Assembly (NCBI GenBank): GCA_048938855.1
Contig: JBHLLT010000021.1
Span: forward strand, 1 to 52,581
DNA length: 52,581 nucleotides
Source: Promethearchaeota archaeon
GTDB taxonomy: Archaea > Asgardarchaeota > Lokiarchaeia > Sigyniarchaeales > SOKP01
Reading direction: 5' to 3'
Part shown: positions 1 through 52,581 of the stretch, piece by piece
Position numbering within the stretch: the first letter of the stretch is position 1
Layout: every line of letters starts with the position of its first letter
Notes under the pieces: generated by a model
Seen by the model: the letters and a program-made list of their open reading frames with translations, nothing else
Database searches by the model: none
What the model was told of the DNA's origin: nothing
Made by a program: the position numbers and the translations under genes

Positions 1-84
1 AAAGACAGTTGAGTAATTTTTTATAACTACATATTTTTTATTCTATTTTTTTGTTTTTAATTAAATTTCTTATTAGTTGTAATT

Positions 85-576
85 TTATTTATTGGTTTTT
101 ATCAAAAAAAAAGCCAGAATAATAAGACCTGAGCCGATAAAAGGGGTAATAATACCAACATTAGGTGAATAATCTCCAAACCAATGGCTACCTCCCCAAA
201 TATTATAAAACACTTCCATCTTGATAATCCAAGCTAATGTTGATAGTGTTATGATTATACCAAATATTAACCAATACTTTTTTAATTTTAAAAAACTCTT
301 TGACTTTCTTTTATAAATTACGGTTAACAAAATTACGATACTACTACTTACGAAATTCATCATAGATAAAATGATAGAAAGAGATAAAAGTAAAGGATCC
401 CACCTCCAGAGACTAAGCTCTATAAATGGTTCTAGTCTCAATCCTAATTGGAACATCCATTGAATAGCCAAATTACCTACTGGGTGCCATGTAGTAACAG
501 GTAGGAGAAGTGAAATTAAAGCAATTAATCCTCCAATCAGAGGAATTATCCAAAGTTTTTCCTTAAAATTTCTCAT
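85..576 (-). CDS. Hypothetical 4-TM membrane protein
   Basis: 163 aa ORF with four hydrophobic segments; no recognised motif. Confidence 0.7.
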   Translation of the reverse strand: MRNFKEKLWIIPLIGGLIALISLLLPVTTWHPVGNLAIQWMFQLGLRLEPFIELSLWRWDPLLLSLSIILSMMNFVSSSIVILLTVIYKRKSKSFLKLKKYWLIFGIIITLSTLAWIIKMEVFYNIWGGSHWFGDYSPNVGIITPFIGSGLIILAFFLIKTNK

Positions 577-794
577 ATGAAAAGTTCCTTTTTCTTATAA
601 AATTATTAAATCTTATTTTTTTTAACTTATTTAAAATCTTTTTAGGAAAATGCAATTGATCTGAAATATTTTGACTGCATTTTTACCATATTTCGTGTTT
701 TAAGGTGATTTAACAAGCAGAATTAGAAAATCTTACAAATTTATATAAGATCGCATATCATATAGAAATGTGAATTTCATCATAAGGTGATTAT

Positions 795-1229
795 ATGCCA
801 AAAATTGAAAAGAAGATAGATATTGAATCTACTCCCGATAGAATCTTTAAAATTATCACTAATAGGTTTATGACAGCAAAGTGGAATCCTGCTGTAGAAT
901 CTGTTCTTGAACTTGAAGATAATAAATTACAATTAGACACTGATATTGGAGGCATAACCGTTATCAAATCTGAAGCAGATAAGAACCAATACGTAACTTG
1001 GTATACAGAAAACAGCGATATGAGTTCGATTGGTTATACAATAACACCTAAAAAGGAATATGTCGCAAAAGTTAGTATTTGGGCGGAATTTGATGACAAA
1101 AAGCAATCAAAATTATTTAAGGAAACTATTGATAAAGTTTTGATAGGATTGAAGAAATATGCTGAATATCTTGAAGAGGGAGGAGATCCTGACTTATATC
1201 GAAAATGGGAAGTATTAACTACTCCCTAA
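795..1229 (+). CDS. SRPBCC/START-fold (polyketide cyclase-like) protein
   Basis: Typical N-terminus IEKKIDIESTPDRIF...KWNP and C-terminal helix LIGLKKYAE; AGGTGA SD-like sequence upstream. Confidence 0.7.
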   Translation: MPKIEKKIDIESTPDRIFKIITNRFMTAKWNPAVESVLELEDNKLQLDTDIGGITVIKSEADKNQYVTWYTENSDMSSIGYTITPKKEYVAKVSIWAEFDDKKQSKLFKETIDKVLIGLKKYAEYLEEGGDPDLYRKWEVLTTP

Positions 1230-1280
1230 ATCACTTTTTTTTATATTCCCGATTTAAAAGAGATTAGAATTTTTAAATAA

Positions 1281-2705
1281 TCAAATAATTTTCCATTGTG
1301 GCCCATCTGGAGTATCTTCAAGCTGAATCCCCACTTTTCTCAATTTTTCTCTGATGTTATCACCGAGTTCATAATTCTTTTCTTTTCTTGCCTGTTCACG
1401 AATATCTATAACAATATCCATCAATTCATTTAATTTTACATCTGACCCGACTTCAAATTTAGTGAAATCAAGTCCAAAAATTCCTAAGAGCTCTAGTAAT
1501 ATTTCTTTTGCTTGATTGAGGAGTTCCTTCTTATTATCTAATGAGGAATTTATTTTCTTAATAAATTCGTATATAGCAGCAAGAGCTTTGGGATTGTTAA
1601 AATCGTCATCCATTGCCTCTTCAAAATCATTTCTAACACTTTTAATTGCTTCATTAAGAGTTTCTTTATTTCCGCCCTTAGAATTGTCTATAGCATTTAG
1701 ACAATTTCTTATTTTTTCAATGTTATTCTTTGCATTCTCAATAACTTGAAGATTCCAATCAACTGCAGATCTATAGTGTCCAGACACAAGCCCCATTCTT
1801 ACAATAAGACCTCCATATTCATCAATCAACTCTCGGGCAGTTACATAATTTCCAAGACTTTTACTCATTTTTTTGCCGTTTAAAGTAATAAATTCAGCAT
1901 GCATCCAGTAGTTTACAAATTTTTTTCCTGTGGCTGCTTCGGATTGGGCGATTTCATTAGGGTGATGAGTTGGAATATGATCTATTCCCCCACAATGAAT
2001 ATCTAAAGTCTCTCCTAAATATTTCATTCCCATTACTGAGCATTCTAGATGCCATCCGGGATATCCTTCACCCCAAGGAGAGTCCCATCTCATAATATGG
2101 ATTTGATCCCCTTTTCTTGCGTTTAACCATAAAGCAAAATCAAAATAATTTTTTTTTAACGGATCCTGGTCTACACGTGCCTGAGCTTTTTCTTCATCAA
2201 GTTTTAATCTTCCAAGTTTTCCATAATCTTGAAATTTCGTTGTATCATAATATATATTTCCTTGTACTTCATAAGCATAACCCTTGTCTAATAAGATTTT
2301 AATGACGTCTATCATATCTGGAATAAGTGCTGTAGCTCTAGGGGAGATATTTGGTCTTTGAATATTCAGATCATCAATAACTTCCCAATACTCTTTTATT
2401 TGTATGTCAACTAATTCCCACGGATTGATCTTTTGTTCTTTTGCTCTTTTCTCAATTTTATCTTCGCCTTGATCTGCATCATCAGTTAAATGACCGACGT
2501 CAGTAAAGTTTTGAACGTGGAATACATCATAACCTTTATATGTTAAGTATCTAATAACTACGTCCCATGAGCTATATGTCCTTGCGTTTCCAATGTGCAC
2601 ATCGTCATACACAGTTTGCCCACAAGTATATATTCTAACTCGACCTTCTTCTATTGGTTTAAAAACCTCCTTTTGTCGAGTCATGGTATTATAGATTTTA
2701 AGCAT
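1281..2705 (-). CDS. cysS: Cysteine--tRNA ligase
   Basis: CGQTVYD..HIGNAR, PGWHLECS, HHPNEIAQSEA and KMSKS motifs. Confidence 0.97.
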   Translation of the reverse strand: MLKIYNTMTRQKEVFKPIEEGRVRIYTCGQTVYDDVHIGNARTYSSWDVVIRYLTYKGYDVFHVQNFTDVGHLTDDADQGEDKIEKRAKEQKINPWELVDIQIKEYWEVIDDLNIQRPNISPRATALIPDMIDVIKILLDKGYAYEVQGNIYYDTTKFQDYGKLGRLKLDEEKAQARVDQDPLKKNYFDFALWLNARKGDQIHIMRWDSPWGEGYPGWHLECSVMGMKYLGETLDIHCGGIDHIPTHHPNEIAQSEAATGKKFVNYWMHAEFITLNGKKMSKSLGNYVTARELIDEYGGLIVRMGLVSGHYRSAVDWNLQVIENAKNNIEKIRNCLNAIDNSKGGNKETLNEAIKSVRNDFEEAMDDDFNNPKALAAIYEFIKKINSSLDNKKELLNQAKEILLELLGIFGLDFTKFEVGSDVKLNELMDIVIDIREQARKEKNYELGDNIREKLRKVGIQLEDTPDGPQWKII

Positions 2706-2741
2706 AAAATAATAAAGAATAGGTAAAAATAAGAATTTTAC

Positions 2742-2765
2742 GGAAGATACTAAAATCTATCTTCC
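2742..2765. terminator. Perfect 8-bp stem-loop between the ileS stop and cysS start (possible terminator, processing or stability hairpin)
   Basis: GGAAGATA-N8-TATCTTCC; T-rich tracts follow on both strands. Confidence 0.4.
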
Positions 2766-2782
2766 TCTTTTTCAGTTTTAGG

Positions 2783-5647
2783 TTAATTTTTTACTTCTAT
2801 AAAAACCTCAACGATTTTATTTTCAATTTTTAATTTCTTTATGTCTGTTTTACCTTCTAAGTTTTGAATAATAGTGTCAGCTTGTATCATTTTCTTGATA
2901 TATTTCTCATGTTTTTCTAGTGATTTTGAAATATCTTTATCAACTATTTTTAAATATAGATCAATTCGATTGTTCGTTGAGAGATTGAGTTGTTTTCTGT
3001 AATTGTTCAAATGTCTGATTAGATTTCTAGCAATACCTTCCGATCTTAATGTCGATGTAATTTTGGTGTCTAATTCAACTGTAAATTCTGACTCATCATG
3101 TTTATCAATAGTTACCTTTTTAACATTTATAGCTTCGGCTATAATTTCTAAATATTCGTTTTCAAGCTTTACTCCTTTAATGGTAAGTTCATTTAAGACT
3201 TGTCTTATTGGAATTTTTGCATTATCTCTTAATTCTAATGATCTTTTTACTATCTCTCTTGTTAATTCCATGTTTTTTAGAGTTTTAATATCAATTAAAT
3301 CTTCATTAGATTCAGGCCAAAACTCTAAATGAACTGATTTTAAATTAACAATCCCATTATTCCTAAGTTTCTGGTATATCATCTCAGAAATAAATGGTGT
3401 TAAAGGACCTAATAGTTTTGCTAAATTTGTTAATACATACGACAATGTATTCATTGCTGATAATTTTTCATTTATATTTTCACTCTTAAATCGGTTTCTG
3501 CTGTTTTTAATATACCAAGTAGAGAGATCCTCAATGAAGTTGAATAATAACCTACTAGCCTCTGATGTATCATAATCATCCATTAGTTGCGTAATATCTC
3601 GTATAAGGCTATTCAATAAACTAATCATCCATCGATCTAAAATATTATCTGATTGTAGTTTATCCGCATTAATCTCATCAATATCGATTAATGAATAAAA
3701 CTTTAACACATTAGCTAACAATAAATTAAATCTTCTATAGATTTGTTTCACTATTTCCTCTTTAAAGCTTAAATCTTGAGCCCTCATTAATTGTGATGAC
3801 ATAAGATAAATTCTTAAAGCATCAGCTCCATATTTCTCTATTATCAGGTTTGGGTCAGGATAGTTTTTTTTGGATTTTGACATTTTAGTTCCGTCTTCGC
3901 CAAGCAAATTACCATTTACTACAACATTTTTAAACGGAATTTCGTCAAATAGTAGAATTGATATTACATGCATATAGTAAAACCATGCTCTAACCTGACC
4001 AATATATTCTGATACAAAATCACTCGGGAAATTTTGCTTAAACCATTCAATATTTTCAAAAGGATAATGTTTTGCAGCATAAGGCATTGAACCCGATTCC
4101 AACCAACAGTCAAACACCTCTGATATACGATTCATTACTTTATTGCAACTTGGACATTTAAGATGGATTTTATCAACTATGTGTCTGTGTAGATCAAGAT
4201 TATCTGGAACTTCTTCAATCGCATTTTCTTGTAATTCTTTCACTGATCCAATTACTCTAATTTCATTACATTCTTCACATTCCCAGATGGGCATTGCTGT
4301 AGCCCAAAACCGATTTCTCGAAATACACCAATCAGGAGCGTTCTCTATTATCTTTTGATATCTATATGAAATTTCTTTTGGATACCAATTTATATTTTTA
4401 TTGGTTTTTAAAAGTCTCTGCTTAATTTTTTGAATGTTTATAAACCAAGCATCAAGAGCATTATATATTAATGGTGTATTACATCTATAACAGAAGGGAT
4501 ATGAATGCGTATAATCTTCTGATTCATATAAAAGATTCCGATGATGTAGATCCTCCAAGACCTCACCATCTACATCTTTAAACCATAAGCCAATCCAATC
4601 TTTTGGACCATCGGCTAACTCACCATGCTCATCAATATGTTGAATCATAGGAAGATCATACTTATTTATCATTTCATAATCAAATTCACCATAAAGTGCT
4701 ATATGAATAATTCCTGTTCCTTCTTCAGATAATACTTCATCGCCACCATCAATTACCCGATAACCTTTTTTGTCTCTCATAGTTGAAATTTGATATAAAG
4801 GTTTATACTCCTTATTTAACAATTCTTTCCCTTTAAATTCCTCAATTATTTCATATTCCTCTTTGATGTTTTCTAATTTGTTATTTATTAAGATGAAAAA
4901 TTCACCATTAACCTTTACTTTAACATATAGTTTCTTACTATTTACAGCTAAAGCCACATTTCCAATTAAAGTCCAAGGAGTTGTAGTCCACGCTAGAAGA
5001 AATGTTTTTTGTTCTTCTCTTAATTCAAATTTTGCTATAACTGATTGTTCAGTAACCTCCTTATAACTGTTATCCATAGAAATTTCAAAATTAGAGAGTG
5101 GAGTTTCACATCTTGGACAATAAAACAAGACTTTTTTACCTTTATATATAAGACCATCAGTATATATCTTTTTAAAAATATACCACACAGTTTCCATATA
5201 AGTATTATCCATAGTTTTATATGAATTATCAAAATCTATCCACTTACCCATTCGATCAACAGTTTTTTTCCATTCATTAGCATACCAAAGCACTTTTGAT
5301 CGACAAAATTCATTAAATTCTTCAACACCCATCTGATAAATTTCATTCTTCTGCCTTATATTTAAAGCTTTTTCACAAACACTTTCTATAGGAAGCCCAT
5401 GACAATCCCAACCCCATCTCCTCTCACAACGATGTCCTTTCATTGTCCAATATCTTGGGAATACATCTTTTGTTACAATGCTTAATATATTGCCATGTTG
5501 AGGTAACCCAGTAGCAAATGGAGGCCCATCATAAAATATATAAGGATTATCTTTAGGTCTTTGCTCCACACTTTCTTCAAATATTTTGTTATCCTTCCAA
5601 AAATCTATAAGTTCTATTTCCTTTTCAATATATGATATTTTAAACAC
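2783..5647 (-). CDS. ileS: Isoleucine--tRNA ligase (type 2, archaeal/eukaryote-like) with variant HIGH motif
   Basis: DGPPFATGLP, GWDCHGLPIE, WTTTPWTL, WCISRNRFW and KMSKS motifs; GTG start. Confidence 0.96.
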   Translation of the reverse strand: MFKISYIEKEIELIDFWKDNKIFEESVEQRPKDNPYIFYDGPPFATGLPQHGNILSIVTKDVFPRYWTMKGHRCERRWGWDCHGLPIESVCEKALNIRQKNEIYQMGVEEFNEFCRSKVLWYANEWKKTVDRMGKWIDFDNSYKTMDNTYMETVWYIFKKIYTDGLIYKGKKVLFYCPRCETPLSNFEISMDNSYKEVTEQSVIAKFELREEQKTFLLAWTTTPWTLIGNVALAVNSKKLYVKVKVNGEFFILINNKLENIKEEYEIIEEFKGKELLNKEYKPLYQISTMRDKKGYRVIDGGDEVLSEEGTGIIHIALYGEFDYEMINKYDLPMIQHIDEHGELADGPKDWIGLWFKDVDGEVLEDLHHRNLLYESEDYTHSYPFCYRCNTPLIYNALDAWFINIQKIKQRLLKTNKNINWYPKEISYRYQKIIENAPDWCISRNRFWATAMPIWECEECNEIRVIGSVKELQENAIEEVPDNLDLHRHIVDKIHLKCPSCNKVMNRISEVFDCWLESGSMPYAAKHYPFENIEWFKQNFPSDFVSEYIGQVRAWFYYMHVISILLFDEIPFKNVVVNGNLLGEDGTKMSKSKKNYPDPNLIIEKYGADALRIYLMSSQLMRAQDLSFKEEIVKQIYRRFNLLLANVLKFYSLIDIDEINADKLQSDNILDRWMISLLNSLIRDITQLMDDYDTSEASRLLFNFIEDLSTWYIKNSRNRFKSENINEKLSAMNTLSYVLTNLAKLLGPLTPFISEMIYQKLRNNGIVNLKSVHLEFWPESNEDLIDIKTLKNMELTREIVKRSLELRDNAKIPIRQVLNELTIKGVKLENEYLEIIAEAINVKKVTIDKHDESEFTVELDTKITSTLRSEGIARNLIRHLNNYRKQLNLSTNNRIDLYLKIVDKDISKSLEKHEKYIKKMIQADTIIQNLEGKTDIKKLKIENKIVEVFIEVKN

Positions 5648-5746
5648 CTATCTTACTTATTTTTCAATCTCAATCATTTTAACTTAAAAATTTTAAAAAA
5701 ATAATTTAATTAACATATTTTAGTTTATATCATAAATGTCGAAAGC

Positions 5747-5897
5747 TTTATTCATGAAGCAGGATGTGGAAACAAAAGCTAAGAAAATTCACTTCATAAA
5801 TAAATGAATTTAGATAATAATAATCGTGGATATGATCATAATTATATTTTTTACAAAACCTAAGAATTTACTGATAATATTCATAGCTTCCACATCC
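5747..5897 (-). promoter_or_regulatory. Putative structured ileS 5' leader (attenuator-like, alternative helices)
   Basis: Perfect inverted repeat 5888-5897/5762-5771; 14-bp helix (two G-U pairs) 5791-5804/5747-5760; the two helices cross. Confidence 0.65.
5810..5884 (-). CDS. Putative Ile-rich leader peptide MNIISKFLGFVKNIIMIISTIIII
   Basis: Read by hand: ATG at 5884, TAA at 5812-5810; 10 of 24 codons are Ile, with four consecutive before the stop; lies directly upstream of ileS. Confidence 0.65.
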   Translation of the reverse strand: MNIISKFLGFVKNIIMIISTIIII

Positions 5898-5964
5898 ACT
5901 TTATATTTTAAATAAAGTAAAATGCTCTAAAAAATATTACGGTATTTTACTAATTTTTTTAACT

Positions 5965-7953
5965 TTAATCCAAAAATATATAGTTATGCGCAATTTTTCT
6001 TTTATCCCTTCCTGCTAGGATATGAATATGTTTGATTGTTTTTAGTGACTCCTTACTAAAATTATCAATAGGAATATAAACCAATTCGCGATTTTTAACT
6101 CCTGCTAATGAATAGAAATATCTACGAGGGGGTTCTTTTGCTACATACGCTATATAACGTTCTTTTGAATAATTAATAGCTGCCTTTAGTAGACGTTCTG
6201 CTTTATTTTTTGTGTCTTTATATTCATTGTCAAAATAAGGGTCAAAAATAGATCTTATAAATTTAGCTGGAAAGATTGACAGCAACCCTCCAACTTCTAC
6301 ATGTGTAATCCCAGGACCGATAATATAATCTCCAGGGTTTGTAGAATAGAATGCCATGTCACTCTCTCTATCATGTTCTGCCCACCAAGTCAATTTATAG
6401 GGATATTTTTCTTGTTCTCCATCATCCTTATCAAATATAACAATTATAGTATCGATTTTACCTTGGATTTGTTGAATGTTTTGTACATAAATTTTTTTTT
6501 TGAAAGCCCAATTCCGAATAGTTTCCTTGATCGCTATTCCATCCATTAAACTGGATTTAAATTCCTCTATTTTAATTCTCTGATTTTTTAAATCTTTAAT
6601 TGTTTTTTTTCTAATAAAAGCAAAATAATCTTCTTCTAAAATATCCTCTGGAGGCCAAGAAACTGTGTAGTCTTTGCCTTCTTCCCATTTATTTTTCCAT
6701 TCACCTGGATATTTTTCTTCAGGTCTTTCCTTCAAAGGAATCTCTTTTTCTTCTCCATAACTGTATGGGTGGTGCCTTCTTAATTTTACATATCTACCAC
6801 TTGGATCATATCCTCCTTCTAAAGACATCTTCAAAGTTTCATAATTGTCACTTTCATCATTATACGGATATTTTATCGCCTCTTCTAAAACTTTCCATGC
6901 ATAATCATCATCAATTATGTTTTTCGAAGCAACTAATAATTGAAATAAATTGGGTAATAATCTTTTTTCTGCTATAGAAAGATTCCTAGTATATTGAAAT
7001 AAGGTTTTAAGCTTATGGAGATCTACAAATTCTTTGAATTCTTGCTCATATTGATATTTAGCTTTAATTAAAATGTTCCTTATCAACTCCTTTTTATCAT
7101 AACTACTAAATATCTTATAGAGCTCCTCAGGAGATTCTATATCTTCTAAGAGTTCTTTAGAAAACTGCTTTCTGAACTTCAACCATTTGTAAGTATGATA
7201 TGGTAATTCTCTCAAAAGGTATCTAGCATCAGAACTCCTTATATTGTAAATTTTTACATATTTATGAGGAATTAAATCTAAATTGATATCGTGTAATTGT
7301 TCTGGATTGTCTAAATAATATTTGATGTTTTCCCAATGAGCCATACCAACAATAAGCAAAATTCTGTGATATAAAGGCATCATTTTTAAAAGATGAGCAG
7401 CCATATATTTTTCTCTAAGAATATCTTTTTGAGTGTGGTCATAATTTGCATCAAATTGATCTTGATTTTTAAGGAAATCTTCCAAAATTACATTTTTTCT
7501 GAGTTTTTCTTTCTTTTTTTTAAATTTTTCTTCGAAATAATCAGATATATGATGATAAAATTTCTGAAGGCCAATATGATTAATAGCATAATCATCAGGA
7601 AGTCTGAAACTTGGTGGTAAATACTCTGAAACTGAAAGATCTATGAATTCAATGGGTATATTATGCTCAAGTCCAATTCTTATAGCTTCTATAATTGAAT
7701 CTCCTGGATCTATTGGTATAAAATTTAATTTTGATGGGTTTAAACTGTCAGCATATCCAATTAATGATAAATAGGGTAATCTATCAACAGCTTCAATAAC
7801 TTCTTCTTGAATATTATTTGGTAATTCAACAGCTATTACGTCAGGAAATGCTTTAAATAATGCTGTACGAACTAATTTCGCGAACTCAATACGAGAATGA
7901 AATGTAGGAATTACAAAAATATTTTTAAATTTTATATAAGGATTCTCATCCAT
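5965..7953 (-). CDS. Conserved hypothetical protein with TraB/TIKI-like N-terminal domain; probable partner of the MoxR ATPase
   Basis: PTFH...PDVIAVELP...REKYMA...LLIVGMAHW pattern; overlaps the upstream ATPase by 8 nt. Confidence 0.55.
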   Translation of the reverse strand: MDENPYIKFKNIFVIPTFHSRIEFAKLVRTALFKAFPDVIAVELPNNIQEEVIEAVDRLPYLSLIGYADSLNPSKLNFIPIDPGDSIIEAIRIGLEHNIPIEFIDLSVSEYLPPSFRLPDDYAINHIGLQKFYHHISDYFEEKFKKKKEKLRKNVILEDFLKNQDQFDANYDHTQKDILREKYMAAHLLKMMPLYHRILLIVGMAHWENIKYYLDNPEQLHDINLDLIPHKYVKIYNIRSSDARYLLRELPYHTYKWLKFRKQFSKELLEDIESPEELYKIFSSYDKKELIRNILIKAKYQYEQEFKEFVDLHKLKTLFQYTRNLSIAEKRLLPNLFQLLVASKNIIDDDYAWKVLEEAIKYPYNDESDNYETLKMSLEGGYDPSGRYVKLRRHHPYSYGEEKEIPLKERPEEKYPGEWKNKWEEGKDYTVSWPPEDILEEDYFAFIRKKTIKDLKNQRIKIEEFKSSLMDGIAIKETIRNWAFKKKIYVQNIQQIQGKIDTIIVIFDKDDGEQEKYPYKLTWWAEHDRESDMAFYSTNPGDYIIGPGITHVEVGGLLSIFPAKFIRSIFDPYFDNEYKDTKNKAERLLKAAINYSKERYIAYVAKEPPRRYFYSLAGVKNRELVYIPIDNFSKESLKTIKHIHILAGRDKRKIAHNYIFLD

Positions 7954-8905
7954 TTGAATCTTTGTCAGGTTTATTTACAAATTTATCATAATAATTTTGA
8001 GCCTCATCAATATCCTTAAAAATCCTAAATTCAAAGGACTCGCTTTGTTGTTTTAAAAACTCTTTATAATTTTCTGGTAAATATTTTAGAGCAGCTTCTT
8101 CTAATATCTTAATCACAGAATTTTCAAAAGCAGTTTTATCTATCTCATCTTCATTTTCTTTACACATCAGTCTTGTTTTGATATAATATCTTAAAATATT
8201 AATCCCATCTCTGACTGTATATGGTTCGTCATGTATATGAGCATTCTGAAGGAATTCTACGCAATATTCTAATATTTCCTTTGAGGCAAAGGGTAAATTA
8301 TATTTCAGAATTTTAAGCTCATCAACTTTATTAGGAAATTCGATGTAGATTTTAGGTTGTAGACGAGATTGGATATATTCTGGAATCTCATATGTTGACG
8401 CATCCGCATTCATAGTGACACAAAGCCGAAATTCTGGATGTGCATAAATTCGAATTCCAGCAATTATACTCTCAACATAACGTCTTTTATCCATTAAAGG
8501 AGCTAATGACGCCCAACTTTTTTCACTCATTCTATTTCCTTCATCTAATAAACATACTCCTCCTTTAATCATAGCAGAGACTAAAGAACTTGCTACATAT
8601 GCTATTTTATTATCTGAAGCAATAACAGGACTGATTAATAAATCTTCAGGGCGAGTATCCATAGTACATTGAAACATATATACCTCTTTTTCTAATCTTT
8701 TACCCGCAGCGTAAGCAAGTGTTGTTTTTCCCACTCCCGGTTTTCCAAGAATACGAGGATTTAAAGGTAAATCATCTTTATCAACAACCATCCACGCTGC
8801 TTTCAATTGGTTTATTAAATCATCATTTCCAACCCATTCCATATCAACTTGAGCTGGTTCAGATAATAATAATTCTACGTCTGATATTATTACTTTCTCT
8901 AGCAT
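7946..8905 (-). CDS. MoxR-like AAA+ ATPase
   Basis: Walker A GKPGVGKT, Walker B CLLDEGNR, HPEFRLCVTMN, IQSRL arginine finger. Confidence 0.88.
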   Translation of the reverse strand: MLEKVIISDVELLLSEPAQVDMEWVGNDDLINQLKAAWMVVDKDDLPLNPRILGKPGVGKTTLAYAAGKRLEKEVYMFQCTMDTRPEDLLISPVIASDNKIAYVASSLVSAMIKGGVCLLDEGNRMSEKSWASLAPLMDKRRYVESIIAGIRIYAHPEFRLCVTMNADASTYEIPEYIQSRLQPKIYIEFPNKVDELKILKYNLPFASKEILEYCVEFLQNAHIHDEPYTVRDGINILRYYIKTRLMCKENEDEIDKTAFENSVIKILEEAALKYLPENYKEFLKQQSESFEFRIFKDIDEAQNYYDKFVNKPDKDSNG

Positions 8906-9178
8906 ATTAATTCACATCTATGATTCTTCTAATTAAGGTTATAAAAATTTAATATAAATAATTTTTTGAATTATAATCAAAATATTAATTCGTCGCAAAT
9001 GCATGAAAATCTCTTAATTAGCTCAAATATAAAAAACATAAAATTATCTAATCTATAAAATATATTCAATAATTTCTAAAGATCTTTTAAGAACCATGTA
9101 TACTATGTGTATACTAGATATATCTATTTTATAAGAAGTCTTTCATATCAATAAAGGAATAAGGAAATTAAAGTAAAG

Positions 9179-9607
9179 ATGAAAAGTATCGAAACGAAGT
9201 CAAAACGTATAATTGTTGCAAAAGTTGAACCTAATGAGGATTTAATAGATTCAATCATTACCTTAGTTAAAAATTACGATGTTAAATCTGGTATTATAAA
9301 CTGCATTGGTGCATTAAAAAAATTCACAATAGGATTTTATAATATTAATTCTAAGAACTATAATTTAAAAACATTTGAAGAATATGTCGAACTGATAAGT
9401 TGTATAGGAAATTTATCTTTCAAGGATAAGGATCCTGTTATTCATTTACATGTATCTTTAGGAAGAAGTGATTATACCGTAATAGGGGGACATCTCACTC
9501 AACCAAGTATAGTTTCTGTTACTGGTGAGGTCAAAATAATTGAACTTGACCAAAAATTACTACGTGCTGAAGATCCTCAATTTAATCTATCATTATTAGA
9601 ATTATGA
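9179..9607 (+). CDS. PPC/DUF296 domain protein
   Basis: CIGAL, ELISCIGN, HLHVSLG and GGHL motifs. Confidence 0.9.
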   Translation: MKSIETKSKRIIVAKVEPNEDLIDSIITLVKNYDVKSGIINCIGALKKFTIGFYNINSKNYNLKTFEEYVELISCIGNLSFKDKDPVIHLHVSLGRSDYTVIGGHLTQPSIVSVTGEVKIIELDQKLLRAEDPQFNLSLLEL

Positions 9608-9624
9608 TAATGGTGTAAAATTTA

Positions 9625-10185
9625 ATGGGAGAAAAAAAAAATAAAGAGTGGGCATTAAAACTAGCAATATTAGGAGATCCCGCTGTAGGAAAAACGTCCT
9701 TGATTAATAAATACATCAGTAATTCATTTAAGGAAGACTACTCTCCAACACTAGGAGTAAATATTGTATCAAAAGATGTAAGAATTAAAGAAATCAATTC
9801 CAGAATTCGTTTACTCTTATGGGACATAGCAGGGCAAGATAAATATGAACTAACGCGTCAGAACTTTTTTCAAGGATGTGTTGGAGCATTTCTAGTTTAT
9901 GATATAACACATTACTCATCATTTAGTCAAATTAAAACAAAATGGTTAGAAGATTTTAAAAAATTCAGCAGACCTAATGGTGTTTATATTTTAATAGGTA
10001 ATAAATCGGATTTAAAAGAATCAAGTAACGTATCTTTTGAAGAAGGAAAAGCTCTATCTGAAGAAATTAATGCTGCTGAGTTTATAGAAACATGTGCAAA
10101 GTATGGTGATAATGTTGAGGAAGCCTTTAAAAAATTGGTAATACATATCCTAAAGAGAAATGGTGTAATCTTTAAGGAAAATTAA
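9625..10185 (+). CDS. Rab/Ras-like small GTPase
   Basis: G1 GDPAVGKT, G2 PTLG, G3 WDIAGQ, G4 NKSD, G5 ETCAK. Confidence 0.95.
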   Translation: MGEKKNKEWALKLAILGDPAVGKTSLINKYISNSFKEDYSPTLGVNIVSKDVRIKEINSRIRLLLWDIAGQDKYELTRQNFFQGCVGAFLVYDITHYSSFSQIKTKWLEDFKKFSRPNGVYILIGNKSDLKESSNVSFEEGKALSEEINAAEFIETCAKYGDNVEEAFKKLVIHILKRNGVIFKEN

Positions 10186-10229
10186 TAAAAATAAATATGT
10201 GATTAATTAATAATCCAAAATAAACAGTT

Positions 10230-10796
10230 ATGATTGGAGATTATAAAGGATTTGTAAAAAATAAAGTAGTAGTAGCACTACTCCAAGCCTATCATGATAT
10301 ACTTGATTATGATGGGATGAAATCAATTTTGAAAGAAGCAGGAATGATGCACATTAAAGATCTAAGAGATAAAGATCCTAATGATACATTAGATTTTTTC
10401 TCTTTTAAAAAAATCATATCTGCTCAAAATTGTCTATTATATGAGTCCTCTGATCTCCTTTTTGAAATCGGAAAGAAATTTTCATTTTATTTATTCCCTT
10501 TTGGAAAAAGATTTGAAGAAATTATCCATGAGATAAATTCTTTTATTATGACAGATTGGAAAGTAAGTATTATTGGAAATTGTGAAAATGAAATCTCTAT
10601 AAGTGTAGAGCGATGTATCTTTTGTTCTGAGATTGGAGTTCCTTGTGATTTATTCAAAGGCTTCTTATTCAATTCATTACAAAAATCCTTACCATCAGAG
10701 CACAGAGTTATTTATGATAGAGAATTAAATAACGTAAATAATCCCTCTCATAACACGTTTATAGTTAAGTTAAAAATTGTCAAAAATATTAAATAA
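10230..10796 (+). CDS. V4R/HNOB/Bet3-fold-like protein
   Basis: Helical N-terminus, LFEIGKKF, and C-terminal CIFC..PCDLFKGFL typical of V4R domains. Confidence 0.6.
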   Translation: MIGDYKGFVKNKVVVALLQAYHDILDYDGMKSILKEAGMMHIKDLRDKDPNDTLDFFSFKKIISAQNCLLYESSDLLFEIGKKFSFYLFPFGKRFEEIIHEINSFIMTDWKVSIIGNCENEISISVERCIFCSEIGVPCDLFKGFLFNSLQKSLPSEHRVIYDRELNNVNNPSHNTFIVKLKIVKNIK

Positions 10797-10921
10797 GTAA
10801 AAAACGAAATTTAAGTTATAATTAGATTTAATAAAAGAAATCCAATTCTCAAATAATATGTAATTTTTAAAAAATTGAAAAAAGTATTATATATTCCTAT
10901 AACAAAATATTAAATTGCACA

Positions 10922-11476
10922 ATGACAACCGAAGAAACTAATTTCGATCGAGAATTCGTGTACAAAATAGTTATTTTAGGAGATGCTGCGGTAGGCAAAA
11001 CATCTTTGATAAATCGATTTGTGGAAAATTCATTTTCAGAAGATTACCGTGCGACGCTAGGAGCAAATATTGTGAGGAAAGATGTCAATCTAAATAACAC
11101 AAAGGTTCGATTGATAATGTGGGACCTCGCGGGGCAGGAGAAATATCAAGTTGTGCGCAGCATGTATTTTCAAGGATGTCAAGGTGCGTTACTTGTTTAT
11201 GATGTGACTCGTTATAGTACTTTTGATAGTATAAATTCTAAATGGTTACGAGATTTTAAGAAATTTGTTAAAAAAGAGGGAGCATATATCTTAATAGGAA
11301 ATAAATCTGATTTAGCTGACCAAAGAACAGTAACAAAAGAGCGGGGAAAAGAGATAGCGAATAAAATCAAAGCTAGCCACTTTATTGAGACAAGTGCAAA
11401 AATGGGAGAAAATATTGAAGAAGCCTTTTCACTTTTAGTGAATCAAATCTTAAACAATCATGGTGTAGAGATTTAA
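10922..11476 (+). CDS. Rab-like small GTPase
   Basis: GDAAVGKT, WDLAGQEKY, NKSD, ETSAK. Confidence 0.95.
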   Translation: MTTEETNFDREFVYKIVILGDAAVGKTSLINRFVENSFSEDYRATLGANIVRKDVNLNNTKVRLIMWDLAGQEKYQVVRSMYFQGCQGALLVYDVTRYSTFDSINSKWLRDFKKFVKKEGAYILIGNKSDLADQRTVTKERGKEIANKIKASHFIETSAKMGENIEEAFSLLVNQILNNHGVEI

Positions 11477-11562
11477 TAAGTTTTAATAGTCTCGCATAAC
11501 TCTTTCTTGTATCAATAAATTTTCAACAAACCTTAATAAGAGACATATATTAAGGGAAGATT

Positions 11563-12714
11563 ATGAAAGAAACCTCTCAAAGATTAGTAAAGGCTCCAAA
11601 ATCTGCTATAAGAGAGTTATTTGATCTTGCCTCAGGTCGATCAGATGTTATTAGTCTCGGGATTGGGCAACCAGATTTTAGAACACCAGAACCGGTAATA
11701 CAAGGAAATATTGAAGCATTAAAAAAGAATATCACTATGTATGCCCCTACTAGAGGTGTTCCAGAGTTATTAAAATTAATAGAGAAGAAAACACGCAAAT
11801 TTAATCATATTGATATTAACTGGAGTGATAATATTATTGTTACTAATGGAGCGAGTCAAGCAGTTACTTTAGCTTATGCTTCGATTTTTAACCCTGGAGA
11901 TGAGTTAATCATCTCATCACCGAATTTTGTATCCTATTTTTACTGTGCTTCGTTTTTTGGAGTTAAGGTAATAGAAATTGCGCGTAATAAAGATTTTAGT
12001 CCTAATATAGAAAAAATAAAAACCTCAATTTCAAATAAAACTAAAGCAATCTTGATTAATACTCCTAACAATCCTACTGGGTATGCGTTAAAGCAAAATG
12101 ATTTAAAAGAAATAGTGGATATAATTATAGAAAATGACTTGTATTTGATTACTGATGAGGTTTATGAAAATTATATATATGATGGATTAAAACATATAAG
12201 TCCTGCTTCTTTAGATGGTATGTTTGAGAGAACCGTAACAGTAAATGCTATGTCAAAATTATTTTCTGCCACAGGATTTAGATTAGGTTATGCTATCGCT
12301 TCTAAAGAAATAATCAATTTAATGGAAAAATTTCATCAATACACCATTGCTGGTACTAATCATGCAGCTCAGTATGGTTATATTGAAGCACTTAAAATGG
12401 GTTTGGATTTTTTTAAGGAAATATGGGAGAGTTTTGAGAAACGACGTAATTTAGTATATAATAGACTTACTGAGATAGGTTTTGATGTATTAAAACCAAA
12501 TGGAGCGTTTTATATAATGCCATCTACGGAGAAATATAATTTGAGTGGTTCTGAATTTTCACAGAGAATTATGAAAGATCAAGCGGTAGCTGTCGTTCCT
12601 GGAAACATTTTTGGCTCATTCTCAGACAATATGATAAGAATTTCATATGCAACTGCATTGGAACAACTTGAGGAAGCAATGAATAGAATTGAGTTATTCA
12701 TCCAAAAATTATAA
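11563..12714 (+). CDS. PLP-dependent class I/II aminotransferase (aspartate aminotransferase-like)
   Basis: GQPDF, NTPNNPTG, DEVY, SKLFSATGFRLG, IRISYA. Confidence 0.93.
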   Translation: MKETSQRLVKAPKSAIRELFDLASGRSDVISLGIGQPDFRTPEPVIQGNIEALKKNITMYAPTRGVPELLKLIEKKTRKFNHIDINWSDNIIVTNGASQAVTLAYASIFNPGDELIISSPNFVSYFYCASFFGVKVIEIARNKDFSPNIEKIKTSISNKTKAILINTPNNPTGYALKQNDLKEIVDIIIENDLYLITDEVYENYIYDGLKHISPASLDGMFERTVTVNAMSKLFSATGFRLGYAIASKEIINLMEKFHQYTIAGTNHAAQYGYIEALKMGLDFFKEIWESFEKRRNLVYNRLTEIGFDVLKPNGAFYIMPSTEKYNLSGSEFSQRIMKDQAVAVVPGNIFGSFSDNMIRISYATALEQLEEAMNRIELFIQKL

Positions 12715-12724
12715 ATAATACTTT

Positions 12725-13867
12725 TTATTTACCAAAAGTTTGTATTAATGCGTTAGTTAATAATTCAGTCGCTTTGAAAATATCCTCTATTGAGACATAT
12801 TCATTTATTTTATGAATGATATTTGGATTTCCAGGGCCAAATATTACAAAAGGTATAAAATTTGTAAGACTTATATATTTACAAGCATCAGTAGCATAAG
12901 GTAAACCAATATATTCTGAATTCGTTATTTTTTTCAAATTTTGGACGAATGGATGATTTATGTCAGTCAACAAAGAGTTTAATGAGTTTGTAATTTCAAC
13001 GTCTATAGAATAAGGCTCTAATTGAATTTTTCTCAAATTATCTATTACTGTATCCTGTTTCTGTTCGGGTATCAATCTGAAATCAATTTCTAAATCAGCA
13101 TAATCAGGAACAATATTTATTTTAGTGCCTCCTTGAATTTTTCCAATATTTATGGTCGATCTTCCTAAAATCTTATTAGATTTATCTCCTATACAGCTAT
13201 AAATTTTAGGAATAATCTTTAGTAAACCTTCTATAGCATTATGACCCTCTTGAGGCATAGATCCGTGAGCTGATTTCCCAGTTACATGTATAGTCACCCA
13301 TAATAAACCTTTTTCAGCAACCCCAATATTTAAATTTGTAGGTTCAGCTACAATTATTAAATCAACGTTCTTAACATATCCTTTTTTCGTAAGTAAATCA
13401 GCACCGGACATTCCTGCTTCTTCATCAGCACTACCAAGAAAAATCAATTCATAATTCTTCATAAAATAGGGATCTGATTTTAAAACTTTCATTACTCCTA
13501 TTAGAGAGGTTATACCTCCTTTCATATCAGCAGAACCTCGTCCATATATTTTTCCATCAGAAACTTTAGCAGAAAAGGGGGGATATGTCCATATCGTCTG
13601 ATCCCCAACAGTCACTACATCAAAATGCCCTGATAACACTATTTTCTTTTTCCCAGTTCCAATTTTAGCAACCAAATTATGAAGCGTTACACCATTCTTT
13701 ATATGAGTAATAACTTCATTATGAAAACCCTCTTTATCGCTGAAAACTTCAGTGATTAAATAGTTAACCACTTCTTCAGTATTTCCAGGGGGATTTTCAG
13801 TGGGAATCTGAATTAATTTCTTTAAAATTTTGATTAATTCTTCTTTTTGAGAATTAGATAATTCCAT
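12725..13867 (-). CDS. M20 family metallopeptidase (ArgE/DapE-like)
   Basis: GHFDVV, GRGSADMKGG, DEEAG, AEPT and H near the C-terminus. Confidence 0.92.
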   Translation of the reverse strand: MELSNSQKEELIKILKKLIQIPTENPPGNTEEVVNYLITEVFSDKEGFHNEVITHIKNGVTLHNLVAKIGTGKKKIVLSGHFDVVTVGDQTIWTYPPFSAKVSDGKIYGRGSADMKGGITSLIGVMKVLKSDPYFMKNYELIFLGSADEEAGMSGADLLTKKGYVKNVDLIIVAEPTNLNIGVAEKGLLWVTIHVTGKSAHGSMPQEGHNAIEGLLKIIPKIYSCIGDKSNKILGRSTINIGKIQGGTKINIVPDYADLEIDFRLIPEQKQDTVIDNLRKIQLEPYSIDVEITNSLNSLLTDINHPFVQNLKKITNSEYIGLPYATDACKYISLTNFIPFVIFGPGNPNIIHKINEYVSIEDIFKATELLTNALIQTFGK

Positions 13868-13932
13868 AGCAAATAGAAAATTTTTGTTAGAATAATTTAG
13901 ATAAAATTAACTCCGTAAATAAGTTATCAAAT

Positions 13933-15132
13933 CTATACATAATCTACCTCAAATTGTGTTTTCGGGAGTACCTCGGCACCCTTGCTTGTAACAAGGGTTG
14001 GTGACTCAAGTCGAAGACCACCTAAACTAGGACGATTGAATACTATCGCTGCAATTTCTACCATGTTTTCTTCAAAAATCATTGATCCCCATCCTTTTTG
14101 GGGAATAACAACAGGCCAGGATTCATTACCTATACAACCTATACCATGACCAATACCAAAGAATAAATCATTCTCATATCCTGATTTTTCAGCTACTTTC
14201 CTGACTTGTTGGTAACAATCCTCAAATGTATTTCCTGGATACATGTTATCTATCAATGTATAACATAATTGTTCATAGACATCATTAAATGCTTTAAGAT
14301 CTGATGGACATTTCCCTAAAATGTAATTATGGCTCAAATCTCCAAGATAACATCCGTATTCGCTATGTAAATCCACTAACAGAGATTCACCTTCCTTAAC
14401 CTCTTTATTTGTAGCCGGAGTGCACCCATTAAAAGTCCAAGACGCTCGATATCCTGAACCTATTTCCTGATTACCTGTAAATGTCCAATCATAATTGCTC
14501 CCTTTTTTTCTCATAGCCAATGTTCCTATACCCGCAATTTCATTTTCAGTAAAAATTTTCCCCTCTGGACGTTCTAATAAAGTCTCTTTTACAACCTTTT
14601 GACCTATATCAGTAATTTCTGAGGCTTTACGCAACATAGCGATCTCTTCAGGTTCTTTAATGAATTGTATTCGTTCAGTTTTTTCATTAAAATCCACTAA
14701 TTCGCATCCTGGGAATATATTTTTTAGTAAATCCCCTTCAGTATAGTTAAGCATTTGTCCAGTTACACAGATATCAACACCCAATTCTACTCCAATTCTT
14801 GGTGGTGATCCTTTCGGGTTATATACACCTACTTTTTTTGCTGCTTTTTGAATTTTTTTCTCCCAAAAAAAACCTTTGATTGGCCCCCACCCCTCGGTCT
14901 TTAATTGACCTTCAGCTTTGACACGTTCTACATCTAAAAGGACAGTGTAAAGGATAGGTTCTCCAGCGCCTTCTTTTGGTAAAAATATATAACTTTTCCA
15001 AGGTACAAAGCAACCAGACAGATAAGTGATAGATTTTACACGAGTAAGTACACAGAAATCAATGCCTAATTCCTCCATAGCAGCTTGATACTTCCTCACA
15101 TGACCTTTCCAATTTATTTTAATTTCACTCAT
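13933..15132 (-). CDS. M24 family (Xaa-Pro peptidase/creatinase-like) protein
   Basis: IKEPEEI linker, D..D, GHGIG and GLRLES motifs. Confidence 0.85.
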   Translation of the reverse strand: MSEIKINWKGHVRKYQAAMEELGIDFCVLTRVKSITYLSGCFVPWKSYIFLPKEGAGEPILYTVLLDVERVKAEGQLKTEGWGPIKGFFWEKKIQKAAKKVGVYNPKGSPPRIGVELGVDICVTGQMLNYTEGDLLKNIFPGCELVDFNEKTERIQFIKEPEEIAMLRKASEITDIGQKVVKETLLERPEGKIFTENEIAGIGTLAMRKKGSNYDWTFTGNQEIGSGYRASWTFNGCTPATNKEVKEGESLLVDLHSEYGCYLGDLSHNYILGKCPSDLKAFNDVYEQLCYTLIDNMYPGNTFEDCYQQVRKVAEKSGYENDLFFGIGHGIGCIGNESWPVVIPQKGWGSMIFEENMVEIAAIVFNRPSLGGLRLESPTLVTSKGAEVLPKTQFEVDYV

Positions 15133-15257
15133 TTCTCTATCAATAAAATTATTTGATTAATTATAATTAACTAAAGTTTTTTATAAATTTTATAAAATTC
15201 ATTTCTTAAATGAATAAGATATGAATAAAGATACGAAATAGAATATTGAGGTATCAA

Positions 15258-17537
15258 TTATCTATATAAATCAGCTTTAGATTCTTGAATATTCCTTGAT
15301 TTTGTTATTTCCTTTGCCATATTCACGTATTTTTCAATTACTTCTTTTGGTAATGTTGAATTAATTTTTGATAACGCGAAATCAAAGTGTTTTTGTTCAA
15401 TATTTTCTAAATCGTTTAAATTTTCTCGAATAGCTTGCATTCCTGCTTCGCGACATACGTTTTCTAAATCAGCACCACTATATCCTTCTGTAGCTTGAGC
15501 AATATGTTTTAATGAAACATCATCAGCTAAAGGCATATTTTTAGTATGAACTTTTAATATAGATTCTCTTTCTTTAATATCAGGAGCTTCAACATATAAT
15601 AATCTATCCAGTCTTCCAGGTCTTAATAATGCTGAATCTACCATATCCGGTCGATTTGTACTCGCTATAACAACAATACTTTTTCGATTTTCGATTCCAT
15701 CCATTTCAACTAGTATCTGATTTACAATTGAATCTCTTAGAGCCGTACTTTCGCTTATCCCTCTGATGGAGGATATTGCATCAATTTCATCAAAATAAAT
15801 AATTGAAGGAGCTGCTTGTCTAGCTTTTCTAAAGATATTTCTTACTGATCTTTCGCTTTCACCAACCCATTTAGAAAATAATTCTGGACCTTTTACGGTT
15901 ATGAAATTTGTCTTTGTTTCTGTGGCGATTGCTTTAGCTAAAAGTGTTTTTCCACACCCTGGTGGTCCAAAGAGGAGTATCCCATTCAAGGGACGAATGC
16001 CCGCTTTTTCAAATAATTTAGGATATTTTAATGGCCATTCAACCGCTTCTTTTAACTCATTTTTTATTTCATTCAGACCTCCAACATCATCCCAACTTAT
16101 ATCAGGAATTTCTACCATAACTTCTCGCATCGCAGAAGGCTCAATCATATTTAAAGCTTGAATAAAGTCATCATTTTGGATCTTTATTTCTTGAATTATT
16201 TCACTAGGGATTGGTTCATCTAAATTGATCTTTGGTAAGATTCTTCTAAGTGCATGCATCGCAGCTTCTCGGCATACTGCCATAATATCTGCACCAACAA
16301 ACCCATGGGTTATTTCAGCATAATCGTCCAATTTAATATCTTCTTCCAGTGGCATTCCCCTTGTGTGTATTTGAAATATTTCTTTTCTTCCTTTGACATT
16401 TGGTACACCAAACTCAATTTCACGATCAAATCTCCCTGGTCTTCTTAAAGCCTCATCAATTGCATTAACTCTATTTGTAGCACCAACGCAAATTATTTCT
16501 CCTCTACCACGTAAGCCATCCATTAAAGATAATAACTGAGAAACTACACGTCTCTCTACTTCACCTGATGTATCAACTCTTTTTGGGGCAATAGAATCTA
16601 TTTCATCAATAAAAATTATAGATGGAGCACTTTCTTCTGCTTCTCTAAAAATTTCTCTTAACCTACCCTCACTAGCACCATAAAATTTACTCATTATCTC
16701 AGGACCATTGATTGTTATGAAGTTGGCATTTGATTCTTGTGAAACGGCTTTCGCCATAAGGGTTTTACCTGTTCCAGAAGGACCATGAAATAATACACCT
16801 TTAGGGGGATCAATATTCAAACGATGAAACAATTCAGGATGCTTTAAAGGTAATTCAACCATTTCTCTAATTCTTTGGATTTCATCCGTTAAACCTCCAA
16901 CATCATCGTAAGTAACAACTCCCCCAGAAATATTAAGAACTGCTACTCTCTTATTAACTTTTATTATTGTATCCCGAGTAATTTTAACTACTCTATCAGA
17001 AGGTTTTGAATTTTCAACAATTAATCTTAATGTTCCTAATGTGGGTCTTTTTTTAGCCCCAAAGGGAAACATTTTCATGATCTCAGACATTGGATTATCA
17101 CTATCTTCTCTTTGAACAAATGTTCCCAATACATCAACAATGTCACCAATGACTACAGGTTTATCAATTAATTTTCCCTTTATTGCCTCTGCTTGCCTTT
17201 TTAAATCGATATTTGGACGAGTAGGAGTCAATACAATTTCGGTTGCAGGATACACATCAGCAAGTCTAAGAGTAACATATTCCCCTATAGTTGCTCCCGC
17301 ATTCAATCGTTGAAGCCCATCAAGTCTTATAATCCCCTTACCTCTATCTGAGCCTGAAGAAACAGCAATACCAGTAGTTTTTTTTTTACCTCTAATTTCA
17401 ACAATATCTCCTGTGTTTAAACCTAATTCAAACATTATATCTTGATCAATATAACAAAGAGAGCGTCCACTTCGACTTTTATCTAATCTCTCAATTCTGA
17501 GTTTAGAGTTCTTAATTGTAATATTTCCTTCTGACAT
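15258..17537 (-). CDS. cdc48: CDC48/VCP (p97)-type AAA+ ATPase
   Basis: N-domain plus two AAA modules ([30 protein letters not shown]); C-terminal LYR. Confidence 0.96.
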
Positions 17538-17653
17538 TTTTATTATTTACGAAGTTATTCATATTTTTAAAAATAAAATTTTTCAAGTAATTAAAGAATT
17601 AATGGTTTATTTTCTTTTTCTTTAATATTCAAAAATGTCCGCTTAAAAAAGAT

Positions 17654-18451
17654 TTATGAAAATTCTCTATTTAGATTTTTTTTTAAATATTTTTTAAAAT
17701 TATTCAGTACTTCTGATTCCCCTAACTTTTTATTTTTATTTCTTTTTATGAATGCTCTTCTTAATTTTAAAATCTCATTTTTGAAATATTTAAAATCTGA
17801 TTTTAATATCAGGGTTCCTACATAAACTCTAGTGATTTTATCTAAATTTTCATTATATAAAAGATTAATATTGTCGATGTTTTCTTTATTTACATTTGAT
17901 TTTTGAGGATTCATCTGATCTTCTAATAAAGATAAAAAATCTTTAATTACTTCGCTAAGATCAGAGATATCTGAGAGATTATAAGTAGCAATAGGTTTAT
18001 CCCAACTATATTTATTAAACATATCAAATTTATTGTCTATTTTCTGAATAACCTCATTTGGAATAGGTTTTCCTCTCTTTTCATTCCACTTAATACAGAA
18101 TTCGATTGGGGTTGCGATATGAACTACAAACAAATCTAGATGGAGATCATCGGTGATTTCTTTCAAATCATGTCTCATACTAGCATAGTAATTTAAATCA
18201 TCACTTATTATAATGTGACCTTGTCTTAACTCCCTTCTAATAATTTCCAAATTTTTGTTTCTAACAAGTGGTTCTTTATTATATTCGAATTTGTTTGAAG
18301 TCAGGTTCTGCCTAATTATGTCTGGATCAATTATTTTAACTTCAAAAGAACTGTACTTCTTGTTTAAAGCTTTTTTTAATAAATTAGCAAATGTACTTTT
18401 ACCTGAAGCAGGTAATCCTACTAAACAGATTAAAAAATTCTTATTTATCAA
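17654..18451 (-). CDS. pstK: O-phosphoseryl-tRNA(Sec) kinase / KTI12-like P-loop protein
   Basis: GLPASGKST, DDLNYYASMR, WNEKR..PIPNEVI, WDKP and a helical C-domain. Confidence 0.75.
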   Translation of the reverse strand: MINKNFLICLVGLPASGKSTFANLLKKALNKKYSSFEVKIIDPDIIRQNLTSNKFEYNKEPLVRNKNLEIIRRELRQGHIIISDDLNYYASMRHDLKEITDDLHLDLFVVHIATPIEFCIKWNEKRGKPIPNEVIQKIDNKFDMFNKYSWDKPIATYNLSDISDLSEVIKDFLSLLEDQMNPQKSNVNKENIDNINLLYNENLDKITRVYVGTLILKSDFKYFKNEILKLRRAFIKRNKNKKLGESEVLNNFKKYLKKNLNREFS

Positions 18452-18463
18452 CTATGATATCAA

Positions 18464-18739
18464 CTAAATTATATTAGGATTTAAGCTATTTATTAACTCT
18501 CGTTTTTGTTGCCTTGAAAAAGATTTGATTTCCAATTCTCTTCTCATAGCTTCCTTTCTAGTTGGATAAGTTTCAAAATATTTTAACTCTATAAGCTTTT
18601 TACCACGACAAAACTTGGCCCCTGCTCCATTTCGATGTTCGTGCCATCTTCTATAGAGATTGTTCGTATATCCCGTATAATATCTTTTTTTTCCATTTTG
18701 AGCCATGACTTCTAAAACATATACATAAAAAACAGTCAT
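18464..18739 (-). CDS. Small GIY-YIG nuclease (UPF0213-like)
   Basis: YVYVL..YYTGYTNNL.RR..EH..G.GAKF...AMRRE..IK. Confidence 0.9.
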   Translation of the reverse strand: MTVFYVYVLEVMAQNGKKRYYTGYTNNLYRRWHEHRNGAGAKFCRGKKLIELKYFETYPTRKEAMRRELEIKSFSRQQKRELINSLNPNII

Positions 18740-18920
18740 ATCTTATCCTCTACGTGACAGATCAATATTGTATTATTTATTTTTTTAGTTAATCATTCTA
18801 AGTCTGGGTTTATTAAACTACTTGCGGTCAAATATATATATTACGATATCATAATTGATTAATTAAGTAAATAAAACTTATACTTTTAATAACAAATAAA
18901 TTTTTTTTATTAGAATTTGT

Positions 18921-19556
18921 ATGCCAAACGGGATTTTTTTAATTAGATGGGACGAAGTTGAGGGAGGGATAGTTTATTTAAAATTCCCTGAAGACTTAGA
19001 AGTTCCTAATCCAGTTGTCCAACAAATAACAATATCACATAATTTTACTGAATCTTATATTATTACAGAAGAAAAAAACTGGAACTCCGTTTCTTATTAT
19101 AATGAGAATAAGGAGATAATTGTCGTTTTAGTATTAAGCAGATTTGATGATGGTAATGACTACTTAGAAATTCTCGAAAAATTTAATAAAGAGATTGATA
19201 AGTTATCAGGAGAGGAGAAATTAAAAGAAAATCTAGAGGCAATGTTTCACATCAGTTTAGATGCATTTCGGACAACTGATGAAGTAATAACAAAATTAAG
19301 CAATGAAGTTGCTCTCCTTAAGACAAGAGAATATGATTATGAAGTAAAATTCGATTTCATAACAAAAACAAATCATTTACCTGTAAAAAGCAAGATCCTA
19401 TTTTTATTAGCAATTAAAGATCAAGTATCACTTGAAGAATTTATAAAAGTAATAAAGACTAAAAAACAGTGGTTATTAAGCGTCCTTGAAACCCTTGTAA
19501 AGATTGATGTTGTTGGATATAATTCTGAAACAGATTTCTATTATTTAAAAGTATGA
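18921..19556 (+). CDS. Hypothetical protein: uDENN/longin-like N-terminus, coiled coil, C-terminal winged helix
   Basis: IFLIRWDEVEGGIVYLKFP start; heptad-like middle; wHTH-like end (LETLVKIDVVGY). Confidence 0.5.
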   Translation: MPNGIFLIRWDEVEGGIVYLKFPEDLEVPNPVVQQITISHNFTESYIITEEKNWNSVSYYNENKEIIVVLVLSRFDDGNDYLEILEKFNKEIDKLSGEEKLKENLEAMFHISLDAFRTTDEVITKLSNEVALLKTREYDYEVKFDFITKTNHLPVKSKILFLLAIKDQVSLEEFIKVIKTKKQWLLSVLETLVKIDVVGYNSETDFYYLKV

Positions 19557-19831
19557 AAGTTTCTAGGATTAAAATTAAAGTTTTTGGATATGTACAAGGC
19601 GTATTTTTCCGCTATACTACTAGAAAAGTTGCTCGAAGGTTGGGTTTGAAAGGATTAGTTAAAAATTTACCTGATGGGTCAGTTTATATAGAAGCTGAAG
19701 GGCCTTATGATAAATTAATTGAATTATTAGAGTTTTCTAAACGAGGTCCTAGGCAAGCTCAAGTCGCGAAAGTTGAACATGAGTTTTTGCCCCCAACCTA
19801 CGAATTTAAAGGATTTGAATATGGATTTTAA
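19553..19831 (+). CDS. acyP: Acylphosphatase
   Basis: VFGYVQGVFFR and VKNLPDGSV motifs. Confidence 0.95.
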   Translation: MKVSRIKIKVFGYVQGVFFRYTTRKVARRLGLKGLVKNLPDGSVYIEAEGPYDKLIELLEFSKRGPRQAQVAKVEHEFLPPTYEFKGFEYGF

Positions 19832-19863
19832 AACAATAGTCTAAAGTTAATTTTTCCAAATTT

Positions 19864-19885
19864 CTTGATATTACCTTGATATTAC
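19864..19885. repeat. Perfect tandem 11-bp repeat CTTGATATTAC x2 in a promoter region
   Basis: Seen directly, 35 nt upstream of ORF 19921. Confidence 0.6.
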
Positions 19886-19920
19886 TTCTTTTCAAAAATT
19901 TCTTACGTATTATTTAATTT

Positions 19921-20259
19921 ATGTCGGTTCCGCTAAAAAATTTCGAACACCTTAAATTATTTCACTCAATACGCCATAGTCAAATCAAGTACCAAACACC
20001 CTTGATCTTGAAGATGTTTGGAACTTTGAATAAAATTAATATGAAAAATGAAAATAGATATATTTTGTGCAACTTTCTTGACCAATATAGTGATTTAATT
20101 GGATTGGAAGAGGATATTTATAAATTAAGTAATCAAGTCACATTGAATCAGCTATTTCTTTTTGCTATTACTAAAGCTAGAGAAAAAAAATTAATCAACA
20201 CATTATATAACGAATATATTAATTCTATTAACGCAATTAGCAAAAAAAGAATAATCTAG
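19921..20259 (+). CDS. Hypothetical protein
   Basis: 112 aa ORF filling the intergenic gap; no motif recognised. Confidence 0.6.
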   Translation: MSVPLKNFEHLKLFHSIRHSQIKYQTPLILKMFGTLNKINMKNENRYILCNFLDQYSDLIGLEEDIYKLSNQVTLNQLFLFAITKAREKKLINTLYNEYINSINAISKKRII

Positions 20260-20313
20260 AACGAAGAACCACTAAAGTTCCATTTTCCAAATATAAATAA
20301 GATAAAAAATAAA

Positions 20314-21009
20314 TTAGATAAAAGTTATATCTTGATATTCAGAATCTCCAATATCTTTTTTTGCCACGCCGAGCTCTCTAACTTGCTGATTTAATTTTAA
20401 GACAGCATCTCTAACTATTTCTTTTTGTTTTGCACCTGTACATACAATTCTCCCAGTAGAAAAAATTAAAAACACTGTTTTCGGATCCTGCATCCGATAA
20501 ATTAAACCAGGAAAAACTTCTGGCTCATACATCGCAAATTCCATAACAATTGCAGCCATATTAAGATCTATATTTGTATGAAGATCTCCTGAAGCTACAA
20601 TGTTTTGAATTGTAATTTCTGGATTTGCTAACTTAATTCCTGCTTTTCTAATATTTTTGACGACCTTGTCAACTACTCGTTCTGCTTCTGCTGCTTGCCT
20701 AAGTCCAGTAACCACCATTTTTCCAGTAGAAAATATCAAAATTGTAGCACGAGGTTTTTCAATACGCATTACAAGACCAGGAAAACGCTCTGGATTATAT
20801 TCCACTTCTGCATGACGTCTTGCAATTTGATTTAGATCTATTTTCTCTGTTATTTCTACTGTAACTGTCGCAACAACATTTTCAATTTTATAATCTAAGT
20901 CTGTTTCATAATCGTATTCACCTTCCTCACCTTCGCCTTCAAATTCTTCCTCTTCATCCTCTTCGTCTTCTAAATCGTCAAATTCATCATCAAACTCTTC
21001 ATCTGACAT
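20314..21009 (-). CDS. tbp: TATA-box binding protein with acidic N-terminal extension
   Basis: Two repeats NVVA/NIVA, YNPERFPGL/YEPEVFPGL, LIFSTG.V.TG. Confidence 0.98.
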   Translation of the reverse strand: MSDEEFDDEFDDLEDEEDEEEEFEGEGEEGEYDYETDLDYKIENVVATVTVEITEKIDLNQIARRHAEVEYNPERFPGLVMRIEKPRATILIFSTGKMVVTGLRQAAEAERVVDKVVKNIRKAGIKLANPEITIQNIVASGDLHTNIDLNMAAIVMEFAMYEPEVFPGLIYRMQDPKTVFLIFSTGRIVCTGAKQKEIVRDAVLKLNQQVRELGVAKKDIGDSEYQDITFI

Positions 21010-21217
21010 GATAAAAATAAGTGATAATTGTGCTTTAAATTTATAAAAATAATAAAACTCTTTATTTCAAGGTTTTTTTGTTAATTTTATTTAAATAAAT
21101 CCTCCTTTATAAAGGTGGTAGATTTAAAAATAAATAGTGCTAAAATCACAAAATATTGAGAGTCATATATAAATTTTTCAAAAATGAATAAAGAAAAGAA
21201 TTTGTCATCAAAACAAT

Positions 21218-21739
21218 TTAAGAATTTTCTGAGATCTGGTCTAATATTCGTTTTGTTAATTCTAGAAAAGCTTGTTCAACATTTTGGCCAGTTTTAGCTG
21301 AAGTAATAATCATCCCCATGTTATTTACGCTTGCATACTCAAGTGATTCGCTTTCAGTTATTCTGATTTGCTTTTCCAGGTCGGATTTATTTCCTATAAG
21401 TACCATAGGAGCATTACCTCTAGCATCTCTAAAACTTTGTATCCATTCTCCAAGTTTTTCAAAACTTTTATTGCTAGTCATGTCATAAACGACGAAAGCA
21501 CCATTGGCACCCTCCAGATATAGACTCCTCAAGGATTTAAACGATTCTTGACCCCCTAAATCCCAGATTTGGGCAGAAACATCACCATACCCTTCAACAT
21601 TCATATCTTTCTTTAAAAGATTAACTCCTAATGTACTTTTGTAATTTTCTCTGAACTTATCTTCAATGAACCTATAAACAAGTGATGTTTTACCTACATT
21701 TGCTTCTCCAAGCAAAACTATTTTTAAAATATATGACAT
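21218..21739 (-). CDS. Rab/Ras-like small GTPase
   Basis: GEANVGKT, WDLGGQ, NKSD, TSAK. Confidence 0.95.
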   Translation of the reverse strand: MSYILKIVLLGEANVGKTSLVYRFIEDKFRENYKSTLGVNLLKKDMNVEGYGDVSAQIWDLGGQESFKSLRSLYLEGANGAFVVYDMTSNKSFEKLGEWIQSFRDARGNAPMVLIGNKSDLEKQIRITESESLEYASVNNMGMIITSAKTGQNVEQAFLELTKRILDQISENS

Positions 21740-21905
21740 TAGCCATCACACAGTAAAAGAGTTAGAATTTTATTTTATATTCAAAGTATAGTTTATACTT
21801 ATTAATAATTTTCTAATTACACTTTAAAAATGTATATAGAACTAAAATAATCCAGAAATTCTACTATTAAAAAAAGGAATTACAAAAAAATTGGTTTAAC
21901 TTAAT

Positions 21906-22391
21906 TTAATCTTGGGATTGAAAGACTATCATAAACTCACAATAATTCTCACCAGTCTGCAAACTACATCCAAGTTCTTGAGCAAAACAATGACGATCAC
22001 TTAACTTTTCTACAACTCCTGCTAACAATCCTGCTTCAAATGAACAAAAACTTCCTGCAGTTTTAATACCTTTTTTCATTAGATCTTTTATGGATGAGTG
22101 ATCTCTTAAATTTAATTGAACAATTTCTTCTGTGCTTTCAGTGATCTCAACTTTTCCAAGGTTATACTCGCTTATTATTCGTTTTAATTCATCTGGAATT
22201 TGAGTTACATCTTTCACAGATTTAATTTTCAAAATTGTCCCTAATTCATGCCCTAAGTAGTAAAAGATTGCTTCTAGTTGATGTCCCAAAGCTAATAGAG
22301 CTCCAACTTTCATATCACCAATATCTTTGCCCTCTTTTAAATTCTTTTTCATTTGAACGAGAATTTTAGAGAGTAATTGCCTATCCATCAA
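21906..22391 (-). CDS. V4R domain protein
   Basis: FYYLGHELG, CSFEAGLLAG..E..C...G..CEF. Confidence 0.85.
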   Translation of the reverse strand: MMDRQLLSKILVQMKKNLKEGKDIGDMKVGALLALGHQLEAIFYYLGHELGTILKIKSVKDVTQIPDELKRIISEYNLGKVEITESTEEIVQLNLRDHSSIKDLMKKGIKTAGSFCSFEAGLLAGVVEKLSDRHCFAQELGCSLQTGENYCEFMIVFQSQD

Positions 22392-22426
22392 ATTTCACTT
22401 TTTTTATTTTTATTTTACTTTTTTTT

Positions 22427-22726
22427 TTATATTTTAACTGAAGATATAAACGCATAAAGAATCGCATCAATAATCTCCTCTTCTTGTATGTTTACACATA
22501 ATCTCTTATCTGCAATGATTAATGTAGGAACAGAAGTAATACGATATTCTAGAGTTAACTGACGGTTTTCCTCCAAATCAATCGAGATTTTTTCAATTCT
22601 TAATTTTTTTCCGAACAATGATATATTTATTCTCTTTAACTTTTCTTCCACAGGTATGCAAGGTGCACAATGATTTGATGAAAAAAATAAAATCTTTGGA
22701 TATCCTTGGTCGATATCTTCATACAT
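22427..22726 (-). CDS. Thioredoxin-fold protein
   Basis: CAPC (CxxC) and ITSVPTL cis-Pro loop. Confidence 0.85.
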   Translation of the reverse strand: MYEDIDQGYPKILFFSSNHCAPCIPVEEKLKRINISLFGKKLRIEKISIDLEENRQLTLEYRITSVPTLIIADKRLCVNIQEEEIIDAILYAFISSVKI

Positions 22727-22729
22727 TTT

Positions 22730-23278
22730 CTATTCTTCTTTATATTTATTATATAACTCTTTTATGATCGCTTGGAATGCCTCGAATACCCCTTGTCCTG
22801 TTTTTGCTGATGTTTTATAATAACCAAGAAAGTTTCTTTCATTTACAATTTTTTTTACTTTATTATCGTTTAAATCTTTTTCATCAACTAAATCTGTTTT
22901 ATTACCAAACAAAACAATAGGTAGTTCTCCCGTATATTTTTTAATATCTTCATGCCATTCTGCTATTTGATTAAAACTTTCTTCATCAGTGTGGGAGAAT
23001 ACTATGATTGCCGCTTTACTCCCCTTATAAAATGTAGGTCGCATGAAATCAAATTCCCGCTGTCCTGCAATATCCCAAAAAAATAACTTACAATTATCTC
23101 CTTCGATTTCTTCATCATATTTAGAGAATTGGGCTCCTAATGTCTTAATATAATCTTTTTGGAAACTTCCTTGAGTATATTTTTTAATTAGGGAAGTCTT
23201 CCCAACTGCTCCATTGCCTATTACAGTTATTTTGAATACAAATCCTTTTGCAACATCATCTTTTCCCATTAATATCAC
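22730..23278 (-). CDS. Rab/Ran-like small GTPase
   Basis: GNGAVGKT, WDIAGQ, NKTD, TSAK. Confidence 0.95.
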   Translation of the reverse strand: MILMGKDDVAKGFVFKITVIGNGAVGKTSLIKKYTQGSFQKDYIKTLGAQFSKYDEEIEGDNCKLFFWDIAGQREFDFMRPTFYKGSKAAIIVFSHTDEESFNQIAEWHEDIKKYTGELPIVLFGNKTDLVDEKDLNDNKVKKIVNERNFLGYYKTSAKTGQGVFEAFQAIIKELYNKYKEE

Positions 23279-23393
23279 TCGCTTATTCTGTTATTAATGC
23301 AATATTTTTCAAAAGTATAGAATATTATTTTTTTATTTATTTTTATTTGTTATTATTTTATATTAATAATAACAACTGGTAATAAATATTTAC

Positions 23394-23879
23394 ATGAGTG
23401 AAACCATGGATATTTTAGAAAGAATCTCAAAATTATTAAGAGATTTTACTGATATGGAAATAAAAATAGCAATCGCAGAATCTTGTACAGGTGGTTTTAT
23501 TTCACATATGTTTACTAATATTTCTGGAGCATCGAAGGTATTTGAAAGAGGAATTGTTTGTTACAGTAATCAGACTAAAATAGATTTATTAAATGTTGAT
23601 CCACTAATATTAGAGAAATTTGGTGCTGTGTCTAAAGAAGTTGTTAGTCAATTAGCAAATAATGTAAGAATACTTTCTAATGTTGATCTTGGAATAGGAA
23701 TAAGTGGTATTGCTGGTCCAACAGGAGGAACACCAGAAAAACCTGTAGGATTGGTATTTATAGGCATTTCAACTGATAATGTATTGAAAGTTCAGCAGTA
23801 TAAATTCAAAACAGATCGAATTTCATTCAAAAAAGAAGTCTTAAAGAAATTAATTCAATTATTAGAAGAACTATACTAA
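23394..23879 (+). CDS. CinA C-terminal / PncC NMN amidohydrolase
   Basis: AESCTGG, GAS, GAVS, SGIAGPTGG..KPVG. Confidence 0.92.
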   Translation: MSETMDILERISKLLRDFTDMEIKIAIAESCTGGFISHMFTNISGASKVFERGIVCYSNQTKIDLLNVDPLILEKFGAVSKEVVSQLANNVRILSNVDLGIGISGIAGPTGGTPEKPVGLVFIGISTDNVLKVQQYKFKTDRISFKKEVLKKLIQLLEELY

Positions 23880-23913
23880 TTACAAATGTTAATATAAATA
23901 TAAAAAAAAAACT

Positions 23914-25110
23914 TTATGTAACTATTAATTTTCCATTCTCCATTATTGCTTTTTTAAAGCCGTCCACGTATTCTACTGTTATATTAGCTTTTGGAGCGGT
24001 TACAAAATCCCAGTGCATTTGAGATGCTGATGTTCCACCAAAGGACTTATTAAATCCAAAAGCAACATGAACACTTCCGTTAATTTTTTCATCTGTCAAT
24101 ATATAGCCAATCGGCTTAGTAATCACAGGGTTACAACCAATACCAAGTTCACCTACATTATAAGTTCTTAGTTCTGGAACATTATTTTTTTTATCTATTT
24201 CTTCACTTTGTTTAAAAGCGTTTATTAATAGATCTAAATCATTATCTGCTGATATCTTATTAATCAATAATTTACCGTCTTTAAAAGTGAGATCTACATT
24301 TTTAATAATTTTATTAGAATATCTCTCAATCGTCAAGGGGCAAAAAAGCTTACCTTCTCCTTGTTTTTCATTAGGTGGAAAAAAGACTTCACCTGCAGGT
24401 AAATTACCCCCTAAATCTCCTAATGCTATTTTTTCATCAGAAAGTAATCCATCGTCGAGATTTCGAGCCCGATTTTCTATTGAAAGCCAAAAGTTAGTCC
24501 CTAAATCATCAGTAACATAAACTTTTTTTGCATTGACAAAATATTTTCCTAAGTTTGTAGTAATATTTGTTAATTCGTCCGATGGAATACTCATACCATC
24601 AACAATGAATTTTTCAAATAAATCATATTCAATATTATAGAAATCAGCAGCCTTTTTTGAGGGCCAAGCAGCATAGCACCATTTTTTCCCTGGAGCATAT
24701 TCTTCTTTAAAGCCATATAATATGTCTCGTATTGGAGCAATTGATTTCTGATATGCTTTAAGCTTTTCCTCTGGAGCATTATTACGAATTAAGGGATCTT
24801 CTGGATATTCAATTACAATATAAGCATCGATATTCTTAACCATTTCAATATAATGTTTTGGGGGTATCTCCAACGTTTTCTCAGAAATTTGATCATCTTG
24901 CCACATAGTTTCCTCAAAATAATCACTCACAGCAGTTATATATGGAATTCCTCCTTTTCTAAGAACACTTAAACCTATCTCTTCTAGGAGCTCTTGGCAA
25001 TAGACAGCTCCTTTTATAAGAACGAACTCGCCATCTTTTTTTATATTTACGCTATTAGTAATATTCTCAGCACATAATTTGATCTTATCTGTGCTAATTT
25101 TTCTCTCCAT
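23914..25110 (-). CDS. M29 thermophilic metallo-aminopeptidase
   Basis: NLPAGEVF, GELGIG.N, DEKI.G.VHVAFG, HWDF. Confidence 0.9.
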   Translation of the reverse strand: MERKISTDKIKLCAENITNSVNIKKDGEFVLIKGAVYCQELLEEIGLSVLRKGGIPYITAVSDYFEETMWQDDQISEKTLEIPPKHYIEMVKNIDAYIVIEYPEDPLIRNNAPEEKLKAYQKSIAPIRDILYGFKEEYAPGKKWCYAAWPSKKAADFYNIEYDLFEKFIVDGMSIPSDELTNITTNLGKYFVNAKKVYVTDDLGTNFWLSIENRARNLDDGLLSDEKIALGDLGGNLPAGEVFFPPNEKQGEGKLFCPLTIERYSNKIIKNVDLTFKDGKLLINKISADNDLDLLINAFKQSEEIDKKNNVPELRTYNVGELGIGCNPVITKPIGYILTDEKINGSVHVAFGFNKSFGGTSASQMHWDFVTAPKANITVEYVDGFKKAIMENGKLIVT

Positions 25111-25398
25111 AAAATCACCACAAAATTTTTCACTTATTATTAAAGTAAATTAGGATAAAAATCATTTCTTTAAATCAAAGACGGTCTATAGAAAAAAATA
25201 ATAGTAATGATTTTTTACGATAAAGCCGAGGGATAGAGAGCTAATTCATTAACAAATTTATCTAAGAAATTAAAAAAAAAAGAAGTAAAAGAATCAAAGA
25301 ATTTATTATAATAAATAGGTATAATTTAAATATTGAACTGAATATTCAAAAGAAAGAAAATAAAAAATAACTACTTTAATCTTTTCAAATTCTTTAAA

Positions 25399-25854
25399 AT
25401 GGTCGTTAGAGAAGCTGGTTTATTATTCAGAGGTTTTACTTTAGTTAAAAAAAGTTATCATAAAACTACATTGGGGAAAATCGATTCAGATTTAAGAAGT
25501 GGTTTACTTACCGCAATTTTAGATTTCGCTCAATCTACTTTCTCTAAAGTTGAATATTTTGAAGGAAAAAAATTCCTAATCACATTTACAGATGATAAAA
25601 TTATGAGTGATGACGGTTTTGAGCCTGAGCTTTTGGTTTCTTATGCTATTTTGGATAAAGAAAAAAAAATTGAGAAATATCTCCATAAAATTATTCATCC
25701 GCTACTAACACAAATATTAAATGAGTTTAAAAACCAGAATGCAGGTAAAAATTTATCTGAAGTGTCTCAATTTAAAGATTTTAAAAAATCTATTGATACA
25801 TTCTTTGGTACTGATACACAAACAGTTGACCAAAAACTAAGAGATTTCCTATAA
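25399..25854 (+). CDS. Stand-alone longin-like domain protein
   Basis: beta-hairpin, then D.DLRSGLLTAI..FA helix, strands and two C-terminal helices; similar to 45490-45951. Confidence 0.55.
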   Translation: MVVREAGLLFRGFTLVKKSYHKTTLGKIDSDLRSGLLTAILDFAQSTFSKVEYFEGKKFLITFTDDKIMSDDGFEPELLVSYAILDKEKKIEKYLHKIIHPLLTQILNEFKNQNAGKNLSEVSQFKDFKKSIDTFFGTDTQTVDQKLRDFL

Positions 25855-25863
25855 ATAAGCTCT

Positions 25864-26817
25864 TTATTTACATGATTTCTTTAAATACCATAGAATTATT
25901 GGTAGTGCTATAGTTGCGTCAGAAATAACAGTGGAATATTTTGCATTTTCATTTATTTTCCCCCATGAAATTGCTTCTCTTAATGAGGCGCCACTTAATC
26001 CTCCCGGTTCGGGTCGGTCCATAGTAATTTGAATAGCAAAGTTAGCAGAATTTGGGCAAAATTGTAATGATTGCATTATAAAATTTTTAGGAACCCCCCC
26101 TCCAACAATGCAAATCCCTGCAACTTGAGAGTCCCAGGCAAGGTTCACCATTTCTAACATGTCCTTGAAATGATTTAAATTTAATTTTTGGTTATGAAAT
26201 CCTAATTGCATTGCTAGTCCAGAGTCAGTAAAAGCGGGACAAAAAACAGGGATATCATTATCATAACAAGCTCTTAAGATTGAGTTAGAATTTTTTGGTA
26301 ATTGTTTTCCAACAAATTTTAGAAAAGAGCTGACTGACATATTATAGTCGGGTATTTCCAATTTTGATACAAAATCTTCAATTCCTTCATAGACTTTATT
26401 TGGCATATATACATCATAAATTCTATTAATATCCTCTCTGTGAAGAAAATTATCATCAAACTCGACAGATTCTAGATTTCCTTGTAAGTGTCGATATCCT
26501 AAAGCCTCTGCTAAATCATGTGTCAAATTTGCTCCAGTAGTCACCAACACATCGATAAATCCATCATTTAAAAAATCAAAAATGACTTTTTGCAATCCTG
26601 CAGGAATTAGAGCTCCAGCTAATCCAAAAAATTTCACACAACCATCGGTATTAACCATATCTTTATAGATTTCACAAGCTAATGCCAATCTTTTTGCATT
26701 AAATCCTGTATCTTTTAATGAATTTATTAATTCTATAATATCTGTATTGTTGGTTATTCTAAACTGATTAATATTTCTTAACATATCTTTAAAATCCTTT
26801 TCAGATATAAAAATCAC
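25864..26817 (-). CDS. dys: Deoxyhypusine synthase
   Basis: TTGANLTHD, NRIYD, GGGVPKN, GGLSGA..EAISWGK. Confidence 0.93.
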   Translation of the reverse strand: MIFISEKDFKDMLRNINQFRITNNTDIIELINSLKDTGFNAKRLALACEIYKDMVNTDGCVKFFGLAGALIPAGLQKVIFDFLNDGFIDVLVTTGANLTHDLAEALGYRHLQGNLESVEFDDNFLHREDINRIYDVYMPNKVYEGIEDFVSKLEIPDYNMSVSSFLKFVGKQLPKNSNSILRACYDNDIPVFCPAFTDSGLAMQLGFHNQKLNLNHFKDMLEMVNLAWDSQVAGICIVGGGVPKNFIMQSLQFCPNSANFAIQITMDRPEPGGLSGASLREAISWGKINENAKYSTVISDATIALPIILWYLKKSCK

Positions 26818-27746
26818 CGTATATCTTTATTAGAGATAAAAGAAATGAATTCAATAATTATTTTAGCCGCTAAATTACATGTCATTTTATTTTTTAAATC
26901 TAAATTAGGTGCGACTTCAACCAAATCAAAACCTACAATCTCAAAATTTTTAGCAACTTCCCTTAAAATTTGCCACATCTCTCTATATGTAAATCCACCA
27001 GGCATCGCAAAACCAGTACCAGGGGCAAGAGATGGTTCTAAGGCATCAATATCTATAGAAATATATAAGGATTTAACGTTTGATTTTTTGAAATGGTTGA
27101 TTATTTTATTTACGTAAATGTCAAGTCCATCTATTAGCTCATGAGCTTTTAGATACTTAATTTCTTCCGATTGTGCAATTTCTAATTCAGGTATGTCAAT
27201 ATCTCTTGCACCTACAATTAAAAGATTATTTTTATTAATATAATCTAGATCATAAATTCTATGTGAAATAGTTGCATGAGAATAAACCCCTTTATCCCAT
27301 TCTTGGTAAAAATCTAAATGTGCATCAAACAAAAGTACACCAAATTCATCTTTCTTATCAAAAATATCTCCAACAACTTGTATTACTGGATATGAACAGA
27401 AATGATCTCCACCTATCATAACTGGGATTATATTCTTTTTTTTTTGATAAATTTTTTTGATAAATTCTTTAATGGTAATGAGATTTTTTTCAATATCATC
27501 TTTTATTATGGGAATATTTCCTACATCAGCAATTTTGAAATCAGTAATTGGTTGCCCTTGTTCAGATGTCCATCCAATATCATTTGTTACATCTCTGATC
27601 TTTTCAGGAGCAATTGAAGAGTTAGGCAAATCAATTGAAGTTAAATAATCCCAAGGTATACCAAAAATGACAAATTGAGTATCGTCATTAATTTCATTAC
27701 TGGAGTTGAAAAATCTCATTTTCTTTTTCCTTTTACATTTTATCAA
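26814..27746 (-). CDS. speB: Agmatinase / ureohydrolase
   Basis: GGDH, DAHLD, SIDIDA..P..APGTG, DLVEVAP. Confidence 0.9.
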   Translation of the reverse strand: MIKCKRKKKMRFFNSSNEINDDTQFVIFGIPWDYLTSIDLPNSSIAPEKIRDVTNDIGWTSEQGQPITDFKIADVGNIPIIKDDIEKNLITIKEFIKKIYQKKKNIIPVMIGGDHFCSYPVIQVVGDIFDKKDEFGVLLFDAHLDFYQEWDKGVYSHATISHRIYDLDYINKNNLLIVGARDIDIPELEIAQSEEIKYLKAHELIDGLDIYVNKIINHFKKSNVKSLYISIDIDALEPSLAPGTGFAMPGGFTYREMWQILREVAKNFEIVGFDLVEVAPNLDLKNKMTCNLAAKIIIEFISFISNKDIR

Positions 27747-29454
27747 GTGTTTTTATTCCTAAGATGTTTAATCCAATCTTAATAATTATTTGCACACATT
27801 TTATCAACAATAATCTTGCGCTTTCTAATTCTTTATTATCTGATATAACTTGGCATGAAGAATAAAAAGAGTTGAAAATTTGGCACAGAGTTAATAAATA
27901 TTGGGCAACCAAGTGAACGTTATAGGTTTCCTCAGCTAAATCTACGATTTCAGGGAAATAAGTCATTTGTTTGATTAAATCAAATTCATTTTTATGAGTA
28001 AATAAGTCCCAATTAACATTTGTAGTTAATTCTAACTTTGATTTTAAAATTATAGATTCTATTCTAGCATAGCAATATTGAATATAAGGACCAGTTTCTC
28101 CCTCAAATGATATACTTTCATCCGGTCTAAAAATAAAACCTTTAGTTGCGCTGTATTTTAAAATAAAAAACTTAATAGCGGCTAATCCAATAATTTCGGC
28201 TCTTGTTAATTTTTCAGATTCAGACAAATCTGGGTATCTTTTATTGACCTCATTTAATGCTAATTTTTCTACTTCTTCGATGACTTCATCTCCATCCACC
28301 ACAGTTCCCTCTCGACTTTTCATTTTTCCACTAGGCAAATCTATCATACCATAAGATAAATGATAGTTATCTTCTTGAAAACCCAGAAGTTCTAATATTG
28401 CAAACAACCATTTAAAATGTTGATTTTGTTCGTCTGCAACGACATAAATGGATCTATCATAATTAAAATCTTCCTTTTTCTTATAAGCAAGGTAAATATC
28501 TTGGGTAATATAAATTGTTGTACCATCACTTCGTATTAGAAATTTATCGGGGAGATTATATTTGTCTTTAAACCTTACAAAAATGGCGCCATCCTCCGTT
28601 TTTTCAAAGATCCCTTTATTCAGTCCGTCTAGGATAATTTCCTTCCCTTTTAAATATAAATCTGATTCAAAATATTCCTTATCAAATGAAATACCAAGTT
28701 TTTTAAAAGTAACTTTAAAACCATCTAAAGCCCACTTATTCATTTTATTCCATAAGGATATGGTATCTTTATCCCCTTTTTCCCACAATCTTAAAAGATT
28801 ATAAGCTTCATCTTCAAGGTTTTCATCCTTCTCCGCCATTTCGTTATATTTTACATAAAAATCTCCAACAAAATGATCGCTTTTTTTATCGGGTTTCCTA
28901 TTATTCCCCCATTTTTTATATGCGATCATACTTTTACAGATGTGAATACCACGATTATTATATAAATTTACTTGGAACACTTCATATCCCTTATATTCAA
29001 GTAAATTGGAAAGTGATTTTCCAAGTAAAACATTTCTAATATGACCAAAATGAAGAGGTTTATTAGTATTTGGGGAAGGATATTCAATAACAATTCTTTT
29101 CTTCTTTTTCTCTCCTTTTTCAATAGATTCTCGAATCCTACCATAATCCTTGTTTAAATCAAAAATTGTCTCAAGGACATATTTTGATTTTACTTTCAAA
29201 TTTAAATAAGGCCCAATTGCTTTGACATTATCTAAAACTTCAGTTTTTTTAATCACATTTTCTAAATCTTTAGCAATTAAATCAGGTGATTTTTTTTCGA
29301 TTTTTGCTAGCTTAAAACAAGGGAAAGCATATGTAAAATCAATCTCTGAAGGAGGCAATTCTAATAAAGCTTTAATTTCCTCTATTTTAAGTGTCTTAAT
29401 CTTTTCACTTAAAATCTCGGCGATTGTTTTCTTATCAATGATTTTCATTTTCAA
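27733..29454 (-). CDS. argS: Arginine--tRNA ligase
   Basis: SPNTNKPLHFGHIRN, KMKSREG, GETGPYIQY. Confidence 0.97.
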   Translation of the reverse strand: MKMKIIDKKTIAEILSEKIKTLKIEEIKALLELPPSEIDFTYAFPCFKLAKIEKKSPDLIAKDLENVIKKTEVLDNVKAIGPYLNLKVKSKYVLETIFDLNKDYGRIRESIEKGEKKKKRIVIEYPSPNTNKPLHFGHIRNVLLGKSLSNLLEYKGYEVFQVNLYNNRGIHICKSMIAYKKWGNNRKPDKKSDHFVGDFYVKYNEMAEKDENLEDEAYNLLRLWEKGDKDTISLWNKMNKWALDGFKVTFKKLGISFDKEYFESDLYLKGKEIILDGLNKGIFEKTEDGAIFVRFKDKYNLPDKFLIRSDGTTIYITQDIYLAYKKKEDFNYDRSIYVVADEQNQHFKWLFAILELLGFQEDNYHLSYGMIDLPSGKMKSREGTVVDGDEVIEEVEKLALNEVNKRYPDLSESEKLTRAEIIGLAAIKFFILKYSATKGFIFRPDESISFEGETGPYIQYCYARIESIILKSKLELTTNVNWDLFTHKNEFDLIKQMTYFPEIVDLAEETYNVHLVAQYLLTLCQIFNSFYSSCQVISDNKELESARLLLIKCVQIIIKIGLNILGIKTLDKM

Positions 29455-29717
29455 AATCGAGAAAAAATCAAAAAATTGTGTAATTTTATATATTTTAACT
29501 TCTTTCTGTTTTGTTAAAAATATCTAAAATAGCTCATAAAATTTTTGATTGAATTTGTATCATTTTATTAAACAAAAGGTTTTGAATTTAATAGTAAAAT
29601 ATAGTTAATTGTTAAAATACGGTTAATTATTCTTATTTCAGATTCATAAAAATGTTAAAATATTTTAAAATGAATTTACTTTAAAATCGTATAATTTACA
29701 TAATTTACAATTGAATT

Positions 29718-30077
29718 ATGGATATAACAATGATTGAAAAAAACGATATTTTCATATTAAAATGGAATGATGATATAGAAAAATTTGAACCAATTGAATC
29801 TGATGCGGATATGAATGAAGGAATATTCCTTGAACTTGTTAAAGGTGATGCAATATGGAGATATTTTTATATTAAAGGAGCATCATTAATAGCACGACGC
29901 ACAGCTTTGAGAACAGCCAATGGCATATCAAAGACAGGATATGTTCATCCTAAAACTGATATACGTTATGGTGTTGAATATAGACTCGAAGAGGAAGTAT
30001 CTCCATATGAGGATATGCCAGATGATCTAAGAAAAACTCAACGGTCTTGGTATAAAGGAGAATATAAGCAATATTAA
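29718..30077 (+). CDS. Hypothetical protein
   Basis: 119 aa ORF; ASLIARRTALRTANGI helix. Confidence 0.7.
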   Translation: MDITMIEKNDIFILKWNDDIEKFEPIESDADMNEGIFLELVKGDAIWRYFYIKGASLIARRTALRTANGISKTGYVHPKTDIRYGVEYRLEEEVSPYEDMPDDLRKTQRSWYKGEYKQY

Positions 30078-30129
30078 TCCTCCTGTATTTTTTAACTTTC
30101 TTCTAAATCTTTATTATTTTGACTTGAGA

Positions 30130-31224
30130 TTAGAACTTATTCCAAAATTCATTAGGAGAAAAATTCTTCTTGATTCTTGAAAATGGGCATACTGCTATAC
30201 AGTTTCCACAATCACTTGAATTTTTAACCCAAAATTCAAAACATTTTTCTACATCCACATAGTATTTCTTAACTCCAGGATTATTAGAAACTGTAGCTGG
30301 TTTAAATGAAGGAAATTCTTCTTTTATTATAGCTTCAGGTTCACATGCATCCGCACATTTAGAACATTTTTTACAGAAATTATTGATTTTTTCAATAAAT
30401 TTTTGGTTTGGGCAATCAGAAATTAAGGGCATATCTGTAAAAACCTTGCATATACGAGCCCTTGGTCCATATTCAGGGGTAATTAATAACCCATTCCTAC
30501 CTAAAGCACCGAGTCCTGCATCAATAGCTAATGGTATACTAAGAGCAGTATCATTACCACATTGAATAGCACGATATCCTAAATTTCTAATAAATTCACC
30601 CAAACATGAAATCATAAATGCCATTTTTGAATAAGCAATCGCAGAGGCTGCAGCTGCTGGTTGAGTTGGTGCCGTTGAAATAGCGTCTTTGTCCATCTCT
30701 ACAATCATCACTATTACTTTATTAATTCCTTCTGGTAAATTTATAGGTTGATCATAAATTGATTCTGCGGCCGTTCCTTTACGAACTTCATATTTTGCTT
30801 CTGCTTCACTAACTTGGTTAGGTCTCTTAAATCCTGATTTATATATCCATCTTTCATCAATATCTGCAATACCTACTATGGATGCTCCATAAAATTTTGC
30901 AGCTTTTTTTATATAATTCGTGAATGCTTTAATGTCATCGATTTCATACTTTGGCTTCATCCAATTGACTCCATAACCTATATCTATAAGGTCACTCCGT
31001 TCCCATGTGAATGCATAAGGAAATCTTTCATACACAGTCCAACCTGCTGCAACAAGAGCAAAATCCATCCTTGAATACCCCTCATTCTTCGATGCAATGT
31101 GGTTCTCAATATTTGTATCTATCATTTGGTTGTATGTTGGTAAGCTCTTATCCCATAATCTTCTAAATAACATGTTATTTTTCTGCTTGAACCGTTTATA
31201 TATTGAATCGTCTATTTCATACAT
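30130..31224 (-). CDS. Reductive dehalogenase-family cobalamin/2x[4Fe-4S] protein
   Basis: GASIVGI, ERWIY, LGYRA, IPLAIDAGLG..GRNGLLITPEYGPR, FCKKCSKCADAC, CGNCIAVCP. Confidence 0.85.
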   Translation of the reverse strand: MYEIDDSIYKRFKQKNNMLFRRLWDKSLPTYNQMIDTNIENHIASKNEGYSRMDFALVAAGWTVYERFPYAFTWERSDLIDIGYGVNWMKPKYEIDDIKAFTNYIKKAAKFYGASIVGIADIDERWIYKSGFKRPNQVSEAEAKYEVRKGTAAESIYDQPINLPEGINKVIVMIVEMDKDAISTAPTQPAAAASAIAYSKMAFMISCLGEFIRNLGYRAIQCGNDTALSIPLAIDAGLGALGRNGLLITPEYGPRARICKVFTDMPLISDCPNQKFIEKINNFCKKCSKCADACEPEAIIKEEFPSFKPATVSNNPGVKKYYVDVEKCFEFWVKNSSDCGNCIAVCPFSRIKKNFSPNEFWNKF

Positions 31225-31348
31225 ATTCTCAATTTTTCTCGCTTTTTTTGGGTTATATTATAATTTTATGGCAATAAATAAAAGTTTTTGATGAGCCTAA
31301 AATAAGTTTAATTATTATTTTAGGTATTATATCAAAGTGATCTAATAT

Positions 31349-31726
31349 ATGAGTAAAAGATTCCTTGTAGAGATAGGTTCTGGGACAGATCAGCATGGAC
31401 ATAATGATGATTGTACTAATGCTGCGATTAAAGCGATAAAAAATGCGATTTCAAATAATAGTTTGACTGGATTAACAGAGGTCTGCGGTTTAAAAGAACC
31501 TAAGGATCTTTTAAAAATGAGAGTTCATGTGAAAATTGGGGTTCCGTATCCAGAAAACATTGATAAAAAACGGGTCTTGAAAGCAATACCATTTGGAAAA
31601 AAATCAATAGAAGTGGTTAAAGGAGGATTAATAGCTAGAGGGATCATGATTAGAGCTCTTGGAGATACGTCAGATAATATTATAGTCTGTAATGCGGCAG
31701 TTACTGTTTCAGTAAATAATCCATAA
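31349..31726 (+). CDS. Lin0512 family protein
   Basis: EIGSGTDQHG...TNAA.KA...AI motif. Confidence 0.85.
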   Translation: MSKRFLVEIGSGTDQHGHNDDCTNAAIKAIKNAISNNSLTGLTEVCGLKEPKDLLKMRVHVKIGVPYPENIDKKRVLKAIPFGKKSIEVVKGGLIARGIMIRALGDTSDNIIVCNAAVTVSVNNP

Positions 31727-32010
31727 ATAAAGTATAAATTATCATAGTAGAATGAACATAGAGAAACAAACAAACTTTATGAAGAATTTGTTACAATTGA
31801 AGGACAAAAAATTTTAAACATATCCTATAATTTTTTTAATATATAACATCAAAATTTTTTATATATATAGAAAGAAAAGATATTAATTATAGAAATCTTA
31901 ATAGTTATTAAATTAAAAAATTAAGAACTCTCTTATAATAAGGCAGATATATAAATATAAGAAAGTATAATTTTTTATTACTTAGCGGTAGAGCCAAAAG
32001 TCTGAATGGA

Positions 32011-32556
32011 TTGAGGGAAATAAAGATGTACGATGCGACTTATAAAATTGTTATCTTTGGAGATGCGGGTTGTGGTAAAACAACATTGACCCAAAGATTT
32101 TTAACTAATTTATTTAAATCAGATTCAAAAATGACTATTGGCGTGGATTTTGAAGTAAAGAGTCTAGAAATCAACGGAAAAAGGATAAAGCTCCAAATAT
32201 GGGATTTTGGTGGTGAGGAAAGATTTAGATTTCTATTACCTACATATGTACGTGGTGCAAATGGAGCGTTATTTATGTATGATGTTACAAATTATAGTTC
32301 TCTTGCTCATATAGATGATTGGCTAGTAGTAATTAGAAAAGAATTACGTGCTGAAGATCAATTTCCTATCATTGTTGTTGGTGGAAAGGCAGATCTACTA
32401 GACGATCGGGAGGTATCAGGAGAAGAAGGTATTAATATTGCAAAATCTAGGCTTGTGGATGGATTTATCGAATGTAGTTCAAAAACAGGTGAAAACGTGG
32501 AAGAAACTTTTGAAGCATTGTCTCGTTTAATGCTACAAAAATCTAATTTACTATAA
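32011..32556 (+). CDS. Rab-like small GTPase with non-canonical G3/G4 (true start may be the ATG at 32026)
   Basis: GDAGCGKT, TIGVDF, KLQIWDFGGEERF, GKAD, ECSSK. Confidence 0.93.
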   Translation: MREIKMYDATYKIVIFGDAGCGKTTLTQRFLTNLFKSDSKMTIGVDFEVKSLEINGKRIKLQIWDFGGEERFRFLLPTYVRGANGALFMYDVTNYSSLAHIDDWLVVIRKELRAEDQFPIIVVGGKADLLDDREVSGEEGINIAKSRLVDGFIECSSKTGENVEETFEALSRLMLQKSNLL

Positions 32557-32561
32557 AAAAG

Positions 32562-33494
32562 TTAATCAATAGTTTCTTCTTCCAAAGCTAATTGTTGTTT
32601 CAATCTTAGATCCTTTCTTCTTAGCGATACCATTACTTGAAAATCAAGATCCTTTTTATAAAGTTCAGCGTATCTTAGCATTTTCTTTGCAATTTCTGTT
32701 TCAACATCCTCTCTTTCAATTTCAAAACCATTAAAAACAGATAATTCTGAGAAATTTTCGATATCTTTAAGAAAATCCTCGGATAAAACATCTGATCTGT
32801 CTTTAACAGCAATATTCATTATTTCTTCTAATTTCTTATATATTTCCCTCTTACTGAATTGGCATAGTATGCATTTTGAAATGCGTTTCTTAAAAATATT
32901 TAAAATTATCAATCCTGTAATAAATTTAAAATTCCTAATTAATACATTGATATCTTCCCTTACATGATCATCTATATTTTGCTGAATATATTCTCTAGCA
33001 TTTTCATATAGAGTACAAAAACTCATTGCCCTATCAAAATATGCAGGAGTTATACAAAACAATCGAGTAAACCAAAAAGGTTTGATATCTGTGGGAGGAC
33101 CTTCATAAAAAATATAATAAACAACTCTTCCATCCCTTTCCTTATATAAAGTAGATTCTTTTTTTAACATATTTAAGTAAGTTGAAATAGTAGATCGAGC
33201 AATATCTTTAAAATATCTTTTATATTCATCTTCTACCTCTCCAGTAGTTATTTTTTTTTTACCCTCTAGGTAAAACTTAAGAATTATGCCCAATATGCGA
33301 TTTTCATGAAGACGCCCTGTTTTTATCTGTTGTTCTTCAGATTCATCTTCCCGAATCTGGTATAAAAAAGCAATTTCTGGCGCAAAATCTTGAACAACTT
33401 TGTCAATGAGTTGTAATTTTGAATCTGTAATTTCTGATGCTTCTAAATTAGCACCTTCTAGCAGTAGTTTTTCTATTTCTGATCTTTCAGACAA
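32562..33494 (-). CDS. Hypothetical protein with winged-helix domain (possible regulator)
   Basis: TTGEV...IARSTISTYLNML...ERDGRVVYY. Confidence 0.6.
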   Translation of the reverse strand: MSERSEIEKLLLEGANLEASEITDSKLQLIDKVVQDFAPEIAFLYQIREDESEEQQIKTGRLHENRILGIILKFYLEGKKKITTGEVEDEYKRYFKDIARSTISTYLNMLKKESTLYKERDGRVVYYIFYEGPPTDIKPFWFTRLFCITPAYFDRAMSFCTLYENAREYIQQNIDDHVREDINVLIRNFKFITGLIILNIFKKRISKCILCQFSKREIYKKLEEIMNIAVKDRSDVLSEDFLKDIENFSELSVFNGFEIEREDVETEIAKKMLRYAELYKKDLDFQVMVSLRRKDLRLKQQLALEEETID

Positions 33495-33762
33495 TTTTAA
33501 AAAATTCTCCCTACTATTTTTTACTATATTAAAAAAATTTATTTATCTTAATAAAAATTTATGTTCGATTACACTAGAAACATGCTATTTATATAGGTTT
33601 CTATCAGAAACTGTTATGTTTTGAAATATATTGAAAAGTATTTATTTCTTTTTCAAAGTACCTCCAAAATCGCCTTTGTTAGTGTAGTAAAAATATAGAA
33701 TATCTCTGTTCCAATTTTTGATTAATAGGGTGAAATAAAAACTTGACGATTTTGTAAGAAAA

Positions 33763-35568
33763 TTATTGATCATTTCCATGTTTCTCTTTCCATATAGGAT
33801 CTGATTCCTGCAAAACTCTTCTTTGGACTTTTCCAATCAAATTTTTGGGAAGTTCTCCGATTATCGCGACTCTGTGAGGGACTTTATAATATGCTATATT
33901 TTCCATTGCCCAATTTTTTATTTTTTGAGGGGAACAATCACAATCTTCTTTAATGGCTACCCATGCTTTAATAATTTCTCCGAATTCTTCATCAGGTAAT
34001 CCTGCAACAGCAGCTTCCGTAATATCTGGATGCTTCATTAGTAGTTCTTCTATCTCTTTTGGAAAGACAGAGTATCCTTTACATTTTATGAGTTGTTTTT
34101 TTCTATCTCTAATTTCAATTGTACCATCTTCATTCATAAAACCAATATCTCCAGTTAAGAGCCACATTTTACCTTCATACTCTAAAATTGTTTTTGAAGT
34201 TTCTTCTGGTTCATTGAGATATTCCGACATAATTTGAGGTCCAGTAATACAAATTTCACCAGTATTTTCAATACCAAAGTTTTTATCATCGGGATCTCCC
34301 AAACATATAGGGCCCTTTGAAAAATCATCAATAGGCCAAATTCCCCATTCTGTTCCAGGAAACGGCATTCCAATAGTTCCTATAGGGCTTTCTCCAAACA
34401 GATTACCTGCACTTACAGCAGGACTAGCTTCTGATAATCCATAACCTTCAACAATTCGACCTCCAGTATTTTTAATGAAAGCTTCTCTTACAGGGGCATG
34501 TAATGGACCGGCACTAGAAATGCATAATATTAATTTTCCCATTACTCCCGGATATCTCCTTTTAAGATTTTTAAGTTCTGCGAGTTTTTTGAATAAAATT
34601 TCGGTACCTGCATAAATTAATCCTTCCTTACACGGTAATCTTTCTATTTGCTCACATAACTCGGCTTGTGAAGGAGGAGTCGGAAAAAGCATTATCCAGC
34701 CTCCTATCATTAGACTAGTATTCATAATAACTGTATGTGCAAAACTATGGAATAATGGTAATATCCCTATGTTTCCTATTCCTGGTTTTTCACCCCCTAA
34801 CCATAATTTACATTGTTTAGCATTTGAAACTACATTAAAATGAGTTAATACGGCTGCTTTTGGTAAACCTGTTGTACCACCAGTCATAATATAGGTTGCT
34901 GGTTGGTTTTTTACATCTATCTCTACTTTTGGGACATTTGGTTCTGTTTTTAGAAGTTCTTTAAATTTAAAAGCCCCGGGATAATCAACTTTTCCGGTAG
35001 GAATCTTTTTCACAAATTTTCCTATTGCCTTTTTTACACCTTTTATTTCTGCTAAATCAATTAAACTAGTATATATAACAAATTCTACTGATGACTCTTG
35101 AATTATTGGTTTAATTGATGATTCATATGCTGCATCGATAACAATTAGGAGTTTTGGTTTTGTAATATCAAATTGATGAAGAACTTCCACAGGTTGATAT
35201 GTAGGATTAATTCCGCTAGCGATGGCACCTATTCGTGTAATAGCAAAATAAGCTACAATATATTGAGGACAATTAGGTAAATACAACGCTACTACATCCC
35301 CCTTTTTTATGCCTAAATTCGCTAATGCTGTAGCAAAAGATTTTACATAATTTTGAAATTTTTTATAGGTGATCCATGCATCTAAAAACCATATGAATTT
35401 CTCATCTTGATATTTCTCAACTTGTTCATCTAATAACTCATTTACCGTTTTCTCTTCAAAATCTGTATTATATGGAACTCCTTTTGGCCACCATTTCTTA
35501 AACCAGCGTTTATTTTCATCAACATTGAAGGGGTGTTGCATATTTAAAGTCATAATTTTCTCGCACAA
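33763..35568 (-). CDS. Long-chain fatty-acid--CoA ligase (AMP-binding)
   Basis: TGGTTGLPK, EGYGLSE, TGDIG, DRKKQLI, GKVQRR. Confidence 0.93.
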   Translation of the reverse strand: MCEKIMTLNMQHPFNVDENKRWFKKWWPKGVPYNTDFEEKTVNELLDEQVEKYQDEKFIWFLDAWITYKKFQNYVKSFATALANLGIKKGDVVALYLPNCPQYIVAYFAITRIGAIASGINPTYQPVEVLHQFDITKPKLLIVIDAAYESSIKPIIQESSVEFVIYTSLIDLAEIKGVKKAIGKFVKKIPTGKVDYPGAFKFKELLKTEPNVPKVEIDVKNQPATYIMTGGTTGLPKAAVLTHFNVVSNAKQCKLWLGGEKPGIGNIGILPLFHSFAHTVIMNTSLMIGGWIMLFPTPPSQAELCEQIERLPCKEGLIYAGTEILFKKLAELKNLKRRYPGVMGKLILCISSAGPLHAPVREAFIKNTGGRIVEGYGLSEASPAVSAGNLFGESPIGTIGMPFPGTEWGIWPIDDFSKGPICLGDPDDKNFGIENTGEICITGPQIMSEYLNEPEETSKTILEYEGKMWLLTGDIGFMNEDGTIEIRDRKKQLIKCKGYSVFPKEIEELLMKHPDITEAAVAGLPDEEFGEIIKAWVAIKEDCDCSPQKIKNWAMENIAYYKVPHRVAIIGELPKNLIGKVQRRVLQESDPIWKEKHGNDQ

Positions 35569-35737
35569 TTTGAAATAATTCTTATCTTTATGTCACTTAG
35601 ATTTTTCAAAATTTATAACTTTATAAGAATTTGAAATTCAAAAATATTATTTTTATAATAAAACCATTATAAAACTTCCAAAAATTCAAAAAATAGGTTA
35701 AAAAATTAAAAAAAAGTGTATAAAAAATTATATAATT

Positions 35738-37873
35738 TTAAATTCTTGTGTCCTTTCTCCTTTTGATTAAAATAGTTGCTACTCCTACTAATCCTACACC
35801 AGCAATCAATACAATTAATGCCCAGAAGCCCTCACTTTGAAATACCATGAACACACTGAAAGTAGGATCATGCCAAATCCCACTACCATCCTCAAATTGA
35901 GGATAACAAACTGCATAGACCATAACACTTAATTCAGTTTGAACTCTGATATCTGAAGCAAAACTACTTACCTCAGTGCCTCCAGCAATTACGTAAGAAT
36001 CATGTCTTTCATTTTCCATTAACCAAACTGCAAGTGGAATTTTACTAGTACTTGCTGGAGCAGTATTTCGAACTGATTCACTGCCATATTCATAATCCGG
36101 GCCAGCAATGTCAACAAATTCTAATTCATCTCGAGCATGAGCACCAATATAATTCCCAATCATTAGTTTATGTTCTGTGCTATTATAATGTCTTTCTTCC
36201 AATATTGTCTGAGGATCTTCAGGAATTTGACCTGTTGTTGCAATGTCAAGTTCAAAATGTAATACAGTAGATACATAAATAATAGCGAGATCTAAACCGG
36301 CGATTGGTGAATTAGCATATGGGGCAACAGGATCATTCCATGGATCAAAGAATTGATTTAACTTTACTAATCCATGTGCAGCACCGACTTCTCTATCAAT
36401 TTTAGGTTCAAACGTGAAACCAAAGTGTATTTTTCCGATACTTTCTGTGGGTGCTCCTAAATAAGAGTTTAAGTCTACCCCTAGGGGAACAGCAGAAATA
36501 TCTGAATTTAAAATATTGATACCCCATGATATGCTTCGATTACTTGGATCAATAGTTGGTTTAACAAACTGAAAATTACCCACCTGACCTAATATTAATC
36601 TATGTGTGAGTTCAGTTCTTGTTGGTATATTTACCTCGGTTCCATCAATGTTTACAGGAGTATAGACAGCAGTAATATCCTGACTCGAATCGGTATCATT
36701 ATACAAGAAAGCTCCAGCTAAGTGATGAGTAAACAAATAAAATTCAAGATTACATCCTTCAAAAGCATTAATTATAGCAAGTTCGGGATTTCCACCACCA
36801 CCTGTAACAGCATTAAGAATTTCCGAAACATCTATATGAATCTCAAAATTTTTAATCCAGAGTTGGATTAAATCAAAAGAGAATTGTGTCCAAATCGTTT
36901 GAGCAACATTTCCATGAGTTGGGGTTAAAAGCCATTCAGTATAACTATCTTTTCTCTGTTGAGCGGTAGTATTCCAATCATCTAGTAATAAATCCCCATT
37001 AGTAACTTCAGTCATAATGTTTAGATCATCAGCAGGGGTTAAATCTTGACCTGTGAAGTACCAACTTTTATCAATACTAAATCCACTACCAGGTGCAATA
37101 TCAAGTTTTTGCCAGGTAATAGGATTCATAATAAATAATTCATCTCCCGTGATAATATCATTAATATGAATTAAAAACCAGGTAAGCTTAGAAATACCTT
37201 CTCTAATAAGATCTTGGTTTATTGATAATCCTTCAGATTGAAGAGATATCAAACGTCTGAAAAAGGTTAGTAGTTTATTTACTGCAGTGATAAAAGACCT
37301 ATCATTATCCCATATGATTAAGGTAACAGCAACTCCAACTTCAATATTATAGTTAAATTCACCATGTTTATCCACAACACAGTAAGCATGTCCCATTTCT
37401 GTTTGATTTAAACCCGTTAATGCTTCATTCGATGTTAAATTTAAATATTTTTGAGGAAAAGGATATATATCTCTTGTATTGCCCTCTACATCAAAATTAT
37501 AAGTTCCACGTTCATGATAGGTTCGATTAACACTTATTACAAACGTATTACCGAGCATTTCAAATTTAGAAAGATTGAAGTCATTTAGAAATAATGCTTC
37601 AAATATAGAACCTAAGATTTGCCCTCCATATCCTAAGTGATCACTGAAGAGAGCACCAAAACCTCCTCTAAATCCGTCAAATATGCCGATATTAACTTGA
37701 TCAAAATTGAAAGAATCACCTATATCATTTTCTTGCCCAACAGCTAGTACAGGAATTCCGAATACTGAACAAAGGAAAATGGTAACAAGCATTAAAGCTT
37801 TATTATTTAGGTTTTTCATATTTTTCACATTTTTATAATTATAAAGTATATTTTTTATTAAGGATCTAATCAA
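35738..37873 (-). CDS. Large secreted, C-terminally membrane-anchored protein (real start probably MKNLNN)
   Basis: Signal-peptide-like segment, acidic beta-rich body with N-x-S/T sequons, C-terminal TM followed by KRRK. Confidence 0.75.
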   Translation of the reverse strand: MIRSLIKNILYNYKNVKNMKNLNNKALMLVTIFLCSVFGIPVLAVGQENDIGDSFNFDQVNIGIFDGFRGGFGALFSDHLGYGGQILGSIFEALFLNDFNLSKFEMLGNTFVISVNRTYHERGTYNFDVEGNTRDIYPFPQKYLNLTSNEALTGLNQTEMGHAYCVVDKHGEFNYNIEVGVAVTLIIWDNDRSFITAVNKLLTFFRRLISLQSEGLSINQDLIREGISKLTWFLIHINDIITGDELFIMNPITWQKLDIAPGSGFSIDKSWYFTGQDLTPADDLNIMTEVTNGDLLLDDWNTTAQQRKDSYTEWLLTPTHGNVAQTIWTQFSFDLIQLWIKNFEIHIDVSEILNAVTGGGGNPELAIINAFEGCNLEFYLFTHHLAGAFLYNDTDSSQDITAVYTPVNIDGTEVNIPTRTELTHRLILGQVGNFQFVKPTIDPSNRSISWGINILNSDISAVPLGVDLNSYLGAPTESIGKIHFGFTFEPKIDREVGAAHGLVKLNQFFDPWNDPVAPYANSPIAGLDLAIIYVSTVLHFELDIATTGQIPEDPQTILEERHYNSTEHKLMIGNYIGAHARDELEFVDIAGPDYEYGSESVRNTAPASTSKIPLAVWLMENERHDSYVIAGGTEVSSFASDIRVQTELSVMVYAVCYPQFEDGSGIWHDPTFSVFMVFQSEGFWALIVLIAGVGLVGVATILIKRRKDTRI

Positions 37874-38118
37874 AATCTAAATTTTTAATAATTTTTATTC
37901 TATTAAAATAGAAATTTTAATTAGATTACCGTATTTTCAATAAAAATACCAAAAATTATATGATAATTACTTCAGAGTTAAATAGAATGAAGTTTTCATT
38001 ACTATTATATATTATTTTCATTCTACACTACACAATTTTAAAAATTTATTATTATTTAATAATTTGGTCTAATATTTTAATAAAAAGGAGTGAGTAATAA
38101 AAATATTTCAAATATTCA

Positions 38119-39123
38119 TTATTCTGTTTGTAGGAAGGTATAGAAAAATAAAATAATGTATAAAATAGCTGATATTAATAAACTCCAAACCCTAAGAAAT
38201 TCTGAGAATTCCTCAGTTGAGAAGAGCACATTCGATCCAATAAACACAGCAGCAATAAAATACCCTAGTAAATGACTTTTAAAACCTGTTACTTTAGATT
38301 TACCTTGGAAAAAGTTAACAATTGATGTAATAATAATAAGGATAAAACCGATTATATAGAATAAACTAATTACATTATACTCATATAAATCTAAATACAA
38401 AAAAAAGCCAAAAAGTATAATTTCAAGTATTTTAATATTCCAAACCCATTGTTTTTTTTTCGACCCTTCCCAAAATTGTTCGTACTCACTTATACCCGAG
38501 TTGTAAAGCATTAATATAAATGCTCCAATTGCTAAGGCTGTAAAAAGAGAGTATGATATTTTGAAAAGATATGGAAGTAAAGGGACCCATAAATCATTCC
38601 ATAAGAAATCTGTTAATACAAAAAACTCGGGTATTATACTTACAGTACAAAAAATTGGAATTACTGATGCTAAACACATCATAATCCAAGTTATAGTAGA
38701 TACTTTTGTATCTTCCTCCCACCTTTTCCTTTTAAATGTGGTTAATCGCCATGCCATAGAGGCAAAACTAAGAATAGAAATAACTGGAGTGATTGCGGGA
38801 AAGATAAAGATTGCCATTAGATATATAGCATTGATTCCATAAAAAAATTTTAACCTGGATGGAACCACACTAATTGTTTTATCAAAATTATCCAAGGTAT
38901 TCGCAAATCGATTAATAAAAAGAATCAGAAAGAAGAGCCATGAAATACTGAATATAGTGGGACAAATAATATTTATAATTATTATTATTAAAGCGGGATC
39001 ATTTGAATACCATAAAGTGAATCCAGCAAAGTTATAGATTAAAAATATTGCGATAGGTACCAATATAATTGACAGCAAAACAATTAAACGACTTACTATT
39101 ATTCCTTTTATCTCTTTAGACAT
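38119..39123 (-). CDS. Polytopic membrane protein
   Basis: About 9 hydrophobic segments. Confidence 0.75.
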   Translation of the reverse strand: MSKEIKGIIVSRLIVLLSIILVPIAIFLIYNFAGFTLWYSNDPALIIIIINIICPTIFSISWLFFLILFINRFANTLDNFDKTISVVPSRLKFFYGINAIYLMAIFIFPAITPVISILSFASMAWRLTTFKRKRWEEDTKVSTITWIMMCLASVIPIFCTVSIIPEFFVLTDFLWNDLWVPLLPYLFKISYSLFTALAIGAFILMLYNSGISEYEQFWEGSKKKQWVWNIKILEIILFGFFLYLDLYEYNVISLFYIIGFILIIITSIVNFFQGKSKVTGFKSHLLGYFIAAVFIGSNVLFSTEEFSEFLRVWSLLISAILYIILFFYTFLQTE

Positions 39124-39265
39124 ATTTTTTACGAACTTTCTGACATTTTAATATTAATATAGAATAGTATGGTTTAATAATTATTATACTTTCCACCGAA
39201 ATCATAAGCAATTCCGCATAGAATTAAATGAATATAGATAAAAGTTGAAATTTGTCTCTATAAAA

Positions 39266-40060
39266 TTATCTTTTTTTAGCTCCACAGTTTTTACAGAAAA
39301 GATCATCAGCAGTAAGTTTAGCTCCACAATTCGTACAAATTGTGGATATAGCTCCAATTTTCTCTTCAGCAGTTTCTCTTGGGAACATTTCTGTTGTTTC
39401 TTCAGCTGCTTCTTCTGTTTTAACTTTTACTTTTACTCTCTTTTTCTTTCCTTTACCACCCTCAGGCTTATATCGTAAACTTCCTATGAAAGCACCAAAT
39501 ACTGTTCCAACCAAACAGCCTTCTAAAATAGCAGTGAGAGCGGCAAGCAGAAATGGTAAATCTGTTAATCCTATTACTAACCCATCTAATATTCCACTTA
39601 ATAATCCACCAAATCCTCCTCCAAATACATTCCCAATTACCATTAAGATTATGTAGAGTACTACGGCAATTATAGCATAACCTATCCCTATAGATAAACT
39701 CGTATGTATTGCTTCACGTGGAGACTTAGCAAATAATGCACTTGCAATTACACAGGTTAAAATCCATGGAACGACAACAGCTATTATCAAACCGACATCA
39801 TCAGGTCGATAAGCTATGCACCAATGAATTGGAAAAATAAGGACCAAAACTACCCCAATTAACATCCCCGCTAAAAATTCTATAATTACTCCCCCTACTC
39901 CAAGGAAAGTGGAAAGTGCACTTAAAGCATCATCAACATTTTCAAGAAGTCCTCCTGTAACTCCCTCTGTAAGATTAAGAAACCTAAATGAAATATAAGC
40001 CATAGGAACAAAAATTATCATCCCTACAATTCCAGATTTTATTACACGACCCCATCCCAT
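39266..40060 (-). CDS. Gly-rich membrane protein with C-terminal zinc ribbon
   Basis: Several TM helices, Lys-rich linker, CTNCG..FCKNCG. Confidence 0.8.
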   Translation of the reverse strand: MGWGRVIKSGIVGMIIFVPMAYISFRFLNLTEGVTGGLLENVDDALSALSTFLGVGGVIIEFLAGMLIGVVLVLIFPIHWCIAYRPDDVGLIIAVVVPWILTCVIASALFAKSPREAIHTSLSIGIGYAIIAVVLYIILMVIGNVFGGGFGGLLSGILDGLVIGLTDLPFLLAALTAILEGCLVGTVFGAFIGSLRYKPEGGKGKKKRVKVKVKTEEAAEETTEMFPRETAEEKIGAISTICTNCGAKLTADDLFCKNCGAKKR

Positions 40061-40268
40061 GTGAATCCCCTTACCATAATTGATAATTTGATTTTAATTT
40101 CTTTATTACAATCAAAAAAGCAAATCATATTTATACTTTTGTCTTGATTTTCAATATATCGCTTTCCTACATTTAATGGTATTAGATCTATATATATTAT
40201 ATTTAGAACTGTAAGGACAATGTAAAAAAGAAGTAGATAAATAAAATTTTAAAAATTAGTTATTATTT

Positions 40269-40958
40269 TCATTTTATTTTGGTTATACGACCTTGATCCA
40301 TGCGTATTGTTTTTGTACCATATTGAGACAAATCTCTATGTGTCACAAAAATAATGGTTGTTTCCATTTCTTTGTTTATTTTCTGTAATAAACTCATAAC
40401 TTGTTTTTCTGACTCAGGATCTAAATTTCCAGTAGCTTCATCTGCAAGAATAACTCTTGGTCTATGAATTATCGCACGAGCAATGCCGCATCTCTGTTTT
40501 TCTCCACCAGACATCTGGACAGGATAATGATCTTTACGGTCAAGCAAATCAACATCTCTTAGTGCCGCTATCGCTCTATTTTCAATTTCTTTTTGACGTA
40601 AGACTGTTGGCCATAAAACAGATTCTACATTCTCCATAGCTGTTAATGTATTAACAAGATTGAAATCTTGAAATACAAATCCAATTTTTTGCCTTCTTAG
40701 TTTACTTAATCTATCCTCAGTTGCTCTTGCTATATTTTCTCCGTCGAATATGATTCGACCTGAATCAGGGAGATCCAATCCTGACAGAACATTGAGAAGC
40801 GTAGACTTACCACAACCCGTAGGACCTTGGATAATAGCAAATTCTCCCGATTTAATTTTTAAATTTACATCAGCTAATGCTCTAATAATAGCTCCTGCTC
40901 TACGATATTCTTTATTTACATCTACAGCTTCAATCATAATATCTTTATCAGACGACAT
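40269..40958 (-). CDS. ABC ATP-binding protein, LolD/MacB/FtsE type
   Basis: GPTGCGKS, IGFVFQ, MSGGEKQR, LADEATGNLD, VTH. Confidence 0.95.
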   Translation of the reverse strand: MSSDKDIMIEAVDVNKEYRRAGAIIRALADVNLKIKSGEFAIIQGPTGCGKSTLLNVLSGLDLPDSGRIIFDGENIARATEDRLSKLRRQKIGFVFQDFNLVNTLTAMENVESVLWPTVLRQKEIENRAIAALRDVDLLDRKDHYPVQMSGGEKQRCGIARAIIHRPRVILADEATGNLDPESEKQVMSLLQKINKEMETTIIFVTHRDLSQYGTKTIRMDQGRITKIK

Positions 40959-40973
40959 TTTATTCTTACCTCC

Positions 40974-41516
40974 TTATACTCCTACTTTTTTCAGTGCTAT
41001 TATTGGCCGTACTTTAAGTACTTTTCTATATGCCAGAATAAATGCGATTATTTGCACAAAAATAAATATAGCGCTTGTAATAACGACTGGAAGCAAATCA
41101 ACTAAAATTGTTAGTGGCAAATTGAATTCTGGTAATTGGTTTAAATAGGCAACGATTGCTGCATAATGAAACAGAACTTCAATTACAATTAAAAAGCCAA
41201 CTAAAGTTGTAAAAAAGATAATCCCCGAGACTAGGACTAGTATATCTCTATTAGTATATCCAATACATTTAAATGTCGCCCAGACACGTCGTTTTCTTGA
41301 AACAAGAATCCAAGCATATAACAATGAGAGGAATAAAGATGTTCCAAAGAAGATTAATACAAAATACCATGCTAAATCTCCAAGTTCTCCTCTAAACCCT
41401 AATCCTATAAAAAAAGATGTTAAGAATATCAAAGTTGTGTAAATTAATGTAAAAACGGTAAAAACTTTTTTCTCGCGTAAAGAAAGAAGAATTGCCTTTC
41501 TCCACATTCTCATCAT
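40974..41516 (-). CDS. Minimal FtsX-like ABC permease
   Basis: 4 TM, RKRRVWATFKCIGY (cf. RxxEIGxxKxxG), C-terminal PIIALK. Confidence 0.75.
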   Translation of the reverse strand: MMRMWRKAILLSLREKKVFTVFTLIYTTLIFLTSFFIGLGFRGELGDLAWYFVLIFFGTSLFLSLLYAWILVSRKRRVWATFKCIGYTNRDILVLVSGIIFFTTLVGFLIVIEVLFHYAAIVAYLNQLPEFNLPLTILVDLLPVVITSAIFIFVQIIAFILAYRKVLKVRPIIALKKVGV

Positions 41517-41618
41517 AATTTATGCACTTGATTTAGGAATTTTTCATTTATTATTAAATTATATTTAAATTTATAATTGATTTTATTTATTTTATTATAG
41601 CAATTTAATAATAAATAT

Positions 41619-42032
41619 TTGGTTATAATGTCTGAAGAAATTGAAGCTATTATTGATGAATTGTTAAATGCTGAGCAGAATATTTTTGGGGTTGCTATTA
41701 TAGGTAAAGATGGGAGGTTACTAACTCAGACAGAAAACTGGAATATAGCAGAAGATCTTGGTTTAATTAATGAATTACTTAACCAAAAATTAGAATTAGG
41801 CGAAAAAGGAATCAGCAGTATTATTATTCAAGGAATAAAATATATGGTTGTAGAAAACACAGAAGAAAGAAAAATTGGAACCAACATAACAGGTAAGGGA
41901 CATCTTATTATCTGTCCCGTTCCTATTGGAGGTTCTGGAGCTTTAGTATGCTATATTAATCCACAAGTTGGTCCTCGTGATTGTCTTTTTACAACACAAG
42001 AATATGCAAAAAAATTAATTGGGCTAATCTAA
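41619..42032 (+). CDS. Profilin (Loki type; likely start MSEEIE at 41628)
   Basis: GVAIIGKDG..TQTENW, IQGIKYM.VENTEERKIGTNITGKGH closely recall characterised Loki profilins. Confidence 0.92.
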   Translation: MVIMSEEIEAIIDELLNAEQNIFGVAIIGKDGRLLTQTENWNIAEDLGLINELLNQKLELGEKGISSIIIQGIKYMVVENTEERKIGTNITGKGHLIICPVPIGGSGALVCYINPQVGPRDCLFTTQEYAKKLIGLI

Positions 42033-42048
42033 TACTTTTCCTATTTTT

Positions 42049-43146
42049 TTATTCCATTGATTTCCAATATTCTTTTAAGAGATTTTTCAACATTGATTTA
42101 ATTTTTGTTATTTCATCTTTATTAGAATAAGAGGTAAAATCTAAATATTCAAAAGACGGATGTTCATAATTTTCATTTAAAAGTGATTGAATAACGGTAT
42201 AAATGCAAATAGGTAATCCTATTAAACTATATCCTCCTTCAAGAATAAAAGCTAGTTTGCCATTACATATTTCTTCAGCAATACTTAATAATTTTTCAGT
42301 GAAATTATAATATGCTTTTGATGATAAAAGGCAGTTTCCAATTGGATCAGCAAAGTACATGTCAAACCCTGCTGCCACAATAATAAGATCTGGCAAAAAT
42401 TCTCTTAGAATAGGTTCTAGAATCTTAAAACACTCTAAGAAATCATCATCAGTTGAATTAAAAGGTATCGGAAAGTTTATACTTTTTCCTAAACCTTCTC
42501 CTGCTCCTAACTCATCAATAAATCCAATTTCTCCCTCAACAAAATCATATTCATGAATTGAGAAATACAAGACAGAGGGATCATCATAAAAATATTGAAC
42601 AAGACCATCCCCAAAATGAGTATCTATGTCAATGACAGCTATTTTTTTATTATAATGCATTTTTTCGCGCAAAAATATGATTGAGCTCGCAATATTATTA
42701 AAAATGCAAAGACCGGATGCTTTCTCTCGTAATGCATGATGGCCTGGAGGCCTTATTAGTGCAATAGATTGATTAAACTCCCCTTCAATTACATTTTTAA
42801 TCCCACCTAGAGCACCACCTATTGCTTTTTTAGCTAATGCATAAGTGTCTTCAGTAACATAGATTTCATCCCCTAATAATCCATTTCCCCTACTTGAAAG
42901 CGATTTTATTGAATCAACATGATATTGTGAATGCGCTAAGTATATAATTTCTTCTTTTATATCTATAGGTTTTACTATTTTAATTCTATCATTGTTTAAA
43001 ATCCTATTCTTCTCCAAATATCCCATAATCGCTTTAATCCTTAAAGGATTTTCATATGAAAAAAAAGTTGGATATGGATAAGGTGGACTATTTTTTAACG
43101 CGAAATCATCATCATAAATTATTCCAATTATATTTTTAGACTTCAT
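42049..43146 (-). CDS. Histone deacetylase family (Zn-dependent, class II-like) protein
   Basis: ENP.RI, RPPGHHA, GLCIFNN, DIDTHFGDG, AGFD..DP.G, LEGGY. Confidence 0.93.
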   Translation of the reverse strand: MKSKNIIGIIYDDDFALKNSPPYPYPTFFSYENPLRIKAIMGYLEKNRILNNDRIKIVKPIDIKEEIIYLAHSQYHVDSIKSLSSRGNGLLGDEIYVTEDTYALAKKAIGGALGGIKNVIEGEFNQSIALIRPPGHHALREKASGLCIFNNIASSIIFLREKMHYNKKIAVIDIDTHFGDGLVQYFYDDPSVLYFSIHEYDFVEGEIGFIDELGAGEGLGKSINFPIPFNSTDDDFLECFKILEPILREFLPDLIIVAAGFDMYFADPIGNCLLSSKAYYNFTEKLLSIAEEICNGKLAFILEGGYSLIGLPICIYTVIQSLLNENYEHPSFEYLDFTSYSNKDEITKIKSMLKNLLKEYWKSME

Positions 43147-43254
43147 TGTTAAATGAAAAATATAGAATAATACCTAAATTATTATAATAACAATTACATA
43201 CATTTATTTTAAATAAATTTGAATTTTTAAAAATACAAAAATGGTGTTATTATT

Positions 43255-45471
43255 TTGGCAGCTTTCGAAGTTATTTTTACGATCTTATTAAATGCTCTTC
43301 CTATACTATTACTATTTATTCCCTTATTCTTTATATGGAAAAAAACTTTTGGTAAATTGTATCTAAGAATAATTTTGGGTATTACAGTATTTTATACTAT
43401 CTATTGGATTCTCCCTATAATATTTCAATTTGGAGAAACTCCGGACGAGTTAGGTGTACCTGTTTCAGAAGAAGGCAACATCGCATATGGAATCGGTTAT
43501 ATTTTTGCGCATTTGGGATCATTAATTGCACAATTTTTTTCATACCCAATAGTTACGCTACCTTTTATATTTTTAATCGCTCCTTTTATTTCAGTAATCC
43601 TTTTTTGGAACAGACTAAGGAAAGAAGATGGTACAATAAAATCAAATTTGGAGCATGTAAGTTATGAATTAAAAGAAAGTCCTTTAGAACAAACTAAAAA
43701 GGCTTTAATAAGAAATAACTGGTCTCGTGAGAAGCAAATTCTGAAATTAATGATCGTATTACTACCAATTTCACTATATTTGATGCAAGTTATCCTTCAA
43801 ATTTCTGGTTTAACAGCAGAAACACTAACTTCTGGGACGACTGCTTTAGGATGGTTCTTAGAAATATTGTTTGTCTATTTAGCAATCTTTATTTTTAGCG
43901 TTGAAATACTTTTCTCTAGTCAAGTCGCTTTAAAAGGAAGATTTTTTGGTGAACAGATAAGAGAACAAACTTATAAAAGCCTATATACGATAGGAACACC
44001 AATGTCAGTGTTTTCAGTTATATTATTTGCAATACTCTATGTAGATTCAATCTCTATAGTCATTTATTTTTTTGCGTATTTCATAATGGCATCAGTGATA
44101 TTTATATTATTTATTGACATCTTTGAACCAATTTCCATTTTAATTTTTATAAAAGTAATTGATTGGTGGAAACATAGAAAATCTCGGAAGGTCAGAACCA
44201 AGAATTTTTACTATATATTAATCTTTGGAGCTTTAGCACTGGTATCTTACTTCATTATAAATTTGGTTCTGACTAGTTTTGTATATGCCCCTCTATTCGG
44301 CGAACCAGGATCACCAGAAGAATTAGCGATCTATAACGCAGGAGCATATGCAGCTGTCGATCCAACTCTCTCTCTAATTCTTCAATATGATCTACTAATT
44401 ATTTACGGAATAATTATAACAGAAATTATCCCTGCATTGATTTTGACATTATTTCTCGCTTATGGATTAAAATTCTTAAAAAGTAAAGGACTAGGTATAT
44501 CTATTTATTTGCCTATAATCTTAGTACTCTCAATTATTATTATTATAGGGAGTGGAAACATTTATTGGTTAACCGGAAAAACTAGTTATACCAGAGTCTT
44601 TGGGTTTGATTTCTACACTTTAAGATCAGCCAGTTTAAATGCTGAATTAACAGATTTCTTGTATATATTAGCGGCACCATATCTGTATACACGGTACGTC
44701 TTTAACATAATACTCTGGAGTTTAATTATCTTCTATTTTAGAAAAAAGTTTAGAGTTAAAAATATCAATTTAGATGAACAACATATAAAGAAAATTATAT
44801 ATTCTACTGTTAAAGATTTTCCTATTTTTGAAGATTACGCTAAGAATGAAGATGAATATTTAATCTCTAGGCGCGAAGATATTGAATTAGAATACATTGA
44901 TAAAGAGCGAGAAGAAATAAAAAGCATCATGCAAAAAATAGGAGATAACATGTTACTTGAAGAATTAAAACCTGATGATGAAAACGAGATGAAACGGTTT
45001 TATTTTACCCTAAGATATCTTTATAACAACGGTTTAGTTTATATATTTAAACCTGAAGCAAGTTATGTGTTTGAACCAGTTGAAAAACAAGGTCTTTACA
45101 TTATTTATGATGATGGAAGAGGAGTGTATAACTATGCTTTTAAAAGCGATGCTGAACAGGATCCGGGGCTTGTATCGGGAATGTTTTCTGCAATAACTTC
45201 ATTTGTTAAAGAAATGACAAAATCTACAGAAGCTCTGAAAAAAATTGATCATGGAGATATCACTATTCTATTAGAATATGGAGACCGAATTTTTGGAGCT
45301 TTATTTATCAAAGGAAATCAAACTACTGAAGTTAGGACACCCTTAAAAGAATTTGTAAAGAAATTTGAAGCTCAATACGCTGAAGCTTTAAAAAATTGGA
45401 CGGGTTCACTTGCATTGTTTAAAAAAGATCTAAATGATAAGTTAGTAGAAGATATGTTTAAGGAAGAATAA
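43255..45471 (+). CDS. Polytopic membrane protein with cytosolic winged-helix-like and C-terminal longin-like domains
   Basis: More than 10 TM segments, then soluble tail GLYIIYDDGR...DPGLVSGMFSAITSFVKE...LKEFVKKFE..Y...L..W.G. Confidence 0.7.
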   Translation: MAAFEVIFTILLNALPILLLFIPLFFIWKKTFGKLYLRIILGITVFYTIYWILPIIFQFGETPDELGVPVSEEGNIAYGIGYIFAHLGSLIAQFFSYPIVTLPFIFLIAPFISVILFWNRLRKEDGTIKSNLEHVSYELKESPLEQTKKALIRNNWSREKQILKLMIVLLPISLYLMQVILQISGLTAETLTSGTTALGWFLEILFVYLAIFIFSVEILFSSQVALKGRFFGEQIREQTYKSLYTIGTPMSVFSVILFAILYVDSISIVIYFFAYFIMASVIFILFIDIFEPISILIFIKVIDWWKHRKSRKVRTKNFYYILIFGALALVSYFIINLVLTSFVYAPLFGEPGSPEELAIYNAGAYAAVDPTLSLILQYDLLIIYGIIITEIIPALILTLFLAYGLKFLKSKGLGISIYLPIILVLSIIIIIGSGNIYWLTGKTSYTRVFGFDFYTLRSASLNAELTDFLYILAAPYLYTRYVFNIILWSLIIFYFRKKFRVKNINLDEQHIKKIIYSTVKDFPIFEDYAKNEDEYLISRREDIELEYIDKEREEIKSIMQKIGDNMLLEELKPDDENEMKRFYFTLRYLYNNGLVYIFKPEASYVFEPVEKQGLYIIYDDGRGVYNYAFKSDAEQDPGLVSGMFSAITSFVKEMTKSTEALKKIDHGDITILLEYGDRIFGALFIKGNQTTEVRTPLKEFVKKFEAQYAEALKNWTGSLALFKKDLNDKLVEDMFKEE

Positions 45472-45489
45472 CATTTTTTTCTCTTTTAT

Positions 45490-45951
45490 TTAATCTCCAA
45501 ATACTGATTTTATTCGATCTTCAATCTTTAATCTTAAATCTCCAAGAATTTCATTAATACGAAAATTAAAATCCTTAAAATATTTGGACTTTTTTTTAAA
45601 AATATCATTTAGAGGATAGCGTTTAAGAAATTGTAATATTATTTCCTTCAAATGTTGCTTTACAAAAGTATGATCTGTTCCTTTTTCAATGATAGCATAT
45701 GACAATAATGGTTGAGTTTTTGTGTCTTTATTACCTGGAAAATCAACCATTTTAAAATAGCATACAATTTCAAAATTTAGAAGTGAGATAACATTAATCT
45801 TATCTCCAAATACTTCAGTGAAACAACTTTTCAATCCACTCAGAAATTTTGCCCTAATATCAGGATCTAATATATTATCAGAAGAGGAATAATACTTAAC
45901 CTCAACTAAATTTTTCATACCTAGATTAATGCCGACTTCTAAAACTGCCAT
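45490..45951 (-). CDS. Stand-alone longin-like domain protein
   Basis: LDPDIRAKFLSGL...LLSYAIIEK; paralogous to 25399-25854. Confidence 0.55.
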   Translation of the reverse strand: MAVLEVGINLGMKNLVEVKYYSSSDNILDPDIRAKFLSGLKSCFTEVFGDKINVISLLNFEIVCYFKMVDFPGNKDTKTQPLLSYAIIEKGTDHTFVKQHLKEIILQFLKRYPLNDIFKKKSKYFKDFNFRINEILGDLRLKIEDRIKSVFGD

Positions 45952-46060
45952 TTTTCAAAAATAAAGAATTTTTCTATTATTTTTCTTATATAATAATTTT
46001 CTTCTATAATAATTTTAATTTTTTTTATAGACATGCGATTATTAATTATTAAATAAAAAT

Positions 46061-46864
46061 TTATTCTGTGAATGTAGCTACAGCTCGAACCCAGCCAGCA
46101 CTTGCTCTAGCAATTTTTATTGGGAAACAATAAATTGTTGCACCTATAGCAGGAACTTTGTCTAAATTTATCATTTTTTCCATCTGAAAATATCCAAGTT
46201 CTATTCCTGCAAAATGACCTTCCCAAATGATAGAGGTATCTGGTTGCTTTTCTCTCAAAGAGCTTTTCCATTTTTTAACAGTTATAGTAAAAGGAGCATC
46301 CCAAGACCAAGCATCTATCCCTACGACGTGAACTCCTTGTCTAATAATGTGTAACGTGGCTTCTTTTCCCACTCCTACTCCATGATTTACATAATCATTT
46401 GTACCATAGAATTTTGGAGCATTAGTATGTATGCATAATATATCTCCTTCACTTAATTCGTGTTCAATGCTACTTAATTTATCATCTATATCATCAGGAG
46501 TCATAACATATCCTTCTTCATAATCAGTACAATCTAATACAATAAGAGGACCAATACCCCATTCTAATGGAAAATCATCTATGGTCATTGCCTTCTTCAG
46601 TTCATTTTCTTTATCTTGTACTGGTGCATAGTGCCAAGGAGCATCCATATGTGTTCCACTATGTGTTCCTAAGGTTATAAATTCTTGTGACCATCCCTTT
46701 CCCTCAGGTAAGTGTCTTTCAGGTTTTAATCTTGGAAAAATAAATCCCATCTGTAATGCTCCTTCTTCATGAGAAGCATATTCAATTTTAGGCTGTGTTA
46801 ATGGAGGATCGAATACAGCTTCCTCAGGATTTATAATTGGTATACTTAAATCGATATATTTCAT
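46061..46864 (-). CDS. Cyclase / kynurenine formamidase-like metal hydrolase
   Basis: HSGTHMDAPWH, VGIDAWS.D, E...NL, P.KI..AS...RAVA. Confidence 0.9.
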   Translation of the reverse strand: MKYIDLSIPIINPEEAVFDPPLTQPKIEYASHEEGALQMGFIFPRLKPERHLPEGKGWSQEFITLGTHSGTHMDAPWHYAPVQDKENELKKAMTIDDFPLEWGIGPLIVLDCTDYEEGYVMTPDDIDDKLSSIEHELSEGDILCIHTNAPKFYGTNDYVNHGVGVGKEATLHIIRQGVHVVGIDAWSWDAPFTITVKKWKSSLREKQPDTSIIWEGHFAGIELGYFQMEKMINLDKVPAIGATIYCFPIKIARASAGWVRAVATFTE

Positions 46865-46991
46865 AATATTTTCTATATTTCTTACTAATTAAAAGTTTGA
46901 TTTATGATATAAAAGAGAGAAAGATATTAGCTATCTAGCAGGTTGGAATAAAATCAATATTACTACTTTACATTTTTTACTTTTTTGTTAT

Positions 46992-48575
46992 TCAAAAATT
47001 ATACTTTTTTTGCTTTTCAGGCAAAATTACCTTTCCTAATAAACCTAATTCTTCAAATGTTTCTGGATGTTCAGTATGGATCGGAATTATATTGTCAGCA
47101 TTTACTTTTTGAAGAGCCTCTATGAGATCATCTACACTACAATGTCCTGAAGAATGAATAGTCTCAGTTTTTAATATTCCAAATCTTTTTAACCATGCAT
47201 CAAGTTTATCTTCCTTTATCTCCATCTCTTCAGTAAAAGGATCAGTCGTGGAATTGATATATATCACTCTGTTTGGTTCCTGGTTTAAATCAATTAGTTC
47301 TCCTACCATATAGTAATCTAAATATAGAAGATACCTTTCAGGTTCTTTTTGTATATCTCTATAAGTAATGTAATCAACATTGTCAAAAATTAACTTCTGA
47401 TATCCTTTATAATCCATACTCTCAAATTTTCCCCAACCCTTTCTTGGTAAATAAATTTTGAAATATTCATCGTTAAATTCAGGAAAGTTATAATCATTAT
47501 AAAAATCTTGAATGGTTTTTTCTTCCATATTATCCAATTTTAATCTAAAGCTATCTATTAAAAGAAATGTTTGTGGAGTGACTGCAAATATTCTGTCATA
47601 TTTCCTCGCCAAATTATAGTATAGTAAAATTCGATCTAGATTTCTCGTGGGAAAATTGACAACTAGTAATCCAGGATGCCTTCTTATCACATCTCTTGAA
47701 CGAGATTCCACATCTCTTTCAGTTTGATCTTCACTCTTATAGATTCTACTTTTAAAATCTTTAATCTCTGGCATTCTTGTTCCCTCAGTAATAATTACAA
47801 TTGGATTAGATTTATGGGCGTGTTCTAAAAATTTATCAACCCAACTACTGTGAAATCCATGTCTTCTAAAATCCCCAGTATAAACAATACTTCTACCATC
47901 ATGTTCGAAGATATAAGCACAAGCTCCTGGAACGGAATGATCAACTGTAAATTGAGTAATTACTACTTCTCCATTAGATGTGTTGAAAAGATAGGGCTTT
48001 TCTTTATCCATTATATTAATTTCTCTTCTAATTTCATTAGCTTTATAATCTGGTTTTTTTGCACGCTTATATTGAATTTCTCCTTCTTTAGGTTGCTTTT
48101 TCTTTGGAACCAGTTTGAATAATTCATAAAAGTTCAGTATTTCGGGAATTAAAGGATCCAGAGAGGTATTAGACAGATAATCTATAATTGTTTCTGTGAT
48201 CCAATTCATATAAATTGGAGTCTTCTGCTTTAAAAAGCCAAGGAATTTATAATGATCCATATGAGCATGAGTAAGAAACGCAGCTTCAATTAAATTGCCA
48301 TTAGAATTAAGGATTTTGAAAGGTTCTTTTTCTAAAACTGTCTTAAAAGGTTCAACATAATCATTCCTATAAAAATTATTTAATGGGGGAATCAATCCTA
48401 AGTATAAATAATCTATAATTCCATTAAACTTACGTGGACTTAAAAATTCTGAAAAATATTGACCACTATCATTAAAAGAAAGCCCAAAATCAAAGAGAAA
48501 TTTTTTATCTCCAGCTCTTAAAAAGACTTTATTACCACCAATCTCATTTATCCCACCAAATATTTCTATTTCCAT
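46992..48575 (-). CDS. Metallo-beta-lactamase / beta-CASP ribonuclease (RNase J-like)
   Basis: GGINEIGGN, THAHMDH, DHS, YTGD, EGT, HSSGH, PIHTEH. Confidence 0.88.
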   Translation of the reverse strand: MEIEIFGGINEIGGNKVFLRAGDKKFLFDFGLSFNDSGQYFSEFLSPRKFNGIIDYLYLGLIPPLNNFYRNDYVEPFKTVLEKEPFKILNSNGNLIEAAFLTHAHMDHYKFLGFLKQKTPIYMNWITETIIDYLSNTSLDPLIPEILNFYELFKLVPKKKQPKEGEIQYKRAKKPDYKANEIRREINIMDKEKPYLFNTSNGEVVITQFTVDHSVPGACAYIFEHDGRSIVYTGDFRRHGFHSSWVDKFLEHAHKSNPIVIITEGTRMPEIKDFKSRIYKSEDQTERDVESRSRDVIRRHPGLLVVNFPTRNLDRILLYYNLARKYDRIFAVTPQTFLLIDSFRLKLDNMEEKTIQDFYNDYNFPEFNDEYFKIYLPRKGWGKFESMDYKGYQKLIFDNVDYITYRDIQKEPERYLLYLDYYMVGELIDLNQEPNRVIYINSTTDPFTEEMEIKEDKLDAWLKRFGILKTETIHSSGHCSVDDLIEALQKVNADNIIPIHTEHPETFEELGLLGKVILPEKQKKYNF

Positions 48576-48608
48576 TGAAATCTCACATTAATTTTTTAGT
48601 ATCTTAAT

Positions 48609-49682
48609 TTAATTAAGATTTTTTCTCTTACCCTCAAGTATTGCCATTCCCATTTCTAAAACCCGATTAAAAGGTTCTTCTCCATTTTCTCTTAGCTGTA
48701 AAGTTATTGCTTCTTCAGGGCAAAATGTGGCACATAAACCACATCCAAGACATTTTTCTCTTTTTACAACAGCATGTTCGTTTAGCGTTATTGCTCCCAC
48801 AGGGCAACGTTCTAAACAAGTTCCGCAATTAACACAGAGTTCTTTATCTATAATTGATTCAAACATAGCATTAAAAAACTTATGTTTATCAAGTCCTTTT
48901 TTTGTAATTCCTTTCATTGAAGCGCAACAGCAAGGACAACAATTACAAATGTTTGAAAGATGTTTAGAATTAGCACCTGCGTGTACTAAACCAGCTTTGT
49001 CAGCTTCCTCAATGATTTTTATCGCCTCATCAGCAGATATTTTACGTCCAATACCATTTTCAATATAATATTCGGCAGCTATTCCAAAACTTAGACATGT
49101 TTCAATGGGAAAGTTGCATCCTTCTCCATTCAATCTGGCTTCTTTTCGACATATACAATCTGTTACAGAAATCACTCGTGCATTCTTAATACTATCTCTC
49201 AATTTATGATATGGATAAAGTGTAGTATTAGACTCAATTACTTCTTCGAGAGGGATTACCTTAAATCCCGGTACATCGCTAATTCCCATTTCTTTTTGAT
49301 ACGCTATATCATAATATTCCTTAAAATATTTAGCAAGCTCGGTATCCACTTTTTTAACAGAATATTCATATAATCCAATCATGAAGGGTATAGCATTAAA
49401 TAAAACTTCAGTATTTCTTCGTGTTCGAAACACCAATCCTTTCTTTGCCATAGATTCTAGCTTATCTTCTAAATAATTAACATCTATTGCGGTTCTTTTA
49501 GCAATTTGACTTGCTGATTCAGGAATATGGGTTAATTTAATTGCTATATGTGCTTCCTCTTCAGTATAAAGCCTCTTTAGAATTTTAATCTCCACGCCGG
49601 ATGGAGATTTGGGGTACCCTAAAGGGAACTGATCCAGGAACTCTCTTAACTGTAAAAAAACATCATCAGTCATTACAATCAT
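48609..49682 (-). CDS. 4Fe-4S binding protein with N-terminal winged helix
   Basis: LESMAKKGLV, CICR, ICNCCPCCC, CVNCGTCLERCP, CLGCGLCATFCP. Confidence 0.88.
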   Translation of the reverse strand: MIVMTDDVFLQLREFLDQFPLGYPKSPSGVEIKILKRLYTEEEAHIAIKLTHIPESASQIAKRTAIDVNYLEDKLESMAKKGLVFRTRRNTEVLFNAIPFMIGLYEYSVKKVDTELAKYFKEYYDIAYQKEMGISDVPGFKVIPLEEVIESNTTLYPYHKLRDSIKNARVISVTDCICRKEARLNGEGCNFPIETCLSFGIAAEYYIENGIGRKISADEAIKIIEEADKAGLVHAGANSKHLSNICNCCPCCCASMKGITKKGLDKHKFFNAMFESIIDKELCVNCGTCLERCPVGAITLNEHAVVKREKCLGCGLCATFCPEEAITLQLRENGEEPFNRVLEMGMAILEGKRKNLN

Positions 49683-50059
49683 TCAGTAATTATTTTGATT
49701 AAAAAAAAATCTTTTTATTTGTTAAAAAATACAGAAATTTTAACCCTAATTGACACTTGGAATTACTCGTAAAAATGAGAGTCGATCTTACCGTACTAAA
49801 GAATTCCGTAACCTTAAAAGAAATAAAGGAACAACTAAATGAGACCGCTCTTAATGGATTTGAATTAAGTTATCCAAATTCTGCGTTAATTTCTGCCAAT
49901 CCGATTCTGCTAGCGAAGATTTCGTTTATAAAGAAATAATATTTATATTTCTTAAATTCAGATGCTCAATTTATCTTTTCATCCGATTTTTCATTAAATC
50001 TTACCTCATGTAATTTTTTGCTGGTAATTTTTATTGTCTTATAATACTTAGATTATTCT

Positions 50060-50266
50060 ATGGAAAAAGATCAATTAAAGCCAATTCTAGTAACAACTGA
50101 TAATGAAACTTTTTTCTATGATTATATTAAAAACAACTTTGCTGAATACTTATTTTTTCATGTTGACTATGCTCAATATCCTAAAAATACTAAAATATAT
50201 CTAGCGTTAGATACTGAAGAAAAAATTCAAGGAATGGTCTTAATCTGGAAAAACCTATTTTTTTAA
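50060..50266 (+). pseudogene. Probable truncated N-terminal fragment of a GNAT-like protein
   Basis: 68 aa protein-like ORF that stops in a T run just after a beta-hairpin (KIYLAL..IQGMVLIW). Confidence 0.35.
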
Positions 50267-50350
50267 TATATTAGAGATTGCGACAAAAATGTTATATATT
50301 TAGGCATAATTTTTTTACTTACTTGTCTATAATTTTTAGGCGAAAACAAA

Positions 50351-52270
50351 ATGAAAAAAATTAAAAAAAAAACATTTAGTTTCATAATTCTAATATTATT
50401 TGTATTTTTGCCTAAACTTCCTTATTTTGACGGAAATTTAATTAAATTTTATCCTTCAAGAGACAAGGAGCTGGATAATGACATTTTTACTCGATTAAAG
50501 ATTGCGCAAGAAAATGTAGTATGGAACCGTACATGGGATAATTTATATGACATTGGTAATGGAATATGGGGAAATGAAATCTGTCTTTATACATGTGGGA
50601 GCACTGAGACTGCGGTGGAACCGAATGATCGGGATTTATTACTGATAAAATGGGATATTAATGGTAATCAACTCTGGAATCGTACCTGGGGAGGATCTTC
50701 TCTTGAAACTGGACTAGCAATTTGCGGAAATGGGGACTACATTTACACATGCGGTGTAACATCGAGTTATGCTATAGGTGCTTATGATATGCTTTTAATA
50801 AAGTGGGATAGCAACGGCAATCAACTCTGGAATCGTACTTGGGGAGATGTGGGCAATGATTACGCAAGGGCAATTTGGAGCGATGGAATCAATATTTACA
50901 TATGTGGGGACTCAGAATACTCAAGTGTAAATGGCACAAATAGTGATTTAACAGTTTTAAAATGGGATAGTGAAGGTAATAAAATATGGAATACAACATG
51001 GGGAGGATATAATAATGAACAAGGATCGTTTATTTGGGGTGATGAAGTTAATCTATATGTAGGAGGTTTTACCCAGAGACATGTAGATGGTGACGAGTTT
51101 GACACCGATTCTTTAATTTTAAAATTAAAGGGGGGAGTTATGGAAGGGTTCCCAACTGTAGATTGGTGGAGTACTTTGGGCCACATGGCTGATCATGATG
51201 AAATGTTTTATGATATCTGGAGTGCAGGAGATCATCTCTATACAGTCGGAGTGACTAATGTTATTTCAATGGGGGGATTCCAACTCCTCCTCGTAAAATG
51301 GGACATTATGGGTAATCAACTCTGGAATCGCACTATGGGAGGTGAGGGTAATGATTACGCAAGAGCAATTTGGGGAGATTGGCCATTCCTCTACACATGT
51401 GGATATTCTGATAGTGACACAGGAGGTTGTATTATGAAATGGGATATTGACGGTAGACTACTTTGGGGTCGTCATTTGGGAGAAATGTCTGTTGATCAAG
51501 CAAATGCAATTTGGGGAGATGATATCAATATTTACATGACTGGAGTGGATAGTTCTGGAGGCAATGCAGATTTAGCACTTGTGAAGTGGGAAATCGGTGA
51601 ACCTTTAATAATTAGTCTAAAAACCCCATTAGAGCACATGGTTTATGAAAGTGGAGAAGAAATTGTTATAGATATTTGGAGCGAAGTAGAACTTGGTGGA
51701 TTATTATATAAGTGGGATAATGCTCCATGGCAGCCATTTACATATATTACAAATCTCCCAGCAGGAGATGGAATACACACACTATATGTTTCTGTTGAGA
51801 CTTCTACTCCATACGTTTCAGAGATTCATCCATTCATATTCACTACAGATGACACTGATCCTGATGTAAAAATCCTAAATCCAATAACCAGTGACATTTG
51901 TGCTCACGCTCCGTTATATGATCTCGATATAACAGAACCACACCTTGATCAAATGTGGTATACATTAAATGATGGGCCGAGTCATTTTATTACCACTAGC
52001 AGTGGAGAAATTAGCGAATCGGTATGGAACTCTGTCTCAGATGGGCAAGTAAAGATTAAGTTTTACGTAAGCGATATTTTGGGGCATATTGGCTCTGATG
52101 ATGTAATAGTACAAAAAAACTCTAAAGCTGGAGAAAGTGAGATATTTCGAATTATTATAAATGCGATAATTTATGGCTCTATAACAGGTTTAGTGGGCAT
52201 TGGGTTTTTCTTCATTAAGAGAAGATTAGGGAAAAAGAAACATAAAGTGGTATCAAAAAATGATACTTAA
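50351..52270 (+). CDS. Cell-surface beta-propeller repeat protein with Ig-like stalk and C-terminal TM anchor
   Basis: About 7 repeats of LIKWD..GNQLWNRTWG...IW.DG..IY.CG; signal peptide; two beta-sandwich-like units; TM followed by KRR. Confidence 0.85.
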   Translation: MKKIKKKTFSFIILILFVFLPKLPYFDGNLIKFYPSRDKELDNDIFTRLKIAQENVVWNRTWDNLYDIGNGIWGNEICLYTCGSTETAVEPNDRDLLLIKWDINGNQLWNRTWGGSSLETGLAICGNGDYIYTCGVTSSYAIGAYDMLLIKWDSNGNQLWNRTWGDVGNDYARAIWSDGINIYICGDSEYSSVNGTNSDLTVLKWDSEGNKIWNTTWGGYNNEQGSFIWGDEVNLYVGGFTQRHVDGDEFDTDSLILKLKGGVMEGFPTVDWWSTLGHMADHDEMFYDIWSAGDHLYTVGVTNVISMGGFQLLLVKWDIMGNQLWNRTMGGEGNDYARAIWGDWPFLYTCGYSDSDTGGCIMKWDIDGRLLWGRHLGEMSVDQANAIWGDDINIYMTGVDSSGGNADLALVKWEIGEPLIISLKTPLEHMVYESGEEIVIDIWSEVELGGLLYKWDNAPWQPFTYITNLPAGDGIHTLYVSVETSTPYVSEIHPFIFTTDDTDPDVKILNPITSDICAHAPLYDLDITEPHLDQMWYTLNDGPSHFITTSSGEISESVWNSVSDGQVKIKFYVSDILGHIGSDDVIVQKNSKAGESEIFRIIINAIIYGSITGLVGIGFFFIKRRLGKKKHKVVSKNDT

Positions 52271-52459
52271 CCTAAAATTATAAAGAAATTATATTATCTT
52301 TTATTCTTCTAAAAAAAGATGAAAATTTAATGATTTATAAATAAATTTCATCAAAATCATTCAATTTACAATAAAATTCAGCGGATGTTGTTTGAAATAT
52401 TATCTGTATAAATAAATAGTCTATTTTTTTAGAAATTACAGAAAAAAAGAGGCTTTAAA

Positions 52460-52581
52460 ATGGAAAAAATAAAGAAAGTAAATACTATAATAGTCGGAGG
52501 GGGACAATCAGGACTATCTGTAAGTTACTTCTTAAAAAAAGAAGGAATTGATCATGTCATTTTAGAGAAAGCTGATAAACC
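52460..52581 (+). CDS. FAD-dependent oxidoreductase (flavin monooxygenase-like), cut by the window end
   Basis: Translated by hand: MEKIKKVNTIIVGGGQSGLSVSYFLKKEGIDHVILEK (Rossmann GxGxxG...E). Confidence 0.85.
   Translation, partial: MEKIKKVNTIIVGGGQSGLSVSYFLKKEGIDHVILEKADK

Follow-up and report, generated by a model that had tools for sequence, protein, structure and literature searches.

A probable working second isoleucyl-tRNA synthetase with a rebuilt QHGN signature in a Lokiarchaeia-type Asgard archaeon

The 52,581-nucleotide stretch of DNA analysed here (the window) comes from a Lokiarchaeia-type Asgard archaeon and carries an accessory type-2 isoleucyl-tRNA synthetase (IleRS) gene in which the class I signature HxGH reads QHGN. 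Taken together, the present data make it probable that this gene encodes a working but dispensable second IleRS, derived from a Patescibacteria-like source, whose signature was rebuilt from HYGH to QHGN in a young sub-lineage. The first histidine of the HIGH motif is regarded as nearly indispensable among class I synthetases.

Results

Table 1. Features of the ileS locus, in positions of the window
Feature	Position	Strand	Remarks
Accessory type-2 isoleucyl-tRNA synthetase gene (product P0001)	2783..5647	-	954 aa; GTG start
Signature motif QHGN (residues 50-53)	5489..5500	-	HYGH in relatives; codons CAA CAT GGC AAT = Q50-H51-G52-N53
Ile57	5477..5479	-	One helical turn past Asn53; Phe or Leu in 82/82 HYGH relatives; clade-diagnostic
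Val90	5378..5380	-	Directly after WDCHGLPIE; Ile in 82/82 HYGH relatives; substitution comparison
Editing-site loop GTGIIHIALYGEFD (residues 310-323)	4679..4720	-	One residue shorter than usual, His and Asp kept; HMMER alignment
Leu581-Leu582-Gly583	3899..3907	-	Strand into KMSKS loop; Ile-Leu-Ala in HYGH relatives; substitution comparison
KMSKS, intact (residues 588-592)	3872..3886	-	100% conserved in QHGN group
Ile-rich leader ORF MNIISKFLGFVKNIIMIISTIIII*	5810..5884	-	Upstream of ileS; conserved before QHGN and HYGH orthologues
cysS	1281..2705	-	77 nt downstream of ileS, same strand; Pfam tRNA-synt_1e and DALR_2

The product, P0001, scores 826 bits against TIGR00392 (ileS), above the curated threshold of 621, and contains the Pfam domains tRNA-synt_1, Anticodon_1 and DUF5915, the last spanning residues 813-952. 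Among solved structures, it scores best against human cytosolic IleRS (716 bits) and Priestia megaterium IleRS2 (688 bits, versus 299 bits for IleRS1 of the same species). The C-terminal domain is of the type-2 kind, in that DUF5915 is present and the last ~100 residues contain no cysteine, IleRS1's zinc-binding domain being absent. P0001 is ~78 residues shorter than the P. megaterium IleRS2, which fits loss of the INS subdomain. In a FastTree phylogeny of 172 rows, rooted on the IleRS-A rows reading HLGT, P0001 falls within the PPFATG group of IleRS2, and the Asgard type-2 clade that contains it is nested among Patescibacteria-type IleRS2, which supports the horizontal origin raised in the first-pass annotation. 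This clade groups with Patescibacteria representatives and not visibly with eukaryotes, in a tree whose eukaryotic rows are unlabelled and from which the relation to eukaryotic IleRS is thus not read. On these sequence features, P0001 is assigned to type 2 (IleRS2, HUP-2), of the "eukaryote-like" PPFATG subtype, and not to IleRS-A or IleRS1.

Within the context GPPFATGLP-QHGN-ILS, both signature histidines have been replaced and the glycine retained, and KMSKS is kept, just as the first reading of the sequence had stated. That reading had also taken HYGH as usual for type 2, and HYGH is the commonest form in the wider family (70 of 150 representatives); glutamine at position 1 was found in 0 of the 150, and position 4 is Ser, Thr or Asn in ~18 of 137 IleRS2 representatives. 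Across 121 close protein clusters, the motif was counted as HYGH in 86, QHGN in 15, HYGN in 8 and HYGQ in 1. A sequencing slip was ruled out, as QHGN recurs in 15 protein clusters (79-94% identity) from independent metagenomes. The motif counts, together with a clade tree that places 12 QHGN rows in a single branch (support 99), establish that QHGN is derived from an ancestral HYGH within the Asgard clade; it is the state of a derived subclade, neither the norm of the clade, as had been entertained, nor a lone oddity. Loss of the fourth histidine arose several times in the clade, with similar neighbouring changes each time. Two origins of QHGN were also considered, since the tree puts one QHGN protein, P0015, beside an HYGH row. 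However, P0015 is the product of a mosaic gene, with both core halves 97-100% identical to the QHGN protein P0005 and with CP1 and parts of the C-terminal region nearer to HYGH relatives (e.g., P0018 and P0016), and recombination was therefore preferred to a second origin. This mosaic suggests that the QHGN core has been kept or spread as a unit.

The switch to QHGN was accompanied by only five other fixed replacements, three of which adjoin the two signature motifs. The QHGN-linked changes cluster around both of these motifs: of eight diagnostic substitutions separating QHGN from HYGH proteins, six lie within the 34 of 583 conserved positions beside them. Ile57 is also found with His53-to-Asn in separate HYGN lineages. 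A phylogenetically independent-pairs test of His53-to-Asn against Phe57-to-Ile and Ile90-to-Val/Thr gave four supported pairs, three in the same direction and none in the opposite one (median p ~0.25), and a coupling of His53-to-Asn with changes at 57 and 90 is suggestive only. In the CP1 editing site, WTTTPWT is present, as are the His and Asp of the shortened loop, and HMMER places Asp323 at the conserved editing aspartate of human and P. megaterium IleRS. The earlier description of a deviant loop that keeps its aspartate thus stands as regards the aspartate, whereas the deviation is not peculiar to P0001, the short form being common to the whole Asgard clade, HYGH members included. The whole clade further reads EYIGQVRAWF where the conserved block is EGxDQTRGWF, and because this block is altered as well, the Asgard-clade active site is unusual in more than one way.

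The QHGN gene has been under ordinary purifying selection since the motif changed. Pairwise dN/dS is 0.09-0.20 for QHGN pairs and 0.09-0.19 for HYGH pairs, with dS up to 0.88. QHGN proteins share a mean pairwise identity of 92% within the catalytic core, falling to 84% for CP1 and 76% for the C-terminal part; the HYGH sisters rank these regions identically, with 89% in the core of comparable proteins. The QHGN group retains KMSKS, WDCHGLPIE, WTTTPWT and the editing His and Asp. Judged by such sequence conservation, the QHGN enzyme is most likely active.

The second ileS for which the first-pass annotation had proposed a genome search was found on contig C34 as a 1048-aa archaeal-type IleRS-A with the motif HLGT, which is also the reading of five other Asgard IleRS-A; both genes pass the TIGR00392 cut-off, and the composition of both contigs (C1 and C34) equals that of the genome. 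ARAGORN reported 13 tRNAs in this genome, a count from which intron-containing genes are probably missing. IleRS-A is present in all six QHGN genomes (this one and five others, the ABR05 copy having one in-frame TAG), and QHGN as the sole IleRS was found in none of the six. Three of seven HYGH genomes showed the type-2 954-aa enzyme only, IleRS-A not being found in them; this difference in IleRS-A retention (6/6 vs 4/7) is not significant (p ~0.12 by hand calculation), and the genomes, being related, do not count as independent. A pattern in which QHGN always occurs with IleRS-A would equally result from a weakened enzyme that redundancy protects. A "chromosome" record, CP070831.1, was considered as proof of both copies on one closed molecule and dropped, as it is scaffolded and 100-N gaps cut the gene. 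The accessory type-2 ileS is dispensable, because same-genus genomes (G008 and G171, 99% complete) possess IleRS-A only and because, between the adjacent flanking genes of G189, only a 46-residue deletion remnant of the type-2 gene is left. The 100%-complete genome G174 yielded no ileS besides the HYGH form, and for this reason the type-2 clade is considered a real IleRS family. Thus IleRS-A only, both enzymes, or type 2 only are three solutions found in one Asgard family.

The Ile-rich leader lies upstream of 7/7 QHGN genes, of 5/5 close HYGH genes and of the HYGH gene in G174, and the initial proposal that leader and variant enzyme form a linked cassette is not borne out. A search of the whole window with Rfam at gathering thresholds returned no match, and a known riboswitch or T-box before ileS is therefore absent. 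On the other side of the gene, cysS is the only CysRS match in the genome and is syntenic in 8/8 related loci reaching beyond the end of ileS. The remaining neighbours are a DUF5682-like protein, an AAA ATPase, a weak SRPBCC match, an aminotransferase and small GTPase modules, and the neighbour set recurs in all related loci. None of these neighbours constitutes a biosynthetic gene cluster in or beside the locus, as looked for in the manner of mupM-type self-resistance.

Discussion

These data allow the construction of a model for the origin and use of the QHGN enzyme. This model proposes that an ancestor of the Lokiarchaeia lineage acquired a type-2 ileS from a Patescibacteria-like donor, and that in one young sub-lineage the ATP-binding signature passed from HYGH to QHGN, alongside small repacking changes in the HIGH helix (F57I), next to WDCHGLPIE (I90V) and in the strand feeding the KMSKS loop (I581L and A583G). 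Catalysis would have been retained throughout. It is possible that the amides of Gln50 and Asn53 take over the transition-state contacts to ATP normally made by imidazole N-H donors, perhaps with the help of His51; that amides can stand in for the histidines is suggested by older TyrRS mutagenesis and by analogy. Against an active QHGN enzyme, several class I enzymes lose activation ~1000-fold once the first HIGH histidine is mutated (quoted in PMC10485003), Gln at position 1 is absent from the 150 family representatives, IleRS-A accompanies QHGN in all six genomes and the clade-wide EYIGQVRAWF is a further departure in the active site. There is nonetheless precedent for losing signature histidines in bacterial TrpRS (TIGN; PMC10201369), in IleRS-A (HLGT) and in the IleRS2 representatives with Ser, Thr or Asn at position 4, and IleRS2 tolerates relocation of the catalytic His (PMC10485003). 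Expression would proceed from the Ile-codon leader, as in the HYGH sisters, and the level of the enzyme should therefore rise as charging of Ile-tRNA falls. Our leading guess is that kinetics at the ATP or adenylate site are changed in the QHGN pocket and that the presence of IleRS-A lets the cell tolerate this.

Compensated drift, in which IleRS-A covers the essential need and a mildly harmful signature change was tolerated and then patched nearby to leave an enzyme that works more slowly yet remains usable and has gained no advantage, is a somewhat unlikely alternative. It would account for the constant company of IleRS-A in QHGN genomes, when some HYGH genomes show the 954-aa type only, and for linked changes that look like repacking around smaller side chains. 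However, the contrast in retention is not significant among these related genomes, the rebuilt core is better conserved than that of comparable HYGH sisters, and the mosaic P0015 combines both core halves of QHGN type with a body that otherwise resembles HYGH proteins. The pattern of conservation speaks more strongly against a pseudo-enzyme, or a new function in tRNA binding, editing only or regulation, with isoleucine activation lost. The absence of both signature histidines and the alteration of a second conserved block, which binds ribose, would agree with such a loss, but conservation is highest in the synthetic core, KMSKS and the motifs of the amino-acid pocket do not vary, dN/dS has stayed the same and the altered EYIGQVRAWF also occurs in HYGH forms acting as the sole IleRS, all of which leave this explanation very improbable.

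It is also conceivable, though unlikely, that QHGN is an adaptation making the spare enzyme insensitive to a natural mupirocin-like inhibitor that mimics Ile-AMP, the leader switching the gene on when the main, sensitive IleRS-A is blocked. Type-2 enzymes are intrinsically more resistant to mupirocin, whereas sensitivity is on record for one IleRS-A from Methanothermobacter and one from a Woesearchaeote (PMC13752280); the Bacillus pair behaves in this way, mupirocin inducing ileS2 ~70-fold (bioRxiv 10.1101/2022.02.09.479832); the HIGH-KMSKS channel that accommodates mupirocin's nonanoic tail (PMC7191050) is lined by the QHGN-linked substitutions; and the repeated loss of the fourth His with similar neighbouring changes hints at a recurring pressure. 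However, the published link between an altered HIGH motif and mupirocin, which the first-pass annotation had extended to QHGN, concerns G/AXHH, where the sole proven mechanism is a clash between mupirocin and the bulky His that occupies position 3 (PMC10485003). As position 3 is still Gly in QHGN, this mechanism does not carry over, and P0001, with Gln at position 1, does not belong to the hyper-resistant G/AXHH class. In addition, resistance may already be a property of the HYGH form, a type-2 enzyme that has Phe44 and the eukaryote-like Asn578, the leader occurs before HYGH genes too, a biosynthetic cluster beside the gene is absent and an inhibitor in these sediments is not known. A bolder proposal, that QHGN is a third natural class I signature design in IleRS, with Gln50 or the His at position 2 making the transition-state contact, fixed by blunting an Ile-AMP-mimicking inhibitor in anoxic sediments, is decidedly unlikely. 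If true, Asgard archaea would for the first time show signs of an arms race between synthetases and inhibitors, and QHGN would be a new resistance route, distinct from G/AXHH.

The favoured reading, a working and dispensable second IleRS with a rebuilt signature, invites comparison with several known systems. Like the ileS1/ileS2 pair of Bacillaceae, in which P. megaterium IleRS2 is stress-induced beside IleRS1 (bioRxiv 10.1101/2022.02.09.479832), the Asgard genome combines a HUP-1-type and a type-2 enzyme, the latter patchily distributed and preceded by a leader predicted to sense tRNA(Ile) charging. Here, however, the partner is archaeal IleRS-A rather than IleRS1, the leader is an Ile-codon uORF rather than a T-box, and some relatives yielded no IleRS other than type 2. 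The G/AXHH IleRS2 of Deinococcus radiodurans and Streptomyces griseus (PMC10485003) is likewise a type-2 enzyme maintained in nature after loss of the first signature His, but it swaps positions 1 and 3, whereas QHGN has Gln, His, Gly and Asn at positions 1 to 4, a combination not described in PMC10485003 or PMC13752280. Bacterial TrpRS with TIGN, which shares Asn at position 4 with QHGN (PMC10201369), and IleRS-A with HLGT are active class I synthetases that naturally do without one or both signature histidines; there, the variant is the norm of another enzyme or family, whereas QHGN arose recently within a canonical clade. Eukaryotic cytosolic IleRS (human 9w01, yeast 7d5c and Candida 6ldk) shares the ancestral PPFATGLP-HYGH-IL context and the same pocket-closing Phe (PMC7191050), although the eukaryotic enzymes are longer, with the INS subdomain and C-terminal extensions.

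QHGN represents another way of rebuilding the IleRS signature, in which the first His becomes Gln and the fourth is lost, and which selection has maintained over dS up to 0.88. To our knowledge, the G/AXHH swap is the only documented escape from the first His of HIGH in IleRS. The sister genes provide a natural experiment, as close relatives differ by the motif and five other fixed positions only, and their comparison could reveal what stabilises the transition state once the signature histidines are gone, and any effect on inhibitor binding. The mixture of IleRS solutions within one Asgard family bears on the exchange of synthetase genes between archaea and ultra-small bacteria.

Results

The QHGN enzyme and its partner

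The first-pass annotation had read QHGN in place of the class I HIGH signature (residues 50-53) of an IleRS, and this reading was correct: the codons specify Gln-His-Gly-Asn, KMSKS is intact, and the encoded protein, P0001, scores 826 bits against the curated ileS model TIGR00392 (cut-off 621). Because the next-highest model scores are those of MupA and MupB, P0001 can be placed in type 2 (IleRS2), and its Pfam domains are tRNA-synt_1, Anticodon_1, and the type-2 C-terminal DUF5915. Of its solved relatives, human cytosolic IleRS scores highest (716 bits), ahead of P. megaterium IleRS2 (688) and T. thermophilus IleRS (671), with IleRS1 structures staying under 300 bits. The block that in IleRS usually reads EGxDQTRGWF, which we take to touch the ribose of Ile-AMP, reads EYIGQVRAWF at residues 543-552 (window 3992-4021, minus) in the entire Asgard 954-aa clade, HYGH members included, the Asp preceding Gln having become Gly. 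In length P0001 also falls about 78 residues short of P. megaterium IleRS2, the alignment leaving out roughly Pm residues 865-913 of the C-terminal part (window 2783-3300, minus), which would fit an enzyme that has lost the INS subdomain (PMC13752280).

Features of the type-2 ileS locus in the window
Feature	Position	Strand	Description
ileS ORF	2783-5647	minus	954 aa, GTG start, P0001
Signature Q-H-G-N	5489-5500	minus	codons 50-53, CAA CAT GGC AAT; context YDGPPFATGLP-QHGN-ILSIV
KMSKS	residues 588-592 of P0001		unaltered
Editing loop	residues 310-323 of P0001		GTGIIHIALYGEFD
Ile-rich uORF leader	5810-5884		MNIISKFLGFVKNIIMIISTIIII*; upstream of ileS
cysS	1281-2705	minus	only CysRS in genome; directly downstream of ileS

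The annotation had further suspected a second copy, and a vertical archaeal-type gene is indeed present in the same genome (3.95 Mb, 93 contigs, 30% G+C): contig C34 carries another gene above the ileS cut-off, whose 1048-aa product (P0122) is 33% identical to P0001 and has the signature GPPYTTGSIHLGT. The composition of C34 and of C1, the contig of the window, is inside the genome's normal range, contamination being limited to small high-G+C contigs. HLGT, found in all six Asgard IleRS-A copies extracted, marks the archaeal IleRS-A clade of PMC13752280. The C-terminus of P0122 (L002 1285-1450, minus) reads CPNKDC...CPHC and may form a zinc ribbon of four cysteines; PMC13752280 describes IleRS-A as being without the IleRS1 zinc-binding domain.

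Close homologues of P0001 come only from Asgard MAGs, labeled by their submitters as Promethearchaeota, Lokiarchaeota, Hodarchaeota, Thorarchaeota, or Hermodarchaeota. When the ileS model was run genome by genome, the 954-aa gene and the 1048-aa IleRS-A occurred together in 6/6 QHGN-bearing genomes, and seven HYGH-bearing genomes comprised four with both types and three with the 954-aa type alone (G174, 100% complete; G195/G228, 95% complete; G231). Since the HYGH form can be the sole IleRS found in a genome, gene content shows the family to be, in all likelihood, competent as a synthetase. Three genomes from the same genus, G008 and G171 (99% complete) and G189, hold IleRS-A only. In G189 (L045, G189:C736 1283-1527) leader and ileS are gone: 243 nt separate the flanking DUF5682-like gene and cysS, and this gap retains a remnant of 46 residues from the ileS C-terminus (54% identical), which is direct evidence for loss of ileS through deletion. 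This remnant, together with the genomes that have IleRS-A only, indicates that type-2 ileS is dispensable in this genus.

In ABR05, a QHGN-bearing genome, codon 371 of the IleRS-A gene (L050, G224:C31, nt 1802) is an in-frame TAG, the only one, at a position where P0122 reads Glu (KFEGMY); the rest of the gene is well conserved, with 86% identity past the stop. The TAG reflects either misassembly or inactivation in the very recent past; if it is real, the QHGN enzyme would be the sole intact IleRS of that genome. The same family includes two further genera (L026 in G144 and L027 in G183) that carry GPPTANG-type IleRS2 with a GVHH or GIHH signature, the motif tied to mupirocin hyper-resistance in bacteria, and the query used detected no HLGT-type IleRS-A in either genome.

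Origin of the gene and its neighborhood

Relatives were sought among 1.8 billion 50%-identity representatives and placed in a FastTree phylogeny of 172 rows, most of them unnamed, rooted on the HLGT IleRS-A rows. IleRS-A is outermost, followed by a GPPTANG type-2 group (which takes in the IleRS of numerous other Asgard families as well as the G(I/V)HH forms) and, innermost, by a GPPFATG group with the query clade. Successive sisters on the path to the query (supports 81-99) are largely proteins of about 1150 aa whose catalytic domain contains an inserted histidine-phosphatase domain, and the named relatives of these sister groups are Patescibacteria (Paceibacterota, Sungbacteria, Nomurabacteria, Taylorbacteria, and Parcubacteria). 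This nesting, as far as a FastTree phylogeny of mostly unnamed rows allows, bears out the horizontal origin raised in the annotation and can be read as acquisition of ileS from a Patescibacteria-like donor. A language-model look-up, usable as a lead only, likewise points to Patescibacteria for both ileS and cysS. The nearest non-Asgard relatives (P0123, P0124, P0125, P0128, and P0133) are type-2 IleRS from Patescibacteria, about 1150 aa long. The inserted domain is PF00300, PGAM-like, of about 190 residues near query residue 477-483, and occurs in more than 100 clusters; we know of no description of a histidine-phosphatase/IleRS fusion.

The gene order (DUF5682-like gene, leader, ileS, and cysS 77 nt further on) is retained wherever the fetched DNA extends, which covers 8 loci for the upstream gene and 8 for cysS. 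CysRS of same-genus genomes without type-2 ileS is 41-42% identical to that of the window, and G156 holds both kinds (L046, L047, L048, L044), so that CysRS type is polymorphic inside one genus; the cysS type may have arrived together with ileS.

An inducible cassette pairing the leader with the variant motif had been proposed, and the specific tie to QHGN that it would predict was not borne out. The Ile-rich uORF, always ending in S(T/V/E)III(I/R), precedes 7/7 QHGN and equally 5/5 close HYGH genes, and with the same inverted repeat it also precedes the sole-copy HYGH gene of G174 (70% identical); no such uORF lies upstream of the IleRS-A gene. The leader is an old trait of this ileS lineage and is not paired with the variant motif.

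Emergence and maintenance of QHGN

Nor is QHGN the norm of the lineage: of the 121 protein clusters in the 57-94% identity range, 15 have QHGN versus 86 with HYGH, the others being HYGN (8), HYGQ (1), or N-terminally truncated (11). All QHGN clusters are the query's nearest relatives, and in the clade tree a single branch (support 99) unites 12 QHGN rows. The thirteenth, P0015, adjoins an HYGH row, which could speak for a separate origin. It is, however, a mosaic: its core halves (residues 31-150 and 511-600) are 97-100% identical to QHGN P0005, and its CP1 domain and some stretches of its C-terminal region more closely resemble HYGH relatives, among them P0018 and P0016. A single origin with subsequent recombination explains this more simply, and the mosaic suggests recombination between variants within a population. 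The fourth His was lost alone (HYGN or HYGQ) at least 2-3 additional times. Gln50 is the unusual element: across the wider family, about 18 of 137 representatives have S, T, or N as the fourth signature residue, 12 have His as the second, and 26 carry G/AXHH, with no case of Gln at position 1. From these distributions QHGN is derived and recent.

Comparison of 13 QHGN with 82 HYGH full-length proteins yielded only eight positions fixed differently and conserved in HYGH: H50Q, Y51H, H53N, F57I, I90V, K208E, I581L, and A583G. Six of the eight fall in the 34 of 583 conserved positions beside the two signature motifs (hypergeometric 6.5e-7, descriptive because the windows were set post hoc). Residue 57 lies one helical turn past 53, 90 right after WDCHGLPIE, and 581 and 583 on the strand into KMSKS. 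Ile57 occurs in 0/82 HYGH proteins and is found alongside Asn53 in the QHGN clade, in an HYGN clade of five members, and in P0091, a separate HYGN row. Position 90, invariantly Ile in HYGH, has changed to Val or Thr in the majority of Asn53 proteins; a phylogenetically controlled test of coupling to Asn53 was not significant, with too few events.

Nei-Gojobori dN/dS is 0.09-0.20 in 21 QHGN pairs and 0.09-0.19 in 10 HYGH pairs, with dS inside the QHGN group reaching 0.88. Among QHGN proteins the catalytic core averages 92% pairwise identity, CP1 84%, and the C-terminal part 76% (89%, 82%, and 72% in a comparably diverged HYGH set), and the remaining catalytic and editing motifs do not vary. By these measures ileS with QHGN is not decaying, and a dead synthetic site is argued against because the synthetic core stays the most conserved part across such divergence.

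Discussion

Taken together, the data show that the QHGN IleRS is a derived variant of a real IleRS, maintained by selection and present as a spare copy. The enzyme probably still makes Ile-AMP: the amides of Gln50 and Asn53 would take over from imidazole N-H donors, Ile57 and Val90 may repack around the smaller side chains, and Leu581 and Gly583 could adjust the KMSKS strand. In TyrRS mutagenesis from the Fersht laboratory in 1985, the two signature His were reportedly replaceable in part by Asn and Gln. Changed signatures have natural precedents in HLGT of the Asgard IleRS-A copies and, for a lost signature His, in TIGN of bacterial TrpRS (PMC10201369), and the type-2 active site is plastic in that the catalytic His can shift to position 3 (PMC10485003).

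A link between QHGN and resistance is only modestly likely. The proven hyper-resistance mechanism needs a bulky residue at position 3 (PMC10485003), and QHGN has none; the mupirocin-tuning residues His581 and Leu583 of T. thermophilus (positions -10 and -8 relative to the lysine of KMSKS; PMC7191050) align with query Asn578 and Asn580, identical in QHGN and HYGH forms. A mupM-like self-resistance gene is likewise unsupported, because no biosynthetic cluster lies in the ileS neighborhood. In Bacillus, ileS1/ileS2 comprise a fast housekeeping enzyme and an inducible, resistant type-2 enzyme (bioRxiv 10.1101/2022.02.09.479832); the Asgard pair, seen in genomes, would work in a similar way but differs in its partner enzyme and leader type.

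The sole non-canonical motif in PMC10485003 is G/AXHH and the sole one named in PMC13752280 is GIHH, and a full-text literature search on Asgard and isoleucyl-tRNA synthetase returned nothing on a QHGN variant. QHGN is a new natural signature variant, and the QHGN/HYGH genes provide enzymologists with a clean natural experiment.

What the first reader, a model, noticed from the sequence alone, without database searches (positions are those of the whole stretch)
5810..5884. Unannotated isoleucine-rich leader peptide upstream of ileS: candidate ribosome-mediated amino-acid sensor in an Asgard archaeon
Seen: the minus strand reads ATG AAT ATT ATC AGT AAA TTC TTA GGT TTT GTA AAA AAT ATA ATT ATG ATC ATA TCC ACG ATT ATT ATT ATC TAA, i.e. 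MNIISKFLGFVKNIIMIISTIIII*. It has 10/24 Ile codons, 8 of them in the last 11 codons, with four in tandem before the stop, 162 nt upstream of the ileS GTG. A second in-frame ATG would give MIISTIIII*. Established: tandem cognate codons in a short leader ORF define bacterial attenuators (trpL, hisL, ilvL, pheM before pheST). Such control is barely documented in archaea, although they couple transcription and translation. Inference: ribosome stalling when Ile-tRNA is scarce switches ileS on. The terminal run uses only ATT/ATC (tRNA-Ile GAU); the two ATA codons need agmatidine-modified tRNA. Caveat: Ile codons are common by chance in AT-rich DNA, so the case rests on position plus the associated helices.
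Basis: partly seen in the sequence, partly recalled or inferred. Interest (0 to 1): 0.92.

Follow-up and report, generated by a model that had tools for sequence, protein, structure and literature searches.

The report
Isoleucine-sensing leader before archaeal second ileS
A 24-codon mini-gene ending in three invariant AUU isoleucine codons, set inside a two-state RNA fold, precedes a second isoleucyl-tRNA synthetase gene in this Asgard archaeon and in all 37 relatives with that gene; it looks like the ribosome-based amino-acid sensors of bacteria, for which I found no published report in archaea.

Summary
Observation confirmed; interpretation largely supported. The uORF (5884-5810, minus strand) precedes an accessory, patchily distributed IleRS; the housekeeping ileS lies elsewhere and has no such leader. 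All 38 orthologous loci keep a start codon, an open frame (0 stops, about 15 expected), only in-frame length changes and three invariant AUU codons. The N-terminus drifts. The uORF's Shine-Dalgarno segment pairs either with the codons just before the AUU run or with a downstream segment, and a further helix (P3) covaries. The two folds are near-equal in energy. Best model: a ribosome stalled on AUU switches the fold and turns ileS2 on (about 0.75). The output step is not shown. There is no bacterial-type terminator, and pairing over the ileS SD is no better than background; premature aCPSF1/FttA termination is my guess (about 0.5). Corrections: the second ATG and the AUA codons are not conserved, the run has no synonymous changes, and ileS2 probably starts 9 nt after the GTG, at AUA/AUU/AUG. 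A sister Leu leader precedes a leuS (30/30 loci). This scan noted the same element before on other DNA (unchecked notes). No experimental data.

The parts
5927..5942 (-). Predicted BRE/TATA promoter (CCGTAA-TA-TTTTTTAG); predicted transcription start at about 5904, 20 nt before the uORF AUG
   Evidence: T-run and flanks at least 90% conserved in alignment A2. Its TTTTTAG starts 29 nt before an invariant T followed by a near-invariant A, matching the genome-wide TATA peak at -30/-29 from ATG. Inferred, not mapped.
5889..5899 (-). Segment 1: SD-like GGAUGUG of the uORF (6-nt spacer to AUG); common strand of two exclusive helices, 1:2 and 1:4
   Evidence: 99% column identity; 16S 3' end GGAUCACCUCC present in the genome; GGTG spacing peak 5-10 nt; pair counts
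5810..5884 (-). Leader uORF, 24 codons
   Evidence: open in 38/38 loci, lengths 20-25 codons, start ATG (37) or GTG (1)
5826..5834 (-). Segment 2 (CAUAUCCAC, uORF codons 17-20), pairs with segment 1
   Evidence: 95.6% of cells paired, 3 of 9 pairs with changes on both sides
5816..5824 (-). Invariant AUU-AUU-AUU sensor codons (codons 21-23)
   Evidence: 114/114 codons ATT; only 140 of 1084 III runs in this genome's proteins are ATTATTATT
5785..5811 (-). Hairpin 3a:3b directly after the stop codon (candidate anti-P3 hairpin)
   Evidence: 87% paired, 1 compensated pair (weakest helix)
5751..5800 (-). Helix P3: 5' arm 5800-5791 with 3' arm 5760-5751, enclosing a loop of about 30 nt that holds segment 4
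   Evidence: 96% paired, 4 of 10 pairs compensated (e.g. GC 31 / AU 7; CG 15 / UG 13 / UA 10)
5762..5770 (-). Segment 4 (UCCACAUCC), alternative partner of segment 1
   Evidence: 99.4% paired, 2 compensated pairs; 98% identity; the only such arm pair in the genome
5686..5704 (-). U-rich tract downstream of P3; candidate archaeal termination site
   Evidence: A run of 6 or more U in 63% of leaders against 24% background, but mostly missing in genus g22, and U4-tract counts are not clearly above background. Weak.
5636..5649 (-). ileS2 SD (AGGUG) and probable near-cognate start codon AUA at 5638-5636
   Evidence: the homologous codon is ATG in 17, ATT in 16, ATA in 3 loci; five loci have a stop between the GTG and this codon
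2783..5647 (-). Accessory isoleucyl-tRNA synthetase ileS2 (951-954 aa)
   Evidence: TIGR00392 ileS above cut-off; 33% identical to the 1048-aa housekeeping IleRS on contig C34; found in 38 of 135 family genomes searched
1281..2705 (-). cysS, 77 nt downstream of ileS2 on the same strand; possibly co-transcribed (not tested)

Best explanation
The leader is a ribosome-read gauge of charged tRNA-Ile(GAU) that controls the back-up enzyme IleRS2. Supported by comparison: a promoter upstream, an SD-led 24-codon uORF under selection for translation, three invariant AUU codons, and two alternative folds. Fold Y is 1:2 plus P3. Fold X is 1:4 plus hairpin 3a:3b, with 1:4 invading the base of P3. Inferred: when Ile-tRNA is plentiful the ribosome runs to the stop codon, covers 3a and leaves; 1:2 and P3 form and expression stops early. 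Most likely this is by aCPSF1/FttA-type termination on the now ribosome-free, U-rich RNA in and after the P3 loop. When Ile-tRNA is scarce, or the housekeeping IleRS is inhibited, the ribosome stalls on the wobble-read AUU run. It buries segment 2 and leaves 3a at its edge; 1:4 and 3a:3b form, P3 is prevented, and ileS2 is transcribed. A near-cognate AUU/AUA start codon in half the lineages further damps basal output. Odds: translated Ile sensor about 0.85; stall means ON about 0.75; output by premature termination about 0.5.
For: 38/38 ileS2 loci carry the uORF; no housekeeping ileS locus with upstream DNA does. No in-frame stops, against about 15 of 35 expected from the same number of random changes, and all length changes are whole codons. 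AUUx3 is invariant while the N-terminal codons are 77% identical. RNAalifold picks fold Y unaided. Y: 7 pairs and 36 cells changed on both sides, 0/500 shuffles for paired fraction and score, all slid controls much lower. 1:4 is 99.4% paired; the L059 and L049 changes are compensated, in L059 in both partners of segment 1. Column 48/49 covaries with 193/194. Mean energies are X -27.5 and Y -28.0 kcal/mol. Footprint modelling: 3a:3b is allowed with the A site at codon 21 and lost by codons 23-25. A cognate Leu leader precedes one of two leuS genes, 30/30 loci. aCPSF1 is above cut-off in 44/54 genus genomes, and Lokiarchaeal aCPSF1 reads U4-tracts (PMC8716108).
Against: No translation, stalling or regulation was measured. 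There is no hairpin-plus-U-tract terminator, and the downstream U-tract is poorly kept in genus g22. Full-length aCPSF1 was not found in this 97%-complete assembly. Equilibrium folding of this genome's leader keeps 1:4 at probability about 1 and P3 at 0 for every ribosome position, so the switch must be kinetic, or 1:4 and P3 coexist as a pseudoknot. The AUU run has no synonymous change, which an RNA-level constraint could also give. Sequences are kin from two genera, so the null probabilities are overstated. [quoted passage not shown]
Confidence: 0.7

Rival explanations
1. Same ribosome/Ile sensor, but the output is post-transcriptional: the fold controls ileS2 translation initiation (segment 4 resembles an anti-SD) or mRNA cleavage and stability, not termination.
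For: No terminator is found. Segment 4 is free in the P3 loop in fold Y and is partly complementary to the ileS SD in most loci. The weak near-cognate start codon makes initiation an easy control point.
Against: Segment 4-SD duplexes average -5.0 kcal/mol; 59-63% of unrelated SD-bearing genes pair as well or better. No covariation with the SD. The 60-100 nt spacer is the least conserved part (69%).
Confidence: 0.25
2. The leader is a protein- or tRNA-binding RNA (for example autogenous repression by IleRS, as E. coli ThrRS does at thrS; own knowledge), and AUUAUUAUU is an RNA motif whose Ile reading is incidental.
For: The AUU run never changes synonymously. The helices are highly conserved.
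Against: This does not explain the kept start codon, SD spacing, absence of stops and whole-codon indels over 20 variable codons. It also does not explain cognate Leu codons before leuS. No T-box or other Rfam match.
Confidence: 0.08
3. The uORF encodes a functional small hydrophobic peptide.
For: The frame is conserved, with an F-L pair near residues 7-8 in most loci and a hydrophobic tail.
Against: Residues 2-16 vary freely, the last residue is I, R, K, E, G, S, Q or N, and the strongest constraint is on nucleotides that pair or on AUU codon identity.
Confidence: 0.04
4. A hungry-codon frameshift or readthrough fuses the uORF to ileS2 (prfB-like sensing).
For: An earlier scan note proposes this for other Asgard synthetase leaders (e1-5550161, unchecked).
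Against: In 0 of 38 loci is any of the three frames open from the AUU run to ileS2, and the phase is not conserved.
Confidence: 0.02
5. Chance product of AT-rich DNA.
For: The genome is 30% GC; 123 short ORFs contain IIII.
Against: 38/38 conservation with covariation; 2 of 43,355 at this Ile density; cognate match to the downstream gene.
Confidence: 0.01

Closest known systems
Classical leader-peptide transcription attenuators of aminoacyl-tRNA synthetase genes: pheM-pheST of gamma-proteobacteria; predicted leuS and trpS2 attenuators of Streptomyces (PMC1262725)
   Same: Short leader ORF with tandem cognate codons before a synthetase gene; overlapping alternative helices placed so that ribosome position picks the fold.
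   Different: Archaeal host. No GC-rich terminator hairpin followed by U-tract. The uORF's own SD is the switching strand. The regulated gene is an accessory paralogue, often with an AUU/AUA start.
Terminator-less leader-peptide systems of Actinobacteria: LEU element before leuA and Cys-run leaders before cys operons (PMC1262725; polycysteine leaders, 10.1101/834739, seen in search results only)
   Same: Cognate-codon run plus alternative or pseudoknot fold without an intrinsic terminator.
   Different: In the LEU element the Leu codons pair with the downstream gene's SD; here no such pairing beats background. No sequence similarity was sought or found.
T-box riboswitches before bacterial ileS (Firmicutes; translational type in Actinobacteria, PMC1262725)
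   Same: Same physiological job: sensing tRNA-Ile charging to control ileS.
   Different: No T-box motif or Rfam match here. A T-box-like motif was seen only before a distant, probably contaminant bacterial-type ileS (L061).
Archaeal aCPSF1/FttA U-tract termination (PMC8716108; PMC13681488)
   Same: Candidate output machinery, present in 44/54 genus genomes; Lokiarchaeal aCPSF1 reads U4-tracts.
   Different: Described for transcript 3' ends, not for leader-controlled attenuation. Its role here is a guess.

Membership tests
Classical ribosome-mediated transcription attenuator (trpL/hisL/pheM type) | Short translatable leader ORF with ribosome-binding site upstream of the regulated gene | tested here: met
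   SD-like segment, start codon and open frame in 38/38 loci; translation itself not measured
Classical ribosome-mediated transcription attenuator (trpL/hisL/pheM type) | Tandem codons for the amino acid handled by the downstream gene | tested here: met
   AUUx3 invariant before IleRS
Classical ribosome-mediated transcription attenuator (trpL/hisL/pheM type) | Mutually exclusive helices overlapping the control codons | tested here: met
   1:2 versus 1:4 share segment 1; covariation; near-equal energies
Classical ribosome-mediated transcription attenuator (trpL/hisL/pheM type) | Intrinsic terminator: GC-rich hairpin directly followed by a U-tract | tested here: not met
   One search finds none; P3 is followed by A-rich sequence; the U-tract lies about 45 nt further and is not universal
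Classical ribosome-mediated transcription attenuator (trpL/hisL/pheM type) | Starvation-dependent stalling relieves premature termination | not testable with these tools
   Needs Ribo-seq, Term-seq or a reporter
Translational attenuator (ermC/LEU type) | A leader helix sequesters the SD or start of the downstream gene | tested here: not met
   Segment 4-SD duplex no better than with unrelated SD genes
T-box riboswitch | Stem I with specifier loop and T-box antiterminator bulge | tested here: not met
   No Rfam match near gathering score in 5000-7000; motif absent from alignment A2
prfB-type frameshift sensor | Shifted frame open into the main gene | tested here: not met
   0 of 38 loci open in any frame
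Isoleucine-tRNA ligase (TIGR00392) | Score above curated cut-off; KMSKS and HXGH-type motifs | tested here: met
   826 bits against cut-off 621; KMSKS intact; HXGH position reads QHGN here and HYGH in most relatives
Mupirocin-resistant MupA/MupB | Score above curated cut-off (1900 bits) | tested here: not met
   696 and 721 bits

The most novel reading that the evidence does not exclude
Asgard archaea run leader-peptide attenuation without bacterial terminators: a stalled ribosome and a two-state fold decide whether the CPSF73-like factor aCPSF1/FttA ends the transcript. The same design fronts several synthetase and biosynthesis genes, and back-up synthetases are induced by loss of tRNA charging.
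Probability: 0.45. Interest if true: 0.92.

Novelty: new variant of a known kind. Interest (0 to 1): 0.8.

Why it matters
Ribosome-mediated sensing of tRNA charging is a bacterial hallmark. Ten searches of the held literature found no report of it in archaea, though most subscription papers are not held. A conserved case in Asgard archaea would show how the lineage closest to eukaryotes gauges amino-acid supply, between bacterial attenuators and eukaryotic uORF control. It also gives a compact, mutable reporter to test whether archaeal ribosomes functionally steer RNA polymerase or aCPSF1; a 2025 review (PMC13681488) says direct evidence for such coupling remains scarce. In practice it also corrects annotation: an unannotated uORF and probable AUU/AUA starts.

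Tried and rejected
Rfam search of 5000-7000: only three sub-threshold chance hits. RNA data: no RNA holder listed. Second ATG version of the uORF: not conserved. Frameshift or readthrough fusion to ileS2: no open frame in 38 loci. Segment 4 occluding the ileS SD: not above background. Bacterial intrinsic terminator: none. U4-tract counts downstream of P3: not clearly above background. Leaderless uORF from a TATA-like run at -28: considered and rejected, because it would leave segment 1 untranscribed although it covaries with two partners. Equilibrium footprint folding did not reproduce a switch to fold Y in this genome's leader. A 9-codon Ile mini-ORF before a Micrarchaeia ileS (L106): absent in its 86% relative, rejected. 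Four other distant homologue loci had no Ile leader (L107, L108, L109, L112); two had no DNA and one too little flank. L061 and L062 were left out of leader counts: they are distant IleRS types, not orthologues. The careful tree did not finish; the quick tree was used and the donor direction was not tested. Searches were input errors and were corrected.

Full report
Observation. It lies in a 317-nt gap between a 662-aa gene and a 954-aa IleRS, followed by cysS. In this 30% GC genome only 2 of 43,355 short ATG-ORFs have that Ile density, though a terminal IIII alone occurs 24 times. No Rfam family matches.

The gene is an accessory ileS. The genome also holds a 1048-aa IleRS, 33% identical, on contig C34. 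The window type was found in 38 of 135 family genomes searched, in two genera, at 66-100% identity. Of the first 14 carriers, 11 also showed the housekeeping copy. In a quick tree, ileS2 groups with homologues of which two are named Micrarchaeia and Woesearchaeota (SH-aLRT 100) and apart from the housekeeping clade. That suggests exchange with DPANN archaea; the direction was not tested.

The uORF is under selection for translation. All 38 ileS2 loci carry it; the housekeeping ileS loci with upstream DNA do not. The start codon is kept (37 ATG, 1 GTG) six bases after an SD-like GGAUGUG, within the genome's spacing peak. Lengths are 20-25 codons, differing by whole codons. Codons 2-16 differ from the consensus at about 10 of 45 bases, yet none has a stop; about 15 of 35 distinct sequences would by chance (kin are not independent, so this overstates). 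The conserved core is three AUU codons, 114 of 114, while only 13% of III runs in this genome's proteins use that triplet. The second ATG, the AUA codons and the fourth Ile vary. A tRNA-Ile(GAU) gene is present; it reads AUU by wobble (own knowledge).

RNA anatomy. A conserved BRE/TATA-like box at 5942-5927 lies 29 nt before a conserved TA step, matching the genome's TATA peak. This puts the start near 5904, so segment 1 is transcribed (inferred). Segment 1 can pair with segment 2 (uORF codons 17-20) or with segment 4 (5770-5762); this arm pair is unique in the genome. RNAalifold predicts fold Y, 1:2 plus P3. Fold Y is 96% paired, with 7 pairs and 36 cells changed on both sides, above nearly all shuffles and all slid controls. 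Fold X, 1:4 plus hairpin 3a:3b, is 94.6% paired; 1:4 is nearly invariant with two compensated pairs, and 3a:3b is weaker. The two bases before 1:4 covary with the base of P3's 3' arm, so 1:4 can invade P3. Mean energies are -27.5 (X) and -28.0 (Y) kcal/mol.

Mechanism. The geometry follows attenuator logic. A ribosome with AUU 21 in its A site buries segment 2 and leaves 3a at its edge, allowing X. One that has moved to codons 23-25 covers 3a, which should favour P3 and, after release, 1:2. I read X as ON and Y as OFF, because a back-up IleRS is needed when charging fails. This step is inferred. At equilibrium this genome's leader stays in 1:4 for every ribosome position, so the switch must be kinetic, or 1:4 and P3 coexist as a pseudoknot. 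The output is open. There is no intrinsic terminator, no frame open into ileS2, and segment 4 pairs with the ileS SD no better than with unrelated genes. A run of six or more U follows P3 in 63% of leaders against 24% background, but mostly not in genus g22, and U4 counts are unremarkable. aCPSF1/FttA is present in 44 of 54 genus genomes, though not found in this assembly, and the Lokiarchaeal protein reads U4-tracts (PMC8716108). I therefore give premature termination about even odds, and a translational or stability output about one in four.

A second layer. The codon nine bases after the annotated GTG is ATG in 17 loci, ATT in 16 and ATA in 3, including this one. Five loci have a stop between the GTG and this codon. 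In two (L016, L041) it is ATT and the next canonical start lies after the HXGH motif. The GTG is thus probably part of the SD, and ileS2 here would start at AUA 5638.

Wider pattern. A screen of this genome found a Leu-tail uORF before one of two leuS genes, conserved in 30 of 30 loci and followed by a hairpin with a U-rich loop. A DPANN-like ileS clade has its own Ile-tail uORF in two diverged sequences. The scan has noted the ileS leader and similar leaders before, on other DNA. Those notes are unchecked and I looked them up after forming this reading; they are not counted as evidence.

Comparison and verdict. It works like pheM-pheST and the predicted Streptomyces leuS and trpS attenuators (PMC1262725), but it fails the terminator test, so it is not filed as a classical attenuator. 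It is not a T-box. Ten literature searches found no archaeal report, within a library that lacks most subscription papers. Verdict: a real, conserved, probably Ile-tRNA-sensing leader; a new variant of a known kind; interest 0.8.

Noticed in passing
window 5649-5636 (-); L016, L041 and 36 other loci: The ileS2 start appears to toggle among AUG (17), AUU (16) and AUA (3) at a fixed distance from a GGUG SD; the annotated GTG is followed by an in-frame stop in five loci. Probable near-cognate initiation in an archaeon.
   Followed up: partly
G000 C55:65130-68015 (+), L076-L105: One of two leuS genes has a leaderless-looking uORF ending LLAVLLL, conserved in 30/30 loci, followed by a hairpin with a long U-rich loop. 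The other leuS (C28) has none.
   Followed up: partly
Presence confirmed, gene identity and conservation not tested.
   Followed up: no
window about 5510-5499 (-), IleRS2 residues 50-53: The class I HXGH motif reads QHGN here and in 6 other loci, HYGN in 4 and HYGH in 27. Altered IleRS2 signature motifs are linked to mupirocin hyper-resistance in 10.1101/2023.01.31.526100 (title and abstract only); the effect of this variant is unknown.
   Followed up: partly
L110/L111 and L139/L140, about 160 nt before ileS: DPANN-like ileS homologues (about 60% identical) have a 24-codon uORF ending SSIIIxII and a downstream helix with a different architecture; the database start of P0125 looks too far upstream.
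   Followed up: partly
L107:1300-1380: A tRNA gene with apparent anticodon UAU (Ile) directly upstream of a DPANN-like ileS; read by eye, not run through ARAGORN.
   Followed up: no
L061 (G048 C163): A distant ileS with a T-box-like motif upstream in a Lokiarchaeial bin; probably a bacterial contaminant contig.
   Followed up: no
G000 whole genome: Full-length KH-domain aCPSF1/FttA was not found (only a 443-aa paralogue), as in 9 other genus assemblies; probably assembly gaps.
   Followed up: partly
G000 C49: ARAGORN reports a tRNA-SeC gene.
   Followed up: no
L050, L053-L058 (genus g22): The P3 loop holds a small hairpin closed by a GAAA tetraloop in place of the U-rich loop of genus g1.
   Followed up: no

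Follow-up and report, generated by a model that had tools for sequence, protein, structure and literature searches.

A Candidate Ribosome-Read Isoleucine Switch in the Leader of an Asgard Archaeal ileS Gene

The leader of an ileS gene found in two genera of Asgard archaea is very probably a genuine isoleucine switch that is read by the ribosome. Comparison of 47 aligned leaders supports three helices that covary as pairs in the mRNA strand, a conserved upstream open reading frame (uORF), conserved spacings, and a link to ileS. Segment A, the strand at the 5′ end of this architecture, can pair with either of two partners (segments E and C), and folding calculations predict that its choice depends on the footprint of a ribosome on the uORF, which is presumably translated. 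With moderate confidence we propose that the leader gauges charged tRNA-Ile and exerts feedback on ileS, that pairing of A with E together with B:D represents the OFF state and pairing of A with C the ON state, and that the output is at the level of RNA.

Leader-peptide attenuation is a textbook bacterial mechanism. As proposed here, the ileS leader would follow the same logic with a different topology. If it works in this way, the archaeal lineage that is closest to eukaryotes would be shown to regulate a gene through coupling of transcription and translation. The leader would also provide a portable substrate of 250 nt with which to ask whether the archaeal ribosome and RNA polymerase are functionally coupled, and whether the termination factor aCPSF1 acts conditionally inside a leader.

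Architecture of the leader

The leader lies within a 317-nt gap that has a TraB-like gene on one side and a 954-codon ileS on the other (Table 1). The window, meaning the whole stretch of 52,581 nt that was analyzed, comes from an assembly that is 97% complete and has a G+C content of 30%. The first-pass annotation of this window described two crossing RNA helices around an isoleucine-rich uORF on the minus strand, and these pairings are indeed present. The core of A:C joins 5897-5888 with 5762-5771 through 10 of 10 Watson-Crick pairs. Its extension joins 5887-5876 with 5778-5789 through 10 of 12 pairs (the exceptions are two U-U oppositions) across a 6-nt bulge. The B:D stem joins 5804-5791 with 5747-5760 through 14 of 14 pairs, two of which are G-U, and a 15th pair (G-U, 5790:5761) is possible. 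Because the segments are arranged in the order A-B-C-D, the A:C and B:D pairings do cross. A local hairpin that was proposed to compete for B (5810-5803 with 5793-5786) exists, but it is the weakest helix of the leader and has only one compensatory pair.

A further helix had been overlooked. Positions 5899-5891 of segment A can pair with 5826-5834, a segment within the uORF that we call E, to form 9 bp, or 10 if one G-U pair is counted. This A:E helix is the third strongest in the leader. Since A:E and A:C both use strand A they are mutually exclusive, and both covary.

Helices of this quality are not expected by chance. None of 1500 dinucleotide shuffles reached the strength of even the best single helix, and none of 797 intergenic windows from the same genome held an equally strong crossing pair. 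The folding energy of the whole region is unremarkable (z = -1.8). The signal is carried by specific helices and their conservation, not by overall fold stability.

Segment A also resembles a ribosome-binding site. Apart from one mismatch it matches the 3′ end of 16S rRNA, and 6 nt separate it from the uORF AUG, a distance within the Shine-Dalgarno (SD) spacing that this genome prefers. The leader had no match in Rfam at E ≤ 1, and the leaders of two relatives had none at E ≤ 0.5. Assignment to the T-box class or to another Rfam riboswitch class was rejected on this lack of a covariance-model match.

Table 1. Features of the ileS leader and its surroundings, in window coordinates
Feature	Position	Strand	Basis
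Candidate distal promoter, made up of a BRE-like element (5943-5937) and a T-rich TATA-like box (5934-5926)	5926..5943	-	T-run spacing to A
Proximal candidate: TATA-like TTTAAAAT, located 28 nt upstream of the uORF AUG	5905..5912	-	Weak genome-wide motif peak at -29/-30
Segment A: strand that switches partner (E or C); also the SD-like site of the uORF	5888..5899	-	Core invariant in 47 leaders; 16S 3′ end and SD spacing
Extension of A, includes the uORF AUG; partner is 5789-5778	5876..5887	-	73% of cells paired; weak in the g28 core clade
Leader ORF: 24 codons, 10 of them Ile, with four terminal Ile codons and a stop	5810..5884	-	Open in 47/47 leaders
Segment E: Ile-Ser-Thr codons directly before the Ile run; second partner of A	5826..5834	-	A:E 95% paired; RNAalifold consensus
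Ile codon run (putative sensor codons)	5813..5824	-	Conserved in leader alignment
Segment B: 5′ arm of the B:D stem	5791..5804	-	B:D 91% paired
Stretch of the B:D loop rich in U; holds the 6-nt bulge and 5789-5778, which pair with the A extension	5772..5789	-	U4 not retained in the g28 core clade
Segment C: fully complementary to A; one nucleotide separates it from D	5762..5771	-	A:C core 99% paired
Segment D: 3′ arm of the B:D stem	5747..5760	-	Loop of 27-30 nt in 46 of 47 leaders
Downstream U7 and U5 tracts, possible termination zone in own genus	5686..5701	-	Sequence; weak or absent in the g28 core clade
ileS SD-like AGGUG (5649-5645) and probable non-AUG start AUA (5638-5636)	5636..5649	-	Orthologue start-codon comparison
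ileS (putatively regulated gene)	2783..5647	-	TIGR00392, 826 bits
cysS	1281..2705	-	77 nt downstream of ileS

Distribution and conservation

The 47 aligned leaders come from 30 genomes of the same genus, nine genomes of its sister genus, and eight metagenome contigs. Three further leader loci are known beyond these, one of them with an IleRS of 65% identity. A covariance-model search of 135 genomes from one Promethearchaeia (Loki) family returned 39 matches, which are exactly the genomes that carry this clade of ileS, and no significant match in the other 96. The same model revealed no paralogous element in the family; one weak match (E = 0.03, in genome G006) is not leader-like. A pattern scan of 400 genomes across the phylum placed the element in two genera only, with five stray matches that resemble chance, and a metagenome pattern scan yielded eight true leaders among the 120 matches listed. 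All leaders, apart from those on metagenome contigs, belong to two genera of one family.

The uORF is open in all 47 leaders, spans 20-25 codons, and begins with AUG in 46 and GUG in one. It always lies upstream of ileS and always terminates in a run of three to five Ile codons. Three AUU codons are invariant, and AUU accounts for 53% of Ile codons genome-wide. Neither the core of A nor the Ile run varies, and C is 98% conserved, compared with only 74% for uORF codons 2-16, which also tolerate in-frame deletions. Spacings are nearly fixed as well: C and D are separated by 1 nt in 46 of 47 leaders, and a distance of 15 nt from the end of E's Ser codon to the uORF stop is kept in 43 of 47.

These patterns bear on whether the 24-residue peptide itself might be the functional product, with the helices merely tuning its own translation. 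The peptide is hydrophobic, and A:C with its extension hides the SD and AUG of the uORF. A functional peptide would fit poorly with the variability of codons 2-16 (column identity 0.74) and their tolerance of deletions, with the invariance of three AUU codons at the nucleotide level when other Ile codons are in common use, and with an ORF that never strays from ileS. We consider this the most improbable of the explanations weighed here.

Covariation and the location of the promoter

Covariation was measured on the alignment of 47 leaders (A2), and changes were placed on a tree of IleRS sequences. The paired fractions of the helices (Table 1) are accompanied by compensatory changes in each, which bears out the earlier claim of a conserved, switch-like RNA. 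In the A:C core, two pairs have changed on both sides; changes here are few and mostly single events on the tree. In B:D, 8 of 14 pairs are compensatory, including a change from G-C to A-U in the core clade of the second genus (g28). Three pairs of A:E are compensatory, and one of these (5898:5827) changed from U-A to C-G in g28 at a position outside the A:C helix. The extension that had been suggested to bury the uORF AUG has four pairs with compensatory change, and its pair 5886:5779 has changed on both sides at least seven times, which supports that suggestion. Many of the other compensatory changes are single events on the IleRS tree. In one relative (G114), both E and C carry changes that match a single substitution in A.

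RNAalifold, run without hints, returned A:E plus B:D. A scan of the whole leader as far as the ileS start ranked A:C, B:D, and A:E as its three best-conserved helices.

Segments A, E, and C are in effect copies of one motif in inverted orientation, and A is invariant. Such features would also be expected if the three segments were DNA sites for a transcription factor and transcription began, leaderless, at the uORF AUG so that A lay outside the RNA. The proximal TATA-like box, 28 nt before this AUG and near a weak leaderless peak in the genome, could serve such a start. However, G-U oppositions on the mRNA strand greatly outnumber A-C mismatches (45:1 in A:E and 68:8 in B:D), and therefore pairing in mRNA is favored over repeats in DNA. 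Compensatory changes also reach beyond the shared core (5898:5827 in g28, the extension pair, and B:D), A has an SD-like sequence at an SD-like spacing, and protein-binding sites would leave the invariant Ile run unexplained. We therefore regard DNA sites as very improbable.

The choice of promoter is relevant because only one of the two candidates would include A in the transcript. The distal box would direct a start near 5905-5900, with A in the RNA. The proximal box is a rival candidate that would give a leaderless start and exclude A. In 39 of 46 leaders a T-rich element stops 30-31 nt short of A, from which a start near 5903 would be expected. A promoter motif model derived from the genome scored the distal box better in 28 of 47 leaders, a model that is too weak to choose between the boxes. 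That A is transcribed is argued mainly from its covariation, which speaks against a start at the uORF AUG, the case that the first-pass annotation had itself named as fatal to its idea.

A model for ribosome-dependent refolding

Given two alternative partners for the strand that also serves as the leader's ribosome-binding site, the position of the ribosome could determine which helix forms. When charged tRNA-Ile is plentiful, the ribosome would pass the Ile codons, reach the stop codon, and depart. The A:E helix would form behind it, leaving C unpaired, and B:D would then close around C to complete the OFF fold. When charged tRNA-Ile is scarce, the ribosome would stall on the AUU run and cover E. 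Segment A would be free as C emerges, and A:C with its extension would form before D appears, yielding the ON fold. OFF is assigned to A:E plus B:D and ON to A:C on the expectation that uncharged tRNA calls for more of its synthetase. At a distance of 15 nt between the end of the Ser codon in E and the stop codon, a stall would free A at the very moment that C emerges.

Folding calculations are consistent with this sequence of events. For RNA that extends as far as C, the median probability of A:E is 0.99, whether the RNA is free or has a ribosome at the stop codon. It is 0 when the ribosome sits at least two codons before the stop with footprints of -12 and -15, a zero that is imposed by the constraint. 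With a footprint of -18, A:E forms in the calculation only after the ribosome is released. At equilibrium, once C exists, A:C beats A:E: the A:C fold is favored in 36 of 47 leaders, by an average of 3.4 kcal/mol. Because of this greater stability, the OFF fold must be a kinetic product, presumably one that is trapped as the RNA is made. The initial view that segment B, just after the stop codon, is the main ribosome-sensitive element is not supported as it stood. That role probably belongs to E, inside the uORF.

A related model, close to the one put forward in the first-pass annotation, retains the same sensor and gives B a larger part. In the stalled state, A:C and B:D would stack as a coaxial pseudoknot that masks all pyrimidine-rich RNA (ON), and in the replete state a ribosome at the stop codon would cover B and leave naked U-rich RNA to be terminated. 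The 1-nt gap between C and D and the nearly fixed loop length would suit coaxial stacking, B begins within the footprint of a ribosome at the stop, and a U4 tract is present at some point between the stop and D in 43 of 47 leaders. A rough estimate places the pseudoknot at about the energy of the nested A:C fold (median difference 0.3 kcal/mol, with the pseudoknot better in 21 of 47), a figure that depends on an assumed penalty. Against this model, the covarying extension would fill nearly the whole loop, which should be sterically hard to reconcile with B:D, and D is made about 45 nt after B, late to protect it. We judge this model an unlikely alternative, albeit the strongest of those considered, and continue to favor the exchange of A between E and C.

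How the switch might act on ileS

If the leader is a true isoleucine switch, its output is probably termination or cleavage of the RNA. Most likely the RNA would be terminated early or cleaved, within the B:D region or beyond it, and aCPSF1 (FttA) is the obvious candidate reader. This conclusion was reached because masking of the ileS SD lacks support and a route through frameshifting or read-through is excluded. No helix of at least six pairs with the ileS SD is conserved in any group of leaders, so SD masking was set aside. Frameshifting or read-through was likewise rejected, given that all frames close early and none is open from the uORF to ileS; indeed, all three phases of ileS relative to the uORF occur. 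An output at the RNA level, as originally surmised, is thereby left as the likeliest kind.

A switch that instead acts on translation or stability of full-length ileS mRNA, by masking the SD or by delivering ribosomes to a weak AUU or AUA start, would account for the lack of a terminator and for the poor start codon of ileS in this clade. It has a precedent in mycobacterial poly-Cys attenuators (10.1101/834739), and C is partly complementary to the ileS SD region in some leaders. But beyond the missing SD helix and open frame, SD accessibility is alike in the two folds (0.44 vs 0.41), and the distance from D to the ileS start is variable, ranging from 75 to 120 nt and reaching about 230-240 nt in one locus (L285). 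We consider this possibility improbable, more so than the pseudoknot.

As had been noted from the outset, a classical hairpin followed by a U-run is absent: a scan for bacterial-type terminators found none, and the sequence after D is A-rich with no terminator-like U-run. It had further been suggested that exposure or masking of the U-rich stretch beside C constitutes the output. This idea does not hold generally, because a U4 tract in the B:D loop is the rule outside the g28 core clade (31 of 35 leaders) and the exception inside it (1 of 12). In the core clade, U4 is instead located in the 5′ arm of B, and the loop forms a small GAAA hairpin. The element predicted to be commonly exposed in the OFF fold is C itself.

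Short U tracts are nonetheless frequent in these leaders, at variable positions. Between the stop codon and D, 43 of 47 leaders have at least one U4 tract and 19 have at least two, which must be read against the 72% of stop codons genome-wide that are followed by one. Between D and the SD, every leader outside the g28 core clade has a U4 tract, as do half of the core-clade leaders. U tracts beyond D are strong in the genus of this genome and weak in g28.

Archaeal termination by aCPSF1/FttA at U4 tracts has been described at transcript 3′ ends (PMC8716108, PMC13675443), and in M. maripaludis U4 tracts are read by a Loki aCPSF1 (PMC8716108). We found no published report that aCPSF1 acts within a regulated leader. 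All five relatives examined, four of which bear the leader, have the gene. No aCPSF1 complete with its KH domains turned up in this 97%-complete assembly, probably due to an assembly gap. A role for aCPSF1 as the reader of the leader is plausible.

Comparison with known leaders

Well-known bacterial leader-peptide transcription attenuators include pheM-pheST, ilvL, and trpL of E. coli. The ileS leader resembles such systems in that a short ORF with a run of cognate codons precedes the cognate synthetase gene, and in having three competing helices that are protector-, antiterminator-, and terminator-like, one partner of which would be covered by a stalled ribosome. Other examples are the three-hairpin attenuator of C. 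glutamicum ilvBNC (PMC11857589) and the predicted attenuators of Streptomyces leuS and trpS (PMC1262725). Unlike these bacterial attenuators, the ileS leader has an archaeal host, lacks a G+C-rich hairpin with a U-run, and uses its own 5′ SD as the switch strand. An AU-rich stem comes last, closing a loop of 27-30 nt and trailed by A-rich sequence. The pairings cross because the switch strand reaches over 125 nt into the loop of this stem. Full membership in the class of classical transcription attenuators was rejected: the ORF and mutually exclusive helices are present, and an intrinsic terminator is not.

Two further points of comparison are actinobacterial. In the leaderless small ORFs of the mycobacterial poly-Cys attenuators (10.1101/834739), cognate codons also end the ORF, a stalled ribosome blocks a duplex, and there is no intrinsic terminator. 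However, their duplex hides the downstream ribosome-binding site, whereas the ileS leader has no such conserved pairing and its uORF has its own SD. Classification as a translational attenuator of the poly-Cys or ermC type was rejected because there is no switchable helix over the downstream ribosome-binding site. The LEU element before actinobacterial leuA (PMC1262725) likewise combines a leader peptide, in which cognate codons form a run, with a conserved pseudoknot or an alternative hairpin, and it lacks a terminator. As judged from its description, its base stem pairs the codon run with the leuA SD; in the ileS leader, by contrast, it is the leader's own SD that is paired, and its partner is the codons ahead of the run. 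The same source cites evidence that the Leu codons do not matter in the LEU element. Membership in the LEU element class was rejected, as the ileS leader has no conserved helix between its codon run and the SD of ileS.

Rho-dependent attenuation at E. coli tna, as cited in PMC1262725, and termination by aCPSF1/FttA offer a parallel in that ribosome position would gate access of a factor to pyrimidine-rich RNA. The ileS leader differs from aCPSF1/FttA terminators in having no binding site that is conserved in position. The pair of ileS1 and ileS2 genes in Bacilli (10.1101/2022.02.09.479832) is similar in that one of two IleRS genes carries an RNA leader that senses uncharged tRNA-Ile. There the sensor is a T-box; here there is none, sensing would proceed through translation, and some near-complete relatives revealed no ileS other than the one with the leader. 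The literature searched, for which older claims on archaeal trp leaders were outside the scope, contained no demonstrated archaeal leader-peptide attenuator. Archaeal uORFs have been reported as candidates only (PMC11456600).

The ileS gene and its relatives

The start codon of ileS is probably unusual. At the corresponding position, 18 of 20 leaders in this clade have AUU or AUA, compared with AUG in 20 of 24 others, and a GGUG SD is followed after 6 nt by the AUA or AUU. An in-frame GUG is followed by a stop codon in three genomes (G024, G036, and G069), and a standard start codon is likewise absent at this position in G114. Alignment of these genes suggests that ileS probably starts with AUU or AUA in most of this clade. 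The cysS gene downstream is possibly co-transcribed with ileS.

The HIGH motif of the encoded synthetase (5500-5489, minus strand) reads QHGN. Among 109 close relatives in which the motif was read, 14 have QHGN, 86 HYGH, and 8 HYGN. Because QHGN is confined to 14 of these relatives, the change is recent and not general to leader-bearing copies.

A second IleRS of 1048 aa is encoded on another contig (C34) of the same genome, and inspection of the gap upstream of its gene revealed no ORF with an Ile run. In four relatives (G150, G114, G061, and G006; completeness 90-100%), the leader-bearing gene is the only ileS found. It is consequently not merely a backup copy, and its presence alone suggests that it has replaced the canonical ileS in these genomes.

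In a tree restricted to IleRS proteins other than the canonical 1048-aa copies, leader-bearing enzymes form a supported clade whose nearest outside relatives include one Micrarchaeia IleRS. Three loci of such outside relatives were examined and carry no leader, and for this reason the leader may have arisen within the family. At another locus (L287:1302-1378, plus strand), a tRNA-Ile gene with a UAU anticodon lies directly upstream of a DPANN-like relative of this ileS. Archaea normally read AUA with a modified CAU anticodon, and UAU is unusual.

Other leaders of similar design

A second leader with the same plan and an unrelated sequence precedes leuS in this genome (L312, G000:C55, about 64890-65060, plus strand), and it is conserved in the 30 genomes of the genus that were checked. 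Its 28-codon ORF ends in a Leu run. A helix lies over the codons before this run, followed directly after the stop by a stem of ~14 bp with a 29-nt U-rich loop, and a downstream purine-rich segment may pair with the loop. We advance, only tentatively, the broader idea that Asgard archaea evolved their own form of ribosome-mediated transcription attenuation. In such a scheme, a 5′ strand would or would not enter the loop of a stem, depending on the leader ribosome, and the outcome would be read by the CPSF73-family nuclease aCPSF1 and not by an intrinsic terminator or Rho; the same plan would serve leuS and perhaps other amino-acid genes.

Several additional loci were encountered during these searches. 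A 15-codon ORF with three Trp codons lies upstream of a trpB2-like gene (L313, G000:C45, about 43873-43920, plus strand). A genome scan for leader peptides that required an SD is evidently not sensitive, because it missed both the leuS and trpB2 leaders. In a 6.0-Mb single-contig genome from another family (G055, locus L025), a 37-codon ORF that ends in four Ile codons and Arg precedes a canonical-type ileS. It has no recognizable A, C, B, or D segments, and such an ORF was present before no other canonical ileS checked. A bacterial T-box-like leader with a terminator precedes an ileS on a 6.8-kb contig in an Asgard bin (L083, G085:C163); this is probably a contaminant contig or a recent transfer. 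Elsewhere in the window, a V4R-like gene is situated between two small GTPase genes (9625-11476, plus strand).
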